A DNA stretch of 64,000 nucleotides from Escherichia phage FL15: the sequence record PP400778; one strand, given 5' to 3'. Every line of letters starts with the position of its first letter. Position 1 is the stretch's first letter. Both the position numbers and the translations under genes were made by a program. The notes below the pieces were generated by a model that saw nothing but the letters and a program-made list of their open reading frames with translations, made no database searches and had not been told where the DNA came from. Shown in pieces: positions 1 to 64,000 of the stretch.

Positions 1-160
1 AGGCTGTAGCCATCTTTTTAGTGGTCAGTAATGGGAAACCCTTGCTTAAATCAATTCGCATCTCTGCGCCGAATTTAGAGAGCGTACCTACCCCCGTGCG
101 GTCTTCACGAGGCCAGCCATTATCAAGAACATCACGCAACAGTTTCAAATATTCTTTCAT
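1..160 (-). CDS. td: thymidylate synthase, 5' part only (C-terminus lies beyond window start)
   Basis: Minus-strand ORF from ATG at 160 reads [51 protein letters not shown], the conserved ThyA N-terminus; runs off the window edge. Confidence 0.85.
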
Positions 161-395
161 CCCACTTCCCCTTTTTCTTTGCTTTCTTACGCAGTTTGGC
201 TACTGTCTCGCTAATGTTAATAAAAATATCGTCTGGACCGAATACAGTAACAGGTCTTGATATATCGCTATTTTCTTGTACAGGAAACCATGACGCTTTC
301 GATTCATCATAGAGATATTGCAACCCGTAAAGATCTTCTGCTACTGCGTAGTTTTCATTGGTTGCCGGCCATAATCGAATAATACTGATTTTCAT
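132..395 (-). CDS. hypothetical small protein between frd and td
   Basis: ORF with internal ATG ([16 protein letters not shown]...), overlaps td start in another frame; no recognisable motif. Confidence 0.3.
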
Positions 396-488
396 TATTG
401 TTCCCGTCCGCAGTGTAAACACCGACTACCAGCAAACATCAAAGATTCACCACAATGTTTGCACTCATAATCTGTCAGAATTTTCATG

Positions 489-1070
489 TTACGCCTTCTT
501 ACGTTCTAAAATTTGTTCGCTGATCAGGTAATCATCAAGGAAGTAATTATGTTCTTCTTTGGTTACAAAGTCAAAATATAATTCCTGAATCATTTCCTTA
601 GAGATACCAACATCATATTCAAATGGATCGTTGATTCCTGAACGTTGAACATACGTTAACACAATACGATCCGCAAAGTCAACCGCTTTTTCAATCAGGG
701 AAGGTCCGCCGATAACACTTACCAAACCTTGCAATTTCTCTATGACTTCTAATAATTCCTTCAATCCACCATCATTAGTAATCGCGGTATACACATCTGG
801 TTGGTCGCCGTTTTTTGCTTTCGGTGCTGGCTTACTGGTATCGGTGCTAACAACCACATTCACACGACCTTCCAGTGCTTTAGGGAGACTTTCAAAGGTA
901 TTACGTCCCATTACAACCGCCGCAAGTTCAACATCTCCCATAGTGCGCATTTTAAAGTTTTCCATGTCCTTTTTAATTGGACGCCCCCAGGGTAAACCGC
1001 CTTTAAAACCAAAAGCCCAATTTTCATCTGACATTTTAGTGTCACCAATAGCAAATACACATTGAATCAT
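489..1070 (-). CDS. frd: dihydrofolate reductase
   Basis: 193 aa; GGLPWGRP, VVMGRNTFESLP and VIGGPSL motifs typical of DHFR; T4 frd position next to td. Confidence 0.9.
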   Translation of the reverse strand: MIQCVFAIGDTKMSDENWAFGFKGGLPWGRPIKKDMENFKMRTMGDVELAAVVMGRNTFESLPKALEGRVNVVVSTDTSKPAPKAKNGDQPDVYTAITNDGGLKELLEVIEKLQGLVSVIGGPSLIEKAVDFADRIVLTYVQRSGINDPFEYDVGISKEMIQELYFDFVTKEEHNYFLDDYLISEQILERKKA

Positions 1071-1085
1071 AATATAAATCTCCCA

Positions 1086-1414
1086 TCAAATCAGTTTGAA
1101 ATAGTTTTCGTTTACATTTTCTTCTGTGATTGCTGTCTTAAATTCTTGACCGTTATCCGGTGTGATGAAATAACGGTCAGAATAATCACGAAAACGTTTT
1201 AAGTGAGATACCCCAACATTAACACCATTTTCCCAAAAACGAAAGGTAATCATTTTTGGTTCATATCGATAGTCGCTGGTTAACACAGTACCATCCCCGC
1301 GACGGGCTTCATAAACCGTAATACATTCACGATTAGCGGCTTTAAGGCATTCTTCAATAGTGCCGCACGAGATAATACTTACTTTTTCATCTACGATTTG
1401 TTCTACAGTCCACA
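1086..1414 (-). CDS. hypothetical protein
   Basis: ORF; likely start at ATG 1414 (MWTVEQ...) preceded by AGAGAGGA SD; the longer track ORF would include the promoter -10. Confidence 0.55.
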
Positions 1415-1446
1415 TAATATCATCCTCTCTTTGTTTCGATATGTGC

Positions 1447-1475
1447 ATTATACACTATTGCGTTACGCTGTCAAC
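1447..1475 (-). promoter_or_regulatory. sigma70-type early promoter (TTGACA-17-TATAAT)
   Basis: Minus strand TTGACA (1470-1475), 17-nt spacer, TATAAT (1447-1452), followed by conserved leader ATCGAAACAAAGAGAGGA. Confidence 0.6.
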
Positions 1476-2642
1476 TCTTTTTCAAAAGATTTTACGATAT
1501 ACATGATGGTGCTCAATTCGGACGGCGCTACTGTCTCTGTGTAGCCATCCGGCATATCTTCTTTCGAGATATAGGAAGTTTTACCTTTCATTACTTCCTT
1601 GATTTTGTTCTCTAATTCTAAGATCTTTTGACCGTCTTGTAAAGTCAATTCATAAAAGATCTCATGATCGAACTTTGAAACACGAGATTGGTTTCTCATG
1701 CGCTCATGTGTTTCTTTGTTTGTTATTCCAAATTTCACGCCAACAAAGGAATCATTGTTGGTTAATTTCTGTATATAAAGAGTTCCTGTCTTTAATGCCT
1801 GATAACCATGCTTAGAACACAACGGGCAGCGTGTTCCGCGATTAACAAAATTATCAATAGTTACATCCCATTCATGGTTACGTTCGCATGTCAGAAGTAT
1901 TCTTGTTAATGCACCTTTCCACTTTCCTGAAATCCCAATAAATTTTAGTCTGTTGGTTTCGCATATTTTTTTCAATTTGTTTTAATCGGTCACTTTTTGT
2001 TATTGGTGCTGTTCCGCTACATTTGCGACACCGACGACCTAGTTTGAACTTATCATAACTTTGTTCGTAAATGTGATTATTAGGACACTCAAATTTAAGT
2101 TTAGTTTTTGTTCCTCTCCATTCCCCAATTATACCCAAAAATTTATAATCTCCTTTATTTTCATTTATATAAGATAAGGAATCTTCTTTATCATGCATCT
2201 TGCCCCCGTTACATAAAGGACATCTTGTTTTTTGATGAATGAAATCTGTATATGTTGGTTGGTATGTGTGTCCGTTTGTACAGTTCATAATGAGTCTTGT
2301 TCTGCTATTTTTATACTCCCCACCAACAAAACCAACAAATACATCGTTTGTTTCTTGTTTTATTCTTTCTATCACATTGTTTGGGTTTAATCTTTGAGAA
2401 TCAACCACACATTTCTTACACGAAACGTTTTTCCTGATATTTGCTAGAGTTGATGTGTATTCATGCTTGTTATTACATAATATAAGAGCTTTTGTTTTGA
2501 GACCAGACCATTCTCCAACAAACCCCATGAAAGAATAACCAACTTCCAAACATGAATTTTTTACAACATTTTCCCAATAGAAGGGAGTTTTCGTGTTTCC
2601 TTTTATTTCTATACTAATCTCATGTGCTTGACGTACTAACAT
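1463..2642 (-). CDS. protein with four tandem ~65-aa Cys/His zinc-ribbon-like repeats, interrupted by a frameshift in an A7 run (ORFs 1878..2642 and 1463..1975)
   Basis: Repeats G-[FI]-x-G-x-W-x-G-x-x-T-[KR]...C-x3-H...C-x2-C occur 3x in the upstream ORF and 1x in the overlapping downstream ORF; linker lengths match only if one A is removed from the A7 run (plus T7 at 1966-1972). Start ATG 2642 has a GGAGGA SD. Confidence 0.55.
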
Positions 2643-2672
2643 ATTTTTATCCTCCGTTGTTTCGATGATTGT

Positions 2673-2700
2673 ATTATACATTACCACATCAGCATGTCAA
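2673..2700 (-). promoter_or_regulatory. sigma70-type early promoter (TTGACA-16-TATAAT)
   Basis: Minus strand TTGACA (2695-2700) and TATAAT (2673-2678), then leader CATCGAAACAACGGAGGA upstream of ATG 2642. Confidence 0.55.
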
Positions 2701-2723
2701 TACATTTTCATAAAATTTTAGGC

Positions 2724-2754
2724 AATAAAAAAAGCCTTCCCGAAGGAAGGCTTT
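2724..2754 (-). terminator. intrinsic terminator downstream of gene 32
   Basis: Hairpin AAGCCTTCC-CGAA-GGAAGGCTT followed by a U-run on the minus strand, just after the gene 32 stop. Confidence 0.7.
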
Positions 2755-2762
2755 AAAATTCA

Positions 2763-3731
2763 TTACATCCCTAACAGAGCGTCAAGATCATCCAGATCAG
2801 AAGCGGAGGAAGTACCGCCACCCAGGTCCAGAGATGCCATCAGGTCATCAGCGGAAGAATCTAACGCCGTGCTAGCTGCGTTAATACCAACTACAGTGCT
2901 AGCTGCGGTAGTACCAGCGTCGAATGCATTCATCTGTGCGTCAAAATCATCAAGCTGGCTGTTAATCGCTGCCGCAGCACTGGAAGCCGCAGCACCAGCT
3001 ACCATAGAAACGCCCATAGTTTTCTTAAATTTGGTTTCCAGTTCATCGAACGGTTTAAACTGGCTAGGTGCTACAATCTCACTCAGATCAACCATGTTTT
3101 CCATCAGATATTTCTGATATGCTTCGTCTTCAATTTTCGGAAGCTGTGATTGCTGCATGAAACGAGAATCATCATAGTTCTGGTGTTTATCAACCTTCTT
3201 AGCTTTCAGGAGGAAGTTAGCACCGGAGAACACACAAGTTACATCTACCGGAACTTCGCCCATGTCGGTATTCACGTTCACCATTGCAACGATCTTATCA
3301 TAAATTTTCTGACCGAAGCGGAATTTGAATACCTTACCTTCATTTTCTGGTGCTTGAGGATCTTTCAGTACCAGAATGTTTGCGTAGTAAGACGCTTTAC
3401 GCTTAATCAGTTGCCATTCGGTTTTATCGGTATTGTACAAGTCTTTTTCGTTAATATATTTGCACACAGGGCAAGAATCAAAATCACCGTGGGTGCTGGA
3501 GCAGTTTTCCCAATACCATTTGCCATTAACTTTGAAGGAATGGTTTACCAGTTTCACAATCGGCAGACCGTCTTCTGTCTTAGACGGCAGGAAGCGAATC
3601 AGGGCTTCACCGTTACCTGCTGCATCAGTCTTAATCTTCCACTCTTTCGGATCTTCTTTGGAGAAACCGTTGCCACCTTTCAGTGCGGCCAGTTGAGCTT
3701 GCAGTCTGGAAGAATCTTGGCGTTTAAACAT
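2763..3731 (-). CDS. 32: single-stranded DNA-binding protein gp32
   Basis: Strong similarity to T4 gp32 ([28 protein letters not shown], acidic C-terminal tail); start at MFKRQ with AAGGAA SD. Confidence 0.95.
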
Positions 3732-3767
3732 ATTCACTATTCCTTCTTTTGATTAATTTACTAGACT

Positions 3768-3795
3768 ATTATACAGATTTAAATTTACTTGTCAA
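3768..3795 (-). promoter_or_regulatory. sigma70-type promoter upstream of gene 32
   Basis: Minus strand TTGACA (3790-3795), 16-nt spacer, TATAAT (3768-3773). Confidence 0.55.
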
Positions 3796-4472
3796 CTATT
3801 TGTTTCGGCTTTTAATTGAGATATTTCTTTACACTCTTTAACTACTTTAACAAATAATGCTCTTGCTTTTGCGGCGTCAATAACAAGTAGTTTCTTGTAC
3901 GCCTTCATTTTAACACTATAAGTTTGCCAAATCAAGTCTTTGGCTACCTTGTCGTGTTCGTCGATTATATTTAGAAAGCTATCTAACAACATAAACGACT
4001 CAAACGATATAATCCGATTTTGCAGTAGTTTAAAGATACCGCTAGTTTCGGTTGCGGGATTATATGTAATTAGCTCTTTAAGAGTAACCCCGCGTTTCTC
4101 TGAGAAGTATACAAGACTTTTAATGTCATCGTCAAATCGTGTTGCCGCATCAGTGATTTTACCGATGTACTCCATGTAAAACCCGTATGCGTCAACATCG
4201 GTGATTTCACCTACCCATGCATCGGTATTAGCTACCAGATTGCTTAGGAATAGGAAGTATAATTCTCTTAGATTGTACTTTTCCGCTAATTTTGCGAAAT
4301 AATACTTATCTCTGCGTTTATTGAATGCGGCATCAGACAACCGCATCCTCCAATTGTATTTTACGCAATCATAACGCCCGTTCATATGAGCTTTCATCAT
4401 GCAATATAACATATACACAGATTTAGCATTAATTCGCATATCTGGATCTGGAGGAAGACGGTTTCTGATCAT
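3792..4472 (-). CDS. 59: helicase-loading protein gp59
   Basis: 226 aa; matches T4 gp59 (GKSVY, HMNGRYD, KYNW.MR.SDAA, NLVAN.DAW, ISFE.F.LLDSFLNIID). Confidence 0.9.
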   Translation of the reverse strand: MIRNRLPPDPDMRINAKSVYMLYCMMKAHMNGRYDCVKYNWRMRLSDAAFNKRRDKYYFAKLAEKYNLRELYFLFLSNLVANTDAWVGEITDVDAYGFYMEYIGKITDAATRFDDDIKSLVYFSEKRGVTLKELITYNPATETSGIFKLLQNRIISFESFMLLDSFLNIIDEHDKVAKDLIWQTYSVKMKAYKKLLVIDAAKARALFVKVVKECKEISQLKAETNS

Positions 4473-4481
4473 ACATACCCC

Positions 4482-4736
4482 TTAAATATCGAGAGTGTTG
4501 GTCGGTTCGTCGATCACTCCCTTCCTGAGCGTTCTATTTACTATACATTCTTGTGTGATCTTGTCAATAATGGACACCGGAATATATTTCTGATAGTGAC
4601 CATATTCTATAGAGTTTTCCTCTACAAACTGAGTTGTCGCTTCAAGATAAGTCAATCCCTCTTCAACAACCAGTTTTTCGATTGCAAGACCGTTTGCTGT
4701 TTTATTCGCGGCTTTTACCGCATGTTCATTAAGCAT
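4482..4736 (-). CDS. 33: late transcription co-activator gp33
   Basis: Matches T4 gp33 (IEK.V.E.G.TYLEATT.F.EENSI, C-terminal NTLD); exact start ambiguous. Confidence 0.75.
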   Translation of the reverse strand: MLNEHAVKAANKTANGLAIEKLVVEEGLTYLEATTQFVEENSIEYGHYQKYIPVSIIDKITQECIVNRTLRKGVIDEPTNTLDI

Positions 4737-5004
4737 TGAACACCCGATCATAGAGTTCTACTGCTTCATCGCGTTCTGCTTCGAAGGTTTCGCGCTGTTG
4801 CTGGTGATACAGTTTAAACAGAATGCCCCACATTTTACCATCTACGCCTAATTCTTCTTTAGCACGCTGTTTGATCTCTTTGATCTTATCGCCGTATGCT
4901 TCTTGAATGGTTTTCTGATCGCTGGCTTCTTTAATCAGTTGTGCCAGGGTATTTCCGTGTACATTTTCGTCAAATACTACTTTTTCTTTTTTCTGTTCAG
5001 TCAT
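4729..5004 (-). CDS. dsbA: double-stranded DNA-binding protein DsbA
   Basis: 91 aa; matches T4 DsbA (FIKEASD, AKEELGVDGKM, VELYD.VF). Confidence 0.85.
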   Translation of the reverse strand: MTEQKKEKVVFDENVHGNTLAQLIKEASDQKTIQEAYGDKIKEIKQRAKEELGVDGKMWGILFKLYHQQQRETFEAERDEAVELYDRVFNA

Positions 5005-5008
5005 AATA

Positions 5009-5605
5009 TTAACCCTCTTTCGTCATTAATTGAAAACCACGTTCAGCTTTTGAAATTTCGCTAGGACTTAAATCGTCACCAACATATTCTAGCATCATTT
5101 CTCGGATAATGTCAAGTGCTTTTTCATCACCTGATTTTAACTCGAACTCAAGTTCATAGTGAGCCTCTCCCATTCTTTCGCCGACTTTGCAATAATAGAA
5201 AGTGTCTTTGCACATTTCCACTATAGCACCCTCAAGGTCAAGTGTCAATGACTTGCGGTATGTCATTACTTGCAATAAAGGAACGATAAGGTCGGAGTTT
5301 ACGCCTAGACTATCAACATAATGATAGAAATCATCCATTGTTGAAAAAGTAATTTCTTCTCGGTTGAAGAGTCCAGATTCACTATCACCTATTTTGACCA
5401 TGATCAATGATCTATTAACGTCAAGTCGAGCATAAATTCCTTTTCGACGCAGTGCATGATCTTCGGTATCATAATAAAATTCGTGTTTTAGAGTGTTAGC
5501 ACGATCTACTAGATTGTATCCGTCATACATTGCTACCCACAAATCACAGATTGTTTCGACGCCAATTTGTGAGTGTGCATAGTATTTTAATTCAAGTTCT
5601 TTCAT
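5009..5605 (-). CDS. CYTH-domain protein (triphosphate tunnel metalloenzyme family, YgiF N-domain-like)
   Basis: 198 aa; N-terminal ELELKY (ExExK), FYYDTEDHALRRKG...R, ELEFELKSGDEKAL and C-terminal SKAERGF all match CYTH signature positions. Confidence 0.75.
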   Translation of the reverse strand: MKELELKYYAHSQIGVETICDLWVAMYDGYNLVDRANTLKHEFYYDTEDHALRRKGIYARLDVNRSLIMVKIGDSESGLFNREEITFSTMDDFYHYVDSLGVNSDLIVPLLQVMTYRKSLTLDLEGAIVEMCKDTFYYCKVGERMGEAHYELEFELKSGDEKALDIIREMMLEYVGDDLSPSEISKAERGFQLMTKEG

Positions 5606-5615
5606 ATGTCAACCC

Positions 5616-6563
5616 TTAGAACTCACCAATTTTCTGCAACATTTTAACTAACGCATTTGTTACAAAATAGTTATAAATTTTACCGCGTGGCGCTGGTTTA
5701 GATTTTTCCCATGCTAACAAAATTTCATATTCGATGTTATCAGGAATAAATTCAAAATCAATAAGTTCGCGGTTTTCGTCAAAGCGTCGTGCTTCTTCCT
5801 CTGTCATCAAAGACTTTGGATCTTTGGCATCGAAAATTTGCTCTAACCATTTGGTTGCAATTGGTTTAGCTCGTTCTCCTTCCAGTCGTGAGATAATGAA
5901 ATCACTACGGCACTTGATCGAAGCTACACCGTCTTTTGCGTCACCCTTAACACATTTTACCATAAGGTCTTTGTAAGGGCTACCATATTTGCATTTCTTC
6001 CATGCTTTCTGTACTGGCGCCCACTGTTTCACATTTTTGTATTTGTGCAACTGTGTGTAGTCACCATCGCCGGAGTTGATCAGCACCTGGCGACCTTCGA
6101 CAGAAAACTTTTTAGTTAACACAGCGATTATATCATCCGCTTCAACTTTGTCAACCTTAATAACGTGATAAGGCATGTTCTCTTTAAACTCTTCGGTGAT
6201 CTTATTGATCGCAGCAAAAATCATCTCCCAATCACGCGGATCTGCGTCTCGTTTTTCCTTACGGTTGCGTTTATAGTAAGGTGCGATATCACGTCGCCAG
6301 TAACCTTTGCTTGAATCAAAGGCAAGTACCGTAATTGGGTATTGCTCTTTGAATTTTGTCATATTATAACGCATGGTGTCAAGGATAAGATGACGGATCA
6401 TGCCTTCATTAATAGGGTCTTCCGGTTTAAAGGTATGCGAGATAGTAGCAATCATAAGCTGCGACATATCAATCAAATGCACACCTTCCGGTAGTTTATC
6501 TTCTGGATCATCAAAGAAATCATTAAGTGTAGCGGTAGTTTTTGTAAACGGGTTATACGTCAT
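5616..6563 (-). CDS. rnh: RNase H / 5'-3' flap exonuclease
   Basis: 315 aa; matches T4 RNase H (GYWRRD, YYK.NR, VEADD.IAVL, SGDGD.TQLHKY.NVKQW, PRGKIY.YFV). Confidence 0.95.
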   Translation of the reverse strand: MTYNPFTKTTATLNDFFDDPEDKLPEGVHLIDMSQLMIATISHTFKPEDPINEGMIRHLILDTMRYNMTKFKEQYPITVLAFDSSKGYWRRDIAPYYKRNRKEKRDADPRDWEMIFAAINKITEEFKENMPYHVIKVDKVEADDIIAVLTKKFSVEGRQVLINSGDGDYTQLHKYKNVKQWAPVQKAWKKCKYGSPYKDLMVKCVKGDAKDGVASIKCRSDFIISRLEGERAKPIATKWLEQIFDAKDPKSLMTEEEARRFDENRELIDFEFIPDNIEYEILLAWEKSKPAPRGKIYNYFVTNALVKMLQKIGEF

Positions 6564-6565
6564 AA

Positions 6566-6751
6566 TTAAGTTCTCTCCACTCTCACAACAACATATTCGC
6601 CAAACGAGTTAGATACTTCACGATCATACCCGTACTTCTCCATAACTCGCAGAATTGCATTGTTTAGTTCTGCGCGAAAATAATTATAATCCTTATCAGG
6701 TATTCTGTCAACTATCCATTTTGCACCGTCTGACAAATCAACTTTAACCAT
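6566..6751 (-). CDS. hypothetical small protein
   Basis: 61-aa ORF with AAGAGGA SD, packed between the HNH gene and rnh. Confidence 0.55.
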   Translation of the reverse strand: MVKVDLSDGAKWIVDRIPDKDYNYFRAELNNAILRVMEKYGYDREVSNSFGEYVVVRVERT

Positions 6752-6757
6752 AATATA

Positions 6758-7321
6758 TCATCCTCTTTTTGGAAAATTTAAATAAGCATACTCGCCAACT
6801 ATTTCATGTGCTGCACGGTCATAAGCCTTAGCCGCCTCAACTTCTGTCTCAAAGTATCCTAGATGTATATTCTTTCGATTGATAACAATATACGCCTTCC
6901 ACGGCTTTTTCTTGCTTGGTGATAATGATACACCTTTATATTTGCTATGGCAAGCCTTTTTCTTTGAGACGTTAAACTGATTTTGCTGTTCGGTTGCTTC
7001 TCTCATGTTTGACGGTCTATTGTTAGTTTTGTCTTGGTCTATGTGATCTATTCGTTCAACCTGAGTACCATACTCTAAAAACCAGACAACTCTATGTACA
7101 AACAGATTAAGTTTATGACCATTGTTGTAAAATGTAAAGTATAAATATCCTTCTTTATGGAGACATACCCTTACCACATCACCTTTTTTGTATATGGACC
7201 CTTCTTTTCGGAATCCAGCAGCTACAGAATCCTTTAAATGGTATAATATTCCATCGACATGATAGAATCTACCTTTTATCGCTTTCTGTGTCTCGATATC
7301 CCAAAATTTTGTTTTTGCCAC
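6758..7321 (-). CDS. free-standing HNH homing endonuclease with AP2 DNA-binding domain
   Basis: HNH motif (HRVVWFLEYG...IDHID.DK.NNRPSNMREAT) and AP2-like YKGVS...WKAYI...HLGYFETEVEAAKAYD; likely GTG start with GAGGTG SD; paralog at 30558-31121. Confidence 0.8.
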   Translation of the reverse strand: MAKTKFWDIETQKAIKGRFYHVDGILYHLKDSVAAGFRKEGSIYKKGDVVRVCLHKEGYLYFTFYNNGHKLNLFVHRVVWFLEYGTQVERIDHIDQDKTNNRPSNMREATEQQNQFNVSKKKACHSKYKGVSLSPSKKKPWKAYIVINRKNIHLGYFETEVEAAKAYDRAAHEIVGEYAYLNFPKRG

Positions 7322-7373
7322 AACAAACACCTCACACAATAAATAATTTCATATTATAACAGGAGACCCAATA

Positions 7374-10300
7374 ATGGCAGATTTTTCTCAACATTTCAAG
7401 GCCACATTTGGCTTTGACGCTGGTAATGAAAAGGTCGTCAATGTAGCATACGCAGATAAAAACACATCAACGGATGCGGTCAACGTTGAATTTTTCAATT
7501 ACCATAATGGTATTACTCAGTATGACACAACTCGCGGTTATGATCAATACGGCACTACAATCTATCAAAACCGTCCGTATTATGCAAAAGAAGATATCGC
7601 AAAACCAGCAGGTGACTTTGACCCGACTAAATGGCAAGCACTGCGCACGGACCCACGTTGGGATTATGTTGCAGCAACTTCCGGCGATACTCCTTTAAAG
7701 TCCGGTGACTATATCGCAGCGGACTGTCAGTTTGCAAACTTGACATTCTCAATGCCTACTAATCCGGTAGAGGGCGACACTATAACAGTAAAAGATATCG
7801 GTGGCAAGTGTGGTGTTAACGAATTATCGTTCTTGAGTACAGGACATGAGTTTTACCATAATGGTAATGTGTATAACAGAAAATGGTATTGCACTACCCC
7901 GTATGCAATGAACTATTTCATCTTTGTTCGGAATCGTTGGCATGTTTATCAGACAGGAACAGAGCCACGCGGTGTGTACGCACAGCCAGCGATTGATGCT
8001 ATTCAAATGCAGAATGGTGATCAGGTATTTCGTCGTAGTTCGTTGGGTAATATTACCTTAGTGCTTCCTAAGTTTGCCAACAATGGCGACATGATCCAGA
8101 CTACAGACCTTGACGGATTAACCGCAACCAACCACGTTACGGTTAAAGTTCATGAGCACGCAGAAGAACAATCAATTGGCACGTCCGGTCTAAAAGAGAT
8201 TATCGGTAAGCGTAGCGGTCATGGTGTATTCATCTTTGACAAGACGGAAAACTTATGGCGTTTGTGGGATGGTGATCAGTCTGTTCGTCTTAAACCGATC
8301 ATCAATGACACTCGCTTGCAACCTAATAGCTATGTTTCTGTATTTGGTGGTCGTGATGTTACTCTGACGCTGCCGACCAATGTCGAGCCGGGTGATCGTA
8401 TTCAAGTTTCTATGCAGTATATGCACGGAAACCAGACTTGCCGAATCATTACCTCAGAAGAGGATACAAAAATCCTTATGCAGAAAAACATGGTTCAGTT
8501 TCCTAAGCGTAGCGAGTACCCATTCAATGGGACCGATACATGGACTGGAGTGTCTGAATTGTCTTTCAACGCTGCAAATGATTATGTACCTTATCTGGAG
8601 TTCTCTTATTCAGAAGGTGATGATGGTAAGAAATACTGGTTGGTGGCACATGCTCACCCGATTGTAGAACGAGTAGATCCGACTCGTAAAGATCGTGTTG
8701 GTGTAATTGCACTGGCTACCCAGGATGAAACAAACAAAAACCATGAAGATAATCCTAGCGACGAAGTTGCGGTGACTCCAAAGGTTCTGGCTAACAAAAC
8801 AGCCAACGAAACTCGACGCGGTATTGCTCGCATTGCGACTCAAGCGGAAACGCATCAAGATACTGGTTCCAGCTTCCTGGATGATGTTATCGTTACGCCT
8901 AAAAAGTTAAATGATTGTGTTGCTACCGAAGCCCGTCGTGGTGTAATGGAAATTGCAACTCAACATGAAACCAACGAAGGTTTAGACGATACTCGCGCAA
9001 TAACTCCTAAGAAGTTAGAAGAACGTCGCGCTTCCGAAGATCTCGCTGGTATTGCTGAAATTGTTCAGGTTGGCGGTAGTGCTGCCGCTCGACGTGGCGA
9101 AGCTGGTACAGGGATCTATAACATCAATGACCATGCTAAAATTGTTACGCCACAAAACATCAACGAAGTCAAGGCGACCGAAACTTCCCGTGGTGTTGGG
9201 TATCTGGCAACTGACGCGGAAGTGCAAGGGGCTACAGAATCAACCCCGCAAGATGCTTTACTAATCACGACTCGCACGCTAACGAAACGTACTGCTACCG
9301 AATCGCGTACTGGTATCGCTGAAATTGCAACTCAGGAAGAAACAAACTTAGGTCAAAGTGATAACCATATCATCACGCCTAAAAAGCTGCATACTCGCCG
9401 CGCAACGGAAACTTTACATGGTTTAGCAGAAATTGCAACCCAACCGGAGTTTGACGCAGGTCGTGACGATGCTCGCATTTCTACCCCATTGAAGATTAAA
9501 ACCTTCTTTGAGAATGCACAGCGTTTGAAAGTAGACCCGACTCAGGGGCTTAACCTTACTGGTGATTTGTGGCAAGGTATCATGATCAGCGGTCTGGATG
9601 CAACCGAAGACACAAAAGGTGTCGCTAAAGTTGCTACTACTCAGCTTACGGATGCTGGTCAAGATGATACTACAATCATCACTCCTAAAAAGCTGCAAGG
9701 CAAAAAGGCCACCGAAGGTAAAGAAGGTATTATCCGAGTTGGTACTCAAGCCGAAACCGTGGCTGGTGCACTGGCTAATGTAGCAATTTCTCCGAAGAAC
9801 TTCAAATATGTTGTTCAGACAGAGGATACATGGAAAGCAACCGAAGCACGTCGTGGTTTCTTGAAAGTTGCTACTCAGGAAAACTGTTTTGTTGGTGATA
9901 ATCTGCAAGGTTCTACTCAAGAACTAGGAAACTACCAGCATGACGGAATTGCTGTTACTCCGAAAGGATTAAACTACGCACTTGCTAATTTCTTACCTAA
10001 GATGGCAACCGCTCAGAATAGTTTGAAATTGGGTAACGTAGAGGCCGCTAAATGGGCGCGTAGAGACATTGACCAAATCATAGAGAGCAATTACACGTTT
10101 AATAAAAAAGTTAACGTGAAGGGCGATTTAGAGTGCTTAAAATCAGGTTCCTTTGAAACTCTGTCTGTGACTAAGAACTCGACCGATGTTCCGAGTAATG
10201 GTCATCTGGTGTTGGGTGAGCGTGGAGTTGACGGTCACACCGGAATTACTCTGCATGGCACAACCGCATCGGAAGGCATGAAAAACTCTTGGTCTATTAT

Positions 10301-11114
10301 CGTTGGTGGTACTGGAACAGCGCAAGTTGTTGATAGTGATGCTATCGCTTTCGGTAAAATCAATGATGGTGGAGTCGTTGAGCATTACGCCTTTGCTATG
10401 AAACACAATGGCGACGCGACAGCATATAGAGACTTTATTGCAGGTCGTAACCTGTATGCGAAACAAGGCGGTTTATACATTGTTGACCAGTCTAATCCGG
10501 CAATGACTCGTTCCTCAGATGGTATGCTGAATATCGGTCACGGTGGAAGTGTTAACATCAAGGCAGGTCATCAAACGTTAACTACAGAGATCGCCGGACA
10601 GAAATATCAGATCGTACACGCAGGAAACGCTGACGAAGTTCTTAACCGTCAGTTTGTTAAGAATGCTGGCGATACAATGGTCGGTAAGCTGACTATGGAT
10701 AATGCGCCTATTGTTTCTGTTAAGCATGAAGCTAGCGCGGAAACCGCTCCGGCAATCGGTAACATCGGTTTCTGGAATATGCGAGTTACTACCCAGAACA
10801 TCAAAGAAACTTATCCAGAGAAGAAAAACGGTACTCTGATGCAATGGGGTACTGACGCGGACGGGCTTACCCAGCTTTGGTCCCCTGATGGTACTCATAA
10901 ACATTATATCCGTTCCGGTACTGGTGGTCAATGGACCGCATGGGGTGAAATTTACACCAAACAGAACAAGCCTACCGCTCAGGAAATTGGGGCAGTGGTT
11001 GCCGAAGGTGGTTTGATGAACTCTATGACGGTTCGTGATTGGATCAAAGTTGGTAATGTTAAAATCATCGCCAATAATCTGACTCGTACCGTAGACTTTA
11101 TCTGGGAAGACTAA
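7374..11114 (+). CDS. 34: long tail fibre proximal subunit gp34
   Basis: 1246 aa; N-terminus and repeated ETRRGIARIATQ / PKKL motifs match T4 gp34; C-terminal NVKIIAN...VDFIWED. Confidence 0.95.
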   Translation: MADFSQHFKATFGFDAGNEKVVNVAYADKNTSTDAVNVEFFNYHNGITQYDTTRGYDQYGTTIYQNRPYYAKEDIAKPAGDFDPTKWQALRTDPRWDYVAATSGDTPLKSGDYIAADCQFANLTFSMPTNPVEGDTITVKDIGGKCGVNELSFLSTGHEFYHNGNVYNRKWYCTTPYAMNYFIFVRNRWHVYQTGTEPRGVYAQPAIDAIQMQNGDQVFRRSSLGNITLVLPKFANNGDMIQTTDLDGLTATNHVTVKVHEHAEEQSIGTSGLKEIIGKRSGHGVFIFDKTENLWRLWDGDQSVRLKPIINDTRLQPNSYVSVFGGRDVTLTLPTNVEPGDRIQVSMQYMHGNQTCRIITSEEDTKILMQKNMVQFPKRSEYPFNGTDTWTGVSELSFNAANDYVPYLEFSYSEGDDGKKYWLVAHAHPIVERVDPTRKDRVGVIALATQDETNKNHEDNPSDEVAVTPKVLANKTANETRRGIARIATQAETHQDTGSSFLDDVIVTPKKLNDCVATEARRGVMEIATQHETNEGLDDTRAITPKKLEERRASEDLAGIAEIVQVGGSAAARRGEAGTGIYNINDHAKIVTPQNINEVKATETSRGVGYLATDAEVQGATESTPQDALLITTRTLTKRTATESRTGIAEIATQEETNLGQSDNHIITPKKLHTRRATETLHGLAEIATQPEFDAGRDDARISTPLKIKTFFENAQRLKVDPTQGLNLTGDLWQGIMISGLDATEDTKGVAKVATTQLTDAGQDDTTIITPKKLQGKKATEGKEGIIRVGTQAETVAGALANVAISPKNFKYVVQTEDTWKATEARRGFLKVATQENCFVGDNLQGSTQELGNYQHDGIAVTPKGLNYALANFLPKMATAQNSLKLGNVEAAKWARRDIDQIIESNYTFNKKVNVKGDLECLKSGSFETLSVTKNSTDVPSNGHLVLGERGVDGHTGITLHGTTASEGMKNSWSIIVGGTGTAQVVDSDAIAFGKINDGGVVEHYAFAMKHNGDATAYRDFIAGRNLYAKQGGLYIVDQSNPAMTRSSDGMLNIGHGGSVNIKAGHQTLTTEIAGQKYQIVHAGNADEVLNRQFVKNAGDTMVGKLTMDNAPIVSVKHEASAETAPAIGNIGFWNMRVTTQNIKETYPEKKNGTLMQWGTDADGLTQLWSPDGTHKHYIRSGTGGQWTAWGEIYTKQNKPTAQEIGAVVAEGGLMNSMTVRDWIKVGNVKIIANNLTRTVDFIWED

Positions 11115-11119
11115 TTAAA

Positions 11120-11136
11120 GGGGGCGAAAGCCCCCC
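11120..11136 (+). terminator. GC-rich stem-loop after gene 34 (weak terminator or RNA stability element)
   Basis: GGGGGC-GAAA-GCCCCC hairpin; no clear U-run. Confidence 0.3.
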
Positions 11137-11148
11137 TATGGGGTTATT

Positions 11149-12288
11149 ATGACACAAGAGATAGAATTACGCAACACTGGAATTAAGTTTGCGCATTTCG
11201 ACGAAGACTCCGCGACATTTACAAGCATTTCAGAAAACAACTCTGTGATGTATAAGCTGGAAGTGCGCGGATCTAATGCGGATTCTACCAAACCAGCAAG
11301 AATTAGATTTAATGGAGTGGAGATCGTTGGCGCTGGCTATGAAAATGGCCTAAATTTTAAAGTTCTTACTCCAACTGGACAACTACACGAAGAAAAGGTA
11401 TTCTATGGTCGCGGTGCTGTTTTGGCAATGCGTGATTATCTTTCTTTGCTGAAAGGTGACTATATCATTGCGATGGTAACGCATGGAGAATTGTTTGCAG
11501 ACCCGATAAGTGATGTTGTATTTTCTAAGATGGGATCTGTATCATTCCCGAATCACATTTTGTTACAGCAAATGCCTCGTGTATCCTATGCAGCAATTTA
11601 TTCTACTAAAATGGGCAAAATTGTGTGCGAAGGGATGCAAGCAACGAACGGGGAAGGTCAAGATTCGTCTATACAGATCGAGAAAGTTTATGATACTATA
11701 GACGATCTTGCAATAACAGGAACACCACAACGATTTTTAGATTATCCGGTTGAATATGTTAGCGAAGATGCCGAACATTTCGAGCTAATACAATGGCATC
11801 ATGATGAGATCAGCGCACCACTTGAAGATTTTAACATAAAGGCAGGTGACAAACTATCAATATCCTTTGAATTGTTCCGTGATAGTGCCGCAGCCGCAGC
11901 CAACGTAACAGCGCGTTTCTATCACAACTACTTCACCGATGGACAATATAAAACTGGCGTTCGTTATAATGCCATCCAGAAAGATCAATGGGAAAAGTTT
12001 GAAGCCGTCTATACAGTACCGGAAGGAGTTGATAGTGTTACCACTGGTTGTATCAGATATCCAACCAACTCCAACGAAGGTGTTGTTAAGGTTAGAAACA
12101 TACTAATAACGCCGATTAGTGGAGTCGTCAAAACTACTGGTCCTACTTCCTTTGGTGTTAACGGTATTAGAACAACTCACATTCAGGATAACGGCAATTT
12201 CGATAACCCTGTTATGAGTCTTCTTAAATTACCTAGAGACAATAAACATATCACATCCAACAACTTTAAAGAGTTCGATGTTGATTAA
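11149..12288 (+). CDS. 35: long tail fibre hinge protein gp35
   Basis: 379 aa ORF between gp34 and gp36 on the late strand; size and position match T4 gp35 (372 aa). Confidence 0.8.
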   Translation: MTQEIELRNTGIKFAHFDEDSATFTSISENNSVMYKLEVRGSNADSTKPARIRFNGVEIVGAGYENGLNFKVLTPTGQLHEEKVFYGRGAVLAMRDYLSLLKGDYIIAMVTHGELFADPISDVVFSKMGSVSFPNHILLQQMPRVSYAAIYSTKMGKIVCEGMQATNGEGQDSSIQIEKVYDTIDDLAITGTPQRFLDYPVEYVSEDAEHFELIQWHHDEISAPLEDFNIKAGDKLSISFELFRDSAAAAANVTARFYHNYFTDGQYKTGVRYNAIQKDQWEKFEAVYTVPEGVDSVTTGCIRYPTNSNEGVVKVRNILITPISGVVKTTGPTSFGVNGIRTTHIQDNGNFDNPVMSLLKLPRDNKHITSNNFKEFDVD

Positions 12289-12299
12289 CATTTTTAACA

Positions 12300-12328
12300 A
12301 GCCGATCCTCGTGGTCGGCTTTATTTTT
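12300..12328 (+). terminator. intrinsic terminator after gene 35
   Basis: Hairpin AGCCGATCC-TCGT-GGTCGGCT followed by TTATTTTTTA; the same stem recurs at 23316 and 61868. Confidence 0.7.
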
Positions 12329-12450
12329 TATACAGTTGGTTAAAACATAACCAAAACGAAGAAAGATCTTTAGAATAATAGAAAATTTGTTTCGGTTAAA
12401 AAATAGTCAGTGCCTACGGCACGTCGCGAAGCGATATTTTGTTAACATTC

Positions 12451-12458
12451 TATAAATA
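12451..12458 (+). promoter_or_regulatory. T4-type late promoter core TATAAATA
   Basis: Exact TATAAATA about 34 nt upstream of the gene 36 start codon. Confidence 0.45.
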
Positions 12459-12491
12459 CTCGGAACTATAACTAATTTTTGAGGTTACTTT

Positions 12492-13982
12492 ATGGCAGAT
12501 TTGAAACATGGATCTACTGTAGGCGGATCTCCCATTTGGACGCAAGGAAACTTGACGATCCAACCAGCGGGCGATCAGCTTTTCTATAAAGGTCATAAAA
12601 TCTATACCGCTTTTGATAAACCTTCGGCTGCCGATTTTGATGCTGTTAGTGCATCTGAGGGTGGTACATTTCAGAAACTGGTCCATTTTGAGGAAGGTTT
12701 AAGCGTAGGTAGCGCATCCGGTGGAGAAACCAAAAAGAACGGGATCTTTAAAGGAAAGAGCGACGCTGCTAATTTTGACGGCGTAAGCTGGGGTTTGCAT
12801 TCATGGAAGTCAATCGGCTTTGTTAATGCCCGTGATGGCGTTATTATGGCGTATATTGACACCACAACGGGCGAATTTAAGTCTAAAGGGACTATCGAAG
12901 GGACAACCATTAAAGACACAGGTCAACGCGTCTATAGCCCTGTTAATAAACCAACGAATAATGATTTGGATTTAGTTTCCCGTCGCGGTGATACTCTCTC
13001 AGGAACGTATAATTTAAACACTGTCACTGTTAAACTATCGGTTGATTCGAAATTAATTGCAAGGGAACGTGATTTAATTAATTTTGATGCGACTAAGATC
13101 TATTATGGTAACGTTCTTGATACGTTGGTCTTCCGAAGTAAAGATGAGCCTACCATTTTTGTTAATGGCAAAGAAGGTCGTTTTTATCACACCAACAATA
13201 AACCGACTAAAGCCGATGTTGGACTAGGTAATGTCACCAATGATGCACAGGTTAAACGTGCTGGTGATATTATGGAAGGTAACTTGCAAGCTCCTAGAAT
13301 GTTGGCGACAAACGATCCTGCTGGTCCTAATGAATTGGTTCGTTTGAGCTACTTTGAGAAAAAATCAATGGTAGCAAATCCAACAATCATCGGAAACGTT
13401 GATTGGAACACTCTTATTAATCGCGGTATCTATCGTGTTGAAAATGCTGGGTCAGGTACTAATAAACCGTCTGATAGCTATTATAACGGCGTTTTGATGG
13501 TATATCGCCCAGAAGATGCGGTCGGTACTCGTCGAATTGTTCAGGTATACTATCCTGAATCTATTGATCATCCTATGTGCTGGCGTTCTTGTTCTAATGA
13601 ATCATGGACTGCATGGAACTATGTCGATCACCGTAAATTAGCCGATATTCGCTATGTTAACGTAACTGGCGATACCATGAGAGGTGCTTTGACAGTTCCC
13701 GCTGCAAACGGCGTTCGTACCGCAAAAGCTAACTATAATGGTGATAATTGCTACGCTGGACTTAATAGCTTAGATGGCACAGCAATGATTCATCGTGTTA
13801 GTGATATTAAAGCGCATGAGAAACTAGGCATCACACATGATTCTAAAATTATTTTCGTTAAATCACGCAACAATACTCAGGACACCGATACATTTGAATT
13901 ATACCACGAAGGGCATAAACCTACCCCTGCCGAAGTTGGCGCTGTTCCGCTTAATGCGGTAATTGATTTTGGTACTTTCTAA
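12492..13982 (+). CDS. 36: long tail fibre distal connector gp36 (enlarged, 496 aa)
   Basis: N-terminus MADLKHGSTVGGSPIWTQGN matches T4 gp36 (MADLKVGSTTGGSVIWHQGN); much longer than the 221-aa T4 protein. Confidence 0.8.
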   Translation: MADLKHGSTVGGSPIWTQGNLTIQPAGDQLFYKGHKIYTAFDKPSAADFDAVSASEGGTFQKLVHFEEGLSVGSASGGETKKNGIFKGKSDAANFDGVSWGLHSWKSIGFVNARDGVIMAYIDTTTGEFKSKGTIEGTTIKDTGQRVYSPVNKPTNNDLDLVSRRGDTLSGTYNLNTVTVKLSVDSKLIARERDLINFDATKIYYGNVLDTLVFRSKDEPTIFVNGKEGRFYHTNNKPTKADVGLGNVTNDAQVKRAGDIMEGNLQAPRMLATNDPAGPNELVRLSYFEKKSMVANPTIIGNVDWNTLINRGIYRVENAGSGTNKPSDSYYNGVLMVYRPEDAVGTRRIVQVYYPESIDHPMCWRSCSNESWTAWNYVDHRKLADIRYVNVTGDTMRGALTVPAANGVRTAKANYNGDNCYAGLNSLDGTAMIHRVSDIKAHEKLGITHDSKIIFVKSRNNTQDTDTFELYHEGHKPTPAEVGAVPLNAVIDFGTF

Positions 13983-13987
13983 TTCTA

Positions 13988-14010
13988 GCGGGGATTATCC
14001 CCGCTTTTCT
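13988..14010 (+). terminator. stem-loop / weak terminator after gene 36
   Basis: AGCGGGG-ATTAT-CCCCGCT hairpin followed by TTTT. Confidence 0.45.
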
Positions 14011-14049
14011 AAATAATATTATTCTAACAACCGTTAAGGATTTTATAAA

Positions 14050-16809
14050 ATGGCAGATTTACAGAGAATCCAATTTAAAAGAACAAGTACGGCAGGTCGC
14101 AAGCCGGATGCGAATATTCTAACTCCGGGTGAACTTGCTATTAACCTAGCGGATCGAAAACTATATACAAAAGATGACAGCAATAATGTAATTACTTTGG
14201 GACACTTTCGCGGTGAGTTGCCATCTGATGCAAATTTAGATAATTATGGACCTACTGGTAAATTTACTGGCGTTTGGTCTAAATCAAGTTCAACAAATGC
14301 GCAGCCAGCAAATAAATTCCCAGAAGCGAATGCTGTAGGTGTATTAGAAGTATTTGTGGCTGGTCAATTTGCTGGCAGTCAGCGTTATACTGTTAGATCT
14401 GGTAACGTTTATATCCGTTCTTTGTCTGCGAAATGGAATGGTGTAGATGGTCCATGGGGTCCGTGGCTCAATATTCAAAATGGCACACGTCCACTATCAA
14501 CTACACTAGACTTGAATACTTTAGGTGATGCTTCTCATTTTGGGTTATGGCGAAATAGTTCAAGTTCCATTGCATCATTTTCTCGAAATTACCCAGAAGA
14601 AGGTGGTCTCGCGCAAGGTCTTTTAGAAATTTATGAAGGTGGTAACTATTCTTGCACGCAACGTTATACTACCCGAATGGGTGTTGTATATGTTCGTTGT
14701 CTTGCAGGTGCATGGGATCCAGAAGCTCCGAATTGGGGACCGTGGCAACAAGTAGGTATGGTTACTCCCAGCACATTCTATGACGGGGATCTTAATAATT
14801 TTCGTTCTCCTGGCTTGTATAACATTTTAGGGACTGATGCCGTTATTAACCGTCCAGTTGCAGAAGGTGTTCCGGTTGAGATGACCGGATTGCTTGAGGT
14901 TAAACAGCGTGCTTCCGGTGGCGCTATTTTCCAACGTTTCACTACCGCAGGAACGGGTGCAACTACGCGATCTCGCGTGTTTGAACGTGCAATGACAAAT
15001 AATATCTGGGGAAATTGGTACGAAGTATATACGTCCTATTCTATGCCAATTACTTTGGGTATGGGTGGTGTTAAAACTCAATTAGCGGAGCTAGATTGGC
15101 AAACATTTGATTTTGTTCCTGGTAGTATGTTTAGCGTTCCTTTGAACAAAATAAAGAACATGCCAGCAAATATGAATTGGGGTACGATTGACGGAGACTT
15201 GGTTATGTTTTCTGTCGGTCCTAGCGAACACACTGGCACAGGACGTACTGTTCAGGTTTGGCGTGGTACTGTATCCCAGACAAACTACCGTTATTTTGTC
15301 GTTCGTGTGTTCGGTAATTCTGGAAATAGAACTTGCACAGTTCGCCGTGTTGTTCTTGAAGATGGATCACATACTTGGACTGCTCAACAAAACTTTAGGG
15401 GATTGTTGAATATCACTGCTGCTGTTAATCTTGGTGCTAATCAGAAAATTTCACTTGCTCCAGGAGCATATATTCAAGCCCCTGCTAGCGGTTCTGGTTC
15501 TAATACTTACGCGAATCAGAATACTACCATTGCACCATTATATCAGGCCATTGACGATTCAAATAAAAACCAGTTTGCGCCAATTGTTAAACAGAAAAAC
15601 ACTGTAACAAATATTACTATGGCTTCTGGTATGGATATTGCTAGTTCAGAATATCGTATCGTTGCTCAGGGTGATTTATCCGCTACTGGAACTACAGCCA
15701 CTGAATTAGCTACATGGCGTTTCTTGCCGTCTGGCCGATTCATGTCACAAAGCCGAGTTTATGCTGGCGCAGCATTCTTGAACACTGATGGTAACATTGC
15801 TGGTTCAATCTGGAAGAAATACAACGATGCAACCAATTTAGATGCTGCCTTGAATACTCGCCTAGGTAAAGGCGGTGATACGATGACAGGTCGGTTAACA
15901 ATCAATGCACCTAATGATTCTATCGTATTATCAACAACTGCTAGTAATTCTTTGCATATTCGCGGTGACATAGACGGGACTGGTAACTGGTATATTGGCA
16001 AGGGTGGTGCTGATAATGGATTAGCGTTCTATAGTTATGCTACTAATGCTGCTGTAAACATTACAAACGCGGGGGATATCGCTCTAAGTCCAAAAGGCAT
16101 CGAAATGACTCATGTCAATAACGTTCGATTCTATGTTCATGGTGAACGTTGGACTGCTAGCCAATCTGGAGGTTGGAACGACCAATGGGGATTAGAAGCT
16201 CCGATATTTGTTGACCACGGCTATGTTGGACCAGACAGTTATTATCCGATTATCAAAGGAAGAAGTTTAATCACCAATCAAGGATATACAACTGCCGTCG
16301 ATTTTGGTCTACGTCGTGTCCCTAACAATTGGGGGCAAGCAATTATTCGTGTTGGATCTGCGGAAAACTCGCCAGCGGCTGGTCATCCTCAAGCTGTATT
16401 CGAGTTCCATCATGATGGTACTTTCTATTCTCCAGGTAATGGTAACTTTAACGATGTGTATATTCGTTCCGATGGTCGTCTTAAGATTAATAAAAAAGAG
16501 CTAGAAAACGGAGCACTTGAAAAAGTATGTCGACTGAAAGTTTATATTTACGATAAAGTTAAGTCTATTAAAGACCGTAGTGTTATTAAACGTGAAGTTG
16601 GTATTATTGCTCAGGACCTTGAAAAGGAATTACCGGAAGCTGTATCTAAAGTTGAAGTTGATGGATCTGATGTTCTGACAATTTCTAACTCTGCAGTGAA
16701 TGCTCTTTTAATTAAGGCTATTCAGGAAATGAGTGAAGAAATTAAAGAATTGAAAACGCCTCTCTTTACTAAAATTGCTCGCAAAATTAGTAAATATTTT
16801 AAATTCTAA
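14050..16809 (+). CDS. 37: long tail fibre distal subunit gp37 with C-terminal intramolecular chaperone domain
   Basis: 919 aa; N-terminus MADLQRIQFKRTSTAGRKPDANILTPGELAINLADRKLYTKDDS matches gp37; C-terminal ~100 aa (GIIAQDLEKELPEAV...ISNSAVNALLIKAIQE) resembles S74-type intramolecular chaperone. Confidence 0.9.
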   Translation: MADLQRIQFKRTSTAGRKPDANILTPGELAINLADRKLYTKDDSNNVITLGHFRGELPSDANLDNYGPTGKFTGVWSKSSSTNAQPANKFPEANAVGVLEVFVAGQFAGSQRYTVRSGNVYIRSLSAKWNGVDGPWGPWLNIQNGTRPLSTTLDLNTLGDASHFGLWRNSSSSIASFSRNYPEEGGLAQGLLEIYEGGNYSCTQRYTTRMGVVYVRCLAGAWDPEAPNWGPWQQVGMVTPSTFYDGDLNNFRSPGLYNILGTDAVINRPVAEGVPVEMTGLLEVKQRASGGAIFQRFTTAGTGATTRSRVFERAMTNNIWGNWYEVYTSYSMPITLGMGGVKTQLAELDWQTFDFVPGSMFSVPLNKIKNMPANMNWGTIDGDLVMFSVGPSEHTGTGRTVQVWRGTVSQTNYRYFVVRVFGNSGNRTCTVRRVVLEDGSHTWTAQQNFRGLLNITAAVNLGANQKISLAPGAYIQAPASGSGSNTYANQNTTIAPLYQAIDDSNKNQFAPIVKQKNTVTNITMASGMDIASSEYRIVAQGDLSATGTTATELATWRFLPSGRFMSQSRVYAGAAFLNTDGNIAGSIWKKYNDATNLDAALNTRLGKGGDTMTGRLTINAPNDSIVLSTTASNSLHIRGDIDGTGNWYIGKGGADNGLAFYSYATNAAVNITNAGDIALSPKGIEMTHVNNVRFYVHGERWTASQSGGWNDQWGLEAPIFVDHGYVGPDSYYPIIKGRSLITNQGYTTAVDFGLRRVPNNWGQAIIRVGSAENSPAAGHPQAVFEFHHDGTFYSPGNGNFNDVYIRSDGRLKINKKELENGALEKVCRLKVYIYDKVKSIKDRSVIKREVGIIAQDLEKELPEAVSKVEVDGSDVLTISNSAVNALLIKAIQEMSEEIKELKTPLFTKIARKISKYFKF

Positions 16810-16813
16810 CAAC

Positions 16814-16832
16814 AAGGGGCTTTGCCCCCTTT
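16814..16832 (+). terminator. stem-loop after gene 37
   Basis: AAGGGGC-TTTG-CCCCCTT hairpin; weak U-run. Confidence 0.3.
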
Positions 16833-16844
16833 GGAGTATAAATT

Positions 16845-17627
16845 ATGGCAGTAGTTGGAGTTCCTGGCTGGATTGGAAGTTCAGCCGTAAATGAAACGGG
16901 TCAGCGCTGGATGAGTCAAGCGGCTGGTCAATTAAGATTGGGTGTTCCTTGCTGGATGAGTCAATTTTCAGGTCGCTCGCGAGAAATTATTCACACGCTT
17001 GGCGCAGACCATAACTTCAATGGTCAGTGGTTCCGTGATAGATGCTTTGAGGCAGGTAATGCACCTATAGTGTTTAATATTACCGGTGATTTAGTATCAT
17101 ATTCTAAAGATGTTCCTTTATTCTTCATGTACGGAGATACACCAAATGAATATGTTCAGTTGAATATACATGGCGTAACGATGTATGGTCGTGGCGGGAA
17201 TGGCGGTAGCAATGGTCCTGGATCAGCCGGGGGGCATTGTATTCAAAATGATATTGGTGGGAGACTAAGAATTAATAATGGTGGAGCTATTGCAGGTGGC
17301 GGTGGCGGTGGCGGTGGCGGGTATTATTCTCCTTTTTCACAAATGAGATTAACCTTTGGCGGTGGCGGTGGGCGTCCGTTTGGTGCGCCCGGCGGATCTA
17401 TTGATATGCAATCAGGCGCAACTGCTGGTACTCTTTATGCGCCCGGATCGGGGTCCGTGAACGGTGTCTATAATGGCGGAAGCGGTGGTGAGGTAGGTGC
17501 TGCGGGAGGTAGATGTAATATTCGTGGTCAAGGATCTGAATATAATGGCGGCGATTCTGGATATGCTGTTATAGGGTCTTCTCCAACGTGGCAAAATCGC
17601 GGAGCTATTTACGGACCGGCTGTTTAG
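16845..17627 (+). CDS. 38: T2-type receptor-binding adhesin gp38 (glycine-rich motifs)
   Basis: 260 aa; N-terminus [15 protein letters not shown] and multiple poly-Gly islands separating variable segments are the T2/T6-type gp38 architecture. Confidence 0.85.
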
Positions 17628-17690
17628 ATGTAATTATAAAAAGAATTAAGGAAACCTCCCACGGAAGGGAACTACTAAGGAGAAACGGCT

Positions 17691-17930
17691 ATGGTCTATA
17701 ATATCGTCATTGGTGCTTTGTCTAATTTCGGAATGAAACTATTGTCAAAGTTAATTAGTGAAAAGATGCTCACTAAAATTTTCTTCTATTGCGCTCGTCG
17801 TCTTGCGTCTTATACCAATACGCCAATTGATGATCGTTTTGTGGAAGAACTTTATAAGGAGTTTAATAAAGATCAGTCAGAAGATAGCAACGAGCAAGAT
17901 AAACCTAGTGATAGTCAACTACCTAAATAA
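17691..17930 (+). CDS. hypothetical small protein with hydrophobic N-terminus and acidic C-terminus
   Basis: 79-aa ORF with AAGGAG SD on the late strand between gp38 and holin t; no counterpart at this position in the T4 map as I recall it. Confidence 0.55.
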   Translation: MVYNIVIGALSNFGMKLLSKLISEKMLTKIFFYCARRLASYTNTPIDDRFVEELYKEFNKDQSEDSNEQDKPSDSQLPK

Positions 17931-17963
17931 GAGTACACTGTCATAGTTATCTTAGGGCATTAT

Positions 17964-18620
17964 ATGCAAGTTTCTGAAAAAGGGAAAGACTTTGCTATCT
18001 CAAATGTCCTGCGCGCTATTTTCACAACTAAAAGCACGGAGTTGCTCGTACTTCGTGTTTTTGCTGCCGTCGTGTTGTCCATATTGGCATTTGTCGTTTA
18101 TAGTAAAAACGAGTTATTTGCGCTTTATAAAGAGACTCGTTATGAGACTTATGCTCACATTCTCCAGGTAGAGAAAGACCGCAATTTTGATAATGCAGCA
18201 CAGGAGCAGTTACAGATAGTTCATGTGTCGGCTGATGCCGATTTTTCTGCTGTTTTTAGTTTTCGTCCGAAAAACCTAAACTATTTTGTTGATTTGGTGG
18301 CATATGAAGGAAAGCTACCGCATACAATCGATGAAAAAAATTTAGGCGGATTCCCTATCAATAAAACGAGTGAAGAATATCGTAGGCATCTTTTAGGTAA
18401 ATCATATTTTACCGATAAAGATTTCCAGTATATTCCATCAAGAGAAAAGAAATTAGAGAGTATCGATATAGGGTTTATGTATTCTTGTCCTATATTCAAT
18501 CTCGATAATGTCTATTCTGGTAGTATCGCCATTTCATGGAAGAATAAACCGGATATTGACATTGAGAATTTAGATACTCTTTGCAATCAATCTGCCAGAA
18601 TCCTCGGAAGGATTAGATAA
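17964..18620 (+). CDS. t: holin t
   Basis: 218 aa; matches T4 holin (LEQLQIVH.S.DADFSAV.SFRPKNLNYFVD..AYEGKLP, MYSCP.FNLDN.Y.G.I, ARILGR). Confidence 0.95.
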   Translation: MQVSEKGKDFAISNVLRAIFTTKSTELLVLRVFAAVVLSILAFVVYSKNELFALYKETRYETYAHILQVEKDRNFDNAAQEQLQIVHVSADADFSAVFSFRPKNLNYFVDLVAYEGKLPHTIDEKNLGGFPINKTSEEYRRHLLGKSYFTDKDFQYIPSREKKLESIDIGFMYSCPIFNLDNVYSGSIAISWKNKPDIDIENLDTLCNQSARILGRIR

Positions 18621-18626
18621 CTTAAA

Positions 18627-18659
18627 GGGGAAGCCTTTCGGCCTCCCCTTCTTTTTATT
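18627..18659. terminator. intrinsic terminator at the convergence of the late (+) and early (-) blocks
   Basis: Hairpin GGGGAAGCC-TTTC-GGCCTCCCC followed by TTCTTTTTATT on the plus strand. Confidence 0.65.
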
Positions 18660-18903
18660 GGGGCATAGAAGCCCCTGAATCACATTTTGACGCTGTATGA
18701 TGAAAACAGGTAGCGTACCAGTCATCTGCTTGTTTGTCTTCGTCAGAAAACGCGTAATTTCGTTGTGTGCCGTTTTCTACTTTGACCAGTGCAATAGCTG
18801 TTTCTGGAAGATCAATCAGTCGGACAAAATCACCATCTTCCCACTCTACACGAGCAATATCATATCCCATCTCAAAGTATACAATCGCTTGTTCTAATTT
18901 CAT
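18655..18903 (-). CDS. small protein, possibly DUF2829-like
   Basis: 82 aa; start ATG overlaps upstream stop (ATGA coupling); pattern A..Y...G..IAR.EW...................DDW resembles DUF2829 as I remember it. Confidence 0.5.
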   Translation of the reverse strand: MKLEQAIVYFEMGYDIARVEWEDGDFVRLIDLPETAIALVKVENGTQRNYAFSDEDKQADDWYATCFHHTASKCDSGASMPQ

Positions 18904-19223
18904 TCTGGAAACTTCCCGTAAACATTCTCTGCCAGCTTACGTGCATCTTTTACAATATCTTTCATGTAATGACTATAATTTTTAGCTAGATCAATGATGC
19001 AATCAACAAAGAAGTAATAGCGTCGCAGTGCTACCAGCTCAACATCTTCAAGATGACCATTTTCTCCAATCGCTGAAATATGTTTAAATTCCTTTCGGAT
19101 CGCGTCCATCGCTACATTAACTTCTTTTATAATATCTTTCGTATTATATGCACCTCGACTAATCAAAATTTTGGTTAGGTCTTCTGCTTTTTCGTGAAAG
19201 TTGTCAATTTCAAACTCGATCAT
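18900..19223 (-). CDS. hypothetical protein (paralog of 19338-19670)
   Basis: 107-aa ORF; C-terminal ...KDARKLAENVYGKF aligns with ...DEARIMTENIFGKF of the neighbour. Confidence 0.55.
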   Translation of the reverse strand: MIEFEIDNFHEKAEDLTKILISRGAYNTKDIIKEVNVAMDAIRKEFKHISAIGENGHLEDVELVALRRYYFFVDCIIDLAKNYSHYMKDIVKDARKLAENVYGKFPE

Positions 19224-19337
19224 AATCACCTCTCATAATTTCACTCTGTTGTGTCAACATTTTTTCGTGGTTTGCTAATTCTATACCTTGTAATAGCATA
19301 ACCAGTGCAATTTTCAATGATTCATCATCTTTCATAA

Positions 19338-19670
19338 TCAAAATTTACCGAAAATATTCTCTGTCATAATTCTTGCTTCGTCGATTATTTTCGTCATGTT
19401 CATGGTGTAGTTATGATCATTTAGTGCCTTAATGACAACGAGCAAGGAATCTAAAAACACTCGATACCGGGTATATTCTACGCTATTTGTGAATACCGAT
19501 GTTTTCTCTACTTTATCGATCAGATAGCCTAAAGCCGATAGCGCCTCGTTTACTTCCCTTGTTACTTTATCGGCGCTAAACAACACCGGATAAAGACGCG
19601 GTGTGATTAACCGCGCTGCCTCTTTCAATTCGGTAGCTTTCCATGATTCATATTTGTCATAGTTAAACAT
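19338..19670 (-). CDS. hypothetical protein (paralog of 18900-19223)
   Basis: 110-aa ORF with AAGGAG SD; shares C-terminal half with the neighbouring gene. Confidence 0.55.
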   Translation of the reverse strand: MFNYDKYESWKATELKEAARLITPRLYPVLFSADKVTREVNEALSALGYLIDKVEKTSVFTNSVEYTRYRVFLDSLLVVIKALNDHNYTMNMTKIIDEARIMTENIFGKF

Positions 19671-19682
19671 TGTATAATCTCC

Positions 19683-20015
19683 TTACAGATGAAAACCTGT
19701 TACGATCACCGCATCGATCATACCGCTAGGAATAAACGGTTCGCCCTCTTTTATTTCAACTTTGAATTGATGCCATTTCGCTAATACTTCTTCCGGTACA
19801 CCCAGCGATTCGGCGTCTGCTTTAGTTTCATCCATAATCCAACTAGGCTGCATGAGAGCATAGTTTACATAGTCCATTTCTGGGGTCATGTCATCAATGT
19901 TAATATATTTGCAGTTGACGCGTTTCAGAATTTCAAATTCTTTATTGTCAACCTGTACCATGTATAATTCAGTAGTTTCTGGAATCAGTTCCCACACAAT
20001 CAGTACATTTTTCAT
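19683..20015 (-). CDS. hypothetical protein
   Basis: 110-aa ORF, tightly packed in the early-gene run. Confidence 0.5.
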   Translation of the reverse strand: MKNVLIVWELIPETTELYMVQVDNKEFEILKRVNCKYINIDDMTPEMDYVNYALMQPSWIMDETKADAESLGVPEEVLAKWHQFKVEIKEGEPFIPSGMIDAVIVTGFHL

Positions 20016-20023
20016 AGTTCACC

Positions 20024-20392
20024 TCACTTAACAAAGATTTTCTTTAATGCTTTCAGGATCGTTGCTTCCGGTGCTTCTTCCGGTGGAGGAAGCAATTCTA
20101 CCACTTCCTCTTCCAACTCGATATAGTCTACCAGATATTCTACATAGAATGCAAGTGCTTCCATGAAATTAGATGCTACATCCGATTCACCACAAGCGCC
20201 TACATGCATTGTATAAACATCACTGCGATCAAGTTTGTGGATGCTTCCCAGATAGTTTCGGTTATACCAGACTTCCCACACTTTCAGCTTTCCGGTTTTG
20301 GTTGCTGTTTTATAATCGGTTTCGTAATGATGCAATTGACGTTGCAAATCATTGATAATAACACATTTTTCGTAATTGTTTTGAATTTCCAT
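20024..20392 (-). CDS. hypothetical protein
   Basis: 122-aa ORF with GAGGA SD. Confidence 0.5.
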   Translation of the reverse strand: MEIQNNYEKCVIINDLQRQLHHYETDYKTATKTGKLKVWEVWYNRNYLGSIHKLDRSDVYTMHVGACGESDVASNFMEALAFYVEYLVDYIELEEEVVELLPPPEEAPEATILKALKKIFVK

Positions 20393-20402
20393 GATGTAAT
20401 CC

Positions 20403-20594
20403 TCACTTATCGTTAAGAAGTTCTAAAACTTTCTGTCGTACTTTGTCAATATTAGTTGATTCAAAAACTGTACGGTATCCCCAGCTTTGACCGTATGATC
20501 GCGAGCAATCCCCATATCCCCATTGTTCAACCTGATAGTATTCAAGGAATGGGTGCTGCCGAACTATGATACCATCGCGATTAAAAATTACCAT
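20403..20594 (-). CDS. hypothetical small protein
   Basis: 63-aa ORF with GAGGA SD. Confidence 0.45.
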   Translation of the reverse strand: MVIFNRDGIIVRQHPFLEYYQVEQWGYGDCSRSYGQSWGYRTVFESTNIDKVRQKVLELLNDK

Positions 20595-20617
20595 AATATA
20601 ATCCTCACGTCAACAAC

Positions 20618-20905
20618 TTATTTTCGGTTGTGGTCACGATATGTTTTAAAATATCCCTCGTACCACGGTAAAATATCTGGATTTTTACCACTATACAGAC
20701 CTTTAACCATCATGTCAATAAGGCCATCTGGTGTTTGATAGTTTCCAGCTTTTATAAGCTCTCTGATTAAAATCTCTCTGTATATGTCTTTCGGATCTTC
20801 GTAATCAACTTGTATTGTGGTTGTTGTCTCGCTTAATTTGGTTTCTGGAGTATCTTGCATCGCCTTCCACCAATCTTTTGTAATCTTCATGTTATTGAAT
20901 TGCAT
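20618..20905 (-). CDS. hypothetical protein
   Basis: 95-aa ORF. Confidence 0.45.
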   Translation of the reverse strand: MQFNNMKITKDWWKAMQDTPETKLSETTTTIQVDYEDPKDIYREILIRELIKAGNYQTPDGLIDMMVKGLYSGKNPDILPWYEGYFKTYRDHNRK

Positions 20906-20916
20906 AATTTAACCTC

Positions 20917-21675
20917 TTACTTGCAAACGTATTGATCTACATCAATTGCTCCACCGAATGTAGGATGACGTTTTTCAAATCGAATAGTTCCGTCGTTTGG
21001 TTCGAAAACGGAGTATTCATATAGATCTTTCTTGCCAACATTCTTATAAAACCCGCCTTTAGTCATAACGGTTTCTTGTACGTTTGCTTTGTGTACGTTG
21101 TATTCATCAATGTATACAAAATCAACCATCTTCCCATTTTTAATGGTTACTTTAAGATCCCCTGGCTGGTTTCCATATTTTGCATACAGTGGAGCCTCTT
21201 TAATTTTTGTGGAAATTCCATCTTTCATACTCCACTCATAACGAACGGTGCATTGATAGGTAAAAGTTTCGACCTTCGGTTCTTCTACCACTTTTGCTTC
21301 CTGTTTCGGTTGTTCTTCTTCAACCTTCGCAGAAGTCTCTGAATCGCTTTCTGACGCGGTTTCTTCTTTAGGTAATACATTCATCAAGTTTTGGATTTGA
21401 GCGTTATATACAGCCTCCAGTGGCTGAATCTGCCCGATATTGATCATTGTATCACGAACAGTTTTATTCCAGTTTCGTTGCTCTTGTTTCAGAGACGGAT
21501 CAATCTTAACAGCCTTAACATACACCTCATGAAGTTTAGAGTCCAGTGCGGAGATAGACTCATTAGCACAAATAAACTTCTCTGATTTGGTAGTAGCTTT
21601 AGCGCAATCAAAGGACGCAGCGTTAGCACCGAAAGCAGTAGCAGAAAGAACGATAGCAGCGATAATGTTTTTCAT
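20917..21675 (-). CDS. secreted protein with N-terminal LprI-like (DUF1311) domain
   Basis: 252 aa; signal peptide MKNIIAAIVLSATAFGANA; then C-x10-E-x2-IC...LDSKLHEVY matching the DUF1311 Cys/Leu/Tyr pattern; Glu/Lys-rich linker; C-terminal domain unknown. Confidence 0.6.
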   Translation of the reverse strand: MKNIIAAIVLSATAFGANAASFDCAKATTKSEKFICANESISALDSKLHEVYVKAVKIDPSLKQEQRNWNKTVRDTMINIGQIQPLEAVYNAQIQNLMNVLPKEETASESDSETSAKVEEEQPKQEAKVVEEPKVETFTYQCTVRYEWSMKDGISTKIKEAPLYAKYGNQPGDLKVTIKNGKMVDFVYIDEYNVHKANVQETVMTKGGFYKNVGKKDLYEYSVFEPNDGTIRFEKRHPTFGGAIDVDQYVCK

Positions 21676-21699
21676 AATATATTCCTCAGTGTTTTGTCT

Positions 21700-21740
21700 T
21701 GATGGGAGTATCTTACTACTCCCTTAATCCGGTGTCAACT
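21700..21740 (-). promoter_or_regulatory. early promoter cassette with palindrome (PeSL-like)
   Basis: Minus strand GTTGAC (21734-21739), then palindrome GGGAGTA-N6-TACTCCC (21704-21723) enclosing a TAAGAT -10, upstream of ATG 21675. Confidence 0.5.
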
Positions 21741-21749
21741 ACTTTTAAA

Positions 21750-22010
21750 TTATTTTCGCCATTCACCGGAAACAATAAAGTTTGTAAAGTGATCGTGGTC
21801 CATGATAACGTCATTAAGTACCATATGCGGATATGCTTTAGTGTAATCACGTTTACGATCAGTCATCCAGCCAACGAAAGTTGGTGCAAAGTACGGTACA
21901 CCGTCAGACGATGCCATATTAAACCCTTTATCAACCATAAATGCAGCCGCCCTAAGATTTTTAATTGAAGTAGTGCGACTAATTTCAAAAACTTTATCGG
22001 TAAAATTCAT
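21750..22010 (-). CDS. hypothetical protein
   Basis: ORF; start at MNFTDK (ATG 22010) directly after the upstream stop. Confidence 0.5.
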   Translation of the reverse strand: MNFTDKVFEISRTTSIKNLRAAAFMVDKGFNMASSDGVPYFAPTFVGWMTDRKRDYTKAYPHMVLNDVIMDHDHFTNFIVSGEWRK

Positions 22011-22011
22011 T

Positions 22012-22221
22012 TTAAGCCCCCGCTCGTGCATTAATACGCATTTTCTGTATAGCCATGATCTGGTTTACTGCTTCTTCTTTACGTTCTTGCGTGATAATGT
22101 GACCAGATTCCGCAAACTCTCCAGCAACTTCTTCTACGATCTCGCGAACTTGAGAACGTCCAAAGATGCGGTTTCCTTCGTAGCTCATAAACTCTGTTAC
22201 TACTTGCTCGATAGATTTCAT
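22012..22221 (-). CDS. hypothetical small protein
   Basis: 69-aa ORF preceded by conserved leader AAAGGAGAATCAC. Confidence 0.5.
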   Translation of the reverse strand: MKSIEQVVTEFMSYEGNRIFGRSQVREIVEEVAGEFAESGHIITQERKEEAVNQIMAIQKMRINARAGA

Positions 22222-22244
22222 GTGATTCTCCTTTCGTTTGGTAT

Positions 22245-22280
22245 GGGAGTATCTTACTACTCCCTTATCTTTACGTCAAC
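22245..22280 (-). promoter_or_regulatory. early promoter cassette with palindrome (PeSL-like)
   Basis: GTTGAC (22275-22280) plus GGGAGTA-N6-TACTCCC palindrome (22245-22264), near-identical to the 21700 copy. Confidence 0.5.
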
Positions 22281-22286
22281 TAGTTT

Positions 22287-22529
22287 TTAGAAATTTTTCG
22301 CTTCTTCTTCGGTCATCATAACCGCGCATTCGTGCATAACTTTGAAAACCGGATCAATCATGTCGAATGCTTCGCGGGACAGTTTACGAGAAGCGATTTT
22401 GATTGCTTCTACGTCTTCTACTACAGGAACAAAAACAGTTTTCAGTTCGTCGAGGACGGCAGCTTCTTTTTCATTCAGGAAGATCCCAGCGTCGTACAGT
22501 GCAACTTCGATAACATTAACTTTAACCAT
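22287..22529 (-). CDS. hypothetical small protein
   Basis: 80-aa ORF with GGAGG SD. Confidence 0.5.
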   Translation of the reverse strand: MVKVNVIEVALYDAGIFLNEKEAAVLDELKTVFVPVVEDVEAIKIASRKLSREAFDMIDPVFKVMHECAVMMTEEEAKNF

Positions 22530-22559
22530 TTTATTTCCTCCAGTTCGTTTCGGTATGGG

Positions 22560-22592
22560 AGTATAATACTACCGATGACCTTTGGCGTCAAC
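22560..22592 (-). promoter_or_regulatory. early promoter cassette (PeSL-like, degenerate palindrome)
   Basis: GTTGAC (22587-22592), -10 TATTAT/TATACT inside GGGAGTATAATACTACC, conserved leader CCCATACCGAAAC. Confidence 0.45.
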
Positions 22593-22792
22593 TAGTTTTT
22601 TGTTATTTTCGTGAAATTTTTCGTCGCCTCATGTGCTTTTCGCTGGGCTTCTTGTTGTGCTTGCTGGCGTGCTGCCTCTTGCGATGTCATAACAGACGCA
22701 TTTGCAGCAGTTACAGCCGCGACCATCGCTGCGGTATTAGCATTTACCGTACATGCACTAGCCAGCAAAGCAATCGCAATCATTTTCTTCAT
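22592..22792 (-). CDS. small secreted protein (signal peptide)
   Basis: 66 aa; MKKMIAIALLASACTVNA signal-like N-terminus then Ala/Gln-rich mature part; AAAGGGGAA SD. Confidence 0.5.
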   Translation of the reverse strand: MKKMIAIALLASACTVNANTAAMVAAVTAANASVMTSQEAARQQAQQEAQRKAHEATKNFTKITKN

Positions 22793-22959
22793 AGTTTCCC
22801 CTTTAGGTTATCTTCGACCTTCACCCATTCCGCGTATTCTTGCGCGGCTACTTTCGGATTTAAGCCGTCTTCGTACATTGCTTCAAGTAATTCTTCGTCG
22901 GTGGGCTTATACCCTAGATAAGCCTCCACCTGATTTTTCCAAATTTTATACCAGTTCAT
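22789..22959 (-). CDS. hypothetical small protein
   Basis: ORF; start at MNWYKIWK abuts the upstream stop. Confidence 0.45.
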   Translation of the reverse strand: MNWYKIWKNQVEAYLGYKPTDEELLEAMYEDGLNPKVAAQEYAEWVKVEDNLKGKL

Positions 22960-22963
22960 ATTA

Positions 22964-23236
22964 TCACCAATCAAGAGCGCGTGTCTCTGCGTCTTCCCAT
23001 GCTTGATCCATAACAGCCTTGAAAACATATTCTAGAGTATCATCTTTAGAGAATCCGAAGACCTTAGACGGAATATCTTCAATTGCTACTCCCGCAACTT
23101 CTGCATTACGCGCTTGGCAATAATGCAACTCTAAGTTATCGAGATAGCGACCGCCTAATTTCTCCATATCATCCCAGCATTTCCAGTAACCTACTTTATC
23201 TGCAATTGCCAACACTTTGCTGTTTTCGTTGTTCAT
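22964..23236 (-). CDS. hypothetical protein
   Basis: ORF starting MNNENSKVLAIADKV with leader AAAGGAGAATCAAAG. Confidence 0.5.
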   Translation of the reverse strand: MNNENSKVLAIADKVGYWKCWDDMEKLGGRYLDNLELHYCQARNAEVAGVAIEDIPSKVFGFSKDDTLEYVFKAVMDQAWEDAETRALDW

Positions 23237-23267
23237 CTTTGATTCTCCTTTTGTTTGGTATGGGTGT

Positions 23268-23296
23268 ATTATGCAATGCTGGATTATGGAAGTCAA
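23268..23296 (-). promoter_or_regulatory. sigma70-type early promoter
   Basis: Minus strand TTGACT (23291-23296), 17-nt spacer, CATAAT; leader ACCCATACCAAAC...GGAGAATCA conserved with other cassettes. Confidence 0.45.
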
Positions 23297-23307
23297 ACAA
23301 CTTTTCA

Positions 23308-23337
23308 AATAAAAAAGCCGACCACAAGGATCGGCTT
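23308..23337 (-). terminator. intrinsic terminator
   Basis: Minus strand AGCCGATCC-TTGT-GGTCGGCT + TTTTTTATTT; same stem as the terminators at 12300 and 61868. Confidence 0.7.
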
Positions 23338-23346
23338 AATAGTCAG

Positions 23347-23742
23347 TTACTTACTAAATTTCTTTTTGGCTTCGTCTACTGCATGAGATGCCAGCACCGC
23401 TGCCGCATGTGCACTTTTATCTGTGTTGCATAGAACACCCAGATAAACATCACGCCAAAGTTTAATCATCTCGTAGATCATATCAATATCATTTTCTTGT
23501 TTGTTGGCGATGCTATTCGTCGTTATCTGGTAAGGCAACGGCTTGATCTGTACTGGTTCCGCCATCGGGCTAATCGGTTTCGGATCAGTCATAATAGGTG
23601 CTGTTGTTGGTGGTGTTTTCCATACACCATTATTCCACGGTTTAATCGTTGTATCGTAAAGTTTATAAGGATTTTTGTCTGGATTAACCATCCAGGCATG
23701 ATGAGTACCCAAACCATTTGAAGTAATGCGTCGTTCAGTCAT
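23347..23742 (-). CDS. hypothetical Pro-rich protein
   Basis: 131-aa ORF followed by a strong terminator. Confidence 0.5.
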   Translation of the reverse strand: MTERRITSNGLGTHHAWMVNPDKNPYKLYDTTIKPWNNGVWKTPPTTAPIMTDPKPISPMAEPVQIKPLPYQITTNSIANKQENDIDMIYEMIKLWRDVYLGVLCNTDKSAHAAAVLASHAVDEAKKKFSK

Positions 23743-23944
23743 ACTTTCCCTCCAAAAATTCTTTCATCAAATAGTCTATCGTTGCTCTGTGTTCTGGTGT
23801 GTTTGTTATCTCTGCTAACTTGTTCAGAGATTCAATAGTGATCCGGTTGGCTTCTTCCATAGTCTCAACGACCATCGGTACAATCTTTTTATTGTTGTAC
23901 ACGAAAGCCACATAACCGCCTTCTGGATATTCTTTCATAATCAA
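23735..23944 (-). CDS. hypothetical small protein
   Basis: 69-aa ORF immediately downstream of gene 52. Confidence 0.5.
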   Translation of the reverse strand: MIMKEYPEGGYVAFVYNNKKIVPMVVETMEEANRITIESLNKLAEITNTPEHRATIDYLMKEFLEGKYD

Positions 23945-25287
23945 CCCTTCTTAAGTTCTTTAAGATCTTTCTTATATTCCTTCATTGCGGTCGTCTTTGT
24001 CCAATACTCATATTCACTATGATGTTTATCGGCATCTTTGACCAGTCGATCATACTCTTCTTGAGTAACGCTATACAATGGCATAGAAACTAGCTTATCG
24101 GCGTATGGACGCAGTTTTTCATGTCCATTGATGGATTGCATTACCTCGGCCTTTTTCTTTCCCTGTAGCTCGATTTCGCCCTTAATTACAAGGTCGATAA
24201 ATTCAGCTTTAGCCATTGCATAATTGTATGCTTCCAGTGTTTCCGCTTGCATCAATTCAATGCGTTTATCGACATACCCTAATCGGATTTCGACGAATCG
24301 ACGGATCAGATCGCTCGCTTTCTCGAATACTTCAACTAAACCACGTTCATTAACCACTACGATATTCTGGGCTACTAACTGCGTTAGTTTAAAATCCTTC
24401 ATGATTTGCTCATGTCGAGCGGATTCATCTTCGCTTTTGAAATAATCGCGTTTCAGTGTTACTTCAAATCTGAATCCGTCCTTAGAGCAACGGTCATTAT
24501 ACGATACAATCAGATCTTTTTCTTCCAGTGCATCAAGTACCGCTACATATTCTTCACGGTCGAACTTATAAGGAACTTCTGATATTGTCAGCTTAGTCTT
24601 GCCGTTTAGTTCATATGTACCCTCAAGAATCACACCATCGCGATCATCTCGCGGGATAACTTTACCCGTGAATTTCGGGAATTGAACACTAGGTTCTTCA
24701 TCCAGTTTTCCGGCAAGTGCTAGCTCTGTGCATTCAATGAGGCTTTCCAGTGAATGCGGTAAAATGTCAGTTTTATACCCTGTAGCAATACCACTAATAC
24801 CATTAGCCAATACCATTGGCACAACTGGCAAGTAGAACGCTGGCGGGATGTGTTCCAGATCTTCGTGCTTGGGTGCGCAATTCATATCTTTATAGATTTT
24901 AAAGAAGTTTTCATGCACGCGAGCAAAGATATAACGTGCCGCACCTGCTTTCTGGACTAAACGTGATCCGAAGTTACCTTGACCGTCAAGCAGTGGAGTA
25001 TTATTGCTCCATGTATTCGCCATAAGTGATCCGGCTTCTACGGCATTAGTTTCCCCGTGGTGATAACCCAACTCGGCAACACCAGATCCAATATCTGCCA
25101 TCTTACGGAATTTCTTACGGTCGCCTTTACTCTTTTGCAAAGCACATTCCATAACAAAGCGTTGCACTGGTTTAAGCCCATCTACTAATTGAGGAATCCC
25201 GCGTTCCTCGGCAGAATAGATCGCATATTCCTTAGCTTCATTATGTACAATGCTTTCAAGGCTGCGGTAAGTAACTGATTTATTCAT
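23941..25287 (-). CDS. 52: DNA topoisomerase II medium subunit gp52
   Basis: Matches T4 gp52 (NEA..YA.Y..E.R.IP...DG.KPVQRFV, LGYHHGE, LLDGQGNFGSR, RYIFARV, PPAFYLP, TGY.T.ILPHS); start at 25287 or 25302. Confidence 0.9.
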   Translation of the reverse strand: MNKSVTYRSLESIVHNEAKEYAIYSAEERGIPQLVDGLKPVQRFVMECALQKSKGDRKKFRKMADIGSGVAELGYHHGETNAVEAGSLMANTWSNNTPLLDGQGNFGSRLVQKAGAARYIFARVHENFFKIYKDMNCAPKHEDLEHIPPAFYLPVVPMVLANGISGIATGYKTDILPHSLESLIECTELALAGKLDEEPSVQFPKFTGKVIPRDDRDGVILEGTYELNGKTKLTISEVPYKFDREEYVAVLDALEEKDLIVSYNDRCSKDGFRFEVTLKRDYFKSEDESARHEQIMKDFKLTQLVAQNIVVVNERGLVEVFEKASDLIRRFVEIRLGYVDKRIELMQAETLEAYNYAMAKAEFIDLVIKGEIELQGKKKAEVMQSINGHEKLRPYADKLVSMPLYSVTQEEYDRLVKDADKHHSEYEYWTKTTAMKEYKKDLKELKKG

Positions 25288-25294
25288 CTTCACC

Positions 25295-25657
25295 TCATAC
25301 ACGCTTACAAATCACATTCTTTACTTTATCAGATTTATCAGCCCAATCCAATAGCCATTTTAACGGAAGGATTGACACAATAAACGGGGCAGCAATCAAA
25401 GCAAACATGATACACCTGATAATCAGGAAAACGCAAGTGACAAAACTAGCGATAGTGATCCCGACAAAACAAAATACCATAGAAAACAGAGTAATGATAT
25501 AGAAAGGCCAGAATACCCACTCCCGCATCTTAACGCCTTTGTATTCTCTGAATTGCTTAAAATCTACAAACAACTCTCGGATAGACGCGTACAGGACAGA
25601 AAAATCATCTTTCATTGCTCTGAATGAGCAATCTTCTATTTTAGAATGACCTAGCAT
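25295..25657 (-). CDS. hypothetical membrane protein (two predicted TM helices)
   Basis: 120 aa; two long hydrophobic stretches (WVFWPFYIITLFSMVFCFVGITIASFV, FLIIRCIMFALIAAPFIVSILP). Confidence 0.5.
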   Translation of the reverse strand: MLGHSKIEDCSFRAMKDDFSVLYASIRELFVDFKQFREYKGVKMREWVFWPFYIITLFSMVFCFVGITIASFVTCVFLIIRCIMFALIAAPFIVSILPLKWLLDWADKSDKVKNVICKRV

Positions 25658-25659
25658 TA

Positions 25660-25953
25660 TTAACCGCCTTTAACCATTGATACAGGAATTGTTTTCTGAT
25701 TTGTGTATAAGTGGCCTACTTCAATTTTTTCTTGAATCACCACGACGTTACAATATCCACTGTCTTTAAGTTTTCTGATAATGACTCGCTTTTGTTCGTC
25801 GGTGATAGGATTGACTGTTCTCACCAATTCACCGCAAATAATAGCACCATCTTTACAATTACCAGTAACTTTCATGCTACGACCGTGAACAACAACCACG
25901 TCACCGTAAATCACATTTTCGTCGTCGTATTTGGTAATAACCGTGACCGTCAT
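25660..25953 (-). CDS. hypothetical protein
   Basis: 97-aa ORF. Confidence 0.45.
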   Translation of the reverse strand: MTVTVITKYDDENVIYGDVVVVHGRSMKVTGNCKDGAIICGELVRTVNPITDEQKRVIIRKLKDSGYCNVVVIQEKIEVGHLYTNQKTIPVSMVKGG

Positions 25954-25998
25954 AATGTATTCCCTCTAAGAAAGGCCGCGCAAAGCGGCCTATGTTGA

Positions 25999-26331
25999 TT
26001 ATTGTTCTACAGTATAACCGTTGTTTTCAAGCCATGCAATAACAATCTTTTCGCCAATTTCATCGAGCATTTCATCAGCGCCATATTCTTTAATGAAAGT
26101 CGATGGATCATTATTGCTTACTACGTGCTGGATCACAACATGTTCAGGAATTGCGTCTAGTAGTTCGCTATGATCATACTCATTAACGATATCTTCAACA
26201 CTAACATTATTAACCAAATCAACATCATCCATAGTCACAGTAACGCGACCGGACGGACGCAATGAATATTGGCTACTTTCAACTTCAACATGTGCACTTT
26301 CGCAAGTAACTTTCATATCAACCATAATCAA
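25999..26331 (-). CDS. hypothetical acidic protein
   Basis: 110-aa ORF downstream of rIIB, followed by a GGCCGC-GCAAA-GCGGCC stem-loop. Confidence 0.45.
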   Translation of the reverse strand: MIMVDMKVTCESAHVEVESSQYSLRPSGRVTVTMDDVDLVNNVSVEDIVNEYDHSELLDAIPEHVVIQHVVSNNDPSTFIKEYGADEMLDEIGEKIVIAWLENNGYTVEQ

Positions 26332-26339
26332 TTCCTCTG

Positions 26340-27341
26340 TTAGTAATGGCTAAAACCTTCGGTCACATCTTCAACCACATAGTAACGATGACAGCGCATT
26401 TTGGCATTTGCATAATCTTTCGGGATACTTACAACGTGACGCGGATCAACTTTGCATTTAATGATTCGGCCTCGTCCACCGCCATAGTGCGGAATATAGT
26501 GTTTCGCTGCAACGTGGAGGCCATTAGAGCAAGTGCGATCATCATCTGGGTCCACGTCTTTACGCTTCATTTTAACCGTGCGACCTGGGCTATTATCAAA
26601 CGTATGCGTAAAGAAATCTTTATAATCAACATCAACACGTTTCCATGCATAGAAACAACCATCTTCCACGATCTCAATGTCGTTGTGCTCTAAGAAGTCA
26701 AATAGACGATCTACGGCCTTACGGCTAGGGTTTTTCTTGCACTTCTCAAAGAAGTTCAGATAGTGCGTATATGGCTTATTCTCTTTAATCGACTCCACAA
26801 CTCGACGAGTCAGATTATTATCAAGAACAATATTATGATAATACACAATACCATTTTCGATACGGAAAGCGCCGTGATAATATACTTCAACCGCTTTCTT
26901 AATGTCAATCAGCGTAATTGCTTTAATAAAATCATTCTGCTTAATTGCTTCCAGTGCTTCATTAAAGTTAACATGTGATGGATCAGCAGTATAAACAATG
27001 TCACCACATGTAATAGTAATAAACTTAGTTGAGGCTATGGCTACGATTTTTGAGGAAGTAGTCACGGGCTTTTTTGCGCGTTCACCGCCTTTTCCTTTAC
27101 TGGTTTTACGGCGTGCTTTACGTTTTTCTAGTGCCTTGCGACCTTCCGCTACTGCGTCTTTCTGAATCAGTAATACACGGGAGGCAGTACGACGAGATAC
27201 CCCAAATGCTGCCGCAAGTGCTTCGCGGGTAGTAAACTTACCTTCGCCCCACTGTTTAGCCAGTTTGATTTGTTTTTCAGAATCCAGGCATTGAACGTTA
27301 CGGTCAGAGACGGTGATTTTTGCTTTAGTCATAGTATTCAT
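26340..27341 (-). CDS. rIIB: rIIB protein
   Basis: 333 aa; C-terminal two-thirds match T4 rIIB (SRLFDFL..NDIEI.EDG.FYAWK, FDNSPG..VKM.R..V, CS.GLHV, PRDVVSIP.DY..AKMR); N-terminal region carries an HTH. Confidence 0.9.
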   Translation of the reverse strand: MNTMTKAKITVSDRNVQCLDSEKQIKLAKQWGEGKFTTREALAAAFGVSRRTASRVLLIQKDAVAEGRKALEKRKARRKTSKGKGGERAKKPVTTSSKIVAIASTKFITITCGDIVYTADPSHVNFNEALEAIKQNDFIKAITLIDIKKAVEVYYHGAFRIENGIVYYHNIVLDNNLTRRVVESIKENKPYTHYLNFFEKCKKNPSRKAVDRLFDFLEHNDIEIVEDGCFYAWKRVDVDYKDFFTHTFDNSPGRTVKMKRKDVDPDDDRTCSNGLHVAAKHYIPHYGGGRGRIIKCKVDPRHVVSIPKDYANAKMRCHRYYVVEDVTEGFSHY

Positions 27342-27394
27342 TCCTCTATTAGTTGGGCGACTATCGCCGCCCGATTCACATCATTATACCAGAA

Positions 27395-27526
27395 TTATTT
27401 TGCTTCCACAACCTTGCGGATTGTGCGGTCTGATACATTATAGATTCGTGCCAGTTCGCCTTTAGTCAAGCCGCGAGCGTATTGTTTACGGATGGTTTCT
27501 TTCTGGATAGCGGTCAGTTTAGTCAT
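27395..27526 (-). CDS. small helix-turn-helix protein (43 aa) between rIIA and rIIB
   Basis: ATG 27526 with AAGAGGTGA SD; MTKLTAIQKETIRKQYARGLTKGELARIYNVSDRTIRKVVEAK has a resolvase/IS-type HTH pattern; stop at 27395; a GGGCG...CGCCC stem-loop follows. Confidence 0.55.
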   Translation of the reverse strand: MTKLTAIQKETIRKQYARGLTKGELARIYNVSDRTIRKVVEAK

Positions 27527-27537
27527 AATATCACCTC

Positions 27538-29646
27538 TTAAAATTTAACATTCTTAACCAGTTTCATAAAGTCTTGTGCGCGTTTGTCGTTATGCAGAAT
27601 ACGATACCAGTTATCTACAATATCATACAGTAACGGGCTATTCTCTTTAAACTTCGCACAAACTGCTTTAATTCGTTCGTTTGCTGCCGTGAATTTTTCA
27701 TCACAGATCTTTTTAGTTTCTTCGTCCATAATCCAACGAGTATGAAGGAGTAACTTGGAAACCTCTTTATTATAATGACGACCGTACAGTCTGTCAATAA
27801 ATTCTGGAACACAGCGTTCTAGTTCATCGTCATGAAACAACATAGTGATCACACCCAGATATTCGCCATACCCCAGATGATTGGTCTTAACCTTCTTAGC
27901 CAGACCAGCCAGCTTACCGCGAACAAATTCTAGCGCACATTCCAATTGTTCGTCAACGAGATATTTTTGTGTCTCGTTACGAGTAATAATATACTTTGTT
28001 ACCCCGAAGTAGTCAAGCGCCGTGTGTAATGTATTTTCACTATAGATCGATTTACGACTACGGCTTTCGAATGCATCACCTACGCGGAACATGTGCAAGC
28101 CGGATAACTCGCGAATCTCTGCCGCTTTCATGTGATGGCTGGTTTTATGCCAACTGTCACCAATCTTTTCCATAATATACACGTTAGGCAGCTTAGGAGT
28201 CGCTTCACGTTGTGTACGCTCGGTCTTCTCCGGTTTAACTGCTTTAGCACGCAGATCATCGGCCTCAGACACTTTAATCACGGTCATTTCAGAATCATCA
28301 TAATACTGTTTGATGTACTCGAAAGTCTCCATATGTTTTTCGTTGCGCTGACGGAACACAAGTACCTTTTTATTGATGCCGTATTCCTGGACCATACCGT
28401 TAAGAGTCAGTGCACGCAGTTTCGGTTTATCGGTATCATCAATAAGACACGTAATATCTTCTTTATGCATCCATACAAAATGCGTAATGTTGTATTGACT
28501 GCTAACGAAAGCAGGGCGCAATTTACTGATTGTGTGACGAGTACGATACAGAGTATACACTTGACCTTCTACGTCATTAGGCGAATCTTTACCCGCATTC
28601 ACAAACTTATTATAGATTGCTACCGGATCGTCCCATTGCCCGACCTTACCCATCTTGCTAATAATATTGCGTTGAGTCGATGAATACTCGCTCATAAATT
28701 GCGCAAGTTTACGCTCTGTTTTAATGTTGGCGATCTTTTCTTTAACCTTTTCCAACATCATTTCATTTATTTCTGCAATACGTTTTTCGATGTTTGCTTT
28801 AGTCTCAATTGACAAGTGAACTTCTTCACGCGATGGCATCAGGTCCAGATCACCCAACTCAAAATTAATGTAAATGGTCTGGTGCTGGCGGTTTACAGCT
28901 TCTAACCATGTTCCGCGAACATATTCATACGGGATCGGATACTGGATCTTACCCATGATTGCATATACTACATAGGAATCGTTATCACGCCCATTGCAAA
29001 CATAATAATTATCAAAGCTAGGGAAATAATTAATTTCGATTGCATTGATATTAGGTTTGTGTTCCCCAAAATGACGAAGTACAAATTGTGCTTCTCGATG
29101 CCATGTCTGAATGTCTTTTTCTTTCACCGGAATAGTGATTTTCAGACCATTGTCTTCATAGGTCGGTTCGTCGAAAATCTGCACCATTTTCGGCATAGAG
29201 TTTTGCACAAATGCCGTAAAGCCATAAGCGCGACCATTGTAATAGTTTACGATTGTAAAGGTGTCAGTGTAGCTATAAGCAGATTTCGCACCTAAACCAA
29301 AAGATCCGATATAATCATTAGTTTGGTCTTTTGTTGATTCAAAGTAAACCGTAAACAGTTGTTCTAATTCTTTCTTAGACGGAATACCCGTACCATAATC
29401 ACGCACAGAGAAATAAGGTTCAATTGCGGTAGGCAAATGAATATCAAACGGACGATCTAAGGTTCCGGCTTCTTTGTGAGTGTCGGTAGCATTGCACGAA
29501 TACTCACGGACGCAAGCACGCTCACAATATTGATAAGTGTTCTTAGAAAGCACCATAAAAGCCTTGCTACTTGCTTTCAGAGAAAAATCAACCTCACCGC
29601 TCAAGTCACTGCCAAATACTTCTTCATTATCAATATGCATTTTCAT
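27538..29646 (-). CDS. rIIA: rIIA protein
   Basis: 702 aa; N-terminal region (GEVDF.LKASSKAF.VLS.N.YQ, SCNA.D.HK.AGTLD.PF..HLP.AIEPY) matches T4 rIIA; adjacent to rIIB. Confidence 0.9.
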   Translation of the reverse strand: MKMHIDNEEVFGSDLSGEVDFSLKASSKAFMVLSKNTYQYCERACVREYSCNATDTHKEAGTLDRPFDIHLPTAIEPYFSVRDYGTGIPSKKELEQLFTVYFESTKDQTNDYIGSFGLGAKSAYSYTDTFTIVNYYNGRAYGFTAFVQNSMPKMVQIFDEPTYEDNGLKITIPVKEKDIQTWHREAQFVLRHFGEHKPNINAIEINYFPSFDNYYVCNGRDNDSYVVYAIMGKIQYPIPYEYVRGTWLEAVNRQHQTIYINFELGDLDLMPSREEVHLSIETKANIEKRIAEINEMMLEKVKEKIANIKTERKLAQFMSEYSSTQRNIISKMGKVGQWDDPVAIYNKFVNAGKDSPNDVEGQVYTLYRTRHTISKLRPAFVSSQYNITHFVWMHKEDITCLIDDTDKPKLRALTLNGMVQEYGINKKVLVFRQRNEKHMETFEYIKQYYDDSEMTVIKVSEADDLRAKAVKPEKTERTQREATPKLPNVYIMEKIGDSWHKTSHHMKAAEIRELSGLHMFRVGDAFESRSRKSIYSENTLHTALDYFGVTKYIITRNETQKYLVDEQLECALEFVRGKLAGLAKKVKTNHLGYGEYLGVITMLFHDDELERCVPEFIDRLYGRHYNKEVSKLLLHTRWIMDEETKKICDEKFTAANERIKAVCAKFKENSPLLYDIVDNWYRILHNDKRAQDFMKLVKNVKF

Positions 29647-29660
29647 AATATAATCCTCAC

Positions 29661-29918
29661 TTAATTAAAATCTTCTTTGTCCATCTCTGCGTAGATTACA
29701 TCCCACGCCCATAAATCAATAAACGAATTATATGTCACGGTGCAATCGTTGTCAATCACTTCTTTCGCATATTTCTTGATGTTTTCGTAGGCAACTTGCG
29801 GATCAATTTTGTGTTTACGAAGGTGTGCATATTCATACCTCAAACATTTCATAAACAGGTCCATCGATTTCTTTTCTCGATGACACTTGGCGATCAGAAA
29901 ATCAAAACTTCGACTCAT
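29661..29918 (-). CDS. hypothetical protein (rIIA.1 position)
   Basis: 85-aa ORF with AAGGAG SD. Confidence 0.5.
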   Translation of the reverse strand: MSRSFDFLIAKCHREKKSMDLFMKCLRYEYAHLRKHKIDPQVAYENIKKYAKEVIDNDCTVTYNSFIDLWAWDVIYAEMDKEDFN

Positions 29919-29928
29919 TTTCTACTCC

Positions 29929-30123
29929 TTATACATTTTCAATCACCCATTGCAGATGGGCTTCTGCGTCAACCAGTTCAGCGCGGCTTTTCTCTAAGCA
30001 CTTGCTGTATTCTTTACGTTCCCAATCAGCAATTTTGTTTTTCAGGACTTCTTCATAGTAAGCAATTACGCCTTTCAGGTCTGAAACTTTACGGCTTGCC
30101 AATTCGATGTAATGGTTACGCAT
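29929..30123 (-). CDS. hypothetical small protein
   Basis: 64-aa ORF with leader TTAGGAGAATCAAAAT. Confidence 0.5.
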   Translation of the reverse strand: MRNHYIELASRKVSDLKGVIAYYEEVLKNKIADWERKEYSKCLEKSRAELVDAEAHLQWVIENV

Positions 30124-30155
30124 TTTGATTCTCCTAAGTGGTATCTCGTTTCGAT

Positions 30156-30191
30156 GGGGACATTATGATATATCCCCGATCCAGTGTCAAC
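30156..30191 (-). promoter_or_regulatory. early promoter cassette with palindrome (PeSL-like)
   Basis: Minus strand TTGACA (30185-30190), 17-nt spacer, CATAAT; palindrome GGGGATATATCATAATGTCCCC encloses the -10. Confidence 0.5.
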
Positions 30192-30199
30192 AACTTTTT

Positions 30200-30499
30200 T
30201 TAATCTTTTTTCAGTGCGTCCATTACTCGCTCTGCGATCAGTTCTCGTAAGCACTGATAACCATGATATTTGATGGCAATGTCACGCAGATCATTAACCA
30301 GTTCCCGTACTTCATGGTCTTTCAGATCGTCTCTGTATTTCGATTTAATCGTATCTTTAGGTGGATTGCGGATAACCTGAAAACCTTGTTCTGCAATCAC
30401 TGCGGCTTCTCGCTGGCGTTCATGCTGTACTGTATTTTTGATCAGGTCTACTTCCATGAACTTTGTCATACTCATCATCATGTTATTCTTTTTGATCAT
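30200..30499 (-). CDS. hypothetical protein
   Basis: 99-aa ORF with GAGGA SD. Confidence 0.5.
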   Translation of the reverse strand: MIKKNNMMMSMTKFMEVDLIKNTVQHERQREAAVIAEQGFQVIRNPPKDTIKSKYRDDLKDHEVRELVNDLRDIAIKYHGYQCLRELIAERVMDALKKD

Positions 30500-30533
30500 T
30501 ATTCAATCCTCATAAAAGAAAAGGGAGACTCCC

Positions 30534-30561
30534 ATTATAGAGAATCTCCCTTGTATGTCAA
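30534..30561 (-). promoter_or_regulatory. sigma70-type early promoter (TTGACA-16-TATAAT)
   Basis: Minus strand TTGACA (30556-30561) and TATAAT (30534-30539) with GGGAGA...TCTCCC inverted repeats around the -10. Confidence 0.5.
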
Positions 30562-31121
30562 CTAAAATTTAAAGATGCAAACTCCCCGTGATGAATTTTT
30601 GCATATTCATCATATGCTCTAGCGGCTTCCTCCTGAGTAGCAAACGATCCTATGTATTTTCTGTATCCGTTTATCCTTATTTGTGCTTGCCACGGTCTTT
30701 TGCTAGATCCTTTGCGATGAGTAACACCATTATATATGCTCGTGCACCCGTCCATTTTCTTTTTATTGTACATGTTTTGTTGTTGTGTTGCCTCCCGTAA
30801 ATTTGGTGGATTGTTGTTTTCTGGATTCCCGTCTATGTGGTCTATTACCTTAACCTGTGTTCCATATTCAAGAAACCAGACAATTCTATGTACAAGATAT
30901 GTAGATGTTCTCTTTTTAACCTTATTGTAAACATCTATTGCCAAATGACCGTAATTTAACTTTTTTGTTTTTACTTTATCACCGACTCGGTAGAAATATC
31001 CCTCTGGTAGACCATTAAAAGACGGACTATTTGTTTTGTGATATAGAACACCTTCCGTGTGTTCAAATCTGCGTTTTAATTCCTCTTGAATTTCAGTATT
31101 CCAAAATTTCGCACTTTTCAT
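30558..31121 (-). CDS. free-standing HNH homing endonuclease with AP2 domain (paralog of 6758-7321)
   Basis: 187 aa; LVHRIVWFLEYGTQVKVIDHIDGNPENNNPPNLREATQQQN and YNGVTH...WQAQIRINGYRKYIGSFATQEEAARAYD; begins 1 nt after the gp39 stop. Confidence 0.8.
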   Translation of the reverse strand: MKSAKFWNTEIQEELKRRFEHTEGVLYHKTNSPSFNGLPEGYFYRVGDKVKTKKLNYGHLAIDVYNKVKKRTSTYLVHRIVWFLEYGTQVKVIDHIDGNPENNNPPNLREATQQQNMYNKKKMDGCTSIYNGVTHRKGSSKRPWQAQIRINGYRKYIGSFATQEEAARAYDEYAKIHHGEFASLNFS

Positions 31122-31122
31122 A

Positions 31123-32946
31123 TTATGACGCCATCCATGCCTTCCTCATGTCTGAATCTTCACTATAGAGCAAATCGAATAGCTCTTTATAGTTTTCCGG
31201 TAACGTGATGATTTCCATTACAGGATCGTTGATCACGCGATGATAATCTGATTCTGTAAGCGATGCTAACCCTTTGATATATCGAATGCTATAACCTTTG
31301 ATATTATCTCGGTCGTTCTCAAAATCTTCTAGGTCATAATACCATCGAACATCATCACCTTTCTTTGGTTCCGCAATGATAATAGGTGTTTTGATAAACC
31401 GGATTCGTCCATATTCGAACAATTCAGGCCAACGAGCAAAGAAAGAGATCAGACTAGGTTTAATAGACCCGATCCCGTCAGTATCAGCGTCGGTCATAAT
31501 CGCAATATTTTTGTATTGCATAACTTCCAATGCATCAACACCAAATTGCAAGCCTGTGATCGCCATGATGTTAAAAATTTCGGCGTTCTTAACGATCTTT
31601 GCCTCCGGTTGTTCCCACGTTGTAAGAGTTTTGCCTCGCAACGGGAAACCTCCATGTAAATCTTGATCACGTACAGAGATCAGATAGTTGATCGCGGAAT
31701 CACCTTCCGTCAAAAACAGGGTAGTTTCTGCGTCAGTTCCAATAAGGTTAGCTTTAACGTGTTTTGCCACCTTAGCCCGTTTCGCTGCCTTTGCTGCCTT
31801 AGTCGCTGCCGCTTTATCTGCTGCCTCTTTGCGTGCCAGGACTACAGCAATAATAGGCATGATAATGTTTTCTTTCTTCGCAATGACTTTAGCCAGCTTT
31901 TTAAAATCCAGATCAATGTGTCGCTTGATATCACCAGTTGGGTTAGTCAAGCGTTCTTTTGTTTGTGAATCAAAACGAAGGTTTGGCAATTCACGAACAA
32001 TAAGAATACAGGTCAATCCAGACTTAACCGCAGCTTTAGTAACATCAACCTTATATTCTTTCTTGATTCGTTTTACAATCTCTTCACAAAGATCATCTGT
32101 CACGTAGTCTACGTGTGTTCCCCCGTTTTTGGTAAACAGACCATTAGCAAAGGATACTGATTTAAAACCTTCTCCCTCGACCGCAGGAACTAGGGCAAGT
32201 GAAAAGTTTTTATCTTCAATGACAAACGGATTATCATTGTATAGTTTAGCATAATCCTTGAACTTACTAACAATACGTTTACCATTAAACTTAAACGTGA
32301 TCTTAGGAAATATTACGCTCAATGATTGCAGACGATCATGAACAATATCTAAAACAGAGTTGTCCATCATATAACCTTCGAAGTGGTCGAAGTCTGGGCA
32401 AAATGTAACCTTTGTTCCCTTCAATTTTGATGGTTTCGATGACCATGTGATATTTTCAGCACCGTTTGTACATTGAACGGTCATTTCTGTTTCGCCGTCA
32501 CAGGTCACACCAGTAAACCAATCGCTAAAGAAATTTGATAACGACGACCCAACACCGTTCATCCCTTGCGTTAATCGATTGGTATCATCAAAGTTAGACC
32601 CTGCTTTTGTTCGTGTCCATGCGGCTACAGGTTGCGGAATCTGCGTACCCTCTGGGGTAGTAACCATATGTTGAGGAATACCGCGACCATTGTCTGTTAC
32701 CGTAACAATATTGTTTTGGATATCGACGCTAATCACATTGGCAAATTCAAAATTAGTGCGAATCGCCTCGTCTACAGAGTTGTCGATGATCTCATCAATG
32801 ATTTTAACCAGTCCAGGAACGTATGAAATTTTTGTCCACTTACCGAACAGGAAACGTTGATGTTCTTCGTAAGTTGTTGATCCTATATACATTCCTGCAC
32901 GCTTAAGGACATGCTCACGATCAGATAAAATGCGAAACTCACTCAT
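31123..32946 (-). CDS. 39: DNA topoisomerase II large subunit, fused gp39+gp60 form
   Basis: 607 aa; GyrB-like ATPase (SDREHV.KRAGMYIGS, IDEIIDNSVDE, DNGRGIP) through TOPRIM (LFLTEGDSA, IMTDADTDG) to the gp60-like C-terminus (WPELFE.GRIRF.KTP, IRYIKGL) in one uninterrupted ORF. Confidence 0.9.
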   Translation of the reverse strand: MSEFRILSDREHVLKRAGMYIGSTTYEEHQRFLFGKWTKISYVPGLVKIIDEIIDNSVDEAIRTNFEFANVISVDIQNNIVTVTDNGRGIPQHMVTTPEGTQIPQPVAAWTRTKAGSNFDDTNRLTQGMNGVGSSLSNFFSDWFTGVTCDGETEMTVQCTNGAENITWSSKPSKLKGTKVTFCPDFDHFEGYMMDNSVLDIVHDRLQSLSVIFPKITFKFNGKRIVSKFKDYAKLYNDNPFVIEDKNFSLALVPAVEGEGFKSVSFANGLFTKNGGTHVDYVTDDLCEEIVKRIKKEYKVDVTKAAVKSGLTCILIVRELPNLRFDSQTKERLTNPTGDIKRHIDLDFKKLAKVIAKKENIIMPIIAVVLARKEAADKAAATKAAKAAKRAKVAKHVKANLIGTDAETTLFLTEGDSAINYLISVRDQDLHGGFPLRGKTLTTWEQPEAKIVKNAEIFNIMAITGLQFGVDALEVMQYKNIAIMTDADTDGIGSIKPSLISFFARWPELFEYGRIRFIKTPIIIAEPKKGDDVRWYYDLEDFENDRDNIKGYSIRYIKGLASLTESDYHRVINDPVMEIITLPENYKELFDLLYSEDSDMRKAWMAS

Positions 32947-33045
32947 TATTAAACCTCTTCATAACATAACCATAACTTACTGCAACCGCCACAAAGACGG
33001 CTGCAACAATCATATTAAAAATTGAGTGATTGTCAAGTATATGAC

Positions 33046-33219
33046 TCATGACACGCGCACATTTTTATCATAGTACCCGCCATTAATCCCGCGCGGGGCA
33101 GTCAATCCCTGTTTGCATTCTTTACCGCATTCAGGGCATTCTGCCTTTTCACGCTCGGAAATTTTGCGGATTTTCTGAAATTGACCGTGTTCTTCACAAG
33201 AATAATCGTATAATGGCAT
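33046..33219 (-). CDS. FmdB-family zinc-ribbon protein
   Basis: 57 aa from ATG 33219: MPLYDYSCEEHGQF...CPECGK with two CxxC pairs; AAGGGG SD. Confidence 0.6.
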   Translation of the reverse strand: MPLYDYSCEEHGQFQKIRKISEREKAECPECGKECKQGLTAPRGINGGYYDKNVRVS

Positions 33220-33220
33220 A

Positions 33221-33889
33221 TTATCCCCTTTGTTTCTTAACTGAATTTGGATCTGGATTTTCTGGTAGGTCTTCCAGACCCATAGCATAACGTTGTGCAT
33301 AGATTAGCATAAGAATATCGCGAGCGCAATCATGAATTGCATCATGTGCGATAAAACCATCTAGCGTACCCATTGGTAACGGACACTCACACATCCCGCG
33401 ATGCATCAATGTACGCTCAATGGCGGTGCGAACATCTCGGATATTCCAGAATCGCACAGGTTCAAGGCTGAACGTCTCTCGTGTATTGTGTGCACGGCGG
33501 ATCATATCAACTAGTAACGGAATATCAAACGCATTACCGCGTGACCACATTACGGATTTAACCGGATCTACCCCTACGGCTTCACAGAATGCGTTAAAAC
33601 GCGCTAAACCTTCTTTAGTTGATACTTCCGTACCATTTGTGATTAATTGCTTTCTCATGCCTTCTGAGGCGGTATTCTTCCACCATTCAACTACACCATG
33701 ATCAAACACCCTTACACCTTTCTGGGAAGGAATATCAAATTTTACCAGAAAGGAATTGTCAACCAGTTCTTTAAATGTAGGTGGGTTGTGCGGATCTTCT
33801 TTAAATCCGATTGCCGCCATATTGATCACCGCCCCATCAGGCGGATAACCTAAACTTTCAAAGTCAATCATTAAATCCACTGGAAGCAT
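33221..33889 (-). CDS. dexA: exonuclease A (DnaQ-like 3'-5' exonuclease)
   Basis: Matches T4 DexA (IDFE..G, KFD..SQKG, WWKN, FD.PLLVD.IR, LEP.RFWN.RD.RT, CPLP.GTLDGF.AHD.IHDCA.DILM..YA.RYAMGLED). Confidence 0.9.
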   Translation of the reverse strand: MLPVDLMIDFESLGYPPDGAVINMAAIGFKEDPHNPPTFKELVDNSFLVKFDIPSQKGVRVFDHGVVEWWKNTASEGMRKQLITNGTEVSTKEGLARFNAFCEAVGVDPVKSVMWSRGNAFDIPLLVDMIRRAHNTRETFSLEPVRFWNIRDVRTAIERTLMHRGMCECPLPMGTLDGFIAHDAIHDCARDILMLIYAQRYAMGLEDLPENPDPNSVKKQRG

Positions 33890-33890
33890 T

Positions 33891-34133
33891 TTAAATATCC
33901 TCCGCGATATGCCGGAACAACTCCAGATCGTTTTTATCCAGAATGAAACCGCTACAATCAATAATCCCGTTACCGTAATTATCGGTTAACAGTCGTTCCG
34001 TTGCCATGTATGCGCGTACTTTGTTGTTAAAATTCATTACATGTTGTGCATAGTCACAATGAATCTTTTGACGGTTCCACGCGACAATTGATTGTAGATG
34101 TATTACATTAGCCACATTATCAATAACAACCAT
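33891..34133 (-). CDS. hypothetical protein
   Basis: 80-aa ORF abutting dexA. Confidence 0.45.
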   Translation of the reverse strand: MVVIDNVANVIHLQSIVAWNRQKIHCDYAQHVMNFNNKVRAYMATERLLTDNYGNGIIDCSGFILDKNDLELFRHIAEDI

Positions 34134-34134
34134 A

Positions 34135-34302
34135 TCAAAACCCTCGCTTAGTGAAATGCTCGATCATTTTATTGATACATGCAGCTTCACTATCGCCGGA
34201 CACGTTCCAGCCGTATAGACCCCATCTAAAGCACATGGTAACAGTTCCATTGTGACGGCTTACCGTCACATCATTAAATTCTGGGATACTTCGCATAATC
34301 AT
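34135..34302 (-). CDS. hypothetical small protein (55 aa)
   Basis: Below the ORF-track cutoff; ATG 34302 with GAGGA SD; exactly fills the gap between dda and the 33891-34133 ORF. Confidence 0.4.
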   Translation of the reverse strand: MIMRSIPEFNDVTVSRHNGTVTMCFRWGLYGWNVSGDSEAACINKMIEHFTKRGF

Positions 34303-34312
34303 AATAATTTCC

Positions 34313-35704
34313 TCAAATATAGTCTACTCGATACCGCGCACGGGTAACACCCACATATAATAACTGCATTGCCAATTCAAAGTCAACATTGTCTGTACAC
34401 ATGCAAGGAGTATACAGGAACACGCGGTCTACGCTGATCCCTTGTGACTTATGAATGGTGCAAGCTGGTAATGCTTTTACATTCAAGAACATACGCTTCA
34501 TCGTCCAGAATGAATCCCAATCTGGTTTAAATTTTGGATTCTCTTTCTTCATTTCGCGATATTGTCCGGCGACCGTATTCAGATAGATAGAGAAAATGTT
34601 CTTCTGACGTTGTTCTGTCAGAATGTTGATTTCTACTAAATCTGGTTTATCTGTAGTGATTCCGACTGCATCTAAACCGACTTTCTGATTTAGGATTTCT
34701 TTGTCTTCGTCATCATCGACGCTTTCCACTTTCAGAGTATATCCTAAAACTGGTTGCGGATCTACCCCCGTGCAACGTAATGTAAATTCACGCGGGATGA
34801 CCTCTTTAACTCGGATCATCTCACCATTGTTAAAAATAACATTGGGAATCTTCTTCCCGCGTTCATCTCGCAGATATTCGATCAATGGTTCCTGAGTAAC
34901 CAGAATTTCATCTACAATCACTGGTTCATCGGTGTTATAAACGCGCTTACGCACAATTTCATTTAGTTTTTCGACGCTCTTGTTAGTGTAGGCCAGAATA
35001 CGGTTTTCTAGAAGGTCTTCCGGCGTTTTAACGGTTTCGAAATAATGCTTCATAAACTCCGGCAGAGTTGAGCTATGGAATACACCCTCGTTACCGCACT
35101 GCTTTTCGAATACCCATTTACCATTACGGACAGCGGTCGCCACATCAATTATTGGCGCATTAGATCGTTTAATCTCTGTAAGTTCTACATTCTGAAACCT
35201 TTCATCGGTGAAGAAAGGAGAGATCGACGTTGCACCGCCCGGATCAACTGGTCGTAACTGGTACAGATCACCCACGGCAATAATAACAATTCGACCGTTG
35301 ATACTCTTCATGAGAATATCAAATAGTTTCTTATCGACCATACTCGCTTCATCAACAATGATGATCTGAACATCATCTAGCTTAGGAGTATCTTTTTGCT
35401 CAAATACTTGAGTATCTTCATAGTTGGTCGGGTTTAGTCGCAGTAGTGCATGTAAAGTAAATGCTTGACGACCTACCGCTTTACTCAAAACTTTTTTAGC
35501 CTGGTGGGTAGGCGTTGCCAAAACCACACCAGTTACACCACGGCGGACCATTTCCTGAACAATGAATTTCATCATTGCGGTTTTACCAGTACCCGCCGCA
35601 CCACGGACAGTTGTATGCTTCTTTTGTTCAATGCGTTTCATTAGAACATCAAAAGCATGTTTTTGCCCGTCTGTTAACATATCGAAAGTTAATACTCTGC
35701 TCAT
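34313..35704 (-). CDS. dda: Dda DNA helicase (SF1)
   Basis: 463 aa; Walker A GAAGTGKT, VDEASMV, EIKRSNAPIIDVATAVRNGKW, TIHKSQG, LYVGVTRAR match T4 Dda. Confidence 0.95.
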   Translation of the reverse strand: MSRVLTFDMLTDGQKHAFDVLMKRIEQKKHTTVRGAAGTGKTAMMKFIVQEMVRRGVTGVVLATPTHQAKKVLSKAVGRQAFTLHALLRLNPTNYEDTQVFEQKDTPKLDDVQIIIVDEASMVDKKLFDILMKSINGRIVIIAVGDLYQLRPVDPGGATSISPFFTDERFQNVELTEIKRSNAPIIDVATAVRNGKWVFEKQCGNEGVFHSSTLPEFMKHYFETVKTPEDLLENRILAYTNKSVEKLNEIVRKRVYNTDEPVIVDEILVTQEPLIEYLRDERGKKIPNVIFNNGEMIRVKEVIPREFTLRCTGVDPQPVLGYTLKVESVDDDEDKEILNQKVGLDAVGITTDKPDLVEINILTEQRQKNIFSIYLNTVAGQYREMKKENPKFKPDWDSFWTMKRMFLNVKALPACTIHKSQGISVDRVFLYTPCMCTDNVDFELAMQLLYVGVTRARYRVDYI

Positions 35705-36018
35705 TATCCTAAAATCCTCACCTTGCGAACACAGATAGTATTGAGTTCTCGCCGTACCCGTTCTTTTTCATATTCAGGAATTTTATATTCGATACCATCC
35801 CGAACAATTTCAGAAGACCGGATTATGCCAAATTTTCGTTTAGGTACAACCTTGTATTTCGGTTCACCCGCCAATAGACTCTCACAATAATCTATCTGAT
35901 CACACATTGACGCTAACGCAGCATCATGTGTTTCGCAAGTTAGGACGCGACCTTTCGCGTCCACTGAGTATTGAAAGAATCCGTCTTTATCACGATAACA
36001 TACAGCAAATACATGCAT
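35704..36018 (-). CDS. hypothetical protein
   Basis: 104-aa ORF. Confidence 0.45.
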   Translation of the reverse strand: MHVFAVCYRDKDGFFQYSVDAKGRVLTCETHDAALASMCDQIDYCESLLAGEPKYKVVPKRKFGIIRSSEIVRDGIEYKIPEYEKERVRRELNTICVRKVRILG

Positions 36019-36773
36019 TATAAACCTACCTTCGCTTTCATCAATTCAATCCACGACGCATCAATCGGAAGCCCGTATTTCACGCGTTCTTTTTGTGCTG
36101 GCGTTAAGTTCTCATACTTAGAAAGAGATTCAATCAAAACGCTGGTATATTTTAGCACGATTTCGGTATTGTTTGCAATAGCCTTAAGTTTTTCTTCTTT
36201 CTTGTTGATTTCGCTAAGTGCTTGCTTGAGATCTGCAATTTTCTGATAACGTTCTTCCATACGGAAGAGAGTATTTTTAATCGCTCGCTCGGCTGCCTCT
36301 GCTTTCTCCGGTTCGTTGTGCTTTTTGTGGCGCTCGATTGCTAATTTCTTTTCTTCGATTGCCATTTCCTGATTTTTGATGCGATTCTCGTTAAGTTCGA
36401 TCCACTCGATGTACTTCGCACGTAGGGCAATTTCATCATCAGAAAGTTTACCGTTAGTTCCTAGTTCTTGGATCTCTTTAAGAGATTCGATAGTGTGATT
36501 GCCACGGAAAGAATTATATTTCAGTTTAACCGGAATTACATTGCCATCAACATATCCCAGATTGCAATCAATGCGCTCTAAGGAGAGTCCGTCATCACCT
36601 TCACCGAAAGCCTCACCTGAATAGGCGCAATGAGTCTGACGGTAAATGTTACGCACAGTGACTAAGCTCATAGAGAAGTCTTTGTTGCGACGTGAAGCGC
36701 CAGCCATGATAGAGTTCAGACGGAAAACAACCAGCGCCAATTCTTCGTTAGATTTAAAAGCAAACAGTTTCAT
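36018..36773 (-). CDS. hypothetical protein with coiled-coil C-terminal half
   Basis: 251-aa ORF, leader AAGGAGAATCAATT; Glu/Lys-rich heptad-like C-terminus; in the T4 srd/mod region but identity not established. Confidence 0.5.
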   Translation of the reverse strand: MKLFAFKSNEELALVVFRLNSIMAGASRRNKDFSMSLVTVRNIYRQTHCAYSGEAFGEGDDGLSLERIDCNLGYVDGNVIPVKLKYNSFRGNHTIESLKEIQELGTNGKLSDDEIALRAKYIEWIELNENRIKNQEMAIEEKKLAIERHKKHNEPEKAEAAERAIKNTLFRMEERYQKIADLKQALSEINKKEEKLKAIANNTEIVLKYTSVLIESLSKYENLTPAQKERVKYGLPIDASWIELMKAKVGL

Positions 36774-36834
36774 AATTGATTCTCCTTAGTTGGTATGGGT
36801 GTATTATTGTCTATCTGGTTTGTGCTGTCAACAC

Positions 36835-37338
36835 TTAAATTAAAGAAAATTTGTAAATCTCTATCAGATCGCCATTACACGCGTAAACTTCCTCGATCTC
36901 ATCAAGGATCATGGTCGTCCCTGTCTTGTATATGCACTCGCGCTCATCTGCCAACATAGCATACAAAGACAGTCGAGTAGTCGGATTGTCATACTCTTTA
37001 GACACCACTCGGTCAATAGCATGTTCGTAATAATTCATGCAAGGCTTGGTAGGTTTTATTGCAATAATCTTTCCTGTTGCATAAACATCGGTTGCAAAGT
37101 CCTCTGCTGTTGATTGCAGTGGCGTAAAGCTCATAGGACGCTCTACAACGAAAGAATCACCAACAATTAAGGTATCCAGCTTACGGCCTTCTCTTTTGCT
37201 CACACCGCGATACAAGGCTTCATGATGCACTAACCGCTCAGTCTTTTCAATCAATCCATTAAGGATCGACATATCGATATTTTCTTTAGAGTTCATCACC
37301 TCATCAATGATGTTAAGTTCTTCTGGTGTAAATTGCAT
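36835..37338 (-). CDS. hypothetical protein, possible ADP-ribosyltransferase-like (ModA/ModB position)
   Basis: 167 aa; YRG, S-T-x and E-x-E-like elements in the expected order; weak. Confidence 0.4.
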   Translation of the reverse strand: MQFTPEELNIIDEVMNSKENIDMSILNGLIEKTERLVHHEALYRGVSKREGRKLDTLIVGDSFVVERPMSFTPLQSTAEDFATDVYATGKIIAIKPTKPCMNYYEHAIDRVVSKEYDNPTTRLSLYAMLADERECIYKTGTTMILDEIEEVYACNGDLIEIYKFSLI

Positions 37339-37340
37339 AA

Positions 37341-37371
37341 TAAAAAAGCCTCCAATCTTTCGACGGGAGGC
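37341..37371 (-). terminator. intrinsic terminator after gene 56
   Basis: Minus strand GCCTCCC-loop-GGAGGC hairpin followed by TTTTTTATT. Confidence 0.55.
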
Positions 37372-37400
37372 ATAATAAAACCATGATAGAGTAGTGTCAA
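37372..37400 (-). promoter_or_regulatory. sigma70-type early promoter
   Basis: Minus strand TTGACA (37395-37400), 17-nt spacer, TATTAT (37372-37377), overlapping the terminator. Confidence 0.45.
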
Positions 37401-37407
37401 CTAATTT

Positions 37408-37932
37408 TTAGTAGCCGCGTTCTTGACGGGCGAAGTTTTCAGCATTTTTCAGATAGTACAGAATAAAGAGTTCTTGAGCGTCAATACCCAGCGGGATCAT
37501 CTTTGACAGAATGAAGTGGATCGCGTCCACAAATTCAAATTTCACTTCAAGCTGATCTTCTGGTGACAGTTCAGAGAATTTACGCGCTCGCGCTTCCCCG
37601 TGGTTCTTTTTCCACATTTTCCAGATTGCACTTGCATCTTTACCATTGGACATTCCACCCAGCGATGTGTAAAGCTCTCGTGTTTCGTCTGCGATAGCGT
37701 CATCCATCCGTTGCATCCAATCCAGCATTTCACCGCAAGTCTCTAGCTTAGTTGGATTTGGGACCCAATCAAATTTTTCGGATAGTGCAACCTGCAAACC
37801 AGTTTGCATTTCTAGCATCACCTGAAACGGATCTTTACCTTCTGCAATCGCGTGATGATATGCGGCGATAGCCGCGTTAATATCTTTTTCGTTAACCAGA
37901 CCAGCACAAGAATTAAATTCTGACATATTCAC
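37408..37932 (-). CDS. 56: dCTP pyrophosphatase gp56 (MazG-like)
   Basis: 174 aa; matches T4 gp56 (KDP.QVML.MQ, KLET.G.M..WM, ASA.WKKWK, SPEDQLE.KFE.VD..HF.L, LYYLKN.ENFARQ.RGY). Confidence 0.9.
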   Translation of the reverse strand: MNMSEFNSCAGLVNEKDINAAIAAYHHAIAEGKDPFQVMLEMQTGLQVALSEKFDWVPNPTKLETCGEMLDWMQRMDDAIADETRELYTSLGGMSNGKDASAIWKMWKKNHGEARARKFSELSPEDQLEVKFEFVDAIHFILSKMIPLGIDAQELFILYYLKNAENFARQERGY

Positions 37933-37940
37933 CTCATTAA

Positions 37941-38969
37941 TTAAAATTTACAATATTTCATAAACCGCATTTTAGCCATCAGACCTTGTACGGTGTTCTC
38001 TTTGATATATTCCATGATCTGGTCGCGTGTAGCGCCCTCGTCCTGAATCATGGCGTTAACGTCTTTAGAATGCCACGGGCAACGGTCCCACAATACAATC
38101 TTTTCCCCTGCATTGATAAACTTTTCCAGTCGGTGCATTGTATCGGCAGACCGTGGTTCCGCATCAAGTACAAACACTCGCTGATCAGGGAAAGGAATTT
38201 CATCTAATCCCAAAGTACCGCCAGTAATTGCACACCCGTTATCAATAAACAATGAATCGATCGGACCTTCTAAGAAATACACTGGCCTACTCGGATCGGC
38301 GCGTTCAAGACCATAGACCTTACTCGCTAACTCATGAGTTTTAATCGTCATATATTTGGTCTTTCCGTAATCCTTTCTCAATGCTCGCCCCTGAATGGAT
38401 TCTATCTTGTTCTCGCGGTTAAAGATAGGAATCACTAAACGCGGTTCAGGTTGTGGATTCTTGAAAGTATCAGCCTTAATGTGATTTGCTACCTTTTGCC
38501 ATTCTCTCGTGAAATACAGAAGATACCATTTATCGTGGGGAATGCAACGATCACTGACATACTTTATTATAGGATGATTAGCCGGAAGAGTATCTAATCT
38601 CTCGCAGAAAGGCAATGTTTGCACTTTCTTAATCTCCGGCTTTTCTACCTTTTTCAGTGGCTTGAACGTGGTGTTCTTGTGGTCGCCTTGTTCCTTCCGT
38701 CGTTCCATAAGCCATTCCCTGAATAGGTCCGGCTTATACTGTTTAAGAAATTCACCTAACGGCTGATTGTAGTTACAGTTGAAACAGCCGCAACGCAAAC
38801 TATCCTTATAGGTATAGATACGGAATCGCGCTTGAGTATGATTTTTCTTTGAGTCACCGCAGATCGGACAACTACAGACCAGCGTAAATGAGCTAGTATG
38901 CAACCGTTTAAAATTTCGTTCGCCGTATATGGCTTTTTCCGCTATTTCATAATCTGCGTAGTAAATCAT
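37941..38969 (-). CDS. 61: DNA primase gp61
   Basis: 342 aa; N-terminal zinc ribbon CSCPICGDSKKN...CGCFNC and TOPRIM-like core; T4 position next to gene 41 region. Confidence 0.9.
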   Translation of the reverse strand: MIYYADYEIAEKAIYGERNFKRLHTSSFTLVCSCPICGDSKKNHTQARFRIYTYKDSLRCGCFNCNYNQPLGEFLKQYKPDLFREWLMERRKEQGDHKNTTFKPLKKVEKPEIKKVQTLPFCERLDTLPANHPIIKYVSDRCIPHDKWYLLYFTREWQKVANHIKADTFKNPQPEPRLVIPIFNRENKIESIQGRALRKDYGKTKYMTIKTHELASKVYGLERADPSRPVYFLEGPIDSLFIDNGCAITGGTLGLDEIPFPDQRVFVLDAEPRSADTMHRLEKFINAGEKIVLWDRCPWHSKDVNAMIQDEGATRDQIMEYIKENTVQGLMAKMRFMKYCKF

Positions 38970-38978
38970 AATAACCTC

Positions 38979-39182
38979 TTATAGCTCAAATTTCATGAAA
39001 GTTCCTACACTTTCATTTTCATTCTCTCCGTTTTCATCTAAGCCAAATTTGTAGACACTACCATCTGGCGATGTGTAAGAGAATACACGAAAACGGCCTA
39101 CCGGATCAAGTTCTGTAAATTCATATTCTTTTCCGGCTTCAAAAAGTGCATATGTGCTTTTAAGACATTTCATCGTAATCAT
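38979..39182 (-). CDS. hypothetical small protein
   Basis: 67-aa ORF; ATG overlaps the upstream stop (ATGA). Confidence 0.5.
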   Translation of the reverse strand: MITMKCLKSTYALFEAGKEYEFTELDPVGRFRVFSYTSPDGSVYKFGLDENGENENESVGTFMKFEL

Positions 39183-39322
39183 TTAAGCGCCACCGATAAC
39201 AGAATGAGAACTACACCAACATACATTGTGATCTCGGATAACTTTTCTGTTTTTGTTTTGTGTCCAGATAATCCGAAAACAACAACACCGATAATAGCGG
39301 ACAGCAAGCCAACGATAAACAT
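39179..39322 (-). CDS. small membrane protein (47 aa, two hydrophobic segments)
   Basis: Below track cutoff; MFIVGLLSAIIGVVVFGLSGHKTKTEKLSEITMYVGVVLILLSVALK; stop overlaps next start (ATGA). Confidence 0.4.
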   Translation of the reverse strand: MFIVGLLSAIIGVVVFGLSGHKTKTEKLSEITMYVGVVLILLSVALK

Positions 39323-39329
39323 GATGATA

Positions 39330-39506
39330 CTAAGCACCGTCTTTCTCCTTTTTGCGTTTTTCTTTACCCGCTACACTAGGTCCACGATTGGTAATAGATC
39401 CGCTCGTTTCACCTGCTGCGATCTTCTCAGGATTGCCGCCAGCATCGCCAGCGGTCATATCTTCTTTGAGTTTATTTTCTTCAACAAACTGTTTAAATCC
39501 AATCAT
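39330..39506 (-). CDS. hypothetical small protein (58 aa)
   Basis: Below track cutoff; ATG overlaps the stop of the 39503-39787 ORF (ATGA); basic C-terminus. Confidence 0.4.
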   Translation of the reverse strand: MIGFKQFVEENKLKEDMTAGDAGGNPEKIAAGETSGSITNRGPSVAGKEKRKKEKDGA

Positions 39507-39787
39507 AGAATAATCTCTTTCAGTAAGTCAACAATCTGGTCTTTCGTCAGTTTATCCTGATCCTCTACAATCTTGATAACACAAGCATTAACATCTTTTC
39601 GAGTCACGCGGGAGATCGTTTTAATACGATGAAACGGTTCGTAGAAATATACTGCTTCATTATAGGTCGCAGCAATTTTTTGACGCATTTGATCTTTATC
39701 GGCCATAAAAACAATTGCAATTTTCGGATCTACACCAGCCACATCATAAAGTTCGGCGACTCCCCAGCGTCCTCCCGGTTCAATCAT
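39503..39787 (-). CDS. hypothetical protein
   Basis: 94-aa ORF; a 30-aa ORF in another frame ends on its ATG, so a frameshifted longer gene cannot be excluded. Confidence 0.45.
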   Translation of the reverse strand: MIEPGGRWGVAELYDVAGVDPKIAIVFMADKDQMRQKIAATYNEAVYFYEPFHRIKTISRVTRKDVNACVIKIVEDQDKLTKDQIVDLLKEIIL

Positions 39788-39906
39788 CCCAGCGTGTTTA
39801 CCGTTAATAAAGATAAGATGTCTCCGTTATTTGCGGTTTTAAATGCTACATCTTCCGGCGTAATCATATTCTTCATAATATCGTCTCCTTAGAGTTTCAT
39901 TATAGA

Positions 39907-40542
39907 TCAAGCGAACGTAGAAAGCAAATGTTTTGTTTCTTTCAGTTGTCGTTCAAGATCTTTGCGTTTCTCTTTAAGTTGCATTTTAGCATTATTTCGC
40001 TGTTTTTCAACATCTTTATCAATATGCTTAGTCCAATTATCAATATCAGAATAAGTTGGCATACCCAATTCTAGACCTAATGCGGTTGGATACAGGGTAA
40101 CAGTCCATAAACCGCTAATCTTCTTAAATAGGTCTGTGTGTAGTGTACTATCTACATCTTCCGGTGTCAACTCTTTTTCTTCTTTCAGTGGTGGGATCTC
40201 GTCATATGGTTCCAGTGCATTTACTTTAATATCAGATACCTCATCAAAGAATCCGCGTACATCCGCAGGAAATACACAAGCAATTTCCCAACCGTGATCA
40301 CGCAGAGAAGTAATATTTTTCACTCCCCCACCATGTGTGATGATTGATGTGACATTGCCATCAAGGTCCACCGAATTTACGAGAAATGGCTTATCGTCTG
40401 TCAGATCATTATAAAACTGTGCTTCGGCTGTAGTCATCTCCAGAAACAGATCTCGGATCGGACGACCATCCGGTGCGTTACCTTCCTTGAGAGTATAAAA
40501 GCGACTTACGATCCATTTTGGCGGTAAAGCATTAGCAATCAT
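39907..40542 (-). CDS. hypothetical protein
   Basis: 211-aa ORF between gene 41 and the small-ORF chain. Confidence 0.5.
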   Translation of the reverse strand: MIANALPPKWIVSRFYTLKEGNAPDGRPIRDLFLEMTTAEAQFYNDLTDDKPFLVNSVDLDGNVTSIITHGGGVKNITSLRDHGWEIACVFPADVRGFFDEVSDIKVNALEPYDEIPPLKEEKELTPEDVDSTLHTDLFKKISGLWTVTLYPTALGLELGMPTYSDIDNWTKHIDKDVEKQRNNAKMQLKEKRKDLERQLKETKHLLSTFA

Positions 40543-40592
40543 GTTATATCTCCTATCAAATCATTCACCAGCGCCCCGCAGGGCGCATTTTA

Positions 40593-42005
40593 TTAGAAAG
40601 TCATGTTATTTGCTAGCTCGTCGAGTTTTTCTCGTTTCTCGGCTTGCTGTGCGCTTTGTGGTTTAACTTGTGCGTTCTCCTGATCTGCGATCTGGTTTGG
40701 TACTTCATACCAACGCTGATTGCCTTTCTTCACACCAACGTTAAACCGTGAATAATAGTTCTTATCACCGTAACGAGACTTGATCTGCTTCATGAGTTGG
40801 ACGCCCATTTTAGCCAGGTCTTCGGTTTCGATAACACCCAACATAAAATCTGCTGTAGCCGGAAGACCTGCTGATTCAGCGGTATCACTCATGTTAAGGT
40901 CGGAAGCATCCCAACCAGCACGGGTAGTCTGTGCCGCAGTCCAACCAACAACATCCCACTTAACAAAAAAACCTCGCAGTTCTTCCGCAATCGCCTTAAC
41001 TAGTGTGTAACTATTTTCAGAGTATACACGCAAGCGAGACGATGCGCAAATCCCCAGATAGTCAACAATCACAACATCAGGTTTAAACTGTTTCTTGAGT
41101 CGCAATTCATTCATTAACGCCTCAAAGTGATTGGAGTTCGCGCCACCAGTCGGATACTGCTTGATCATCAATTTTCCAACCGGACGATCTCCGATCTTCT
41201 TATTCTTAACACGCTTCATACGTGCGGAATATTCCGCAAAAGAAACATTACCATTATCCAATTCATCTAATGTAATGTCAAGCAAGTTTGCGTCGATACG
41301 TTTGGCTACGACATGCTCTGCCATCTCCATTGAGATATACAATACATCATAACCACATTCCATATAATCCGCAGCAAGAGAACACAATCCAAGCGATTTA
41401 CCAACATTTACACCAGCAAGCAACACATTTAGCGTTTTTCTTTCCGCACCTCCTTTCGTGATTTTATTCAACATCGGCAGCTTAAACGGGATCTTATTCG
41501 CCTTAGTCTGATATAGCAAGAATCGTTTTTCAAAGTCATTAAACCAGTCATGACCTACATCAGAATCAAACGTAATGGATAGTGCTTCCTGCATGATCTC
41601 AGGAATAGCACCCTCACTCGGCAATTTCTTATTCTGTTTCTCTTTTGGTAGTTGTGCGTTCGCCTGAATCTCTAGCGCCCGTGACATTGCATTGTACATA
41701 GCACGGTCACGAATAAATTTTTCGGTTTCCTTCATTAACCAATCAAGGTCTTCCGGTGTATTCTCCAGCGAATCGAGAAGAGTTTTAGCCCCTTCATATG
41801 TTGTCTGATTGCCTCTCTCCTTGTCTAAAGCAATCTGTAATGCAGTTGGCGTAGGAATATTGGAATATTCGTCTACGTGCTTTTTAATCAGCTTATAAAT
41901 CAGTTTTTCTTCGTCTTCGGTGAAGTAGTCCGCTTTAAGGTGAGGCCATACATTCGTAAAGAATGCGCCATTGTAAATCAACTGTGAAAAGATAGTTTTA
42001 ATCAT
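40593..42005 (-). CDS. 41: replicative DNA helicase gp41 (DnaB-like)
   Basis: 470 aa; Walker A GVNVGKS, DnaB-type motifs, matches T4 gp41. Confidence 0.95.
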   Translation of the reverse strand: MIKTIFSQLIYNGAFFTNVWPHLKADYFTEDEEKLIYKLIKKHVDEYSNIPTPTALQIALDKERGNQTTYEGAKTLLDSLENTPEDLDWLMKETEKFIRDRAMYNAMSRALEIQANAQLPKEKQNKKLPSEGAIPEIMQEALSITFDSDVGHDWFNDFEKRFLLYQTKANKIPFKLPMLNKITKGGAERKTLNVLLAGVNVGKSLGLCSLAADYMECGYDVLYISMEMAEHVVAKRIDANLLDITLDELDNGNVSFAEYSARMKRVKNKKIGDRPVGKLMIKQYPTGGANSNHFEALMNELRLKKQFKPDVVIVDYLGICASSRLRVYSENSYTLVKAIAEELRGFFVKWDVVGWTAAQTTRAGWDASDLNMSDTAESAGLPATADFMLGVIETEDLAKMGVQLMKQIKSRYGDKNYYSRFNVGVKKGNQRWYEVPNQIADQENAQVKPQSAQQAEKREKLDELANNMTF

Positions 42006-42319
42006 ACATAGCCCCCAACTACACGCATAACAAAGGTCTTGAGTTTATACCAGAAAGTTTCTTTTTTCAACTTTTCTTCTGCTTCTTTGATCTGCGCGGT
42101 TAACGCCTTAATGACGTGTGGATATACCACATCACGATCTGACGGCGTGGAGTAGTCGACCACAATACCTTTAGTGTCTGGATCGTATTCAACATTATGA
42201 ATATAGACAATATGATGTTCTCCCTCTTCATCAACAATTATCAGTTCCTGGATAACTGTCTTCATTGCTTCTTGAATCAAGCTGTGTGCTTCTTCTAAAC
42301 TTGTTGGTTTCTTATCCAT
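42002..42319 (-). CDS. 40: hypothetical protein at the gp40 position
   Basis: 105-aa ORF between uvsX and 41, the position of T4 gene 40; call is positional only. Confidence 0.4.
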   Translation of the reverse strand: MDKKPTSLEEAHSLIQEAMKTVIQELIIVDEEGEHHIVYIHNVEYDPDTKGIVVDYSTPSDRDVVYPHVIKALTAQIKEAEEKLKKETFWYKLKTFVMRVVGGYV

Positions 42320-42341
42320 AATATAATCCTCTCTAGATATG

Positions 42342-42366
42342 AAAAAGGGGCATGTAGCCCCTTTAC
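42342..42366 (-). terminator. intrinsic terminator after uvsX
   Basis: Minus strand AAAGGGGC-TACAT-GCCCCTTT followed by TTCAT; plus strand has AAAAA upstream of the stem. Confidence 0.55.
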
Positions 42367-42374
42367 TACCATTG

Positions 42375-43445
42375 TTATGCTAACATATCTTCGATTTCTT
42401 TGTCAACTGCTTCGTCGCTGATCACTTGCCCCAGCTTATAATGATCGTTGATTGCTTCGTTAAACTTATCGTTTGTCAGAAGTGGTTTCCAGAACTCAAT
42501 GCTATTGGTTTCTTTAGCACGGAACTTGCGTTCTTCGGTTTCCATCTCTCCGGTCTCGGTATTTAGGATTGAACGGGAATACCAGCCGTTTGACGGTTTC
42601 ACCACCCAGCCTAACTCTACAGCCAATTCCAGCAAGCCGGAATAAGGATCGATGCCACCGCTAAATGTTACGCTAATCGGGAACTTCGATTTTTCTTTAA
42701 CGGTTCGTGATTTTTCCGCATTCAGGATAAAATCATAACCAGTAATTTCGGTTCCTTCTTTCTGCTGACGACGACCAATAATGAAAACTTCATTGGCTGA
42801 ATACATCGCGCCCGTACCGCCGGACATAACGGTCTTACTAAACATTTCTTGCGTTTCGTAAGTGTGGTTAATAGCGATGCACGGGATATCATTCATAGTC
42901 AGATACGGCGTAACCATACGGAACAAGCCTTTAAGTGCTTTCGCTCGCGTCATATCCTGTGCGGATTTCTCATTAATCGCGTCTTCAACTTCTTTTTTAC
43001 TTGCTAAGTTACCGATTGAGTCAATAAAGATGATCACTTTATCTTCACGGGTAATTTGCTCAAGCTGGTTCATGATTTCAAATTTAAATTCTTCGATGTT
43101 CTTGATTGGAACATGCACCACGCGATCAGGATCTACACCCATAGATTCAAGATAAGCGGGTGTAATACCGAACTCAGAATCAAAGAACAAACACGCCGCA
43201 TCAGGATTCTGTTTCATGTATGCACTAACACAAGTTAATCCCATGTTTGATTTAAAGTGCTTAGACGGACCAGCAAAGAAAATCAGACCAGATTGAAAGC
43301 CTTTTTTAAGATCACCTGAAAACGCAATATTCAGCATCGGGATCTTAGTGCGAGTATTTGTTTTTTCGTTAAAGAAGCTGGATTTAGACAGTACCGCAGT
43401 AGTTTTCAGGGTAGAGTTCTTTTTCAGTTTTTCCAGTACAGACAT
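42375..43445 (-). CDS. uvsX: UvsX recombinase (RecA-like)
   Basis: 356 aa; matches T4 UvsX (RTKIPM.NIA.SG, FFDSEFGITPAYL.SMGVDP.RV.H, FIDS.GNLASKKE.EDA, CIAINHTYETQEMFSKTVM.GGTG). Confidence 0.95.
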   Translation of the reverse strand: MSVLEKLKKNSTLKTTAVLSKSSFFNEKTNTRTKIPMLNIAFSGDLKKGFQSGLIFFAGPSKHFKSNMGLTCVSAYMKQNPDAACLFFDSEFGITPAYLESMGVDPDRVVHVPIKNIEEFKFEIMNQLEQITREDKVIIFIDSIGNLASKKEVEDAINEKSAQDMTRAKALKGLFRMVTPYLTMNDIPCIAINHTYETQEMFSKTVMSGGTGAMYSANEVFIIGRRQQKEGTEITGYDFILNAEKSRTVKEKSKFPISVTFSGGIDPYSGLLELAVELGWVVKPSNGWYSRSILNTETGEMETEERKFRAKETNSIEFWKPLLTNDKFNEAINDHYKLGQVISDEAVDKEIEDMLA

Positions 43446-43456
43446 TATTAATACCT

Positions 43457-43684
43457 CTATTCAGTTAATCCGTAATACTTTAATTGCTTCATTGTTATTC
43501 GATCTTTGTAGTGCTCTTGAATTAACTTTTTCATCGCATCAACATCGATCGTCACAAATACTTCGTTGCTGTGATTTCCGTGAACTTTCTTGAAATGCTC
43601 TATGCCTTCCTCACGTTCACGTTTAATCTTTTCAATTTCTCTCATAGTATATTTCTCACGTTGGCGGGTATCGTCACCCAACAC
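43457..43684 (-). CDS. hypothetical protein (occupies the T4 imm/42/beta-gt interval)
   Basis: 75-aa hydrophilic ORF; start uncertain; not similar to Imm, gp42 or beta-gt. Confidence 0.4.
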   Translation of the reverse strand: MLGDDTRQREKYTMREIEKIKREREEGIEHFKKVHGNHSNEVFVTIDVDAMKKLIQEHYKDRITMKQLKYYGLTE

Positions 43685-43706
43685 CCGCCATTATACACAC
43701 TTTATC

Positions 43707-46385
43707 TTAAATGTCAAACAGGTCTGTAAGAGATGCCACTTTTTCATATTGCAGCTTTGCAGCCGTGGTAATGTTCTCCAGTGGTTTGACGAAAGTCTTA
43801 TTAAACAACAAAGGCCAGTCTAACCACTTTAACACCTTTGATTCAATTTCTGGAGGAATACGAGTACCGGACAACCAACCAAAACAGATTTCTCCAAACG
43901 GATTTCGATCTTTCAGCGGTACAATCATAACCTTCTCGCCTTCACGAATCGGATCTAGTCCGAATTTTCGAGCATTACGATTATAACACAATACACTCTT
44001 AACCGCATACGGACAACCCTTAATCGGATACCCGTTTGAATCGCTGTATTTCTGTAGGTTGTTTGCAGATGATACCGCAGCAACATCAAGATAGTCAAGT
44101 TTTCTAAATTCTTGCTCAAAAATACCGTAGTATTCCTGCAACGACTCTTCACCTTCCTGCAACATACGGCGAATACATTCTTTCAGTGATTTCTGACATG
44201 CTTTAGGGGTGGAGCTACGTTGCGTTTCCAAGCCCATGATTTTTAGCTTAGGTTCAGCAAAGCGCGTTCCTTCCATATCCCAAACATTAAGAGCATAACG
44301 CTTTTTACCAGTCCAGAATCCACCGATACCCGCAGATTTCAATGGAGGACCAGCAATTGCCTCACGGTCCATAAACATCAAGTGCTCATAGTTGTTCATG
44401 TACTCGCATAACTCGCGATATCCCTTGTCGATAATAGGTTCCATTCGATGTTTACCGAAATTATCAAGGAAGTCAACAAGTTTTTCGGTATCGTCGAAAC
44501 GGTCTTCCCCGCCAACCTTATCAACAACATTGTTAACCAGCACATAAACGGAGTCAGTATCACAATAACGAACATATGCAAAATCGGTTGTTCCACAAAG
44601 CTCGTTTAAGTATTCATTAATCTTACGCTCAATCCACTGAATTGCAAGCTGACCAAACAAGGTGATCGCACTAGCGTTACGGAGATCATAAAAACGGAAT
44701 TTAGGATTCCCCAACGCACCATAAAGGGAGTTGATCAAAACTTTACGAGAAAGCTGGTTTGTATTGCACAAGATCGACTCGTCTTTACATTCTTCCAGCA
44801 ATTTCTCTAAGGCATCTTTACTTAATTCAGAAAGCATCGATTTAAACGCTTCATCAAAGTCGTGACGCACTTCAACGCTATAGTTAATGGTTCCTCCATA
44901 AACATGATTTTCATCGTGTAGAATCGCTTTACAGAGTTCAGCATTGCGATCACATGCCAACATCATGTTTTTGTACTGCTTACGCTGATCGAATACCTTT
45001 TTAATCTCAATCGGTACGATACCGTGAATATCTTTTCTATACATCCATCCGTTAGGCGAGCAAGAATACTCATCACTCGGACGTGGTGCAGTTTTATTGA
45101 TATACTCGTGCATCGGTGCAGCATCAAAAGATCCAGCGATTGTTTCAGGCGAAATATTAACCTGTCGAATAATAGATGGGTACAGACTTGTTAAGTCAAA
45201 GCTCATCATCCAACGGTAAGCATTCGGCACAGGTTCTTTTACGAATGCGCCTGGATACGTCTGCTTAGGCTGTATCTTATTTTCCGGTACTACTTTACCC
45301 TCAGCTTTCAGAGATCCGAAGATAATAGCATCCCACACTTTCATCGGGTTATAAACATGGTTAAATTTAATCTTTGCATAGAAACATAGACTATACACCA
45401 GATCGATAAATCCACGCTTTTTATCAATCGCCAGAACACGATCAACGTCGCCGATGTTATAATCGATGTAAAGTTGATGGTTGTCATCACGCAATTTCTT
45501 TAACGGACCATCATAATCAACCTTACCGATTCCTGTCTCATATTCAGCAACATAATCTAATGCATATGTTGGTTGAGTCGTAAAGCTAAATTTCTTGTAC
45601 AGGTCAATATAATCAAGGCTTTCGATCCCCATGATCGTAAATGCTTCACGCTCGTTGCCAAAATCATCCTGTGAGATTCGGGATTTAATCTTACCGCACG
45701 GGCTTAGACGGTTAGCGGTTCTACTTCCGAACTTATTACTGATACGTTTAATGATATATGGAATATCGAATGTTTCTGTGTTCCAGCCAGTGAAACCAAC
45801 GGGTCGGTTTTCCTCAAAGAATCGGATGTATTCTAACAGCAATTCATCTTCTGTGTCATAGACGTTATAAACAACGCGCTCTACAATATCAGGTCGAAGA
45901 ATAGACTTGCTAGATTCCCAGATTTCACAGTTTTTTCCTTTCAAATCAAATACAAAGAAACGATCATGTACGGAATCATAATGCGTAATTGCATCGATAG
46001 GATATTTCGCTTCTTCTGGTTTAGGAAATTCTGGGGCAGTGACCTCGATATCAACCCATGCTACACGGATTTTATTTCGGTCATATCGAATCTCGCCTTT
46101 ATACGTATCAGACAGATAGGAGATGATAAAATCATCCATCCCTAGCGCCTCTTGCCCCATTTCTCCCATCTTTTTACGCCATTTGTTGGCCTCGTTCATA
46201 GAGGGGAATTTTTTAGCAATGCAAGGCTTGCCATAGATATCTTTATAATTCGTAACCATACCAGGCGCGGCATGATGAAATAAAGTTGGCGTATATTCAA
46301 CGTAACGCTCTTGTTCTTGTCCAGCATCATCAATATAACGCTCGTAGATCTTATCACCTACTCGCTCACATGACAGAAAATACAT
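43707..46385 (-). CDS. 43: DNA polymerase gp43 (family B)
   Basis: Start MYFLSCERVGDKIYERYID (AAGGAG SD); exo and pol motifs (FD.E, YNI.DV, SLYPSII, DTDS, KKRYA) match T4 gp43. Confidence 0.95.
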   Translation of the reverse strand: MYFLSCERVGDKIYERYIDDAGQEQERYVEYTPTLFHHAAPGMVTNYKDIYGKPCIAKKFPSMNEANKWRKKMGEMGQEALGMDDFIISYLSDTYKGEIRYDRNKIRVAWVDIEVTAPEFPKPEEAKYPIDAITHYDSVHDRFFVFDLKGKNCEIWESSKSILRPDIVERVVYNVYDTEDELLLEYIRFFEENRPVGFTGWNTETFDIPYIIKRISNKFGSRTANRLSPCGKIKSRISQDDFGNEREAFTIMGIESLDYIDLYKKFSFTTQPTYALDYVAEYETGIGKVDYDGPLKKLRDDNHQLYIDYNIGDVDRVLAIDKKRGFIDLVYSLCFYAKIKFNHVYNPMKVWDAIIFGSLKAEGKVVPENKIQPKQTYPGAFVKEPVPNAYRWMMSFDLTSLYPSIIRQVNISPETIAGSFDAAPMHEYINKTAPRPSDEYSCSPNGWMYRKDIHGIVPIEIKKVFDQRKQYKNMMLACDRNAELCKAILHDENHVYGGTINYSVEVRHDFDEAFKSMLSELSKDALEKLLEECKDESILCNTNQLSRKVLINSLYGALGNPKFRFYDLRNASAITLFGQLAIQWIERKINEYLNELCGTTDFAYVRYCDTDSVYVLVNNVVDKVGGEDRFDDTEKLVDFLDNFGKHRMEPIIDKGYRELCEYMNNYEHLMFMDREAIAGPPLKSAGIGGFWTGKKRYALNVWDMEGTRFAEPKLKIMGLETQRSSTPKACQKSLKECIRRMLQEGEESLQEYYGIFEQEFRKLDYLDVAAVSSANNLQKYSDSNGYPIKGCPYAVKSVLCYNRNARKFGLDPIREGEKVMIVPLKDRNPFGEICFGWLSGTRIPPEIESKVLKWLDWPLLFNKTFVKPLENITTAAKLQYEKVASLTDLFDI

Positions 46386-46417
46386 AATATAAACTCCTTC
46401 ACTTACGAAAGACACTC

Positions 46418-46446
46418 ATTATAGGGGAATCGACTTAGTTTGTCAA
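46418..46446 (-). promoter_or_regulatory. sigma70-type promoter upstream of gene 43
   Basis: Minus strand TTGACA (46441-46446), 17-nt spacer, TATAAT (46418-46423). Confidence 0.55.
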
Positions 46447-46467
46447 TACCCCTATCCCATCAGTATC

Positions 46468-46830
46468 TTATCGCCCGATCTGATATTTCTCGATCAGCGT
46501 CCACTCTTCTTTCTGTTTGAAAGACAATACACGGAAATTATTAACTTCGGTAGTTTCAAAATCACTATCAATCAGGGTACACAGATTCCACTGCGCCAGA
46601 AGTTTTGCAATGTTATTACGGCGTAATTCATCTTCCCACGTCATTTTAACACTACGACCATCTAATTTCAACAACTCCTTGAAATGAACGATGTAATAGC
46701 GCCCTTTCTTCTGGAGAATATGACAAGACTGATACAGCGTCTTGTCTCGATTGTTGGCAATGCCGCAGCGGGTTAAAGTTTCCTTAATTTTAAGGAAGTT
46801 TTCAGGACTAATCAAATTAATTTCAATCAT
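46468..46830 (-). CDS. regA: translational repressor RegA
   Basis: 120 aa; MIEINLISPENFLKIKETLTRCGIANNRDKTLYQSCHILQKKGRYYIVHFKE matches T4 RegA almost residue for residue. Confidence 0.95.
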   Translation of the reverse strand: MIEINLISPENFLKIKETLTRCGIANNRDKTLYQSCHILQKKGRYYIVHFKELLKLDGRSVKMTWEDELRRNNIAKLLAQWNLCTLIDSDFETTEVNNFRVLSFKQKEEWTLIEKYQIGR

Positions 46831-46831
46831 T

Positions 46832-47410
46832 TTACCACCTTTCTATAATCTTTTTAAGTCGTTTCCTTTCTGTCTGATTCTTAGTAACACCCGCCAAAAG
46901 TTCATCGGTCGCATACGGTTTAATGTGCTTCAATAACTTGTCCATATATCCCTTTTCATTAGCCAAATCGAGATAAAACCGGGCGTCATCCATATTTACA
47001 CAATATGCTTTCGCCACTGCCATTAAAACCAATTTTTGGTCCAATTCTTCTGTTAGTTTAGCCCATTTACCGTATCGTTTCCCCTTAGAAATACTCTGTA
47101 AGAGATAATCAAAATGCATTTGATCTGGGAGGCCATGACCGATTAAATTCATCACATACGCGCTATATAGGCAATCTGCGTGCTGGGAAAGAGCGGTGTT
47201 AATCCATCTCTGGTTATATGCAGAATTGTTTCCCACATTAACGCGCTGTTTATCTAAGGTGATATGATCCATCAGAGCAAATAATGCATTGTCGGTTTTC
47301 TCGGTGAATGTATCCGCTAATTCAGACACCTTTTCCCAATCACGAGAGCGCCATGCAATTTCATGCTCGTTTAATTGTGTATCATCTTCACCGAAAAATT
47401 GACCTAACAT
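46832..47410 (-). CDS. 62: clamp-loader small subunit gp62
   Basis: 192 aa; matches T4 gp62 (QLNEH..AW.S.DW, Y.MNLIG.GL, KGKRYGKWAKL, QLKK). Confidence 0.9.
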   Translation of the reverse strand: MLGQFFGEDDTQLNEHEIAWRSRDWEKVSELADTFTEKTDNALFALMDHITLDKQRVNVGNNSAYNQRWINTALSQHADCLYSAYVMNLIGHGLPDQMHFDYLLQSISKGKRYGKWAKLTEELDQKLVLMAVAKAYCVNMDDARFYLDLANEKGYMDKLLKHIKPYATDELLAGVTKNQTERKRLKKIIERW

Positions 47411-48384
47411 TATACGAACTCCAATTCAACCATTAATTGCATTAACAAAAAGACAATGTGAATCTCTTTATCAGCCGCGTGTGCAAACATCTGATTATTT
47501 TCACCGATAATCTCAGTGAGACGAATAATAGAAGCTGGCTTAACTTGAGTATACAACTCATTATAAAGTTTCTTGACAAATTGAGCGTATGTATTGGTAT
47601 ATCGCGGCGCAAGTTTACGCACATTAGCAAACTGTTTAGTTTTAAGTGCTTCCACCACATCGGTTACTTCGGTATTGCTACTTTCGATAACCATGCTCAA
47701 TACGCCAGCATCAATTTTACCATGTTTAGCGTAGCGGTCCAAAAGTTTCATTACGCGTCGGAAGTCTGGGAAGTTCTGTTTAACCAGTTCCGCTAATACG
47801 CGCATTTCTTCTACTGGCACACCTTCTTTATCAAGAATTGCTTTACACCGGACGATCATTTCTTTCATCATGCGAAGCTGATCATCTTTAGTCGGAGATC
47901 CAAACGTTATGGGGTCAAATCGAGATCGTAACGCTGGGATAATACCTTCTAGATCGTTTGCTGTGATAATGAATGTCACATTGTTTGAGTATGCCTCAGA
48001 GAAACTACGCAAGTGTCTTTGAGCGTCAGCCAACCCCGCTCGGTCATACTCATCGATAATAACAACTTTGCCTTTTTCTCTTTTTTCTTCATCGAGTGAT
48101 ACACTCTGCGCAAAGCGTGTAATCTCATCGCGGATAAAATCAATCTTACAATCTGCGCCGTTAACAAACAGATAATCAACACCCACATCTTCGCAAAGCG
48201 CCTTAGCAACGGTTGTTTTACCAGTACCCGGCGATGGGCTATGCAGGATCATAGAAGGGATTCGGCCTTGCTTAACAATCTGCGCGAAGATCTTTTTATC
48301 TGCTTCCGGCAGAATACATTCAGAAATTGATTTCGGACGGTATTTCTGTTCCCACTGAAACTCATTTTCATTAACACTCAGCAT
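47410..48384 (-). CDS. 44: clamp-loader large subunit gp44 (AAA+)
   Basis: Start MLSVNEN with GAGGTG SD; Walker A SPGTGKTT, DEYD, SRFD; overlaps gp62 start (ATGA). Confidence 0.95.
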   Translation of the reverse strand: MLSVNENEFQWEQKYRPKSISECILPEADKKIFAQIVKQGRIPSMILHSPSPGTGKTTVAKALCEDVGVDYLFVNGADCKIDFIRDEITRFAQSVSLDEEKREKGKVVIIDEYDRAGLADAQRHLRSFSEAYSNNVTFIITANDLEGIIPALRSRFDPITFGSPTKDDQLRMMKEMIVRCKAILDKEGVPVEEMRVLAELVKQNFPDFRRVMKLLDRYAKHGKIDAGVLSMVIESSNTEVTDVVEALKTKQFANVRKLAPRYTNTYAQFVKKLYNELYTQVKPASIIRLTEIIGENNQMFAHAADKEIHIVFLLMQLMVELEFV

Positions 48385-48417
48385 ATAATCACCTCTCACA
48401 AATTACATCATTAAAAC

Positions 48418-48438
48418 GGGGAGTATTTTATACTCCCC
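48418..48438 (-). promoter_or_regulatory. intergenic stem-loop between genes 45 and 44 sharing the GGGAGTA palindrome
   Basis: GGGGAGTA-TTTTA-TACTCCCC; same arms as the palindromes in the 21700 and 22245 promoter cassettes; loop reads TATAAAATA on the minus strand. Confidence 0.4.
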
Positions 48439-48450
48439 ACAAACATTATA

Positions 48451-49137
48451 TTAGTCGGTGTAGCTGGAGTCAAGGTCACACGCGATCATATAAGATACGG
48501 TTTCACTTGCCAGCCATACAGCCTTACGGCGAGTGAAGCTCAGTTTGTAATCGCCGAAGTCAGTAGCAACCAGTTTCATGTTATCTTTACGAATAAAGAA
48601 ATGGAAGTCTGCGGTTCCGGTATATTCGCCCATATCAAGACAAAACATCTCATTAGGATTATTTTTGTCAATCTCTTCCCAACCTTTGATCATCAGACGA
48701 CCATCAATCGGAAGAAATTCAAGGCGATCCACTTTAAGCTGATTGCTCATTTTCATAAGCTGTTTCAGATCGTCGTTGCTCAGTTCGTAATCTACATCGC
48801 TTGCAGGTGGAGTAACTCGGCCTTTCGGTGATACGATAGCAGCAGCACTAGCACCAGGATAATTAATTTTCAGACGATCATTAGACACACGAATGTTTCC
48901 GGTGCGGTTATCAACCGTAATATCTGCTTCATCGCCCACCAGATTCAGAATGCCCAAGAAAGAGTTAAGATCATAGATCCCAATTTCGTGTTCCAGTTCT
49001 TGATTCAGAGTCGCTTCACCATATACAACGTTTGTCATGTTTTTGGTGATCAGGACGTTTCCTTTTTTCAGGATGATACCTGGGTTAATAGCGGAAAAGT
49101 TTTTCAGGATAGCAATGGTTTCTTTAGTCAGTTTCAT
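48451..49137 (-). CDS. 45: sliding clamp gp45
   Basis: 228 aa; matches T4 gp45 (LKNF..IN.GI.LK, IYDLN.FLGIL.LV); AAAGGTGA SD. Confidence 0.95.
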   Translation of the reverse strand: MKLTKETIAILKNFSAINPGIILKKGNVLITKNMTNVVYGEATLNQELEHEIGIYDLNSFLGILNLVGDEADITVDNRTGNIRVSNDRLKINYPGASAAAIVSPKGRVTPPASDVDYELSNDDLKQLMKMSNQLKVDRLEFLPIDGRLMIKGWEEIDKNNPNEMFCLDMGEYTGTADFHFFIRKDNMKLVATDFGDYKLSFTRRKAVWLASETVSYMIACDLDSSYTD

Positions 49138-49167
49138 CAAATCACCTTTATCATGTTAATCAATTAA

Positions 49168-49545
49168 TTACGGGTTTACTTCGTGCTCATTTTGAATCTT
49201 TAGCATTCTTTCGATAAATTTTTTCTCGGCTTCCTTGTCGGATGAGTGAGTATACTTCAATCCAATGTAAGCTGTCAAGTATTGTTGCAGAGCATAGACA
49301 GTAACAGGATTCTTTGCGGTCTTTTTGCCGTCGAGATATACCAGATCACCACGAACATCAAACGCAAGTTTACGACGAATCACATCATCAACAAATTTAT
49401 CTAGGACAAAATACCACTCAATACATTCTATCCCGTGACGGTAGTTCATTACATCATTATCTTTGATATAGTCAAACGGAATATGACATAATTTACGATT
49501 TTGTAGGATGAATAGCATTTGTTCTTTTAAGCTCATACGTTTCAT
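49168..49545 (-). CDS. hypothetical protein at the rpbA position
   Basis: ORF downstream of gene 45; start at MKRMSLKEQ; identity with RpbA not verified. Confidence 0.45.
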   Translation of the reverse strand: MKRMSLKEQMLFILQNRKLCHIPFDYIKDNDVMNYRHGIECIEWYFVLDKFVDDVIRRKLAFDVRGDLVYLDGKKTAKNPVTVYALQQYLTAYIGLKYTHSSDKEAEKKFIERMLKIQNEHEVNP

Positions 49546-49549
49546 TCTA

Positions 49550-49927
49550 TCACTTCCCATCAGCAATTGCGATCAGACGAGTTACTACTACGCTAGCGGC
49601 TTCAATCAGCAGTTCATCAGTGTCAATCTGATAACCCTTTTCGAGAATATCTTTACCTCGAATAGTTTTAGCGCCTTTAGCAATTGAATCATCGTAATAC
49701 TTGCGCATTGCCGCGATCCATTCTTTTTGCACCATATCATCAATATGAGCGTACAGTTCAAAGCGTGCTTGCTGCGGGATAACCTTCATTTTAGCTTTCT
49801 CGCTTTCTGGCATTTGTAGTACCCACGCTTTACGGATCTTGTTCATTGCTCGGTCAAATTCGAGACTGGTTTTCTTGTTCTGAATGTCTGCTACAGTAAT
49901 TTTAGCCAGGTTTGCGGAAGTAGTCAT
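49550..49927 (-). CDS. hypothetical protein
   Basis: ORF from ATG 49927 (MTTSANLAK...) with GGAG SD. Confidence 0.5.
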   Translation of the reverse strand: MTTSANLAKITVADIQNKKTSLEFDRAMNKIRKAWVLQMPESEKAKMKVIPQQARFELYAHIDDMVQKEWIAAMRKYYDDSIAKGAKTIRGKDILEKGYQIDTDELLIEAASVVVTRLIAIADGK

Positions 49928-49958
49928 AATATTAATCTCCAAAAATAAAATCAGTATA

Positions 49959-50189
49959 TCACGTTCTAAAGTTTGTTGCAACCCCAGCATCAGGGTAATC
50001 AAGTTTATCAAAGTTGGGGACCAGCATAAACTCATGATGACGACAAGACAACATTTTTGTTATGTCTGCATCGCTGTATATGCTGTTTTTCATGTCCCCC
50101 ATACTAACTACATATTCTTCACCGGAATATAGATTGATTAAGGTATACAATTCTAACTCCGGCTGCGTTACTCTGTCAAATGTTAACAT
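49959..50189 (-). CDS. hypothetical small protein
   Basis: 76-aa ORF overlapping the gene 46 stop. Confidence 0.45.
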   Translation of the reverse strand: MLTFDRVTQPELELYTLINLYSGEEYVVSMGDMKNSIYSDADITKMLSCRHHEFMLVPNFDKLDYPDAGVATNFRT

Positions 50190-51858
50190 TCATTTCAGTG
50201 AATCGCCCACGTTTAACCATCTTGAGATGACGGCTAAAATCATCAGGGTTATGGCCACGATGGCTGATAATATACACGTTATCATCTAACTTGTCAATGA
50301 TGGAATCAAGTGCTTTTACGCCCTGAACGTCCGTAGCCCCATCATAAATTTCGTCGAGTACCAACAAAGAAATATTAGTACCAGATACTTTACCAGCAAC
50401 ATCACGCCATGTAAAGAGCATCGCAAGGTCAATACGTGCTTTTTCGCCTTGACTGAATGATGTATACGAAAACGATTCCCGCCCCCGTGATTTGATTGTT
50501 TCGTTAAACTCTTCATCTAGCGTAAAGATATAATCCGCTTCCATGATATCAAGATAATACGCAATCCGATCATTGAAATATGGAATATATTTCTTGACGA
50601 TAGACGCCTTAACACCGGAATCCTTCAACATTTCTGTTACAAATCCACGGTGATATTTTTCAAGAACTAGCTTTGATTTTTCATTAGTAATCTCTACCAG
50701 TTCGTGTTCCAGTTTAGCAAGTTCTTCGGAATTGTCAACCCTTTCTTTTTGTAATTCCTGAATTGCTTTCTGGATCTGTTTAGCCCGACCTACAGATGCC
50801 GTTAAATTCGCTCTCTGTGACTCTATAGCGCGTTTAATTTCCAAGACCTTAGTTTGTGCTGTCTGGAAAGAATTGGCCTTCTCCGCGTATTCTACGCGTT
50901 TCTCGTCAATCAGAGACAGTTTATGTTCTGCTTGTGCTTTTTGTTCGCGTACAGCTTGATCATTACCTTGAATAATCGGTTGTGTGCACGTAGGACAGAC
51001 CCCGCCTTTCTCATGCATATGAATAACACGGTCAAAGTTCTGGATCTGCGCACCAATCTGAGCAATAGCAGTATTGATTTTAGTCAATGCCGCGCTAGGA
51101 TCTTCCGGCATAACAACCGACAATAGCTCATCTGTCAAGCGTGTTTCTTCCGCTTTAAATGCTTTAGCGGATTCTACTTCTTTCTCGTACATATTCTGCA
51201 AACGCTGTAGATTCTCGGCACTAGCCTTGCTAGCGTCCTCTATGTACTTTTTATGAGTATTGATTTGTTGCTGAACGTGATTAGCTTTCATTTCCTGCAT
51301 TTGGATATTCTGGGTTATCTCGCGCACATACGCTTTATTCAGTTTATCCATTTCGCCTAGCGTAGCAATATCAAGCAAATCCTCGACCAGCTTACGGCGA
51401 CCCGCTGCCGGAAGACTCATAAACGGAACATAACCAGCAGTGCCTAAAACAACGATCTGTTTAAAGCTGGCTAGGTTCATGCCTATGATACCTTCAAAAT
51501 ATTCCTGAAAGTCTTTGGTGCTTGCGCTCTCGTCGATCTTTTGACCGTCGCGATGCACTTCGAATACTTCCGGTTTTTGACCACGTTTGATATAAAACTC
51601 TTTCCCGTCCAGTTCAAACCAGACTTCGACTAACAGTTTCTTTTTGTTGACGCTGTTAATCAATTGGCCTTTCTTGATACTACGAAACGGTTTACCGAAC
51701 AACACAAAGCAAAGCGCCTCGATCATTGTTGATTTACCAGCACCGTTAACACCAGTGATTAGTGTCTTTTTGAATCCGTCTAGCTGAATCTCTACAGGTT
51801 CAGCACCCACGCTCATTATATTTTGATAGCGCAAGGTTTTAAAATTTAACTTTGCCAT
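50176..51858 (-). CDS. 46: recombination nuclease subunit gp46 (Rad50/SbcC-like ATPase)
   Basis: Start MAKLNFKTLRYQNIMSVG; Walker A GVNGAGKST, central coiled coil with CPTC hook, C-terminal FTLDEEFNETIKSRGRE.FSY.SFS.GEKARID and LLVLDE match T4 gp46. Confidence 0.95.
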   Translation of the reverse strand: MAKLNFKTLRYQNIMSVGAEPVEIQLDGFKKTLITGVNGAGKSTMIEALCFVLFGKPFRSIKKGQLINSVNKKKLLVEVWFELDGKEFYIKRGQKPEVFEVHRDGQKIDESASTKDFQEYFEGIIGMNLASFKQIVVLGTAGYVPFMSLPAAGRRKLVEDLLDIATLGEMDKLNKAYVREITQNIQMQEMKANHVQQQINTHKKYIEDASKASAENLQRLQNMYEKEVESAKAFKAEETRLTDELLSVVMPEDPSAALTKINTAIAQIGAQIQNFDRVIHMHEKGGVCPTCTQPIIQGNDQAVREQKAQAEHKLSLIDEKRVEYAEKANSFQTAQTKVLEIKRAIESQRANLTASVGRAKQIQKAIQELQKERVDNSEELAKLEHELVEITNEKSKLVLEKYHRGFVTEMLKDSGVKASIVKKYIPYFNDRIAYYLDIMEADYIFTLDEEFNETIKSRGRESFSYTSFSQGEKARIDLAMLFTWRDVAGKVSGTNISLLVLDEIYDGATDVQGVKALDSIIDKLDDNVYIISHRGHNPDDFSRHLKMVKRGRFTEMNVNI

Positions 51859-52102
51859 TAATCCACTCCGCAATCACACATTCCATAATATTAAATGCTA
51901 ACACATCTTCATCAATGTTGTAAACACTTGCCGCCTTCACTTTAACTAATGTGTCTCTGCGATCTGGCAACATGATCACATAATCCAGTGTCGCAGGATC
52001 ATATGTCATAAAGGGATCAACATAAATCCCTTTATTCAATGCCAGATATTCGCGAAGACCTTCTATAACCCTGTGTCTAAGGTAGGTCATCGATAGAATC
52101 AT
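51839..52102 (-). CDS. hypothetical protein
   Basis: 87-aa ORF between genes 47 and 46. Confidence 0.45.
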   Translation of the reverse strand: MILSMTYLRHRVIEGLREYLALNKGIYVDPFMTYDPATLDYVIMLPDRRDTLVKVKAASVYNIDEDVLAFNIMECVIAEWINGKVKF

Positions 52103-52671
52103 TTTAGTTTATGTTCCTCTAAAAATTCTTCAATTTCACCTTGCAGGTCTTCCGCTTGCTGTTCCAGAATATCGCGAAATTCACCTACAGTCAAGCGGTA
52201 ATCACATTTCACCAGTCGATGCGGGAGAATATACCCTTTATACATTGTCTCTGACGCTTCCAGGAATACCCCACTATGCATGACAGAGATCCAACCTGTT
52301 AACGTCAATGGAGTATTCGGAAAATAATACTTGCTGGATTGTTTCCACTGTACGAAAGCACCATATACAATCGGATTATATTCACCAACCACACTCTTAA
52401 TAATGGATTCTACTTTGTCTTTTACAAAGTCGCCAATGTCCATAGTTACCATCAAATCCTGTGGATGAATCACTTTAAGGTAACGACGATAACCGTCATC
52501 ATACCACATCTTAACCACTGGCTGACCCCACATTTTAGCAATACTCGCTTTCAGATAGCCATAGATCGGATTCTTGCAATGTGATTGTTTTAGTGTGTAT
52601 GTGTGCACCAATTTAATAAAATGTTCCATTACCAACAAATCAGAATCAGCCGCGACCATAGTCGTATTCAT
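52099..52671 (-). CDS. hypothetical protein
   Basis: ORF; start at MNTTMVAADSD with GAGGAA SD. Confidence 0.5.
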   Translation of the reverse strand: MNTTMVAADSDLLVMEHFIKLVHTYTLKQSHCKNPIYGYLKASIAKMWGQPVVKMWYDDGYRRYLKVIHPQDLMVTMDIGDFVKDKVESIIKSVVGEYNPIVYGAFVQWKQSSKYYFPNTPLTLTGWISVMHSGVFLEASETMYKGYILPHRLVKCDYRLTVGEFRDILEQQAEDLQGEIEEFLEEHKLK

Positions 52672-52963
52672 AATATGTTCCTCGTTCAATCTCATATTGT
52701 TTCAGGTCTTCTAAAAGTTCATCCACTGCTTGTTTCAGTACATGACGCAGCGTAAAGTAATAGCTTTCATCAAATTCTATTTCCGCGCGAGGAATAGAGC
52801 GAAACTTACACTTAACGGTAGTATCAGTGAGTCGCTTTTCGACCATCATCCGAACTTCTTCATGCTCTTTGGAATACCATACATCAACGGAGATCCCCTT
52901 ACGTCGAGCAAACATAGGCAATGCCTCATTAAATTCCATTACCTTTTGTGCAAGTGTTTTCAT
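52646..52963 (-). CDS. hypothetical protein
   Basis: 105-aa ORF. Confidence 0.45.
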   Translation of the reverse strand: MKTLAQKVMEFNEALPMFARRKGISVDVWYSKEHEEVRMMVEKRLTDTTVKCKFRSIPRAEIEFDESYYFTLRHVLKQAVDELLEDLKQYEIERGTYYEYDYGRG

Positions 52964-53223
52964 CGTACAGACCCCATAGATCCACGCGCAATAACATTCT
53001 GGGTAATATCAGCAACCTTACGGGATACGATGTTTGTTAGCCCCTCTTTGGTGATATTTTCACGATCAAATGGGATTTCGTCATGAGTCCACAAACCATA
53101 GTTAGATCGAAATGATAGCATATACTGACCATCTCGCACAACCTCAAATACATGGATCTTAGTGAATTTCGATAAACCTTCGTTGATTTCTTTCAATGCA
53201 TTAGTAATCATAACAACCTCCAA
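52960..53223 (-). CDS. hypothetical protein
   Basis: 87-aa ORF downstream of a promoter/stem-loop cassette. Confidence 0.5.
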   Translation of the reverse strand: MEVVMITNALKEINEGLSKFTKIHVFEVVRDGQYMLSFRSNYGLWTHDEIPFDRENITKEGLTNIVSRKVADITQNVIARGSMGSVR

Positions 53224-53236
53224 TCAATTTTTAGAG

Positions 53237-53265
53237 AGTATAACGGGGATTTCTCCCCGCGTCAA
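53237..53265 (-). promoter_or_regulatory. early promoter with stem-loop in the spacer (PeSL-like)
   Basis: Minus strand TTGACG (53260-53265), spacer containing CGGGGA-GAAA-TCCCCG hairpin, TATACT (53237-53242). Confidence 0.5.
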
Positions 53266-54291
53266 CTAACTTTTTGCGCTATTTACCTCGGCTAAAAGTT
53301 CATCAGAAATACGCTTGACCGCCGCAAGTTCTTCCGGTTCTAGGTTTTGTTCTTCCAGATATTCATATACCATCTGAATAGTGCTTTTAACTTCAATAAC
53401 ACCTGTTTCCTGTGATGCGCTACTCTCCAGTTTATGGACCACTTTTAGCTTGTGTACAACGGCCTCTAACGCGCTTTCTAACTTAGTTAACCCATTATCA
53501 GCAACCGTTGCAATAAGACGCACACTAAGCCCCTTAAAGCGTTCTACATCGATTTTATCATCTGACGGGTAAGTGATACGCACATGATAAGTTTTGTCAT
53601 TCTGGATAAACTCTTTTTTGTGTGTATCGGTATCGAATACCCAAAACCCACGCGGATCGTTTTCGTCACCCGCCGTTAGTGTGTATGGTGTACCGATATA
53701 CGTTACATTACCGCCATCGCTGATAGTATGAAAATGACCGGAAAACACTTCACGGTATTTCTTGAGGAAGTCCGCGCTATAACCTTCGGATTTTAGCCCT
53801 TTATAGAAATAGTAACCGGACAATTCCCAATGGCCTACACAATATTCGCTGAATGAGTTTTGAATAAACTCTAAAATCTCTGATTTATTGTCATCACAAA
53901 ACCACGGGAACAGATCAAATGATACACCATCAAAGGTAACTGTTTCCGGTTTATCGATAACCTTAATGCAATCATACTGGCTTAACACTTCACGCGGTGC
54001 GTTAGGCTGGATCTTGTTTCGTTTAAACATATCATGATTCCCGACCGTGATATAACAAGTAATTCCAGCCTCTTCCAGTAATGGGATGACCTTAGTACGG
54101 TTAAATTTCATGGTTTCATGGGTAATTGCTTTTCGGCAATCAAACCAATCCCCTGTTTGAATCCATGTCTTAATATTATGCTCTTTGGAGTATTCAACCG
54201 CTTTCTTGATGGTATCAAGAATATACTCATGCACCCACGGATCATCGCCACCGATACCAGTATGCAGATCACCTAAAAGCAAAATTTTCAT
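53266..54291 (-). CDS. 47: recombination nuclease subunit gp47 (Mre11/SbcD-like)
   Basis: 341 aa; phosphoesterase motifs (GDLH, GDWFD, GNHD, GHWE, GHFH) in Mre11 order. Confidence 0.95.
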   Translation of the reverse strand: MKILLLGDLHTGIGGDDPWVHEYILDTIKKAVEYSKEHNIKTWIQTGDWFDCRKAITHETMKFNRTKVIPLLEEAGITCYITVGNHDMFKRNKIQPNAPREVLSQYDCIKVIDKPETVTFDGVSFDLFPWFCDDNKSEILEFIQNSFSEYCVGHWELSGYYFYKGLKSEGYSADFLKKYREVFSGHFHTISDGGNVTYIGTPYTLTAGDENDPRGFWVFDTDTHKKEFIQNDKTYHVRITYPSDDKIDVERFKGLSVRLIATVADNGLTKLESALEAVVHKLKVVHKLESSASQETGVIEVKSTIQMVYEYLEEQNLEPEELAAVKRISDELLAEVNSAKS

Positions 54292-54333
54292 AGTCTCTTC
54301 CTCTCTTCGTTTTCGATGCTCTCACTATATCAC

Positions 54334-54359
54334 AGAAAAATAAAAAGGGAAACCCCTTT
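54334..54359 (-). terminator. intrinsic terminator
   Basis: Minus strand AAAGGG-GTTT-CCCTTT followed by TTATTTTTC, between the 54382 ORF and gene 47. Confidence 0.6.
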
Positions 54360-54381
54360 CAGAGTCTCCCTTATAAAGCCA

Positions 54382-54669
54382 TTACAGCATACTTAATACC
54401 GTTTGCCGTGTACTAATCCACATAGCAGAAAGCAGTTCTGGTGTGTGTGGCTGTTTGTAGATATCACGTAATTTTCCGATAGCGTAGATATACGCATCAC
54501 GATTATCATCGATGATAGCTTGTTCAGCCCACCGCTTAAGGCGTGCAATCTCTCGCGAGTTCTTACGCAAGATCTTTTCCGCTTTCTTAGCGGCTTTAGC
54601 CTCTAGTTCTGCTTGTACTTTGTCTACTTCATTCACTGCAATCTGGTCATGCTGTTCATCGTAAGTCAT
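54382..54669 (-). CDS. hypothetical protein
   Basis: 95-aa ORF. Confidence 0.45.
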   Translation of the reverse strand: MTYDEQHDQIAVNEVDKVQAELEAKAAKKAEKILRKNSREIARLKRWAEQAIIDDNRDAYIYAIGKLRDIYKQPHTPELLSAMWISTRQTVLSML

Positions 54670-54670
54670 G

Positions 54671-54904
54671 TTATTTTCCTTCTGGGATATAGTCGATGAT
54701 TAAAGAAAATTCATCTTCTGATACATTATAGCTATGTGAGATTGTACCCGTAAAGACCTCAAGATCCGGTGATTTGATATTGCACGGATCGATAATCACC
54801 GGAACGCCGCAATCTCTCAAAAATAATTTGGCGAAATACGGCACGAGGTCAGTTTCAAACTCTGCTTCTTCCAGCAAACGGGAAATGTTAATTTTCAATC
54901 TCAT
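54671..54904 (-). CDS. hypothetical protein
   Basis: 77-aa ORF directly downstream of gene 55. Confidence 0.45.
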
Positions 54905-55421
54905 AAAATTGGTCCAGGCTAGGCAATTCCTCGGTCAATACATCTTCAACCTTTGGCGCTTTCGGTTTATTGACCGATTCCTCGTAGTTGTTGATTTTAT
55001 CGTAAATGTCCTGTATGAATGCCTCATCAGCAATCTGGCACATATCAGCGTCGCGTTCGTCATATACATGATGCACAAAATATTTGTATTTTGCGGCTGT
55101 CGCTGTTCTCTCTTTTTTAATGCGCTGTACAAAAGCATTAAAGCACGCTTGCGTGATGTAAGCATGAGGATTTTTATACTTTGTCTCGTCAAAATTAATC
55201 AAACCCTTGACCGCCGCTTCGATTCCGTCGTCGATCATTTCTTCGCGCCATGTTTGACTATAACCAGAAAAGTTAAAACGACGTGATAGATTTTTAGAGA
55301 TTTGCATAATTGCTAGGCCGATTTGATCGCTCATTGGAACTTGCCGACCTTGTGCTGCAATTTGTTGTTTCCAACGGCAAATTTCTTCGTAAAGCTCTTT
55401 ATTGTTTACATAATCAGACAC
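54888..55421 (-). CDS. 55: late-transcription sigma factor gp55
   Basis: 177 aa; [66 protein letters not shown] match T4 gp55; GTG start with GAGGGTG SD. Confidence 0.95.
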
Positions 55422-55461
55422 TTCGCACCCTCGCTATTATTTAGGAAATAACCCTTTCGGG

Positions 55462-56931
55462 CTATTCCCCATTACCATTATACTTTCTTTGCTTAGTTAT
55501 CCACACTCTAACCATCTCTACAGATTCACCGTCAGACGGATCAAGAGTTTTTCCTTTTTTCTTCATGCGGTACTTAAATCCGTTAAATCTTGCATTCTCT
55601 TGCTCGTTAAAGTCGAACATCTTTTTAAATGATTTTCGCCCTTTACGCTCACCACATTCTAGCGGAATCATTCGGTCTGTTATTACATTGGCATTAGGTA
55701 GAAACGTTTTTAGATAATCCACCAACGCCCAATCAGGAACATATAGATTAACATTCTCCTTGCTCTCGTTGTCTCTCAGGTTACAACGCAAACATAATTG
55801 AAATGCTGGTTCCAGATAATCAGACACATGACGCGCTTTCAAAAACTCGTTTGTCGGGAGATCACAACTATTAGCAAGACCTTTTAAAATATCAATCTCC
55901 CATCGTTGAGGGTTAAAGCTGAACATCACAGCAACATTTTTATGATGAATGTAAGAGTTAAGACCATAAGATCCGTAAGGTATCCGCTCACCAATACCAT
56001 TTGTACACGCTTCACGGTCCCGATTCACGGTATAAATGAAGTCATCGCCACATTCATTTTTAACCATATCAACAAGACGTTCAAAGGTATTGTTTGTTTC
56101 TGACTGGTGACGCGACCATCGTTCAGAGTCCGTCATAAGGATGATATTAACTCTATCTGTATTTTTATACTCTTTGAAATATAGTCTGGATTCTAGCGCA
56201 CTCGGAACAAAATCGCAATTTGCATAGTATCGTAGATACTTCCCACTATATGTATCAAAGAGATTTGCACATGCTATCGTAACCTTTTTAAAGTCTCCCC
56301 ACGTACCGTGTTTGTTATCGTTCAAGAAAACAATTTTCGACCCATTCTTCCGGTGTCCTTCGTTATGTTTTACCATAACGTTGATTTTCTTCTCTAATAA
56401 CGCCTCATAAAGCCCTCTAAGAGAAGAATCGATCATATCAGTACCATCCTTTGCACTTTCTATCTTTTCTTTGATAGCGGCCTTCTCAGAGTCTTTTAGA
56501 ACTAAGTTCTGTAGGCATTCCGATTCGTCGGCGATTGGTTCGCAATGCTTCGTGATAAGTTCAAGATTAGACTTAAACGGATACTCATTAAATTCAACCA
56601 GTTGAGGAACTTCATCAATGTAAAGAGCATATTCACCAAAAATTTTTGAACGTTCCATATTAGATAACGCTGTATGTGTAATGAATATCACATCAGCACC
56701 GTCTTTAACTGATTGCATTATCGACGCTTGCACTGTCTTAAGGCTTCTTAGTCGTGTGCTATCAATCAAGACAGCACGACCACCCATTCTTTTAAACTTA
56801 TTGTAAGATTGTTCACTTAAAACACGAGATGGCGAAGCAATAACCGCTTTTTCTTTTGTCTCTAGGACGTGGGAAAGTATAGCATCAGTTTTCCCCGCCG
56901 CTGGCAATGCGATTAATGTTTCAATCTTCAT
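55462..56931 (-). CDS. P-loop NTPase of unknown function (489 aa)
   Basis: N-terminal Walker A-like LPAAGKT and Walker B-like ALYIDEV; large Cys/Trp/Tyr-rich C-terminal region without recognisable motifs; sits where T4 has alpha-gt. Confidence 0.6.
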   Translation of the reverse strand: MKIETLIALPAAGKTDAILSHVLETKEKAVIASPSRVLSEQSYNKFKRMGGRAVLIDSTRLRSLKTVQASIMQSVKDGADVIFITHTALSNMERSKIFGEYALYIDEVPQLVEFNEYPFKSNLELITKHCEPIADESECLQNLVLKDSEKAAIKEKIESAKDGTDMIDSSLRGLYEALLEKKINVMVKHNEGHRKNGSKIVFLNDNKHGTWGDFKKVTIACANLFDTYSGKYLRYYANCDFVPSALESRLYFKEYKNTDRVNIILMTDSERWSRHQSETNNTFERLVDMVKNECGDDFIYTVNRDREACTNGIGERIPYGSYGLNSYIHHKNVAVMFSFNPQRWEIDILKGLANSCDLPTNEFLKARHVSDYLEPAFQLCLRCNLRDNESKENVNLYVPDWALVDYLKTFLPNANVITDRMIPLECGERKGRKSFKKMFDFNEQENARFNGFKYRMKKKGKTLDPSDGESVEMVRVWITKQRKYNGNGE

Positions 56932-57218
56932 TAGAAACCCTTACGTCGTGCTTTCTGGCATTTCTTGATCATTTTATCAGAAATTTCTCGCTTAGGTGCA
57001 ATCTCTTTCACACCGAAAGCACTAATGCCAAATTCAGAGAGAATATATTCAACCAACAATTCACGCACACGAGCTTTACCGATATTCACGCCGTTATTTT
57101 TCAGATATGTCTGGCCTTCGACTTGCATCAGATCTAAATCTGCGTCGGTAATATTGATTTCTTCCATGCGCCCAAATCGAGAATAAACCATGTGTGCGAT
57201 TGCATTGTGTACTAACAT
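56931..57218 (-). CDS. hypothetical protein
   Basis: ORF; start MLVHNAIAH with GAGGA SD; stop overlaps the NTPase start. Confidence 0.5.
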   Translation of the reverse strand: MLVHNAIAHMVYSRFGRMEEINITDADLDLMQVEGQTYLKNNGVNIGKARVRELLVEYILSEFGISAFGVKEIAPKREISDKMIKKCQKARRKGF

Positions 57219-57240
57219 AATATATTCCTCACTCAAGAAT

Positions 57241-57399
57241 TACTTAATGATACTTACTTTACCAGATCCATGACAATGAGCGCAACACCCATCACCACGC
57301 AATCCTGTTCCGTTACAGTGTTTACACTTCTTCAACGGTAAAGCCATTATAGCAAATAAAGCAATAATGAACACCGAAACTAAATTCTCAATAATCATA
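57241..57399 (-). CDS. 52-aa membrane-anchored mini-protein with two CxxCxGxG (DnaJ-type) zinc-finger motifs
   Basis: Below track cutoff; MIIENLVSVFIIALFAIMALPLKKCKHCNGTGLRGDGCCAHCHGSGKVSIIK; GAGGG SD; overlaps the nrdH 3' end. Confidence 0.4.
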
Positions 57400-57657
57400 A
57401 ATCGCCCTCAGTTCTTTATAGCCTCCAATGTGCTCGTTGTCAATGAATATCTGGGGGTATACAAACCGGAGGCTCTTTGAGTTTAGCCTCCCCGCCAGTT
57501 CTTCAATCATATCACGGTCGGGAATAATGTCAACCCCGACCTGCTTGAATACTGGTTTAAGTGTATACGGAATACCCAGATCATCCAGTAGCTTCATTGC
57601 ACTAATACAACCATAACAATGATAAGCCTCTTTCGGTATACCGTATATCTCGATCAT
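57388..57657 (-). CDS. nrdH: NrdH-like glutaredoxin
   Basis: 89 aa; thioredoxin-fold pattern with CYGC redox motif near the N-terminus; T4 nrdH position. Confidence 0.8.
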   Translation of the reverse strand: MIEIYGIPKEAYHCYGCISAMKLLDDLGIPYTLKPVFKQVGVDIIPDRDMIEELAGRLNSKSLRFVYPQIFIDNEHIGGYKELRAIYDY

Positions 57658-58138
57658 TTCTCAGCCTTTAATCTTTCTAGTTCTTCTTCCAGTTCCTTAA
57701 TGCGCTTCTCGCGTTCAATATCACGTTGGATCTTAGTGGCGAATACTCGTTTAAACTGATTATAGTCATCAATTTTAAATACTTCCTCTTCACCGTATCG
57801 ACGTACAGAAACTTCGTAGTTGTTGAAAAATTGTTCCAACATTGCATCAGTGGTCAGTTCTGCCGATACCACTTTAAAATGACGTTCTTCTGATTGCAAA
57901 AACCAGTTGTGCGCGTATTCCCGTACATCATCAACATTGCGGCAGGTGTATACCGTGCCATCAATTTCAATCGCAGAAACATAATCAACATCCGATGCAT
58001 GGTGATCAAATGCGATAACTTTAAATGGACGGTCGCCTATAAACTCTGCTATTGCATCATTTACAACGCTAAAGTTTGCAAAATCTTCTCTCGTTTTCTT
58101 ATCTTTCCACTGATAGGTCACGCCAGCAACAAACATAT
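57654..58138 (-). CDS. member of tandem paralog family (WxD N-domain + coiled-coil tail)
   Basis: Start MFVAGVTYQWKDKK (GAGGA SD); N-domain aligns with neighbours (TYxW+D ... DRPF ... IEIDG ... +FF.EV); Glu/Lys-rich C-terminus. Confidence 0.6.
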
Positions 58139-58962
58139 TACCATCCTCGCTCTTTACCAATCAAAAATTCAACTTCACGACGTTTAATGTCTTCTTGAAG
58201 GTCTTTAATCTTCTGTCGGTCTTGCATGATTTCATCCATCTTGTCAAGTGCCGCAATGAAATCATCGAAACGTTCAAAGGTTTTACCTTCATTTGCTTCG
58301 CCAAATTTAACCATTGTCAGGCCGTAACGACTACTAAACAGACGTTTCAACTGTCCAACGATTTTAGAATCAGTGGTTATAACTTCCAATTCTTCTACTT
58401 CACGAAAGAATTTTCTATCAGAATCAATAAACCAGCTAGTTCCTTTATGGTCTCTATCTTCGGTTGCGCTCATTAGAGTATGGTCTTTACCATCAATTTC
58501 AATTACATCAATTTGCCCACATGGACTAACATTTTTAACAGTAAAAGGTCTATAATTTATTGCTCGTGCAATAACATAATTAAGGTTAGATACGTTTTCA
58601 GCATAATGACAGAAGTCGGTCATAGCATTCGCATCTTTCCAAGTATAAGTTTTACCAACTTCCCATTTCTGGGGAACTTCTTCAACTTCACGAAAGAATT
58701 TTCTATCGAATGGACTAAAGAAATATGTTGCAGTCCAAATGTCTTTTCCTGTAGCAGTTTTCGCCGTATGATAAACACCGTCTAGCTCTATTGCATCAAT
58801 CCAACCGTTACTCTCGATCTCGATGATGGTAAATGGCTTGTCACCAATAGCTGCACTGATATCGCTGTTAAGTGGAGAAAGAACACCTTCTCCGTTAGTA
58901 ATAAACTCAGTTTTAGCGTTTTCATCTCTCCAAGTGTAAGTTTTACCAATTTCCCATTTCAT
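58138..58962 (-). CDS. member of tandem paralog family carrying two N-domain copies
   Basis: 274 aa; MKWEIGKTYTWRD...DRKFFREVEE repeated as KWEVGKTYTWKD...DRKFFREVEE, then a helical tail. Confidence 0.65.
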   Translation of the reverse strand: MKWEIGKTYTWRDENAKTEFITNGEGVLSPLNSDISAAIGDKPFTIIEIESNGWIDAIELDGVYHTAKTATGKDIWTATYFFSPFDRKFFREVEEVPQKWEVGKTYTWKDANAMTDFCHYAENVSNLNYVIARAINYRPFTVKNVSPCGQIDVIEIDGKDHTLMSATEDRDHKGTSWFIDSDRKFFREVEELEVITTDSKIVGQLKRLFSSRYGLTMVKFGEANEGKTFERFDDFIAALDKMDEIMQDRQKIKDLQEDIKRREVEFLIGKERGW

Positions 58963-58974
58963 AATATATTCCCC

Positions 58975-59440
58975 TTAACCGATTTTATCAAGTTCGTTTA
59001 ATGCTTTCTCAGCTTCCTGTATAGCTTGCACTCTTTCCGGCATTTTGTCAAGAAAATCTTTCAACTCTTCAAAACTGGAGATATGACGCAAGGCGTTAGC
59101 ACCGATAGCCGCATGTGATTTGCATTCAAAGCGGATTTTATAATTATCCATCGCCAATTTGAGAAGATCAATTAATTTAGATTCTTCTGGAATAATAATT
59201 TCTTCAAATCTGCTACGGTCATGATCCAGAAACCAACAAGATAGACCTACATCGGTTGAACTCATATAAGTTCCATCATGAAGATAAACAGACCGCACGT
59301 ATCCTTTTTTTCGCATCAACCGACGCAACTTTAAACGGTAATCGCAGATATTTCAAATAATCAACATCATACCATTTAAAAAATTGGTTTGCATCTTTTA
59401 CATCTTTCCACGCATAGGTCTTACCAGCTTCCCATTTCAT
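58975..59440 (-). pseudogene. member of tandem paralog family interrupted by a frameshift at an A7 run
   Basis: N-domain start MKWEAGKTYAWKD (ATG 59440) is in a different frame from the rest (58975-59328); frames join at the A7 run (plus T7 59305-59311) and would be continuous with one fewer A. Confidence 0.55.
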
Positions 59441-59444
59441 AATA

Positions 59445-59972
59445 TCATCTCTCATTTTTGATACGTGATTCTAATTGGATCATACGGTCGCGCGTTTGTT
59501 TGTATTCTCGGATAGCACCGATCCGGCTAGGCATACCATCCAGTACGCTCTTAATACCTTCTAGGGTAGTAATTTTGGCAATGCTATTATGTAACCCCAT
59601 CTTATCGATCAACTGAATGTCGTAGGCTTCCATAAGCAGACCCAGGCGTTCTAAAGTTAGGTCTTCTTCTTTTTCTTCCGAATCTGGAATCTTAGGTTCA
59701 ATAGCAACTTCGGTAAAGAAACGACGCTCACCCGACCAAAACCACACACCGGAACAGCCAATAGGGGATTCTTTTAACGTCATAGAGTCGAAATTACTAC
59801 CAATAATAGTAATTTCTCTAACATCACCATCATCGTCAAGGTCTTCTACCCTAAACGGGCGACCAGCCAACAAGTCAACAATACATCTGTTAATAGACGA
59901 CGAAAATTTAGTAAGTTCGGCTTTCGACGCTTCGCATTCAATCTTGTAAGTTTTACCAACTTCCCATTCCAT
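59445..59972 (-). CDS. member of tandem paralog family
   Basis: Start MEWEVGKTYK with GAGGTG SD; same N-domain and helical C-terminal tail. Confidence 0.65.
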   Translation of the reverse strand: MEWEVGKTYKIECEASKAELTKFSSSINRCIVDLLAGRPFRVEDLDDDGDVREITIIGSNFDSMTLKESPIGCSGVWFWSGERRFFTEVAIEPKIPDSEEKEEDLTLERLGLLMEAYDIQLIDKMGLHNSIAKITTLEGIKSVLDGMPSRIGAIREYKQTRDRMIQLESRIKNER

Positions 59973-59982
59973 AATAATCACC

Positions 59983-60486
59983 TCAAATAATTTTCACTGG
60001 AATACTATTAACAATCTTGTATTGTACTTGATTGTCAGACCCCCGCCACGGCTTCTTCGTTGGCATATCTTTAATATAACGCCCATCGATGAACATGTCA
60101 ACTGATTCTACAATTTTTCTTTGCTCATCATTCAATTGGTCAAGGGTATAACCGGACCATAGCCAAATATCTTTATTTGGCATCCATGATTTTACTTCAT
60201 CGATGATCCGCTGTACACCCTTTAAATTGCGTTTATACAGTGGATCGCCACCTAAGAATGTTAGCCCCTGAATAAAATCAGGTCTAAGCAGATCCAGAAT
60301 CAATCCCATTGTATCATCGGTGAATGGTTCCCCGTTCTTAGGATTGAGTAGACTAGCATTAAAGCAACCATCACATGCGTGTGAACATCCGGTAACGTAA
60401 AGGGAGACTCTCACTCCCTCACCGTTAACCATATCACAATCTTTAATATCGGCATAGCGTAGTTTGCCGTATGTATCAGAACTCAT
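59983..60486 (-). CDS. nrdG: anaerobic ribonucleotide reductase activating protein NrdG (radical SAM)
   Basis: CxxxCxxC radical-SAM cluster (CSHACDGCFN), GGDPL, WLWSGY, WRGS.NQ match T4 NrdG. Confidence 0.9.
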   Translation of the reverse strand: MSSDTYGKLRYADIKDCDMVNGEGVRVSLYVTGCSHACDGCFNASLLNPKNGEPFTDDTMGLILDLLRPDFIQGLTFLGGDPLYKRNLKGVQRIIDEVKSWMPNKDIWLWSGYTLDQLNDEQRKIVESVDMFIDGRYIKDMPTKKPWRGSDNQVQYKIVNSIPVKII

Positions 60487-60628
60487 ATTCAATTACCCCG
60501 AACTCGTTTACAATCTGCGCTTTATAGTAACCACCGCGAGATGCTAATAGATAAGCTGGGCTTAGGTATTCGTATTCACGGATTTCTACTTGTGCGTTTT
60601 CAGTTTCCCAAATCAGTAAAGTCCACAT
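60476..60628 (-). CDS. hypothetical small protein (50 aa)
   Basis: ATG 60628 (MWTLLIW...) preceded by conserved leader CAGGAGAATCAAAT; the longer track ORF would include the promoter. Confidence 0.45.
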   Translation of the reverse strand: MWTLLIWETENAQVEIREYEYLSPAYLLASRGGYYKAQIVNEFGVIEYEF

Positions 60629-60670
60629 ATTTGATTCTCCTGTAAAGTTGTATCTCGTCTTGATGAATAT

Positions 60671-60699
60671 AGTATAGGGGATCGCGAGATCCCCGTCAA
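60671..60699 (-). promoter_or_regulatory. early promoter with perfect palindrome in the spacer (PeSL-like)
   Basis: Minus strand TTGACG (60694-60699), spacer GGGGATC-GCGA-GATCCCC, TATACT (60671-60676). Confidence 0.5.
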
Positions 60700-60703
60700 G
60701 CAT

Positions 60704-61231
60704 TTATTTTAAATTTTTTCGAATGTATTCAGACCATTCCTTCCCTGTCATTTCGGACCCATTCTGGAAACTGAAATATTCATACGGCATCGAGTCAAGA
60801 TAAAACAGGATCATACATCGCGCCATATAATACCAATCACGATTAAAGTAAACTACGTTATCACCAGTACCATCAACCCCTTTATCATAACCATCGCGGG
60901 TACGGGCGACCCATTGAATAGTATCATTTTTCTCGCGGATCGTAACAGGTTCCCAATATCCAGCACATCCAGCATGACCACACGAACAAGTCAGGAAATA
61001 TTGACCTTTTGCTTTGTTGTCATCCCATTCACGATGGATTGGTTCGATCTCGTGAAACAGTGCTAAGCAATCATGATTATGCAACACTGGCTTACCATCA
61101 ATCAATGCATGGAATGTATACAAACGACCAGTAGACAAATAGCTATCCTCACGCTCAACCAGTTCAATAGCAATCTTTTTAGCTCGTTCTTTGTGTCGTT
61201 GTGCTTTACGCTTACGGTTTAATGATTTCAT
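60704..61231 (-). CDS. hypothetical protein
   Basis: ORF; start MKSLNRKRKAQRH with GAGGTG SD; basic N-terminus, Cys/His-rich middle. Confidence 0.5.
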   Translation of the reverse strand: MKSLNRKRKAQRHKERAKKIAIELVEREDSYLSTGRLYTFHALIDGKPVLHNHDCLALFHEIEPIHREWDDNKAKGQYFLTCSCGHAGCAGYWEPVTIREKNDTIQWVARTRDGYDKGVDGTGDNVVYFNRDWYYMARCMILFYLDSMPYEYFSFQNGSEMTGKEWSEYIRKNLK

Positions 61232-61248
61232 ATTCACCTCACACATTA

Positions 61249-61794
61249 TCAAAGGTCGCGATATAGTACATTATGAAAATGAGAACTTGCATTACCAATA
61301 TTGTAGATAATAAATTCTTCATCCGGCGCTTGCGCTACAAATTGAGTATGAGCAACCGCCACAACCTTAAAAATACGATCCGTGATCTTGTGTTTAATTT
61401 CGGCTCCTACTTCCATAGGAACATATTCATGTGTTTCTGTTTCAGTCGCAAAACAGCCATCTTCTTCATAAGCACGAACAAATCGATCGCAATCAGTACG
61501 CTTAACAAATTCAAGAGTATACAATTCTCGTGAATTGTCGGTATAGACTAATACAGAATTATTCTGATAGCGAATCACATACAGGTTATTATCATCGTCA
61601 ATTACGCAAAAGCTACGGATTTGTGTTCCTTCGCCTTTACTCCAGCAGATATTAACCACCGTTCCTCTAATAAAAAAACTTTCCTTTAAATTAAAACTAG
61701 TCAATGTGCTAGCGTGCATTTTAACAACAACACCATCGCCAATTTCCAGTTTACGAAGTTTAACTTCTTTGCTCAGTACACAAAACATCATCAT
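61249..61794 (-). CDS. hypothetical protein
   Basis: 181-aa ORF downstream of a strong promoter. Confidence 0.5.
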   Translation of the reverse strand: MMMFCVLSKEVKLRKLEIGDGVVVKMHASTLTSFNLKESFFIRGTVVNICWSKGEGTQIRSFCVIDDDNNLYVIRYQNNSVLVYTDNSRELYTLEFVKRTDCDRFVRAYEEDGCFATETETHEYVPMEVGAEIKHKITDRIFKVVAVAHTQFVAQAPDEEFIIYNIGNASSHFHNVLYRDL

Positions 61795-61823
61795 GTTGTC
61801 CTCTCGTTGTTTTCGATGTGAGC

Positions 61824-61851
61824 ATTATACATGAGCTAATCATGTTGTCAA
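61824..61851 (-). promoter_or_regulatory. sigma70-type early promoter (TTGACA-16-TATAAT)
   Basis: Minus strand TTGACA (61846-61851), TATAAT (61824-61829), leader CATCGAAAACAACGAGAGGA. Confidence 0.6.
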
Positions 61852-61862
61852 CACCCCAAAAC

Positions 61863-61894
61863 GAAAAAGCCGACCCTTTCGGATCGGCTAAAAA
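61863..61894 (-). terminator. intrinsic terminator after nrdD
   Basis: AGCCGATCC-GAAA-GGGTCGGCT hairpin flanked by A/T runs on both sides; third copy of this conserved stem. Confidence 0.7.
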
Positions 61895-63757
61895 TTACAT
61901 GTGCTTAACGCGGTTTACCATCTCGGAGTGTTTCCCGTGGTTAAATGGACGCAGATCAACAGATCCAAGATATCCACTAACGCGACGGATAACATTCATC
62001 TTTTCCAGATTGTCATTACCGCAATCAGGGCAAACAAAACCAGACTCGGTCGCTCTCATTTCCTTATTAGATCCGCATACATGACATACATCAGAAGGAG
62101 TATTAACACCGAAGTAGTGCAATTTATCCATTGCATAGTCTACTACAGTTTCAAGACCTTTCAGGTTGTTTTTCATGTCTGGGAACTCAACATAAGAGAT
62201 CATGCCACCGGACGCCAGCCAGTGATAATCTTTCTCAAAGTCGATTTTCTCAAATGGTGTGACTTTCCGGTCTACGTCAAGGTGGAATGAGTTGGTGTAC
62301 CAGTCTTTATCGGTAGCACCCTTAACAATACCAAATTGCTCTCGATCCAGTCGATTAAATCGATAGCAAAGGCTCTCGGCTGGCGTACCGTAAAGACTAA
62401 ACCCAAGTCCGGTTTCATCCTTCCATTTTTCAGTATAATGACGCAAGATCTTAAGAATATGTTTACCGTATCGCTGCGCATCTTCCGAATCAAACGGATG
62501 AACACCAAACAGGACGCTCAATACCTCATGTAAACCAATATATCCAAGAGAGATACTAGCGCGACCATCTTTCAACACTTCCAAAATTTCATCGTTTTGA
62601 TGAATACGGAAAAATGCACCTTCTGTATACAGCACCGGAGCAACATTGGCTTTAGCCCCTTTTAAAGCGTCTACGCGACTCATGAGCGCATCAAAGCAAA
62701 TAGGCATACGATTAGCTAGCTCTTGTTCGAATAGCTCAATTCTGCGCATTACAGACGCTTTACCAGCACGACGAGCGGCAATAAGGGCAATACGCGGAAG
62801 ATTCAGAGTCACAACACCTAAGTTATTACGTCCGTCTAATACTTCCTCGCCTTTCTCATTATGCCACACACCCAGGAAGCTACGACAACCCATCGGGCTA
62901 ACCGGAACACTAGATCCAGTGATACTACGGTTATTCTTCGCAGAGATATAATCAGGGTAAAGACGCTTACTAGAACATTCCAATGCAAGTTGCTTAATGT
63001 CGTAGTTCGGATCTTCCGGTTTAAGGTTTAATCCTTCTTCTAAGAACATCACCAGCTTAGGAAACACCGGAGTGATACCATCTTTACCTAAACCTTTAGT
63101 TCGAACGTTCAGGATCGCTTTCTGAATCAGTTTTTCTTCCCAGCTAGTACCCATACCAAATGTTAAAGTCACAAAAGGTGTTTGACCGTTGGTGGAGAAC
63201 AAAGTGTTGATTTCATATTCCAACGCTTGATACCCGTCTAGCGTTTCTTTTTCTGTCTTCTCTTGTGCATAGAGAGTATCCGCTTTGATTCCGTAGGTTT
63301 CGGCATCAGCAAGGTGTTTATGATATGTTTTCTTAACATACGGTGCTAACACCTGGTCGATGTTTGCAATTGTGGTCCCGCCATATTGATGACTTGCCAC
63401 CTGTGCGATAATTTGAGCGGTTACAGCACATGCAACACCGATCGATTTAGGACTTTCGATTTGTGCGCTACCCAATTTAAAACCATTCTCTAACATGTCT
63501 TTGAGATTAACAAGACAGCAGTTAGTAAACGGCATAGCGGGTGCATAATCCATATCATGATAATGAATATCACCGTCTACATGCGCTTTATAGATGTGCT
63601 CAGGTAACACGGTTTTAGCAATCTGTTTAGACACAGCGCCAGCAATCAGATCTCGACGTGTCGGGAATGTTCGCGCGTCTTTGTTCGCGTTCTCTTTACT
63701 TACTTCGTTTTCTTTACCCGTTGCGATCTCTGTAATGTCTTTGATTAGTTTTTCCAT
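61895..63757 (-). CDS. nrdD: anaerobic ribonucleoside-triphosphate reductase NrdD
   Basis: 620 aa, uninterrupted; C-terminal CxxC...CPDCG zinc site and glycyl-radical region (RVSGYLG) typical of class III RNR; AGGTGA SD. Confidence 0.95.
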   Translation of the reverse strand: MEKLIKDITEIATGKENEVSKENANKDARTFPTRRDLIAGAVSKQIAKTVLPEHIYKAHVDGDIHYHDMDYAPAMPFTNCCLVNLKDMLENGFKLGSAQIESPKSIGVACAVTAQIIAQVASHQYGGTTIANIDQVLAPYVKKTYHKHLADAETYGIKADTLYAQEKTEKETLDGYQALEYEINTLFSTNGQTPFVTLTFGMGTSWEEKLIQKAILNVRTKGLGKDGITPVFPKLVMFLEEGLNLKPEDPNYDIKQLALECSSKRLYPDYISAKNNRSITGSSVPVSPMGCRSFLGVWHNEKGEEVLDGRNNLGVVTLNLPRIALIAARRAGKASVMRRIELFEQELANRMPICFDALMSRVDALKGAKANVAPVLYTEGAFFRIHQNDEILEVLKDGRASISLGYIGLHEVLSVLFGVHPFDSEDAQRYGKHILKILRHYTEKWKDETGLGFSLYGTPAESLCYRFNRLDREQFGIVKGATDKDWYTNSFHLDVDRKVTPFEKIDFEKDYHWLASGGMISYVEFPDMKNNLKGLETVVDYAMDKLHYFGVNTPSDVCHVCGSNKEMRATESGFVCPDCGNDNLEKMNVIRRVSGYLGSVDLRPFNHGKHSEMVNRVKHM

Positions 63758-63769
63758 TGTATCACCTAT

Positions 63770-63790
63770 GAAAAAGCGGGATTTCTCCCG
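63770..63790 (-). terminator. stem-loop / terminator immediately upstream of nrdD
   Basis: Minus strand AGCGGGAG-AAAT-CCCGCT followed by TTTTTC, about 15 nt before the nrdD SD. Confidence 0.45.
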
Positions 63791-63802
63791 CTCGTTGATA
63801 GT

Positions 63803-64000
63803 TATTTTACCAGTTCTGCTAATTCTTTTTCCGCCGCTTCCAGTTCAGCTTTCAGTTGTTTGATCTCTTGTCGCTTCTTATTAGCGGCTTCCTGCTTACT
63901 ATTTCGGATAATCTGATCTAGATATGAATCCCACTCCTGAATATTTTTGATAATGTAACCGTCAACATTAATTGGTCGGAGATTTAGTACAGCTTCCAGT
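63803..64000 (-). CDS. 3' end of a gene whose start lies beyond the window end
   Basis: Open frame on the minus strand to the window edge, ending ...KQLKAELEAAEKELAELVK; not in the ORF track because no start is in the window. Confidence 0.35.

Follow-up and report, generated by a model that had tools for sequence, protein, structure and literature searches.

A conserved accessory gene of an RB49-like Escherichia phage encodes a 52-residue miniprotein with a predicted membrane helix and two DnaJ-type CxxCxGxG motifs

The DNA analyzed here is a stretch of 64,000 nucleotides from Escherichia phage FL15 (record PP400778), referred to as the window, which belongs to a Krischvirus of the RB49/ECD7/W115 type. 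Its ORF listing and sequence place a 52-codon ORF on the minus strand at 57240..57398 (stop included), between the genes of an NrdH-like glutaredoxin and a gp55.2-like protein. The first-pass annotation had located this ORF at 57241-57399 and had not given its strand; the region was right, while the coordinates were one base off. The following features make up the locus:

57240..57398, minus strand: miniprotein coding sequence (ORF listing; public Krischvirus CDS; phrog_3931, E=4.3e-10; dN/dS <1; motif residues invariant)
57405..57409, minus strand: Shine-Dalgarno-like GAGGG, 6 nt 5' of the miniprotein ATG and within the 3' coding sequence of nrdH (direct reading)
57388..57398, minus strand: overlap of the nrdH stop region with the miniprotein start, 11 nt, ATGATTATTGA (sequence reading)
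57388..57657, minus strand: upstream neighbour, NrdH-like glutaredoxin of 89 aa with a CYGC active site (Pfam Glutaredoxin, E=6.9e-5; phrog_22; public nrdH/glutaredoxin annotation)
56931..57218, minus strand: downstream neighbour, gp55.2-like protein (DUF7570) of 95 aa (Pfam DUF7570, E=1.4e-28; public gp55.2 note), with the start at 57218 taken from public annotation

The ORF translates into 52 aa, MIIENLVSVFIIALFAIMALPLKKCKHCNGTGLRGDGCCAHCHGSGKVSIIK. Its earliest possible start is the ATG at 57398-57396, with an in-frame stop just three codons upstream, and the sequence GAGGGC(A/G)ATTTATG is common to the window and the loci L006 and L007. An overlap with the 3' end of nrdH had already been proposed and indeed amounts to 11 nt; an overlap of 8–11 nt is kept in five syntenic loci (L006, L010, L012, L015 and L016). 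We also observed that nrdH itself overlaps its upstream ORF, start/stop overlaps being the rule in this packed cluster, and that nrdG and nrdD lie a few kb upstream of the miniprotein gene.

The description of the ORF as unannotated applied only to the ORF track of the first-pass annotation. Public records carry it as CDS W115_25 (“putative membrane protein”), as ECD7_00048 and as RB49 UniProt Q7Y3T0, and list it as hypothetical. The ORF is thus no discovery as such, having been publicly annotated since the RB49 genome record (AY343333). It is intact in all Krischvirus records that match the flanking DNA (58/58). Altogether, the miniprotein is encoded by a genuine, conserved coding gene, an accessory gene of RB49-like T4-type phages. 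In T4, the slot from nrdH to 55.2 is occupied by the unrelated genes 55.3-55.6, and no CxxC motifs were found in 55.3-55.6 or 55.8. The gene therefore stands outside the conserved T4 core and is not generally tied to nrdH.

The miniprotein consists of a hydrophobic segment followed by two closely spaced cysteine motifs:

57333..57386, minus strand: predicted single transmembrane helix, residues ~5-22, NLVSVFIIALFAIMALPL (Kyte-Doolittle; AlphaFold2; hydrophobicity kept in 18/18 members)
57303..57326, minus strand: first CxxCxGxG motif, CKHCNGTG, residues 25-32 (C25, C28, G30 and G32 invariant in 18 members)
57261..57284, minus strand: second CxxCxGxG motif, CAHCHGSG, residues 39-46 (C39, C42, G44 and G46 invariant in 18 members)

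Hydropathy analysis and a motif scan agree with the first-pass annotation that one hydrophobic helix precedes CKHCNGTG and CAHCHGSG. The Kyte-Doolittle maximum of the segment is 2.49 as a 19-residue mean and 3.03 over a 15-residue core. AlphaFold2 places a helix at residues 3-19, the sole helix in a model of moderate confidence (mean pLDDT 71, pTM 0.36, five-sequence alignment; zinc-finger block pLDDT ~82). Across all 18 family members the hydrophobicity of the helix is kept while its sequence diverges. The two motifs are separated by six residues, giving the spacing C-x2-C-x10-C-x2-C, and the C-terminus follows 6 residues past the second. A fifth cysteine (C38) directly precedes the second motif; it is kept in Krischvirus and Felix-type members and absent from others. 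In the six frames of the 64-kb window, these two are the only intact CxxCxGxG motifs, one more being interrupted by a stop, against 0.165 expected per mononucleotide shuffle, and the pair is therefore not a product of chance. The protein has neither a J domain nor catalytic features. Direct reading led us to reject a signal peptide or lipoprotein, as neither a basic n-region nor a lipobox is present.

The distribution of charges points to an N-out/C-in orientation, in which the knuckle would face the cytoplasm. The N-tail is free of K/R and contains exactly one acidic residue in 13/18 family members, and the part following the helix has a net charge of +4 to +6 in the window protein and its relatives P0003 and P0012. 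In several Felix-type members this part is near neutral or negative; since a clear bias is thus limited to the closest Krischvirus-type members (the window protein, P0003 and P0012), the topology is uncertain. Some bacterial relatives (P0098, P0107) look exported, and the wider family is therefore heterogeneous.

Across 18 family members, with identities as low as 26%, C25, C28, C39 and C42 together with G30, G32, G44 and G46 never vary, and at six of these eight sites the codons of syntenic orthologues differ synonymously. Cysteines not conserved in orthologous regions had been named as an outcome that would refute the first-pass proposal; all four are retained throughout. In unsaturated comparisons with the window, dN/dS of the miniprotein is 0.17–0.41, and in no pair does the overall value exceed 1. 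The zinc-finger half shows a pN/pS of 0.07–0.47 in most pairs, compared with 0.3–1.3 for the poorly conserved helix. At locus L012, for example, the miniprotein is only 50% identical (dN 0.375), whereas the flanking NrdH and gp55.2-like proteins are 94% (dN 0.029) and 99% (dN 0.009) identical. With a dN 13–40 times that of NrdH and gp55.2, the gene is a local divergence island, in which the scaffold is fixed while surface residues and the helix evolve quickly. Rather than an arms race, weak constraint acting on a small scaffold could explain this rapid divergence.

Homologues were found in two genomic contexts. Five more diverged metagenomic lineages carry the gene at the syntenic position, flanked by nrdH and the gp55.2-like gene (87–43% aa identity). 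Homologues of the same architecture occur in Felixounavirus, Kolesnikvirus, Yersinia phage vB_YenM_P778 and Pectobacterium phage Arno162. Residues 7-48 of the miniprotein match positions 15-56 of the 59 in phrog_3931 (E=4.3e-10, 40.5 bits), and Felix O1 ORF131 (NP_945023) is 42% identical to it (BLASTP E=1e-7 within the window database). An 18-member alignment and hydropathy show an N-terminal hydrophobic helix followed by two CxxCxGxG motifs in proteins of 49–60 aa. With identical architecture and invariant residues, the phrog_3931/Felix O1 ORF131 family members are, as judged by alignment, true homologues of the miniprotein; membership in this family explains nothing mechanistically. Their context differs: the Felix-type homologue follows nadV/ORF130 and precedes rIIA, whereas the Krischvirus gene lies between nrdH and gp55.2. 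In the Felixounavirus, Kolesnikvirus and Pectobacterium phages, the position is between nadV and rIIA with no adjoining redoxin. Between unrelated groups of myoviruses, the gene travels on its own. A conserved gene pair with Felix O1 ORF130 or its Erwinia counterpart was rejected, as a check of these neighbours for a redoxin identity or a homologue in the window gave neither a Pfam match nor a BLAST match. Frameshifted Felix-type variants are present in deposited genomes (P0007, P0009 and P0010), and so the phages may be able to do without it, or its effect may be small.

Word-indexed searches reached close relatives only, with 3 matches for the single sequence, 10 for a four-sequence alignment and 25 for the 18-sequence alignment; the diverged orthologues came from an exhaustive profile search. 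Mid-sized matches in the profile search were generic multi-repeat CxxCxGxG proteins, uninformative on plant FIP-like relatives. Literature searches on RB49/Krischvirus expression, phage DnaJ-like zinc fingers, EMB2737/FtsHi and Tam37 yielded nothing usable on family members, neither a paper nor an experiment.

A possible signal for expression lies inside the upstream gene:

57506..57533, minus strand: candidate sigma-70-like promoter, TTGACA-16-TG-n-TATGAT, within nrdH, ~108 nt upstream of the miniprotein ATG

In a consensus scan this site shows 11/12 consensus matches and an extended -10 element, and it is a candidate for driving early expression of the miniprotein and of the gp55.2-like gene. 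Promoter-like sites occur at the same place in L015 (TTGACA-17-TATAAT) and L016 (TTGACT-16-TACAAT), where NrdH is 55–66% identical. Early expression is supported by this retention of the site despite the divergence of the protein encoded across it. A MotA-box-like match inside the miniprotein ORF (ATTGCTTTA at 57365) was rejected: T4 middle promoters need ~12 nt between MotA box and -10, and here a TATAAT follows only 5 nt downstream.

Based on these features and on analogy, we propose that the miniprotein may act early and in an accessory role, tethered to the membrane, as a protein-binding module directed against a host target associated with the inner membrane. This is our preferred reading, and we hold it tentatively, giving it somewhat less than an even chance. 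The gene would be expressed early, probably from the leftward nrd-55 transcription unit or from the sigma-70-type promoter inside nrdH, and its product would be a bitopic inner-membrane miniprotein. A short acidic N-tail (MIIEN) would face the periplasm, a single helix would span the membrane, and the 28-residue basic C-terminal tail would lie directly on the cytoplasmic face. There, the two CxxCxGxG motifs would fold back on each other, with C25, C28, C39 and C42 holding one Zn(II) in the manner of anti-TRAP and of the individual zinc centres of the DnaJ cysteine-rich domain. We infer that such a module could inhibit a host protein in or near the inner membrane, or serve as its adaptor. Which protein this might be is speculative: plant FIP suggests by analogy the membrane protease FtsH, and a membrane-bound defence or abortive-infection effector is another candidate. 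In favour of a binder role and of an interaction with the host, the inhibitor anti-TRAP has the same module, FIP has the same layout, and the gene forms a divergence island and moves as a single-gene unit.

One alternative explanation could be that the helix is the working part and that the zinc knuckle drives homo-oligomerisation at the inner leaflet. The miniprotein would then be a membrane-active protein of the T4 Imm/Sp/rII class, serving superinfection exclusion, injection blocking, membrane integrity or lysis timing, with no specific inhibition of a host protein. The oligomerisation of anti-TRAP into trimers and dodecamers is indeed zinc-dependent (PMC2896485), and the knuckle, beginning only 2–3 residues past the helix, has to lie against the membrane surface. 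The gene directly precedes rIIA-rIIB in Felix O1-like and Erwinia phages, whose records annotate the latter as a membrane-integrity protector. Small early host-directed membrane proteins are common in phages, as illustrated by PhiNM1 Gp11 (PMC11237401). However, the poor conservation of the helix argues against a specific helix-helix machine, the proximity to rII is found in only one of the two genomic contexts, and no similarity to known exclusion or holin families was detected in Pfam, PHROG, PADLOC or NCBIfam. We consider this explanation conceivable but unlikely.

The position next to nrdH raises the question of a redox partnership, in which the Cys-rich tail would be a thiol-disulfide relay or zinc-redox switch that tethers NrdH-dependent chemistry, e.g. 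support of ribonucleotide reductase, to the membrane. Possible parallels are the Cys-rich domain that GRXCR1/2 carry fused to glutaredoxin and the disulfide-isomerase activity reported for plant DnaJ-like zinc-finger proteins. In all six Krischvirus-type lineages examined, the start overlaps the nrdH stop by 8–11 nt, which would fit translational coupling; nrdG and nrdD are nearby, and Krischvirus and Felix-type members have C38 as an extra cysteine beside the second motif. The best single-sequence Pfam match is GRXCR1-2_C (PF23733; E=0.0036), a domain that follows a glutaredoxin domain; the match, however, covers 12 residues and its 17.6 bits stay under the 26-bit threshold. Moreover, adjacency to a glutaredoxin gene is limited to the Krischvirus lineage, the Felix-type homologues being located between nadV and rIIA, and T4 has nrdH, nrdG and nrdD yet no such protein. 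Start/stop overlaps are usual in this gene cluster, the conserved promoter-like site in nrdH would permit nrdH-independent expression, and the high dN relative to NrdH and gp55.2 is unlike that of a tightly co-adapted partner. A redox partnership thus appears very unlikely.

The first-pass annotation had also considered a chaperone role or interference with host DnaJ clients. On this DnaJ-like reading, the miniprotein would be either a holdase chaperone or a decoy that draws clients or DnaK away from host DnaJ at the membrane. Judged by sequence, the zinc module corresponds to half of a DnaJ cysteine-rich domain: the family profile matches both halves of this domain in E. coli DnaJ (1EXK, E=1.1e-8), its two repeats align to either half, and full-length DnaJ proteins are numerous among the matches of the profile search. 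Some Erwinia phage records label the homologue “dnaJ chaperone protein”, and an Hsp70-independent activity resembling that of chaperones is usual among plant DnaJ-like zinc-finger proteins that lack a J domain (PMC5915565). The label, however, reflects the automatic transfer of a motif-level match. The DnaJ cysteine-rich domain comprises four repeats with two interleaved zinc centres, and around it DnaJ carries a J domain with an HPD motif, a G/F region and C-terminal domains. The miniprotein has two of the four repeats and a membrane helix and nothing else; it lacks the C-terminal substrate-binding domains, its soluble part measures 28 residues, and Pfam and NCBIfam return no J-domain match within the 52 aa. 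The Cys and Gly residues of CXXCXGXG are invariant in the 18 members, whereas the scores remain far under the DnaJ cut-offs: 14.6 bits (E=0.041) against a gathering threshold of 32.7 for Pfam PF00684 (DnaJ_CXXCXGXG), where Felix O1 ORF131 reaches 15.6 bits, and 18.8 bits against 377 for TIGR02349. Similarly, the anti-TRAP model NF058604 (RtpA) gives 12.8 bits (E=0.097) against a cut-off of 65. Among the family members, DnaJ models are matched by 18/18 and the RtpA model by 17/18 (best E=2e-6), all below curated cut-offs. Since the miniprotein falls short of every curated DnaJ and anti-TRAP cut-off and no J domain is present, the term “DnaJ-type zinc-finger” is apt for the motif and does not denote membership. 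Anti-TRAP, furthermore, has the module without this implying a chaperone function (PMC2896485), and we regard a chaperone or decoy role as highly improbable.

Finally, the idea that the locus holds no functional gene but a chance ORF or a remnant between nrdH and gp55.2, to which the very short ORF and the frameshifted copies in some Felix-type genomes might point, is effectively refuted and has practically no probability left, given the two intact motifs against 0.165 expected in the window, the invariant motif residues with synonymous changes, a dN/dS below 1, the intact ORF in 58/58 Krischvirus records, the conservation across two unrelated phage groups and the good Shine-Dalgarno sequence.

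Returning to the reading as a host-directed binding module, small phage membrane proteins are an under-studied class, of which several characterised members are potent and specific inhibitors of host machinery. The present family is tractable, with 52 residues, eight invariant scaffold residues, anti-TRAP as a structural template and natural alleles for mapping an interface, and it occurs in widely used therapeutic-type phages of E. coli and Salmonella (RB49-like, Felix O1-like). If a host inner-membrane protein is bound, the miniprotein would represent a minimal genetically encoded inhibitor and a reuse of the CXXCXGXG knuckle outside chaperones; if there is no phenotype, it would be one more conserved phage miniprotein. 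It might even be a phage-borne, membrane-tethered counterpart of anti-TRAP and FIP, whose Zn(Cys)4 knuckle modulates a host membrane machine such as FtsH or a defence effector. We consider this quite unlikely. If true, it would be the first bacterial or viral example of a membrane-tethered inhibitor of anti-TRAP/FIP-like architecture. The variable surface would then track host or defence diversity, and the exchange of a single 160-bp gene between T4-like and Felix O1-like phages of Enterobacterales would be accounted for.

The zinc finger of the lambda antiterminator Q and other phage CxxC...CxxC proteins gave weak motif-level matches (phrog_6060, E=0.017; PDB 7UBJ and 4MO1, E ~0.6–1). Q, however, is a soluble protein of 150–200 residues that binds DNA and RNA polymerase, and no significant similarity extends beyond the cysteine pairs. 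A cysimiditide-type RiPP precursor, suggested by the Zn-tetracysteine motif common to both, was rejected, as no methyltransferase or other modification enzyme was found among the annotated neighbours in either context and a transmembrane helix is present. A PADLOC search returned no credible link to a defence system, the only match being PDC-M01B (E=0.007, 5 members).

In the predicted model, the closest structural analogue of the miniprotein is anti-TRAP (AT, RtpA) of Bacillus (2BX9, 3LD0/3LCZ). The two are of nearly the same length (53 vs 52 aa) and share two CXXCXGXG motifs with identical C-x2-C-x10-C-x2-C spacing, and 24 residues align without gaps to 3LCZ and 3LD0. The AlphaFold2 model superimposes on 3LD0 and 2BX9 with 0.6–0.7 Å over 23–24 residues; these are the top Foldseek PDB matches, with E-values of 0.22 and 1.8 that are not significant over a match of only ~24 residues. 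Anti-TRAP is soluble and builds trimers through a C-terminal helix, whereas the miniprotein carries an N-terminal transmembrane helix instead. TRAP, the target of anti-TRAP, is not known from E. coli. In anti-TRAP, each chain binds one zinc, and the module serves protein-protein binding and oligomerisation in a stoichiometric protein inhibitor (PMC2896485). Both the 53-residue anti-TRAP and the cysimiditide peptides bind one zinc with two CXXCXGXG motifs (PMC2896485; bioRxiv 10.1101/2024.10.02.616296).

The membrane-anchored arrangement itself has a parallel in Arabidopsis FIP (FtsH5-interacting protein) and other J-less DnaJ-like zinc-finger proteins of thylakoids. FIP combines a transmembrane segment with two CXXCXGXG motifs, and its binding partner is the membrane AAA protease FtsH5 (PMC5915565). 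FIP is eukaryotic, plastid-targeted and longer, and it is restricted to mosses and higher plants (PMC5915565). Without its transit peptide, FIP resembles the miniprotein in lacking a J domain and in carrying its C4 zinc finger of two CXXCXGXG motifs behind a single hydrophobic anchor, a likeness of layout only that follows the description of FIP (PMC5915565). Its finger faces the stroma, the counterpart of the cytoplasmic side suggested for the phage protein.

The miniprotein is encoded on the minus strand of the window, between nrdH and a gp55.2-like gene. Its translation (minus strand, 57240..57398) is MIIENLVSVFIIALFAIMALPLKKCKHCNGTGLRGDGCCAHCHGSGKVSIIK, and the features of the locus are as follows.

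57240..57398, minus strand: miniprotein ORF, 159 nt with stop codon
57388..57657, minus strand: glutaredoxin/nrdH, upstream of the miniprotein (Pfam Glutaredoxin, E=6.9e-5; nrdH in public annotation)
57409-57405, minus strand: GAGGG ribosome-binding-like site, 6 nt before the miniprotein ATG
57506-57533, minus strand: sigma-70-like candidate promoter inside nrdH, TTGACA-16-TGnTATGAT, 11/12 matches
Residues 25-32 and 39-46 of the miniprotein: CxxCxGxG motifs

No start earlier than this ATG is possible: the stop-to-stop frame (w_57243_57407) opens a mere three codons before it. The first-pass annotation had placed the ORF at 57241-57399, one base off and without a strand, but described it accurately otherwise. 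A hydrophobic stretch (residues ~5-22; Kyte-Doolittle 19-residue maximum 2.49) precedes the two motifs, and the start of the ORF overlaps the 3' end of nrdH by 11 nt. A six-frame scan of the whole window found intact CxxCxGxG at these two places only (0.165 expected per shuffle), and the longest ORF on the plus strand of the locus, which has none of note, is 37 aa.

The gene order reads nrdG, four or five hypothetical genes, nrdH, miniprotein, gp55.2-like (DUF7570), helicase-like and gp55. The helicase-like gene 3' of gp55.2 (55462-56931, minus strand) encodes a 489-aa protein that matches phrog_2467 (E=1.8e-174), with a marginal N-terminal DEAD/DEAH helicase match (27.3 bits against a cut-off of 26); its W115 counterpart is labelled 'putative helicase', and T4 has no gene as large between genes 55 and 55.2. 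On the 5' side of nrdH (57654-59981, minus strand), consecutive ORFs share a similar opening motif, M-x-WE-x-GKTY-x-W-K/R-D (57654..58160, 58138..58962, 59276..59455, 59445..59981 and perhaps 58975..59328). They resemble paralogues arranged in tandem, and some seem to contain internal duplications. The first of them hits phrog_5347, with weaker hits to PHROGs labelled 'goF mRNA metabolism modulator'.

A query of 801 nt around the ORF matched 58 phage records at 95-100% identity, all of them T4-like E. coli and Shigella phages of the Krischvirus type (W115, ECD7, GEC-3S, JSE, Phi1 and RB49 among them). The ORF had been called unannotated, which holds for the track of the first-pass annotation only, since it is already a CDS in public records (W115_25, "putative membrane protein"; ECD7_00048, "hypothetical protein"; the RB49 copy, UniProt Q7Y3T0, "Uncharacterized protein"). 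The ORF and its family are thus catalogued in GenBank, UniProt and phrog_3931 (E=4.3e-10) but uncharacterised, and our literature search found no paper on either.

The miniprotein is present at ≥95% identity in 58/58 records matching the flanks (33 at ≥99%, 25 at 95-99%). Exhaustive profile search with contig look-ups recovered five more diverged syntenic orthologues from metagenomic loci, each between nrdH (8-11 nt overlap) and the DUF7570 gene: P0003 (locus L006), P0012 (L010), P0017 (L012), P0062 (L015) and P0077 (L016). Their identity to the window protein falls from 87% to 43% in the 18-member alignment A4 (82-43% by BLAST). In unsaturated comparisons with the window, dN/dS (Nei-Gojobori) is 0.17-0.41, and pN/pS of the zinc-finger half is 0.07-0.47 in most pairs. 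Across the 18 members, down to 26% identity, the only invariant columns are C25, C28, G30, G32, C39, C42, G44 and G46. The codons at 6/8 of these positions vary synonymously among the six syntenic genes, which amounts to protein-level selection on exactly the motif residues. Conservation of the cysteines, which had been proposed as a check, favours a gene, all four being kept in 18/18 members, and the ORF is almost certainly real.

Homologues of 49-60 aa that share this layout are present in Felixounavirus, Kolesnikvirus, Yersinia phage vB_YenM_P778 and Pectobacterium phage Arno162; in Felix O1 the homologue is ORF131, "hypothetical membrane protein", and in Kolesnikvirus (Erwinia phages) it was auto-annotated as "dnaJ chaperone protein". 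In the first two genera, nadV is followed by a hypothetical ORF (ORF130, without a Pfam match or a homologue in the window), the miniprotein gene and then directly rIIA-rIIB; in Arno162 the gene lies 3' of nadV at the record end. A ProQ/FinO-family RNA chaperone gene (2170-2631 of locus L005; Pfam ProQ, E=3.3e-18) lies two genes upstream of the miniprotein gene in the Kolesnikvirus Erwinia phage Panisse. As the only element common to both contexts, the miniprotein gene is a single-gene unit in two unrelated myovirus groups of Enterobacterales. Three Felix-type copies, P0007 (deposited genome of Escherichia phage phiWec177), P0009 and P0010, are frameshifted around the first motif in alignment A2, giving 63-aa products that lack the second motif. 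Either sequencing error or natural knock-out would account for them; in the latter case the gene is dispensable.

Between the window and L012, DNA identity in a sliding profile drops from 92-100% in the flanks to 62-78% across the miniprotein gene. The protein is 50% identical (dS 0.92, dN 0.375), as against 94% for NrdH (dN 0.029) and 99% for gp55.2 (dN 0.009). Since dS and dN are both raised, recombinational exchange of old alleles is an equally likely alternative to accelerated substitution; overall dN/dS exceeds 1 in no pair compared. In the helix, hydrophobicity is retained while the sequence changes, and the gene tolerates a 3-codon indel. Two more sharp divergence islands relative to L010 and L012 (58430-58630 and 59730-59930; 36-59% identity, flanks 90-100%) fall inside the paralogous ORFs 58138..58962 and 59445..59981, and the helicase-like gene is ~61-71% identical to L010 and ~99% to L012. 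The region is a clear recombinational mosaic.

Promoter-like hexamers persist at the position of the candidate promoter in L015 (a perfect TTGACA-17-TATAAT) and L016 (TTGACT-16-TACAAT), in spite of NrdH identities of just 55-66% at these loci. Such persistence is suggestive of an early promoter serving the miniprotein and gp55.2, but no proof of one.

The DnaJ-type label given to the motifs is borne out by a five-sequence family profile, which matches the DnaJ cysteine-rich domain (CRD) of E. coli as solved by NMR (1EXK) at E=1.1e-8; the phage protein nevertheless belongs to neither the curated DnaJ nor the curated anti-TRAP family. Single-sequence Pfam matches are all sub-threshold (GRXCR1-2_C 17.6 bits, zf-AtTam37 17.8 bits, DnaJ_CXXCXGXG 14.6 bits with a cut-off at 32.7), and NCBIfam DnaJ models (18/18 members) and the anti-TRAP RtpA model (17/18, best E=2e-6) are matched far under their curated cut-offs. 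The profile also gave a weak, ungapped match of 24 residues to anti-TRAP 3LCZ, and the exhaustive search returned many full-length DnaJ proteins and ~15 clusters of transmembrane-helix-plus-zinc-finger miniproteins. In an AlphaFold2 model (mean pLDDT 71; zinc-finger block ~82), residues 3-19 form the single helix, accompanied by a small hairpin region. Within the PDB the model comes closest to the anti-TRAP proteins of B. licheniformis and B. subtilis (rmsd 0.6-0.7 Å), with E-values (0.22 and 1.8) that are not significant at 23-24 residues. In anti-TRAP, a protein of 53 residues, two CXXCXGXG motifs bind one zinc, which is needed for oligomerisation and TRAP antagonism (PMC2896485), and cysimiditide peptides likewise bind zinc through this pair of motifs (bioRxiv 10.1101/2024.10.02.616296). 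On these matches and precedents, the module is best regarded as one half of a DnaJ CRD, or as a single Zn(Cys)4 knuckle like that of anti-TRAP, and a zinc knuckle is likely. Just before the second motif stands a fifth cysteine, C38 (57285-57287, minus strand), giving CC-x2-C. Krischvirus- and Felix-type members retain it, Erwinia-phage members have it two positions off (C-V-C), and the others lack it. C38 might serve as an alternative ligand or be sensitive to redox state.

The N-tail lacks Lys/Arg and has exactly one acidic residue in 13/18 members, and the net charge after the helix is +4 to +6 in the closest Krischvirus-type members (window, P0003, P0012). Under the positive-inside rule, the orientation predicted from these charges is N-out/C-in, which would put the start of the knuckle just 2-3 residues from the membrane in the reducing cytoplasm, a setting compatible with zinc-thiolate chemistry. 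Felix-type members show less of this bias, which leaves the orientation uncertain. The bacterial relatives P0098 and P0107 have basic N-termini and look exported.

By analogy with anti-TRAP, plant FIP and small early phage membrane proteins that inhibit host machinery, we tentatively favour a membrane-tethered module whose zinc knuckle would bind protein and whose target would be associated with the host inner membrane. A role in host interaction fits both a scaffold that stays fixed while its surface varies and a gene that moves alone. An oligomerising membrane-active or exclusion-type protein is unlikely. Rather less probable is redox partnership with NrdH. The overlap of the two genes is conserved and GRXCR is weakly matched, both of which speak for it, but the Felixounavirus, Kolesnikvirus and Arno162 records have no redoxin gene beside the miniprotein gene, T4 carries no similar gene (between nrdH and 55.2 it has 55.6, 55.5, 55.4 and 55.3, none with CxxC motifs), the candidate promoter is independent, and the miniprotein and NrdH evolve at discordant rates. 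A DnaJ-like chaperone or decoy is more doubtful still, and a non-functional ORF is scarcely credible.

As an ORF, the miniprotein is no new discovery and would not surprise a phage specialist, but it is a solid, tractable experimental candidate. Small early phage membrane proteins inhibiting host machinery have an example in PhiNM1 Gp11 (PMC11237401). The zinc module is of a known kind. Its two motifs align separately to either half of 1EXK (motifs 1+2 and motifs 3+4), and it resembles anti-TRAP in its motif pair and in the superposition of the model; in anti-TRAP such a module serves stoichiometric inhibition (PMC2896485). Our search found no characterised bacterial or phage membrane-tethered two-motif protein, and the layout is known in plants, where FIP, a binder of the membrane protease FtsH5, likewise combines a transmembrane segment with two CXXCXGXG motifs (PMC5915565).

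Follow-up and report, generated by a model that had tools for sequence, protein, structure and literature searches.

Why is a gene that related phages read in one frame divided between two frames in Escherichia phage FL15, and is the homopolymer at which the frames switch a programmed site, a sequencing error or a mutation? We analysed this locus in a window of 64,000 nucleotides (sequence record PP400778) of the 164,755 bp FL15 genome. Megablast of the window assigned FL15 to Krischvirus, a genus of T4-type coliphages resembling RB49, with kaaroe as the best GenBank match (98.5% identical). The complete disrupted gene, the orthologue of RB49ORF050c, lies on the minus strand at 58975–59440. 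Its N-terminal frame opens with an ATG at 59440, reads MKWEAGKTYAWKD...VASVDAKK and runs for 54 codons to a TGA at 59276–59278, so that the N-terminal fragment (59276–59440) consists of 45 native codons (MKWEAGK...VDAKK), nine out-of-frame codons (RIRAVCLSS) and the stop. The frames switch at an A7 run, seen on the plus strand as T7 at 59305–59311, in the coding context GCG AAAAAAA GG. Beyond the run, the remainder of the protein (GYVRSVYLHDG...NELDKIG) continues in the +1 frame; within this C-terminal frame (58975–59328, minus strand), residues 46–154 of the intact protein are encoded from 59304 to the stop at 58975–58977. In the GenBank annotation of FL15, the N-terminal fragment starts at an upstream ATG (59455) and gives a 59-aa protein (XAO14382.1), and the C-terminal fragment is a 113-aa protein (XAO14381.1). 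The plus-strand ORFs across 58975–59440 were merely short (~30–34 aa) and unsupported. This anatomy had been proposed in an earlier sequence-only reading, in which the N-domain starting at ATG 59440 and the ORF at 58975–59328 were assigned to different frames with the switch at the A7/T7 run, and it was confirmed.

That reading had also claimed that one A fewer would restore a full-length paralogue, and the claim held: removal of one A from the FL15 run yields a protein of 154 aa that is found, with identical sequence, on 188 public contigs. The restored protein matched phrog_5347 (function unknown) from end to end (residues 1–154, E 1.5e-59), and no match was found in Pfam. Alignment of the neighbouring paralogues gave the common invariant residues G6, T8, Y9, P35, F36, G56, F70 and F78, of which those downstream of the run (G56, F70 and F78) are encoded in the second frame. 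Since deletion of one A gives a known protein that matches phrog_5347 along its whole length, and since invariant residues lie in the second frame, the two ORFs are not a chance pairing. The truncated FL15 products, namely the two fragments above and those of the two further disrupted genes described below (XAO14293.1 and XAO14353.1), were each found as an exact sequence on one contig.

The gene is one of four tandem paralogues, all on the minus strand and all matching phrog_5347. The other three are intact: an RB49ORF051c-like gene at 59445–59981, an RB49ORF049c-like gene of 274 aa with a duplicated N-domain at 58138–58962, and an RB49ORF048c-like gene at 57654–58160. The last two also match, weakly, PHROGs labelled GoF, which hints at a distant relationship between the phrog_5347 paralogues and T4 GoF. 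The 274-aa paralogue contains two copies of the N-terminal barrel, and its E-values to PHROGs annotated as 'goF mRNA metabolism modulator' were 1e-9 to 1e-7. A structure model of the intact 154-aa protein predicted an SH3/Tudor-like β-barrel N-domain followed by a helical C-terminal region, with the frameshift falling after residue 45, within the predicted barrel.

We then compared the run among relatives. The orthologue is annotated as one 465-nt (154-aa) CDS in RB49, W115, TB34, kaaroe, phiS, JK32, JSE and Phi1, and the run was read directly as A6 in these phages and in pEJ01. When 71 nt with the run at the centre were used as a query, 28 GenBank records matched, each over 70 bases and none of them exactly (0/28). 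FL15 was the sole A7 found: each of the 28 GenBank phage records that carry this allele lacks one base relative to FL15, and in those inspected the run is A6 and lies within a single ORF. Over the 501 nt of the gene region, the extra A is the only difference between FL15 and TB34. A divergent allele, which reads GAC CGT TGG GGT at the site and has no A-run, is carried by ~30 other Krischvirus records, KMB43 and FL20 among them.

The C-terminal fragment was found in three metagenome/SRA assemblies, one of which proved to be a scaffold gap and two of which had A5 at the same run. These two Logan assemblies (ERR689735 and ERR3588751) are separated by SNPs; in ERR3588751 the A5 is the sole indel relative to RB49 in 3.3 kb, and in the 20-kb surroundings of both contigs all other compared genes were intact. 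Correspondingly, the A5-type N-terminal fragment was present on two contigs and the A7-type on one. Scans for the run with A5 to A8 permitted returned no copy of this allele from IMG/VR, JGI metagenome contigs or GTDB genomes; the scan pattern works on fetched loci, and these three results are uninformative either way. The run is thus A6 in nearly all of the genomes compared, and it has been hit independently in both directions, towards A5 in two SNP-distinct assemblies and towards A7 in FL15.

A companion site at 1966–1972 had been said to need the same correction at the same homopolymer length, and both points were borne out: the two sites are A7 and belong to the seven runs of at least 7 bases in the 64 kb, and one A fewer at the companion site gives a protein of 392 aa. 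The ORFs at 1878–2687 and 1463–1975 are two frames of one endonuclease-like gene (1463–2642, minus strand), in which the frame breaks at codon ~225 (of 392), on the AAA triplet for Lys in KQIEK|ICE, where the coding strand reads ATT GAAAAAAA TATGC. The N-terminal fragment in FL15 has 267 aa (XAO14293.1). The intact 392-aa protein contains four CapR-type zinc-ribbon repeats, matches phrog_681 ('endonuclease') and was present in 6/6 inspected phages (AV108, GoldenSnicker, GEC-3S, G37-3, Skers and Makalu_001). AV108 and FL15 differ at one position in 1351 nt, the extra A. Comparison of orthologous sites, which the sequence-only reading had suggested, therefore gave relatives one base shorter in every case, 28/28 at 59305–59311 and 7/7 at 1966–1972, the inspected ones at the latter site reading GAAAAAAT (A6) except for G37-3. 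At both sites, the change is a one-unit gain in an A run, from A6 to A7, with the relatives intact at 154 and 392 aa respectively. The endonuclease-like gene is flanked by frd and gene 32, in a position where mobile nuclease genes are typically located, and because it is present in just ~7 Krischvirus records it looks mobile or optional. In G37-3, a G-to-A substitution has created an in-frame A7 (ATT AAA AAA ATA) in an otherwise intact gene, showing that an A7 run is tolerated in frame at the equivalent of 1966–1972. Separately, in a 1255-nt Logan contig the endonuclease gene is interrupted at another A6 run (CAT CAA AAA ACA to ...HQKNKMSFM*, A6 to A7).

Could the A7 run be a functional slippery site, at which RNA polymerase loses one A or the ribosome shifts +1 at AAA-AAA-AGG, as a device shared with the endonuclease gene? 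The context has some of the required features. In the 0 frame, a P-site Lys codon prone to slippage is followed in the A site by AGG, a codon produced by the added A and the rarest Arg codon among the phage's own genes (1.33 per thousand), and either a +1 slip of tRNA-Lys or the loss of one A would recreate the wild-type ...AKKGYV... exactly. However, the out-of-frame layout was present in 0/28 relatives, where the protein lies in one frame, and the divergent allele has no run at all, so that the conservation of two frames expected of a programmed frameshift was absent. Furthermore, the A site at 1966–1972 holds the common Asn codon AAT rather than a rare codon, and the 0-frame stop lies nine codons past the shift site instead of at it. 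A stretch of 131 nt surrounding the site showed no significant local RNA structure (z = −1.7), and neither Rfam families nor tRNA genes were found in the window. For bacterial RNA polymerase to slip efficiently, runs of ~8–9 bases or more are needed, and a transcriptional slippage site would be conserved at such a length; the run has 7 bases in FL15 alone and 6, in frame, in the relatives. Avoidance of the AAA-AGG pair was also considered as a signal and set aside as uninformative (0 in 18,050 in-frame codons against ~1.4 expected). Like the yeast Ty1 site (CUU-AGG-C, with a rare A-site codon), FL15 combines a slippery P-site codon with a rare AGG, and its A-run resembles the transcriptional slippage sites of IS elements, which use runs of ~A9; in contrast with these, and with the E. 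coli prfB site (CUU-UGA-C with an upstream SD-like stimulator), it has neither a conserved two-frame architecture nor a stimulator that we could find, and its run is shorter than the known bacterial slippage sites (PMC5009743). Judged by sequence comparison, the lack of conservation largely refutes programmed recoding at the FL15 A7, and we consider such recoding most improbable. Of the shared slippage mechanism offered in the sequence-only reading as one of two explanations, the part that stands is slippage of DNA polymerase at A6 runs; the part that fails is a +1 frameshift at the level of RNA or ribosome, for the reasons of absence from the 28 relatives, a run-less divergent allele and non-significant structure just given.

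The same context may nonetheless allow some incidental rescue. Indels in homonucleotide repeats have been reported to arise ~2.5-fold more often, and to be partly bypassed ~3.4-fold more, per added nucleotide (PMC3812077), and a review treats both rare-codon +1 shifting and 'savior' indels (PMC5009743). Because a slip at AAA-AAA-AGG restores the wild-type protein, and because bypass of repeat indels has been published, a low, incidental output of full-length protein from the A7 template is plausible. The FL15 site is akin to the cases described by Rockah-Shmuel et al. (2013; PMC3812077) in that an A-run favours both the indel and its partial rescue through RNA polymerase or ribosome slippage; it differs from them in that bypass in FL15 is predicted from the AAA-AAA-AGG context alone.

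The other explanation offered in the sequence-only reading was systematic sequencing error, and we therefore listed all indels by comparison of the whole window with kaaroe and TB34. When the 94 kaaroe CDSs were translated against the window, 91 showed no frame disruption, the exceptions being the ORF050c orthologue, the endonuclease-like gene and dc1. A fourth candidate at 30215–30535 was rejected, as the gene is intact and its stop is common to kaaroe and FL20. The dc1 gene (39503–39876, minus strand) carries the third FL15-specific frameshift, between 39818 and 39819, where one T has been lost from GACATTCTT relative to the JSE allele (98.9% identical); the lesion is in a TT dinucleotide, with no long homopolymer, and reduces the 124-aa protein of JSE to a 30-aa product (XAO14353.1). 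In FL20 (PP400781.1), a sister phage processed in the same laboratory with the same pipeline, one frameshift was found in 47.5 kb, an A3-to-A2 change at about 6204–6231 which splits a 90-aa hypothetical gene (the kaaroe_179 orthologue) into two annotated CDSs. The window contains 41 A/T runs of at least 6 bases, of which only the two A7 sites are disrupted; the 39 undisturbed runs include those in the UvsX, DNA polymerase, gp41, gp44, gp45, gp47, gp55 and holin genes. Of the A/T runs in coding sequence, about half fall in accessory genes, so that the restriction of the lesions to accessory genes is a weak test of mutation against error. We also observed that two intergenic A/T runs, at 2727–2733 and 30195–30201, have 7 bases in FL15 and 5 in kaaroe/TB34, the former lying upstream of gene 32 in a stretch annotated as a terminator in relatives.

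An error would mean that the genome is truly A6 at 59305–59311 and 1966–1972, and that the extra A arose in library preparation or in the de novo consensus. Several observations would fit: the A7 is confined to one record; both lesions are in 7-base runs, the longest class in the window, so that two of the three FL15 frameshifts, and two of the seven runs of this length, coincide; and neither gene otherwise differs from its nearest intact allele. Indeed, both lesions are fresh, without further decay, and a consensus error would look alike. Homopolymer miscalls do occur in related public assemblies. In TB34 (OX001802.1), many runs that are T6 in FL15 and kaaroe have contracted to T5, leaving DNA polymerase, UvsX, topoisomerase II and frd in pieces, and this assembly seems to be error-prone in homopolymers. 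As in such TB34-type errors (of the long-read or 454 kind), a one-base change in an A/T run splits each FL15 ORF; the TB34 changes, however, are numerous, mostly contractions and affect essential genes, whereas FL15 has two such sites, both in accessory genes, and was sequenced on the Illumina platform (MiSeq 2x250, Nextera Flex, with CLC de novo assembly; PMC12032242). FL15 thus lacks the combination of a biased platform and a genome-wide excess of lesions reaching into essential genes. The frameshifts in TT (dc1) and A3 (FL20) are at sites that are not error-prone and are not what short-read consensus errors would be expected to give, and independent assemblies carry a real-looking A5 at the very same run within otherwise clean 20-kb contigs. 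MiSeq 2x250 sequencing, moreover, seldom yields a wrong majority call at a 6–7-mer. As FL15 is unlike TB34 and was sequenced on an Illumina platform, a real mutation is likelier than an error. We infer that the A7 is likely to be genuine in the phage stock, with a consensus error as the smaller but appreciable chance. Systematic error as the explanation of both sites is not supported, given the platform, the 39 intact runs and the frameshift in the TT dinucleotide, and we regard a non-systematic consensus error at the two sites as rather unlikely.

The explanation that we favour, and consider probable, is an isolate-specific slipped-strand insertion of one A at the DNA level, in the A6 repeat of a dispensable gene, which is not programmed. 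The A6/A7/A5 distribution, the intact ancestral ORF and the lack of other homopolymer damage in the window were directly observed. According to this explanation, the Lys-Lys codons AAA AAA would have gained one A to become A7 through a Streisinger-type slipped-strand insertion by DNA polymerase at a mononucleotide repeat, and an equivalent event would have occurred in the A6 run of the dispensable endonuclease-like gene at 1966–1972. As the native sequence now ends at residue 45, in the predicted barrel, the gene should be switched off or nearly so, with any residual expression coming from RNA-polymerase slippage or from a +1 ribosomal slip at AAA-AAA-AGG with its rare AGG. The lesion would be fresh, confined to the isolate and located at a mutational hot spot of a non-essential gene; that the RB49ORF050c orthologue is dispensable is suggested by its variable content and its recurrent frameshifts. 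A classical parallel is provided by the frameshift hot spots of T4 rII and the Streisinger slipped-strand model; the rII hot spots were defined by laboratory selection. FL15 resembles them in the gain or loss of a single base in an A run and in the independent recurrence of such changes at one run, and differs from them in that its lesion comes from a natural isolate, in the genome sequence as deposited.

A recent study of T-even phages provides the closest parallel. In T2, T4 and T6, repeats of at least 6 bases (168–191 per genome) were found to be hypermutable by DNA-polymerase slippage, with a mean read-level frequency of ±1 mutants of ~3e-4 and an over-representation of such repeats in hypothetical/accessory genes, and the term 'phage contingency loci' was proposed (Gomez, Barrick & Waters 2025, bioRxiv 10.1101/2025.10.21.683753). 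In the same study, ±1 changes in the agt A-run allowed T2 to escape TgvAB, and an engineered T4 rIIA A6+A reverted at ~10,000 times the frequency seen for a SNP mutant. In comparative sequence, the FL15 sites fit this description: A6 runs have changed by ±1, accessory genes are put in an off state, and one run has been hit repeatedly; as in those loci, the phage is of the T4 type and slippage of DNA polymerase would turn the ORF off, just as the added A does in T4 rIIA. They differ in that the FL15 states (A5, A6 and A7) are known from comparison of isolates alone, and in that the genus (Krischvirus) and the genes are others. Given the precedents set by the A-runs of T2 agt and T4 rIIA, it is conceivable that the A5 and A7 off states have been selected, for example as an escape from a host defence that senses the protein, and that the A-run is a true contingency locus; the same run has been hit both ways (A5 twice and A7 once) with other nearby genes undisrupted. 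However, the off state is present on merely ~3 of roughly 190 or more contigs, a number that a hot spot in a neutral gene could yield, and phrog_5347 has no known phenotype or link to defence. The divergent allele without the run, in addition, argues against selection maintaining the repeat, as far as the sequences tell. We therefore regard selection of the off states as very unlikely. A broader proposal would be that the A6 runs of the GoF-like paralogue and of the endonuclease gene are Krischvirus contingency switches, in which A5, A6 and A7 would interconvert fast within each lysate, phages in an off state would gain ground whenever the protein is harmful to them, for instance by triggering a host defence, and A7 would be slightly leaky through a +1 slip at AAA-AAA-AGG. 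This, too, we think quite unlikely. If true, it would bring natural isolates and a new gene family within the idea of phage bet-hedging, and selection, if shown, would imply a conditional cost of the GoF-like phrog_5347 paralogue family.

The 59-aa and 113-aa 'hypothetical proteins' of FL15 are the halves of one gene, and likewise the two endonuclease pieces; such split ORFs should be flagged as frameshifted, or compared with the reads, rather than counted as new small genes or as signals of recoding. The occurrence of A5, A6 and A7 at one run in independent Krischvirus genomes also provides a natural-population illustration of the homopolymer hypermutability of T-even phages. Elsewhere in the window, the distal tail-fibre/adhesin region (about 14155–17637) was strongly divergent from both kaaroe and TB34, which is consistent with the different, Tsx-binding Gp38 adhesin reported for FL15 (PMC12032242).
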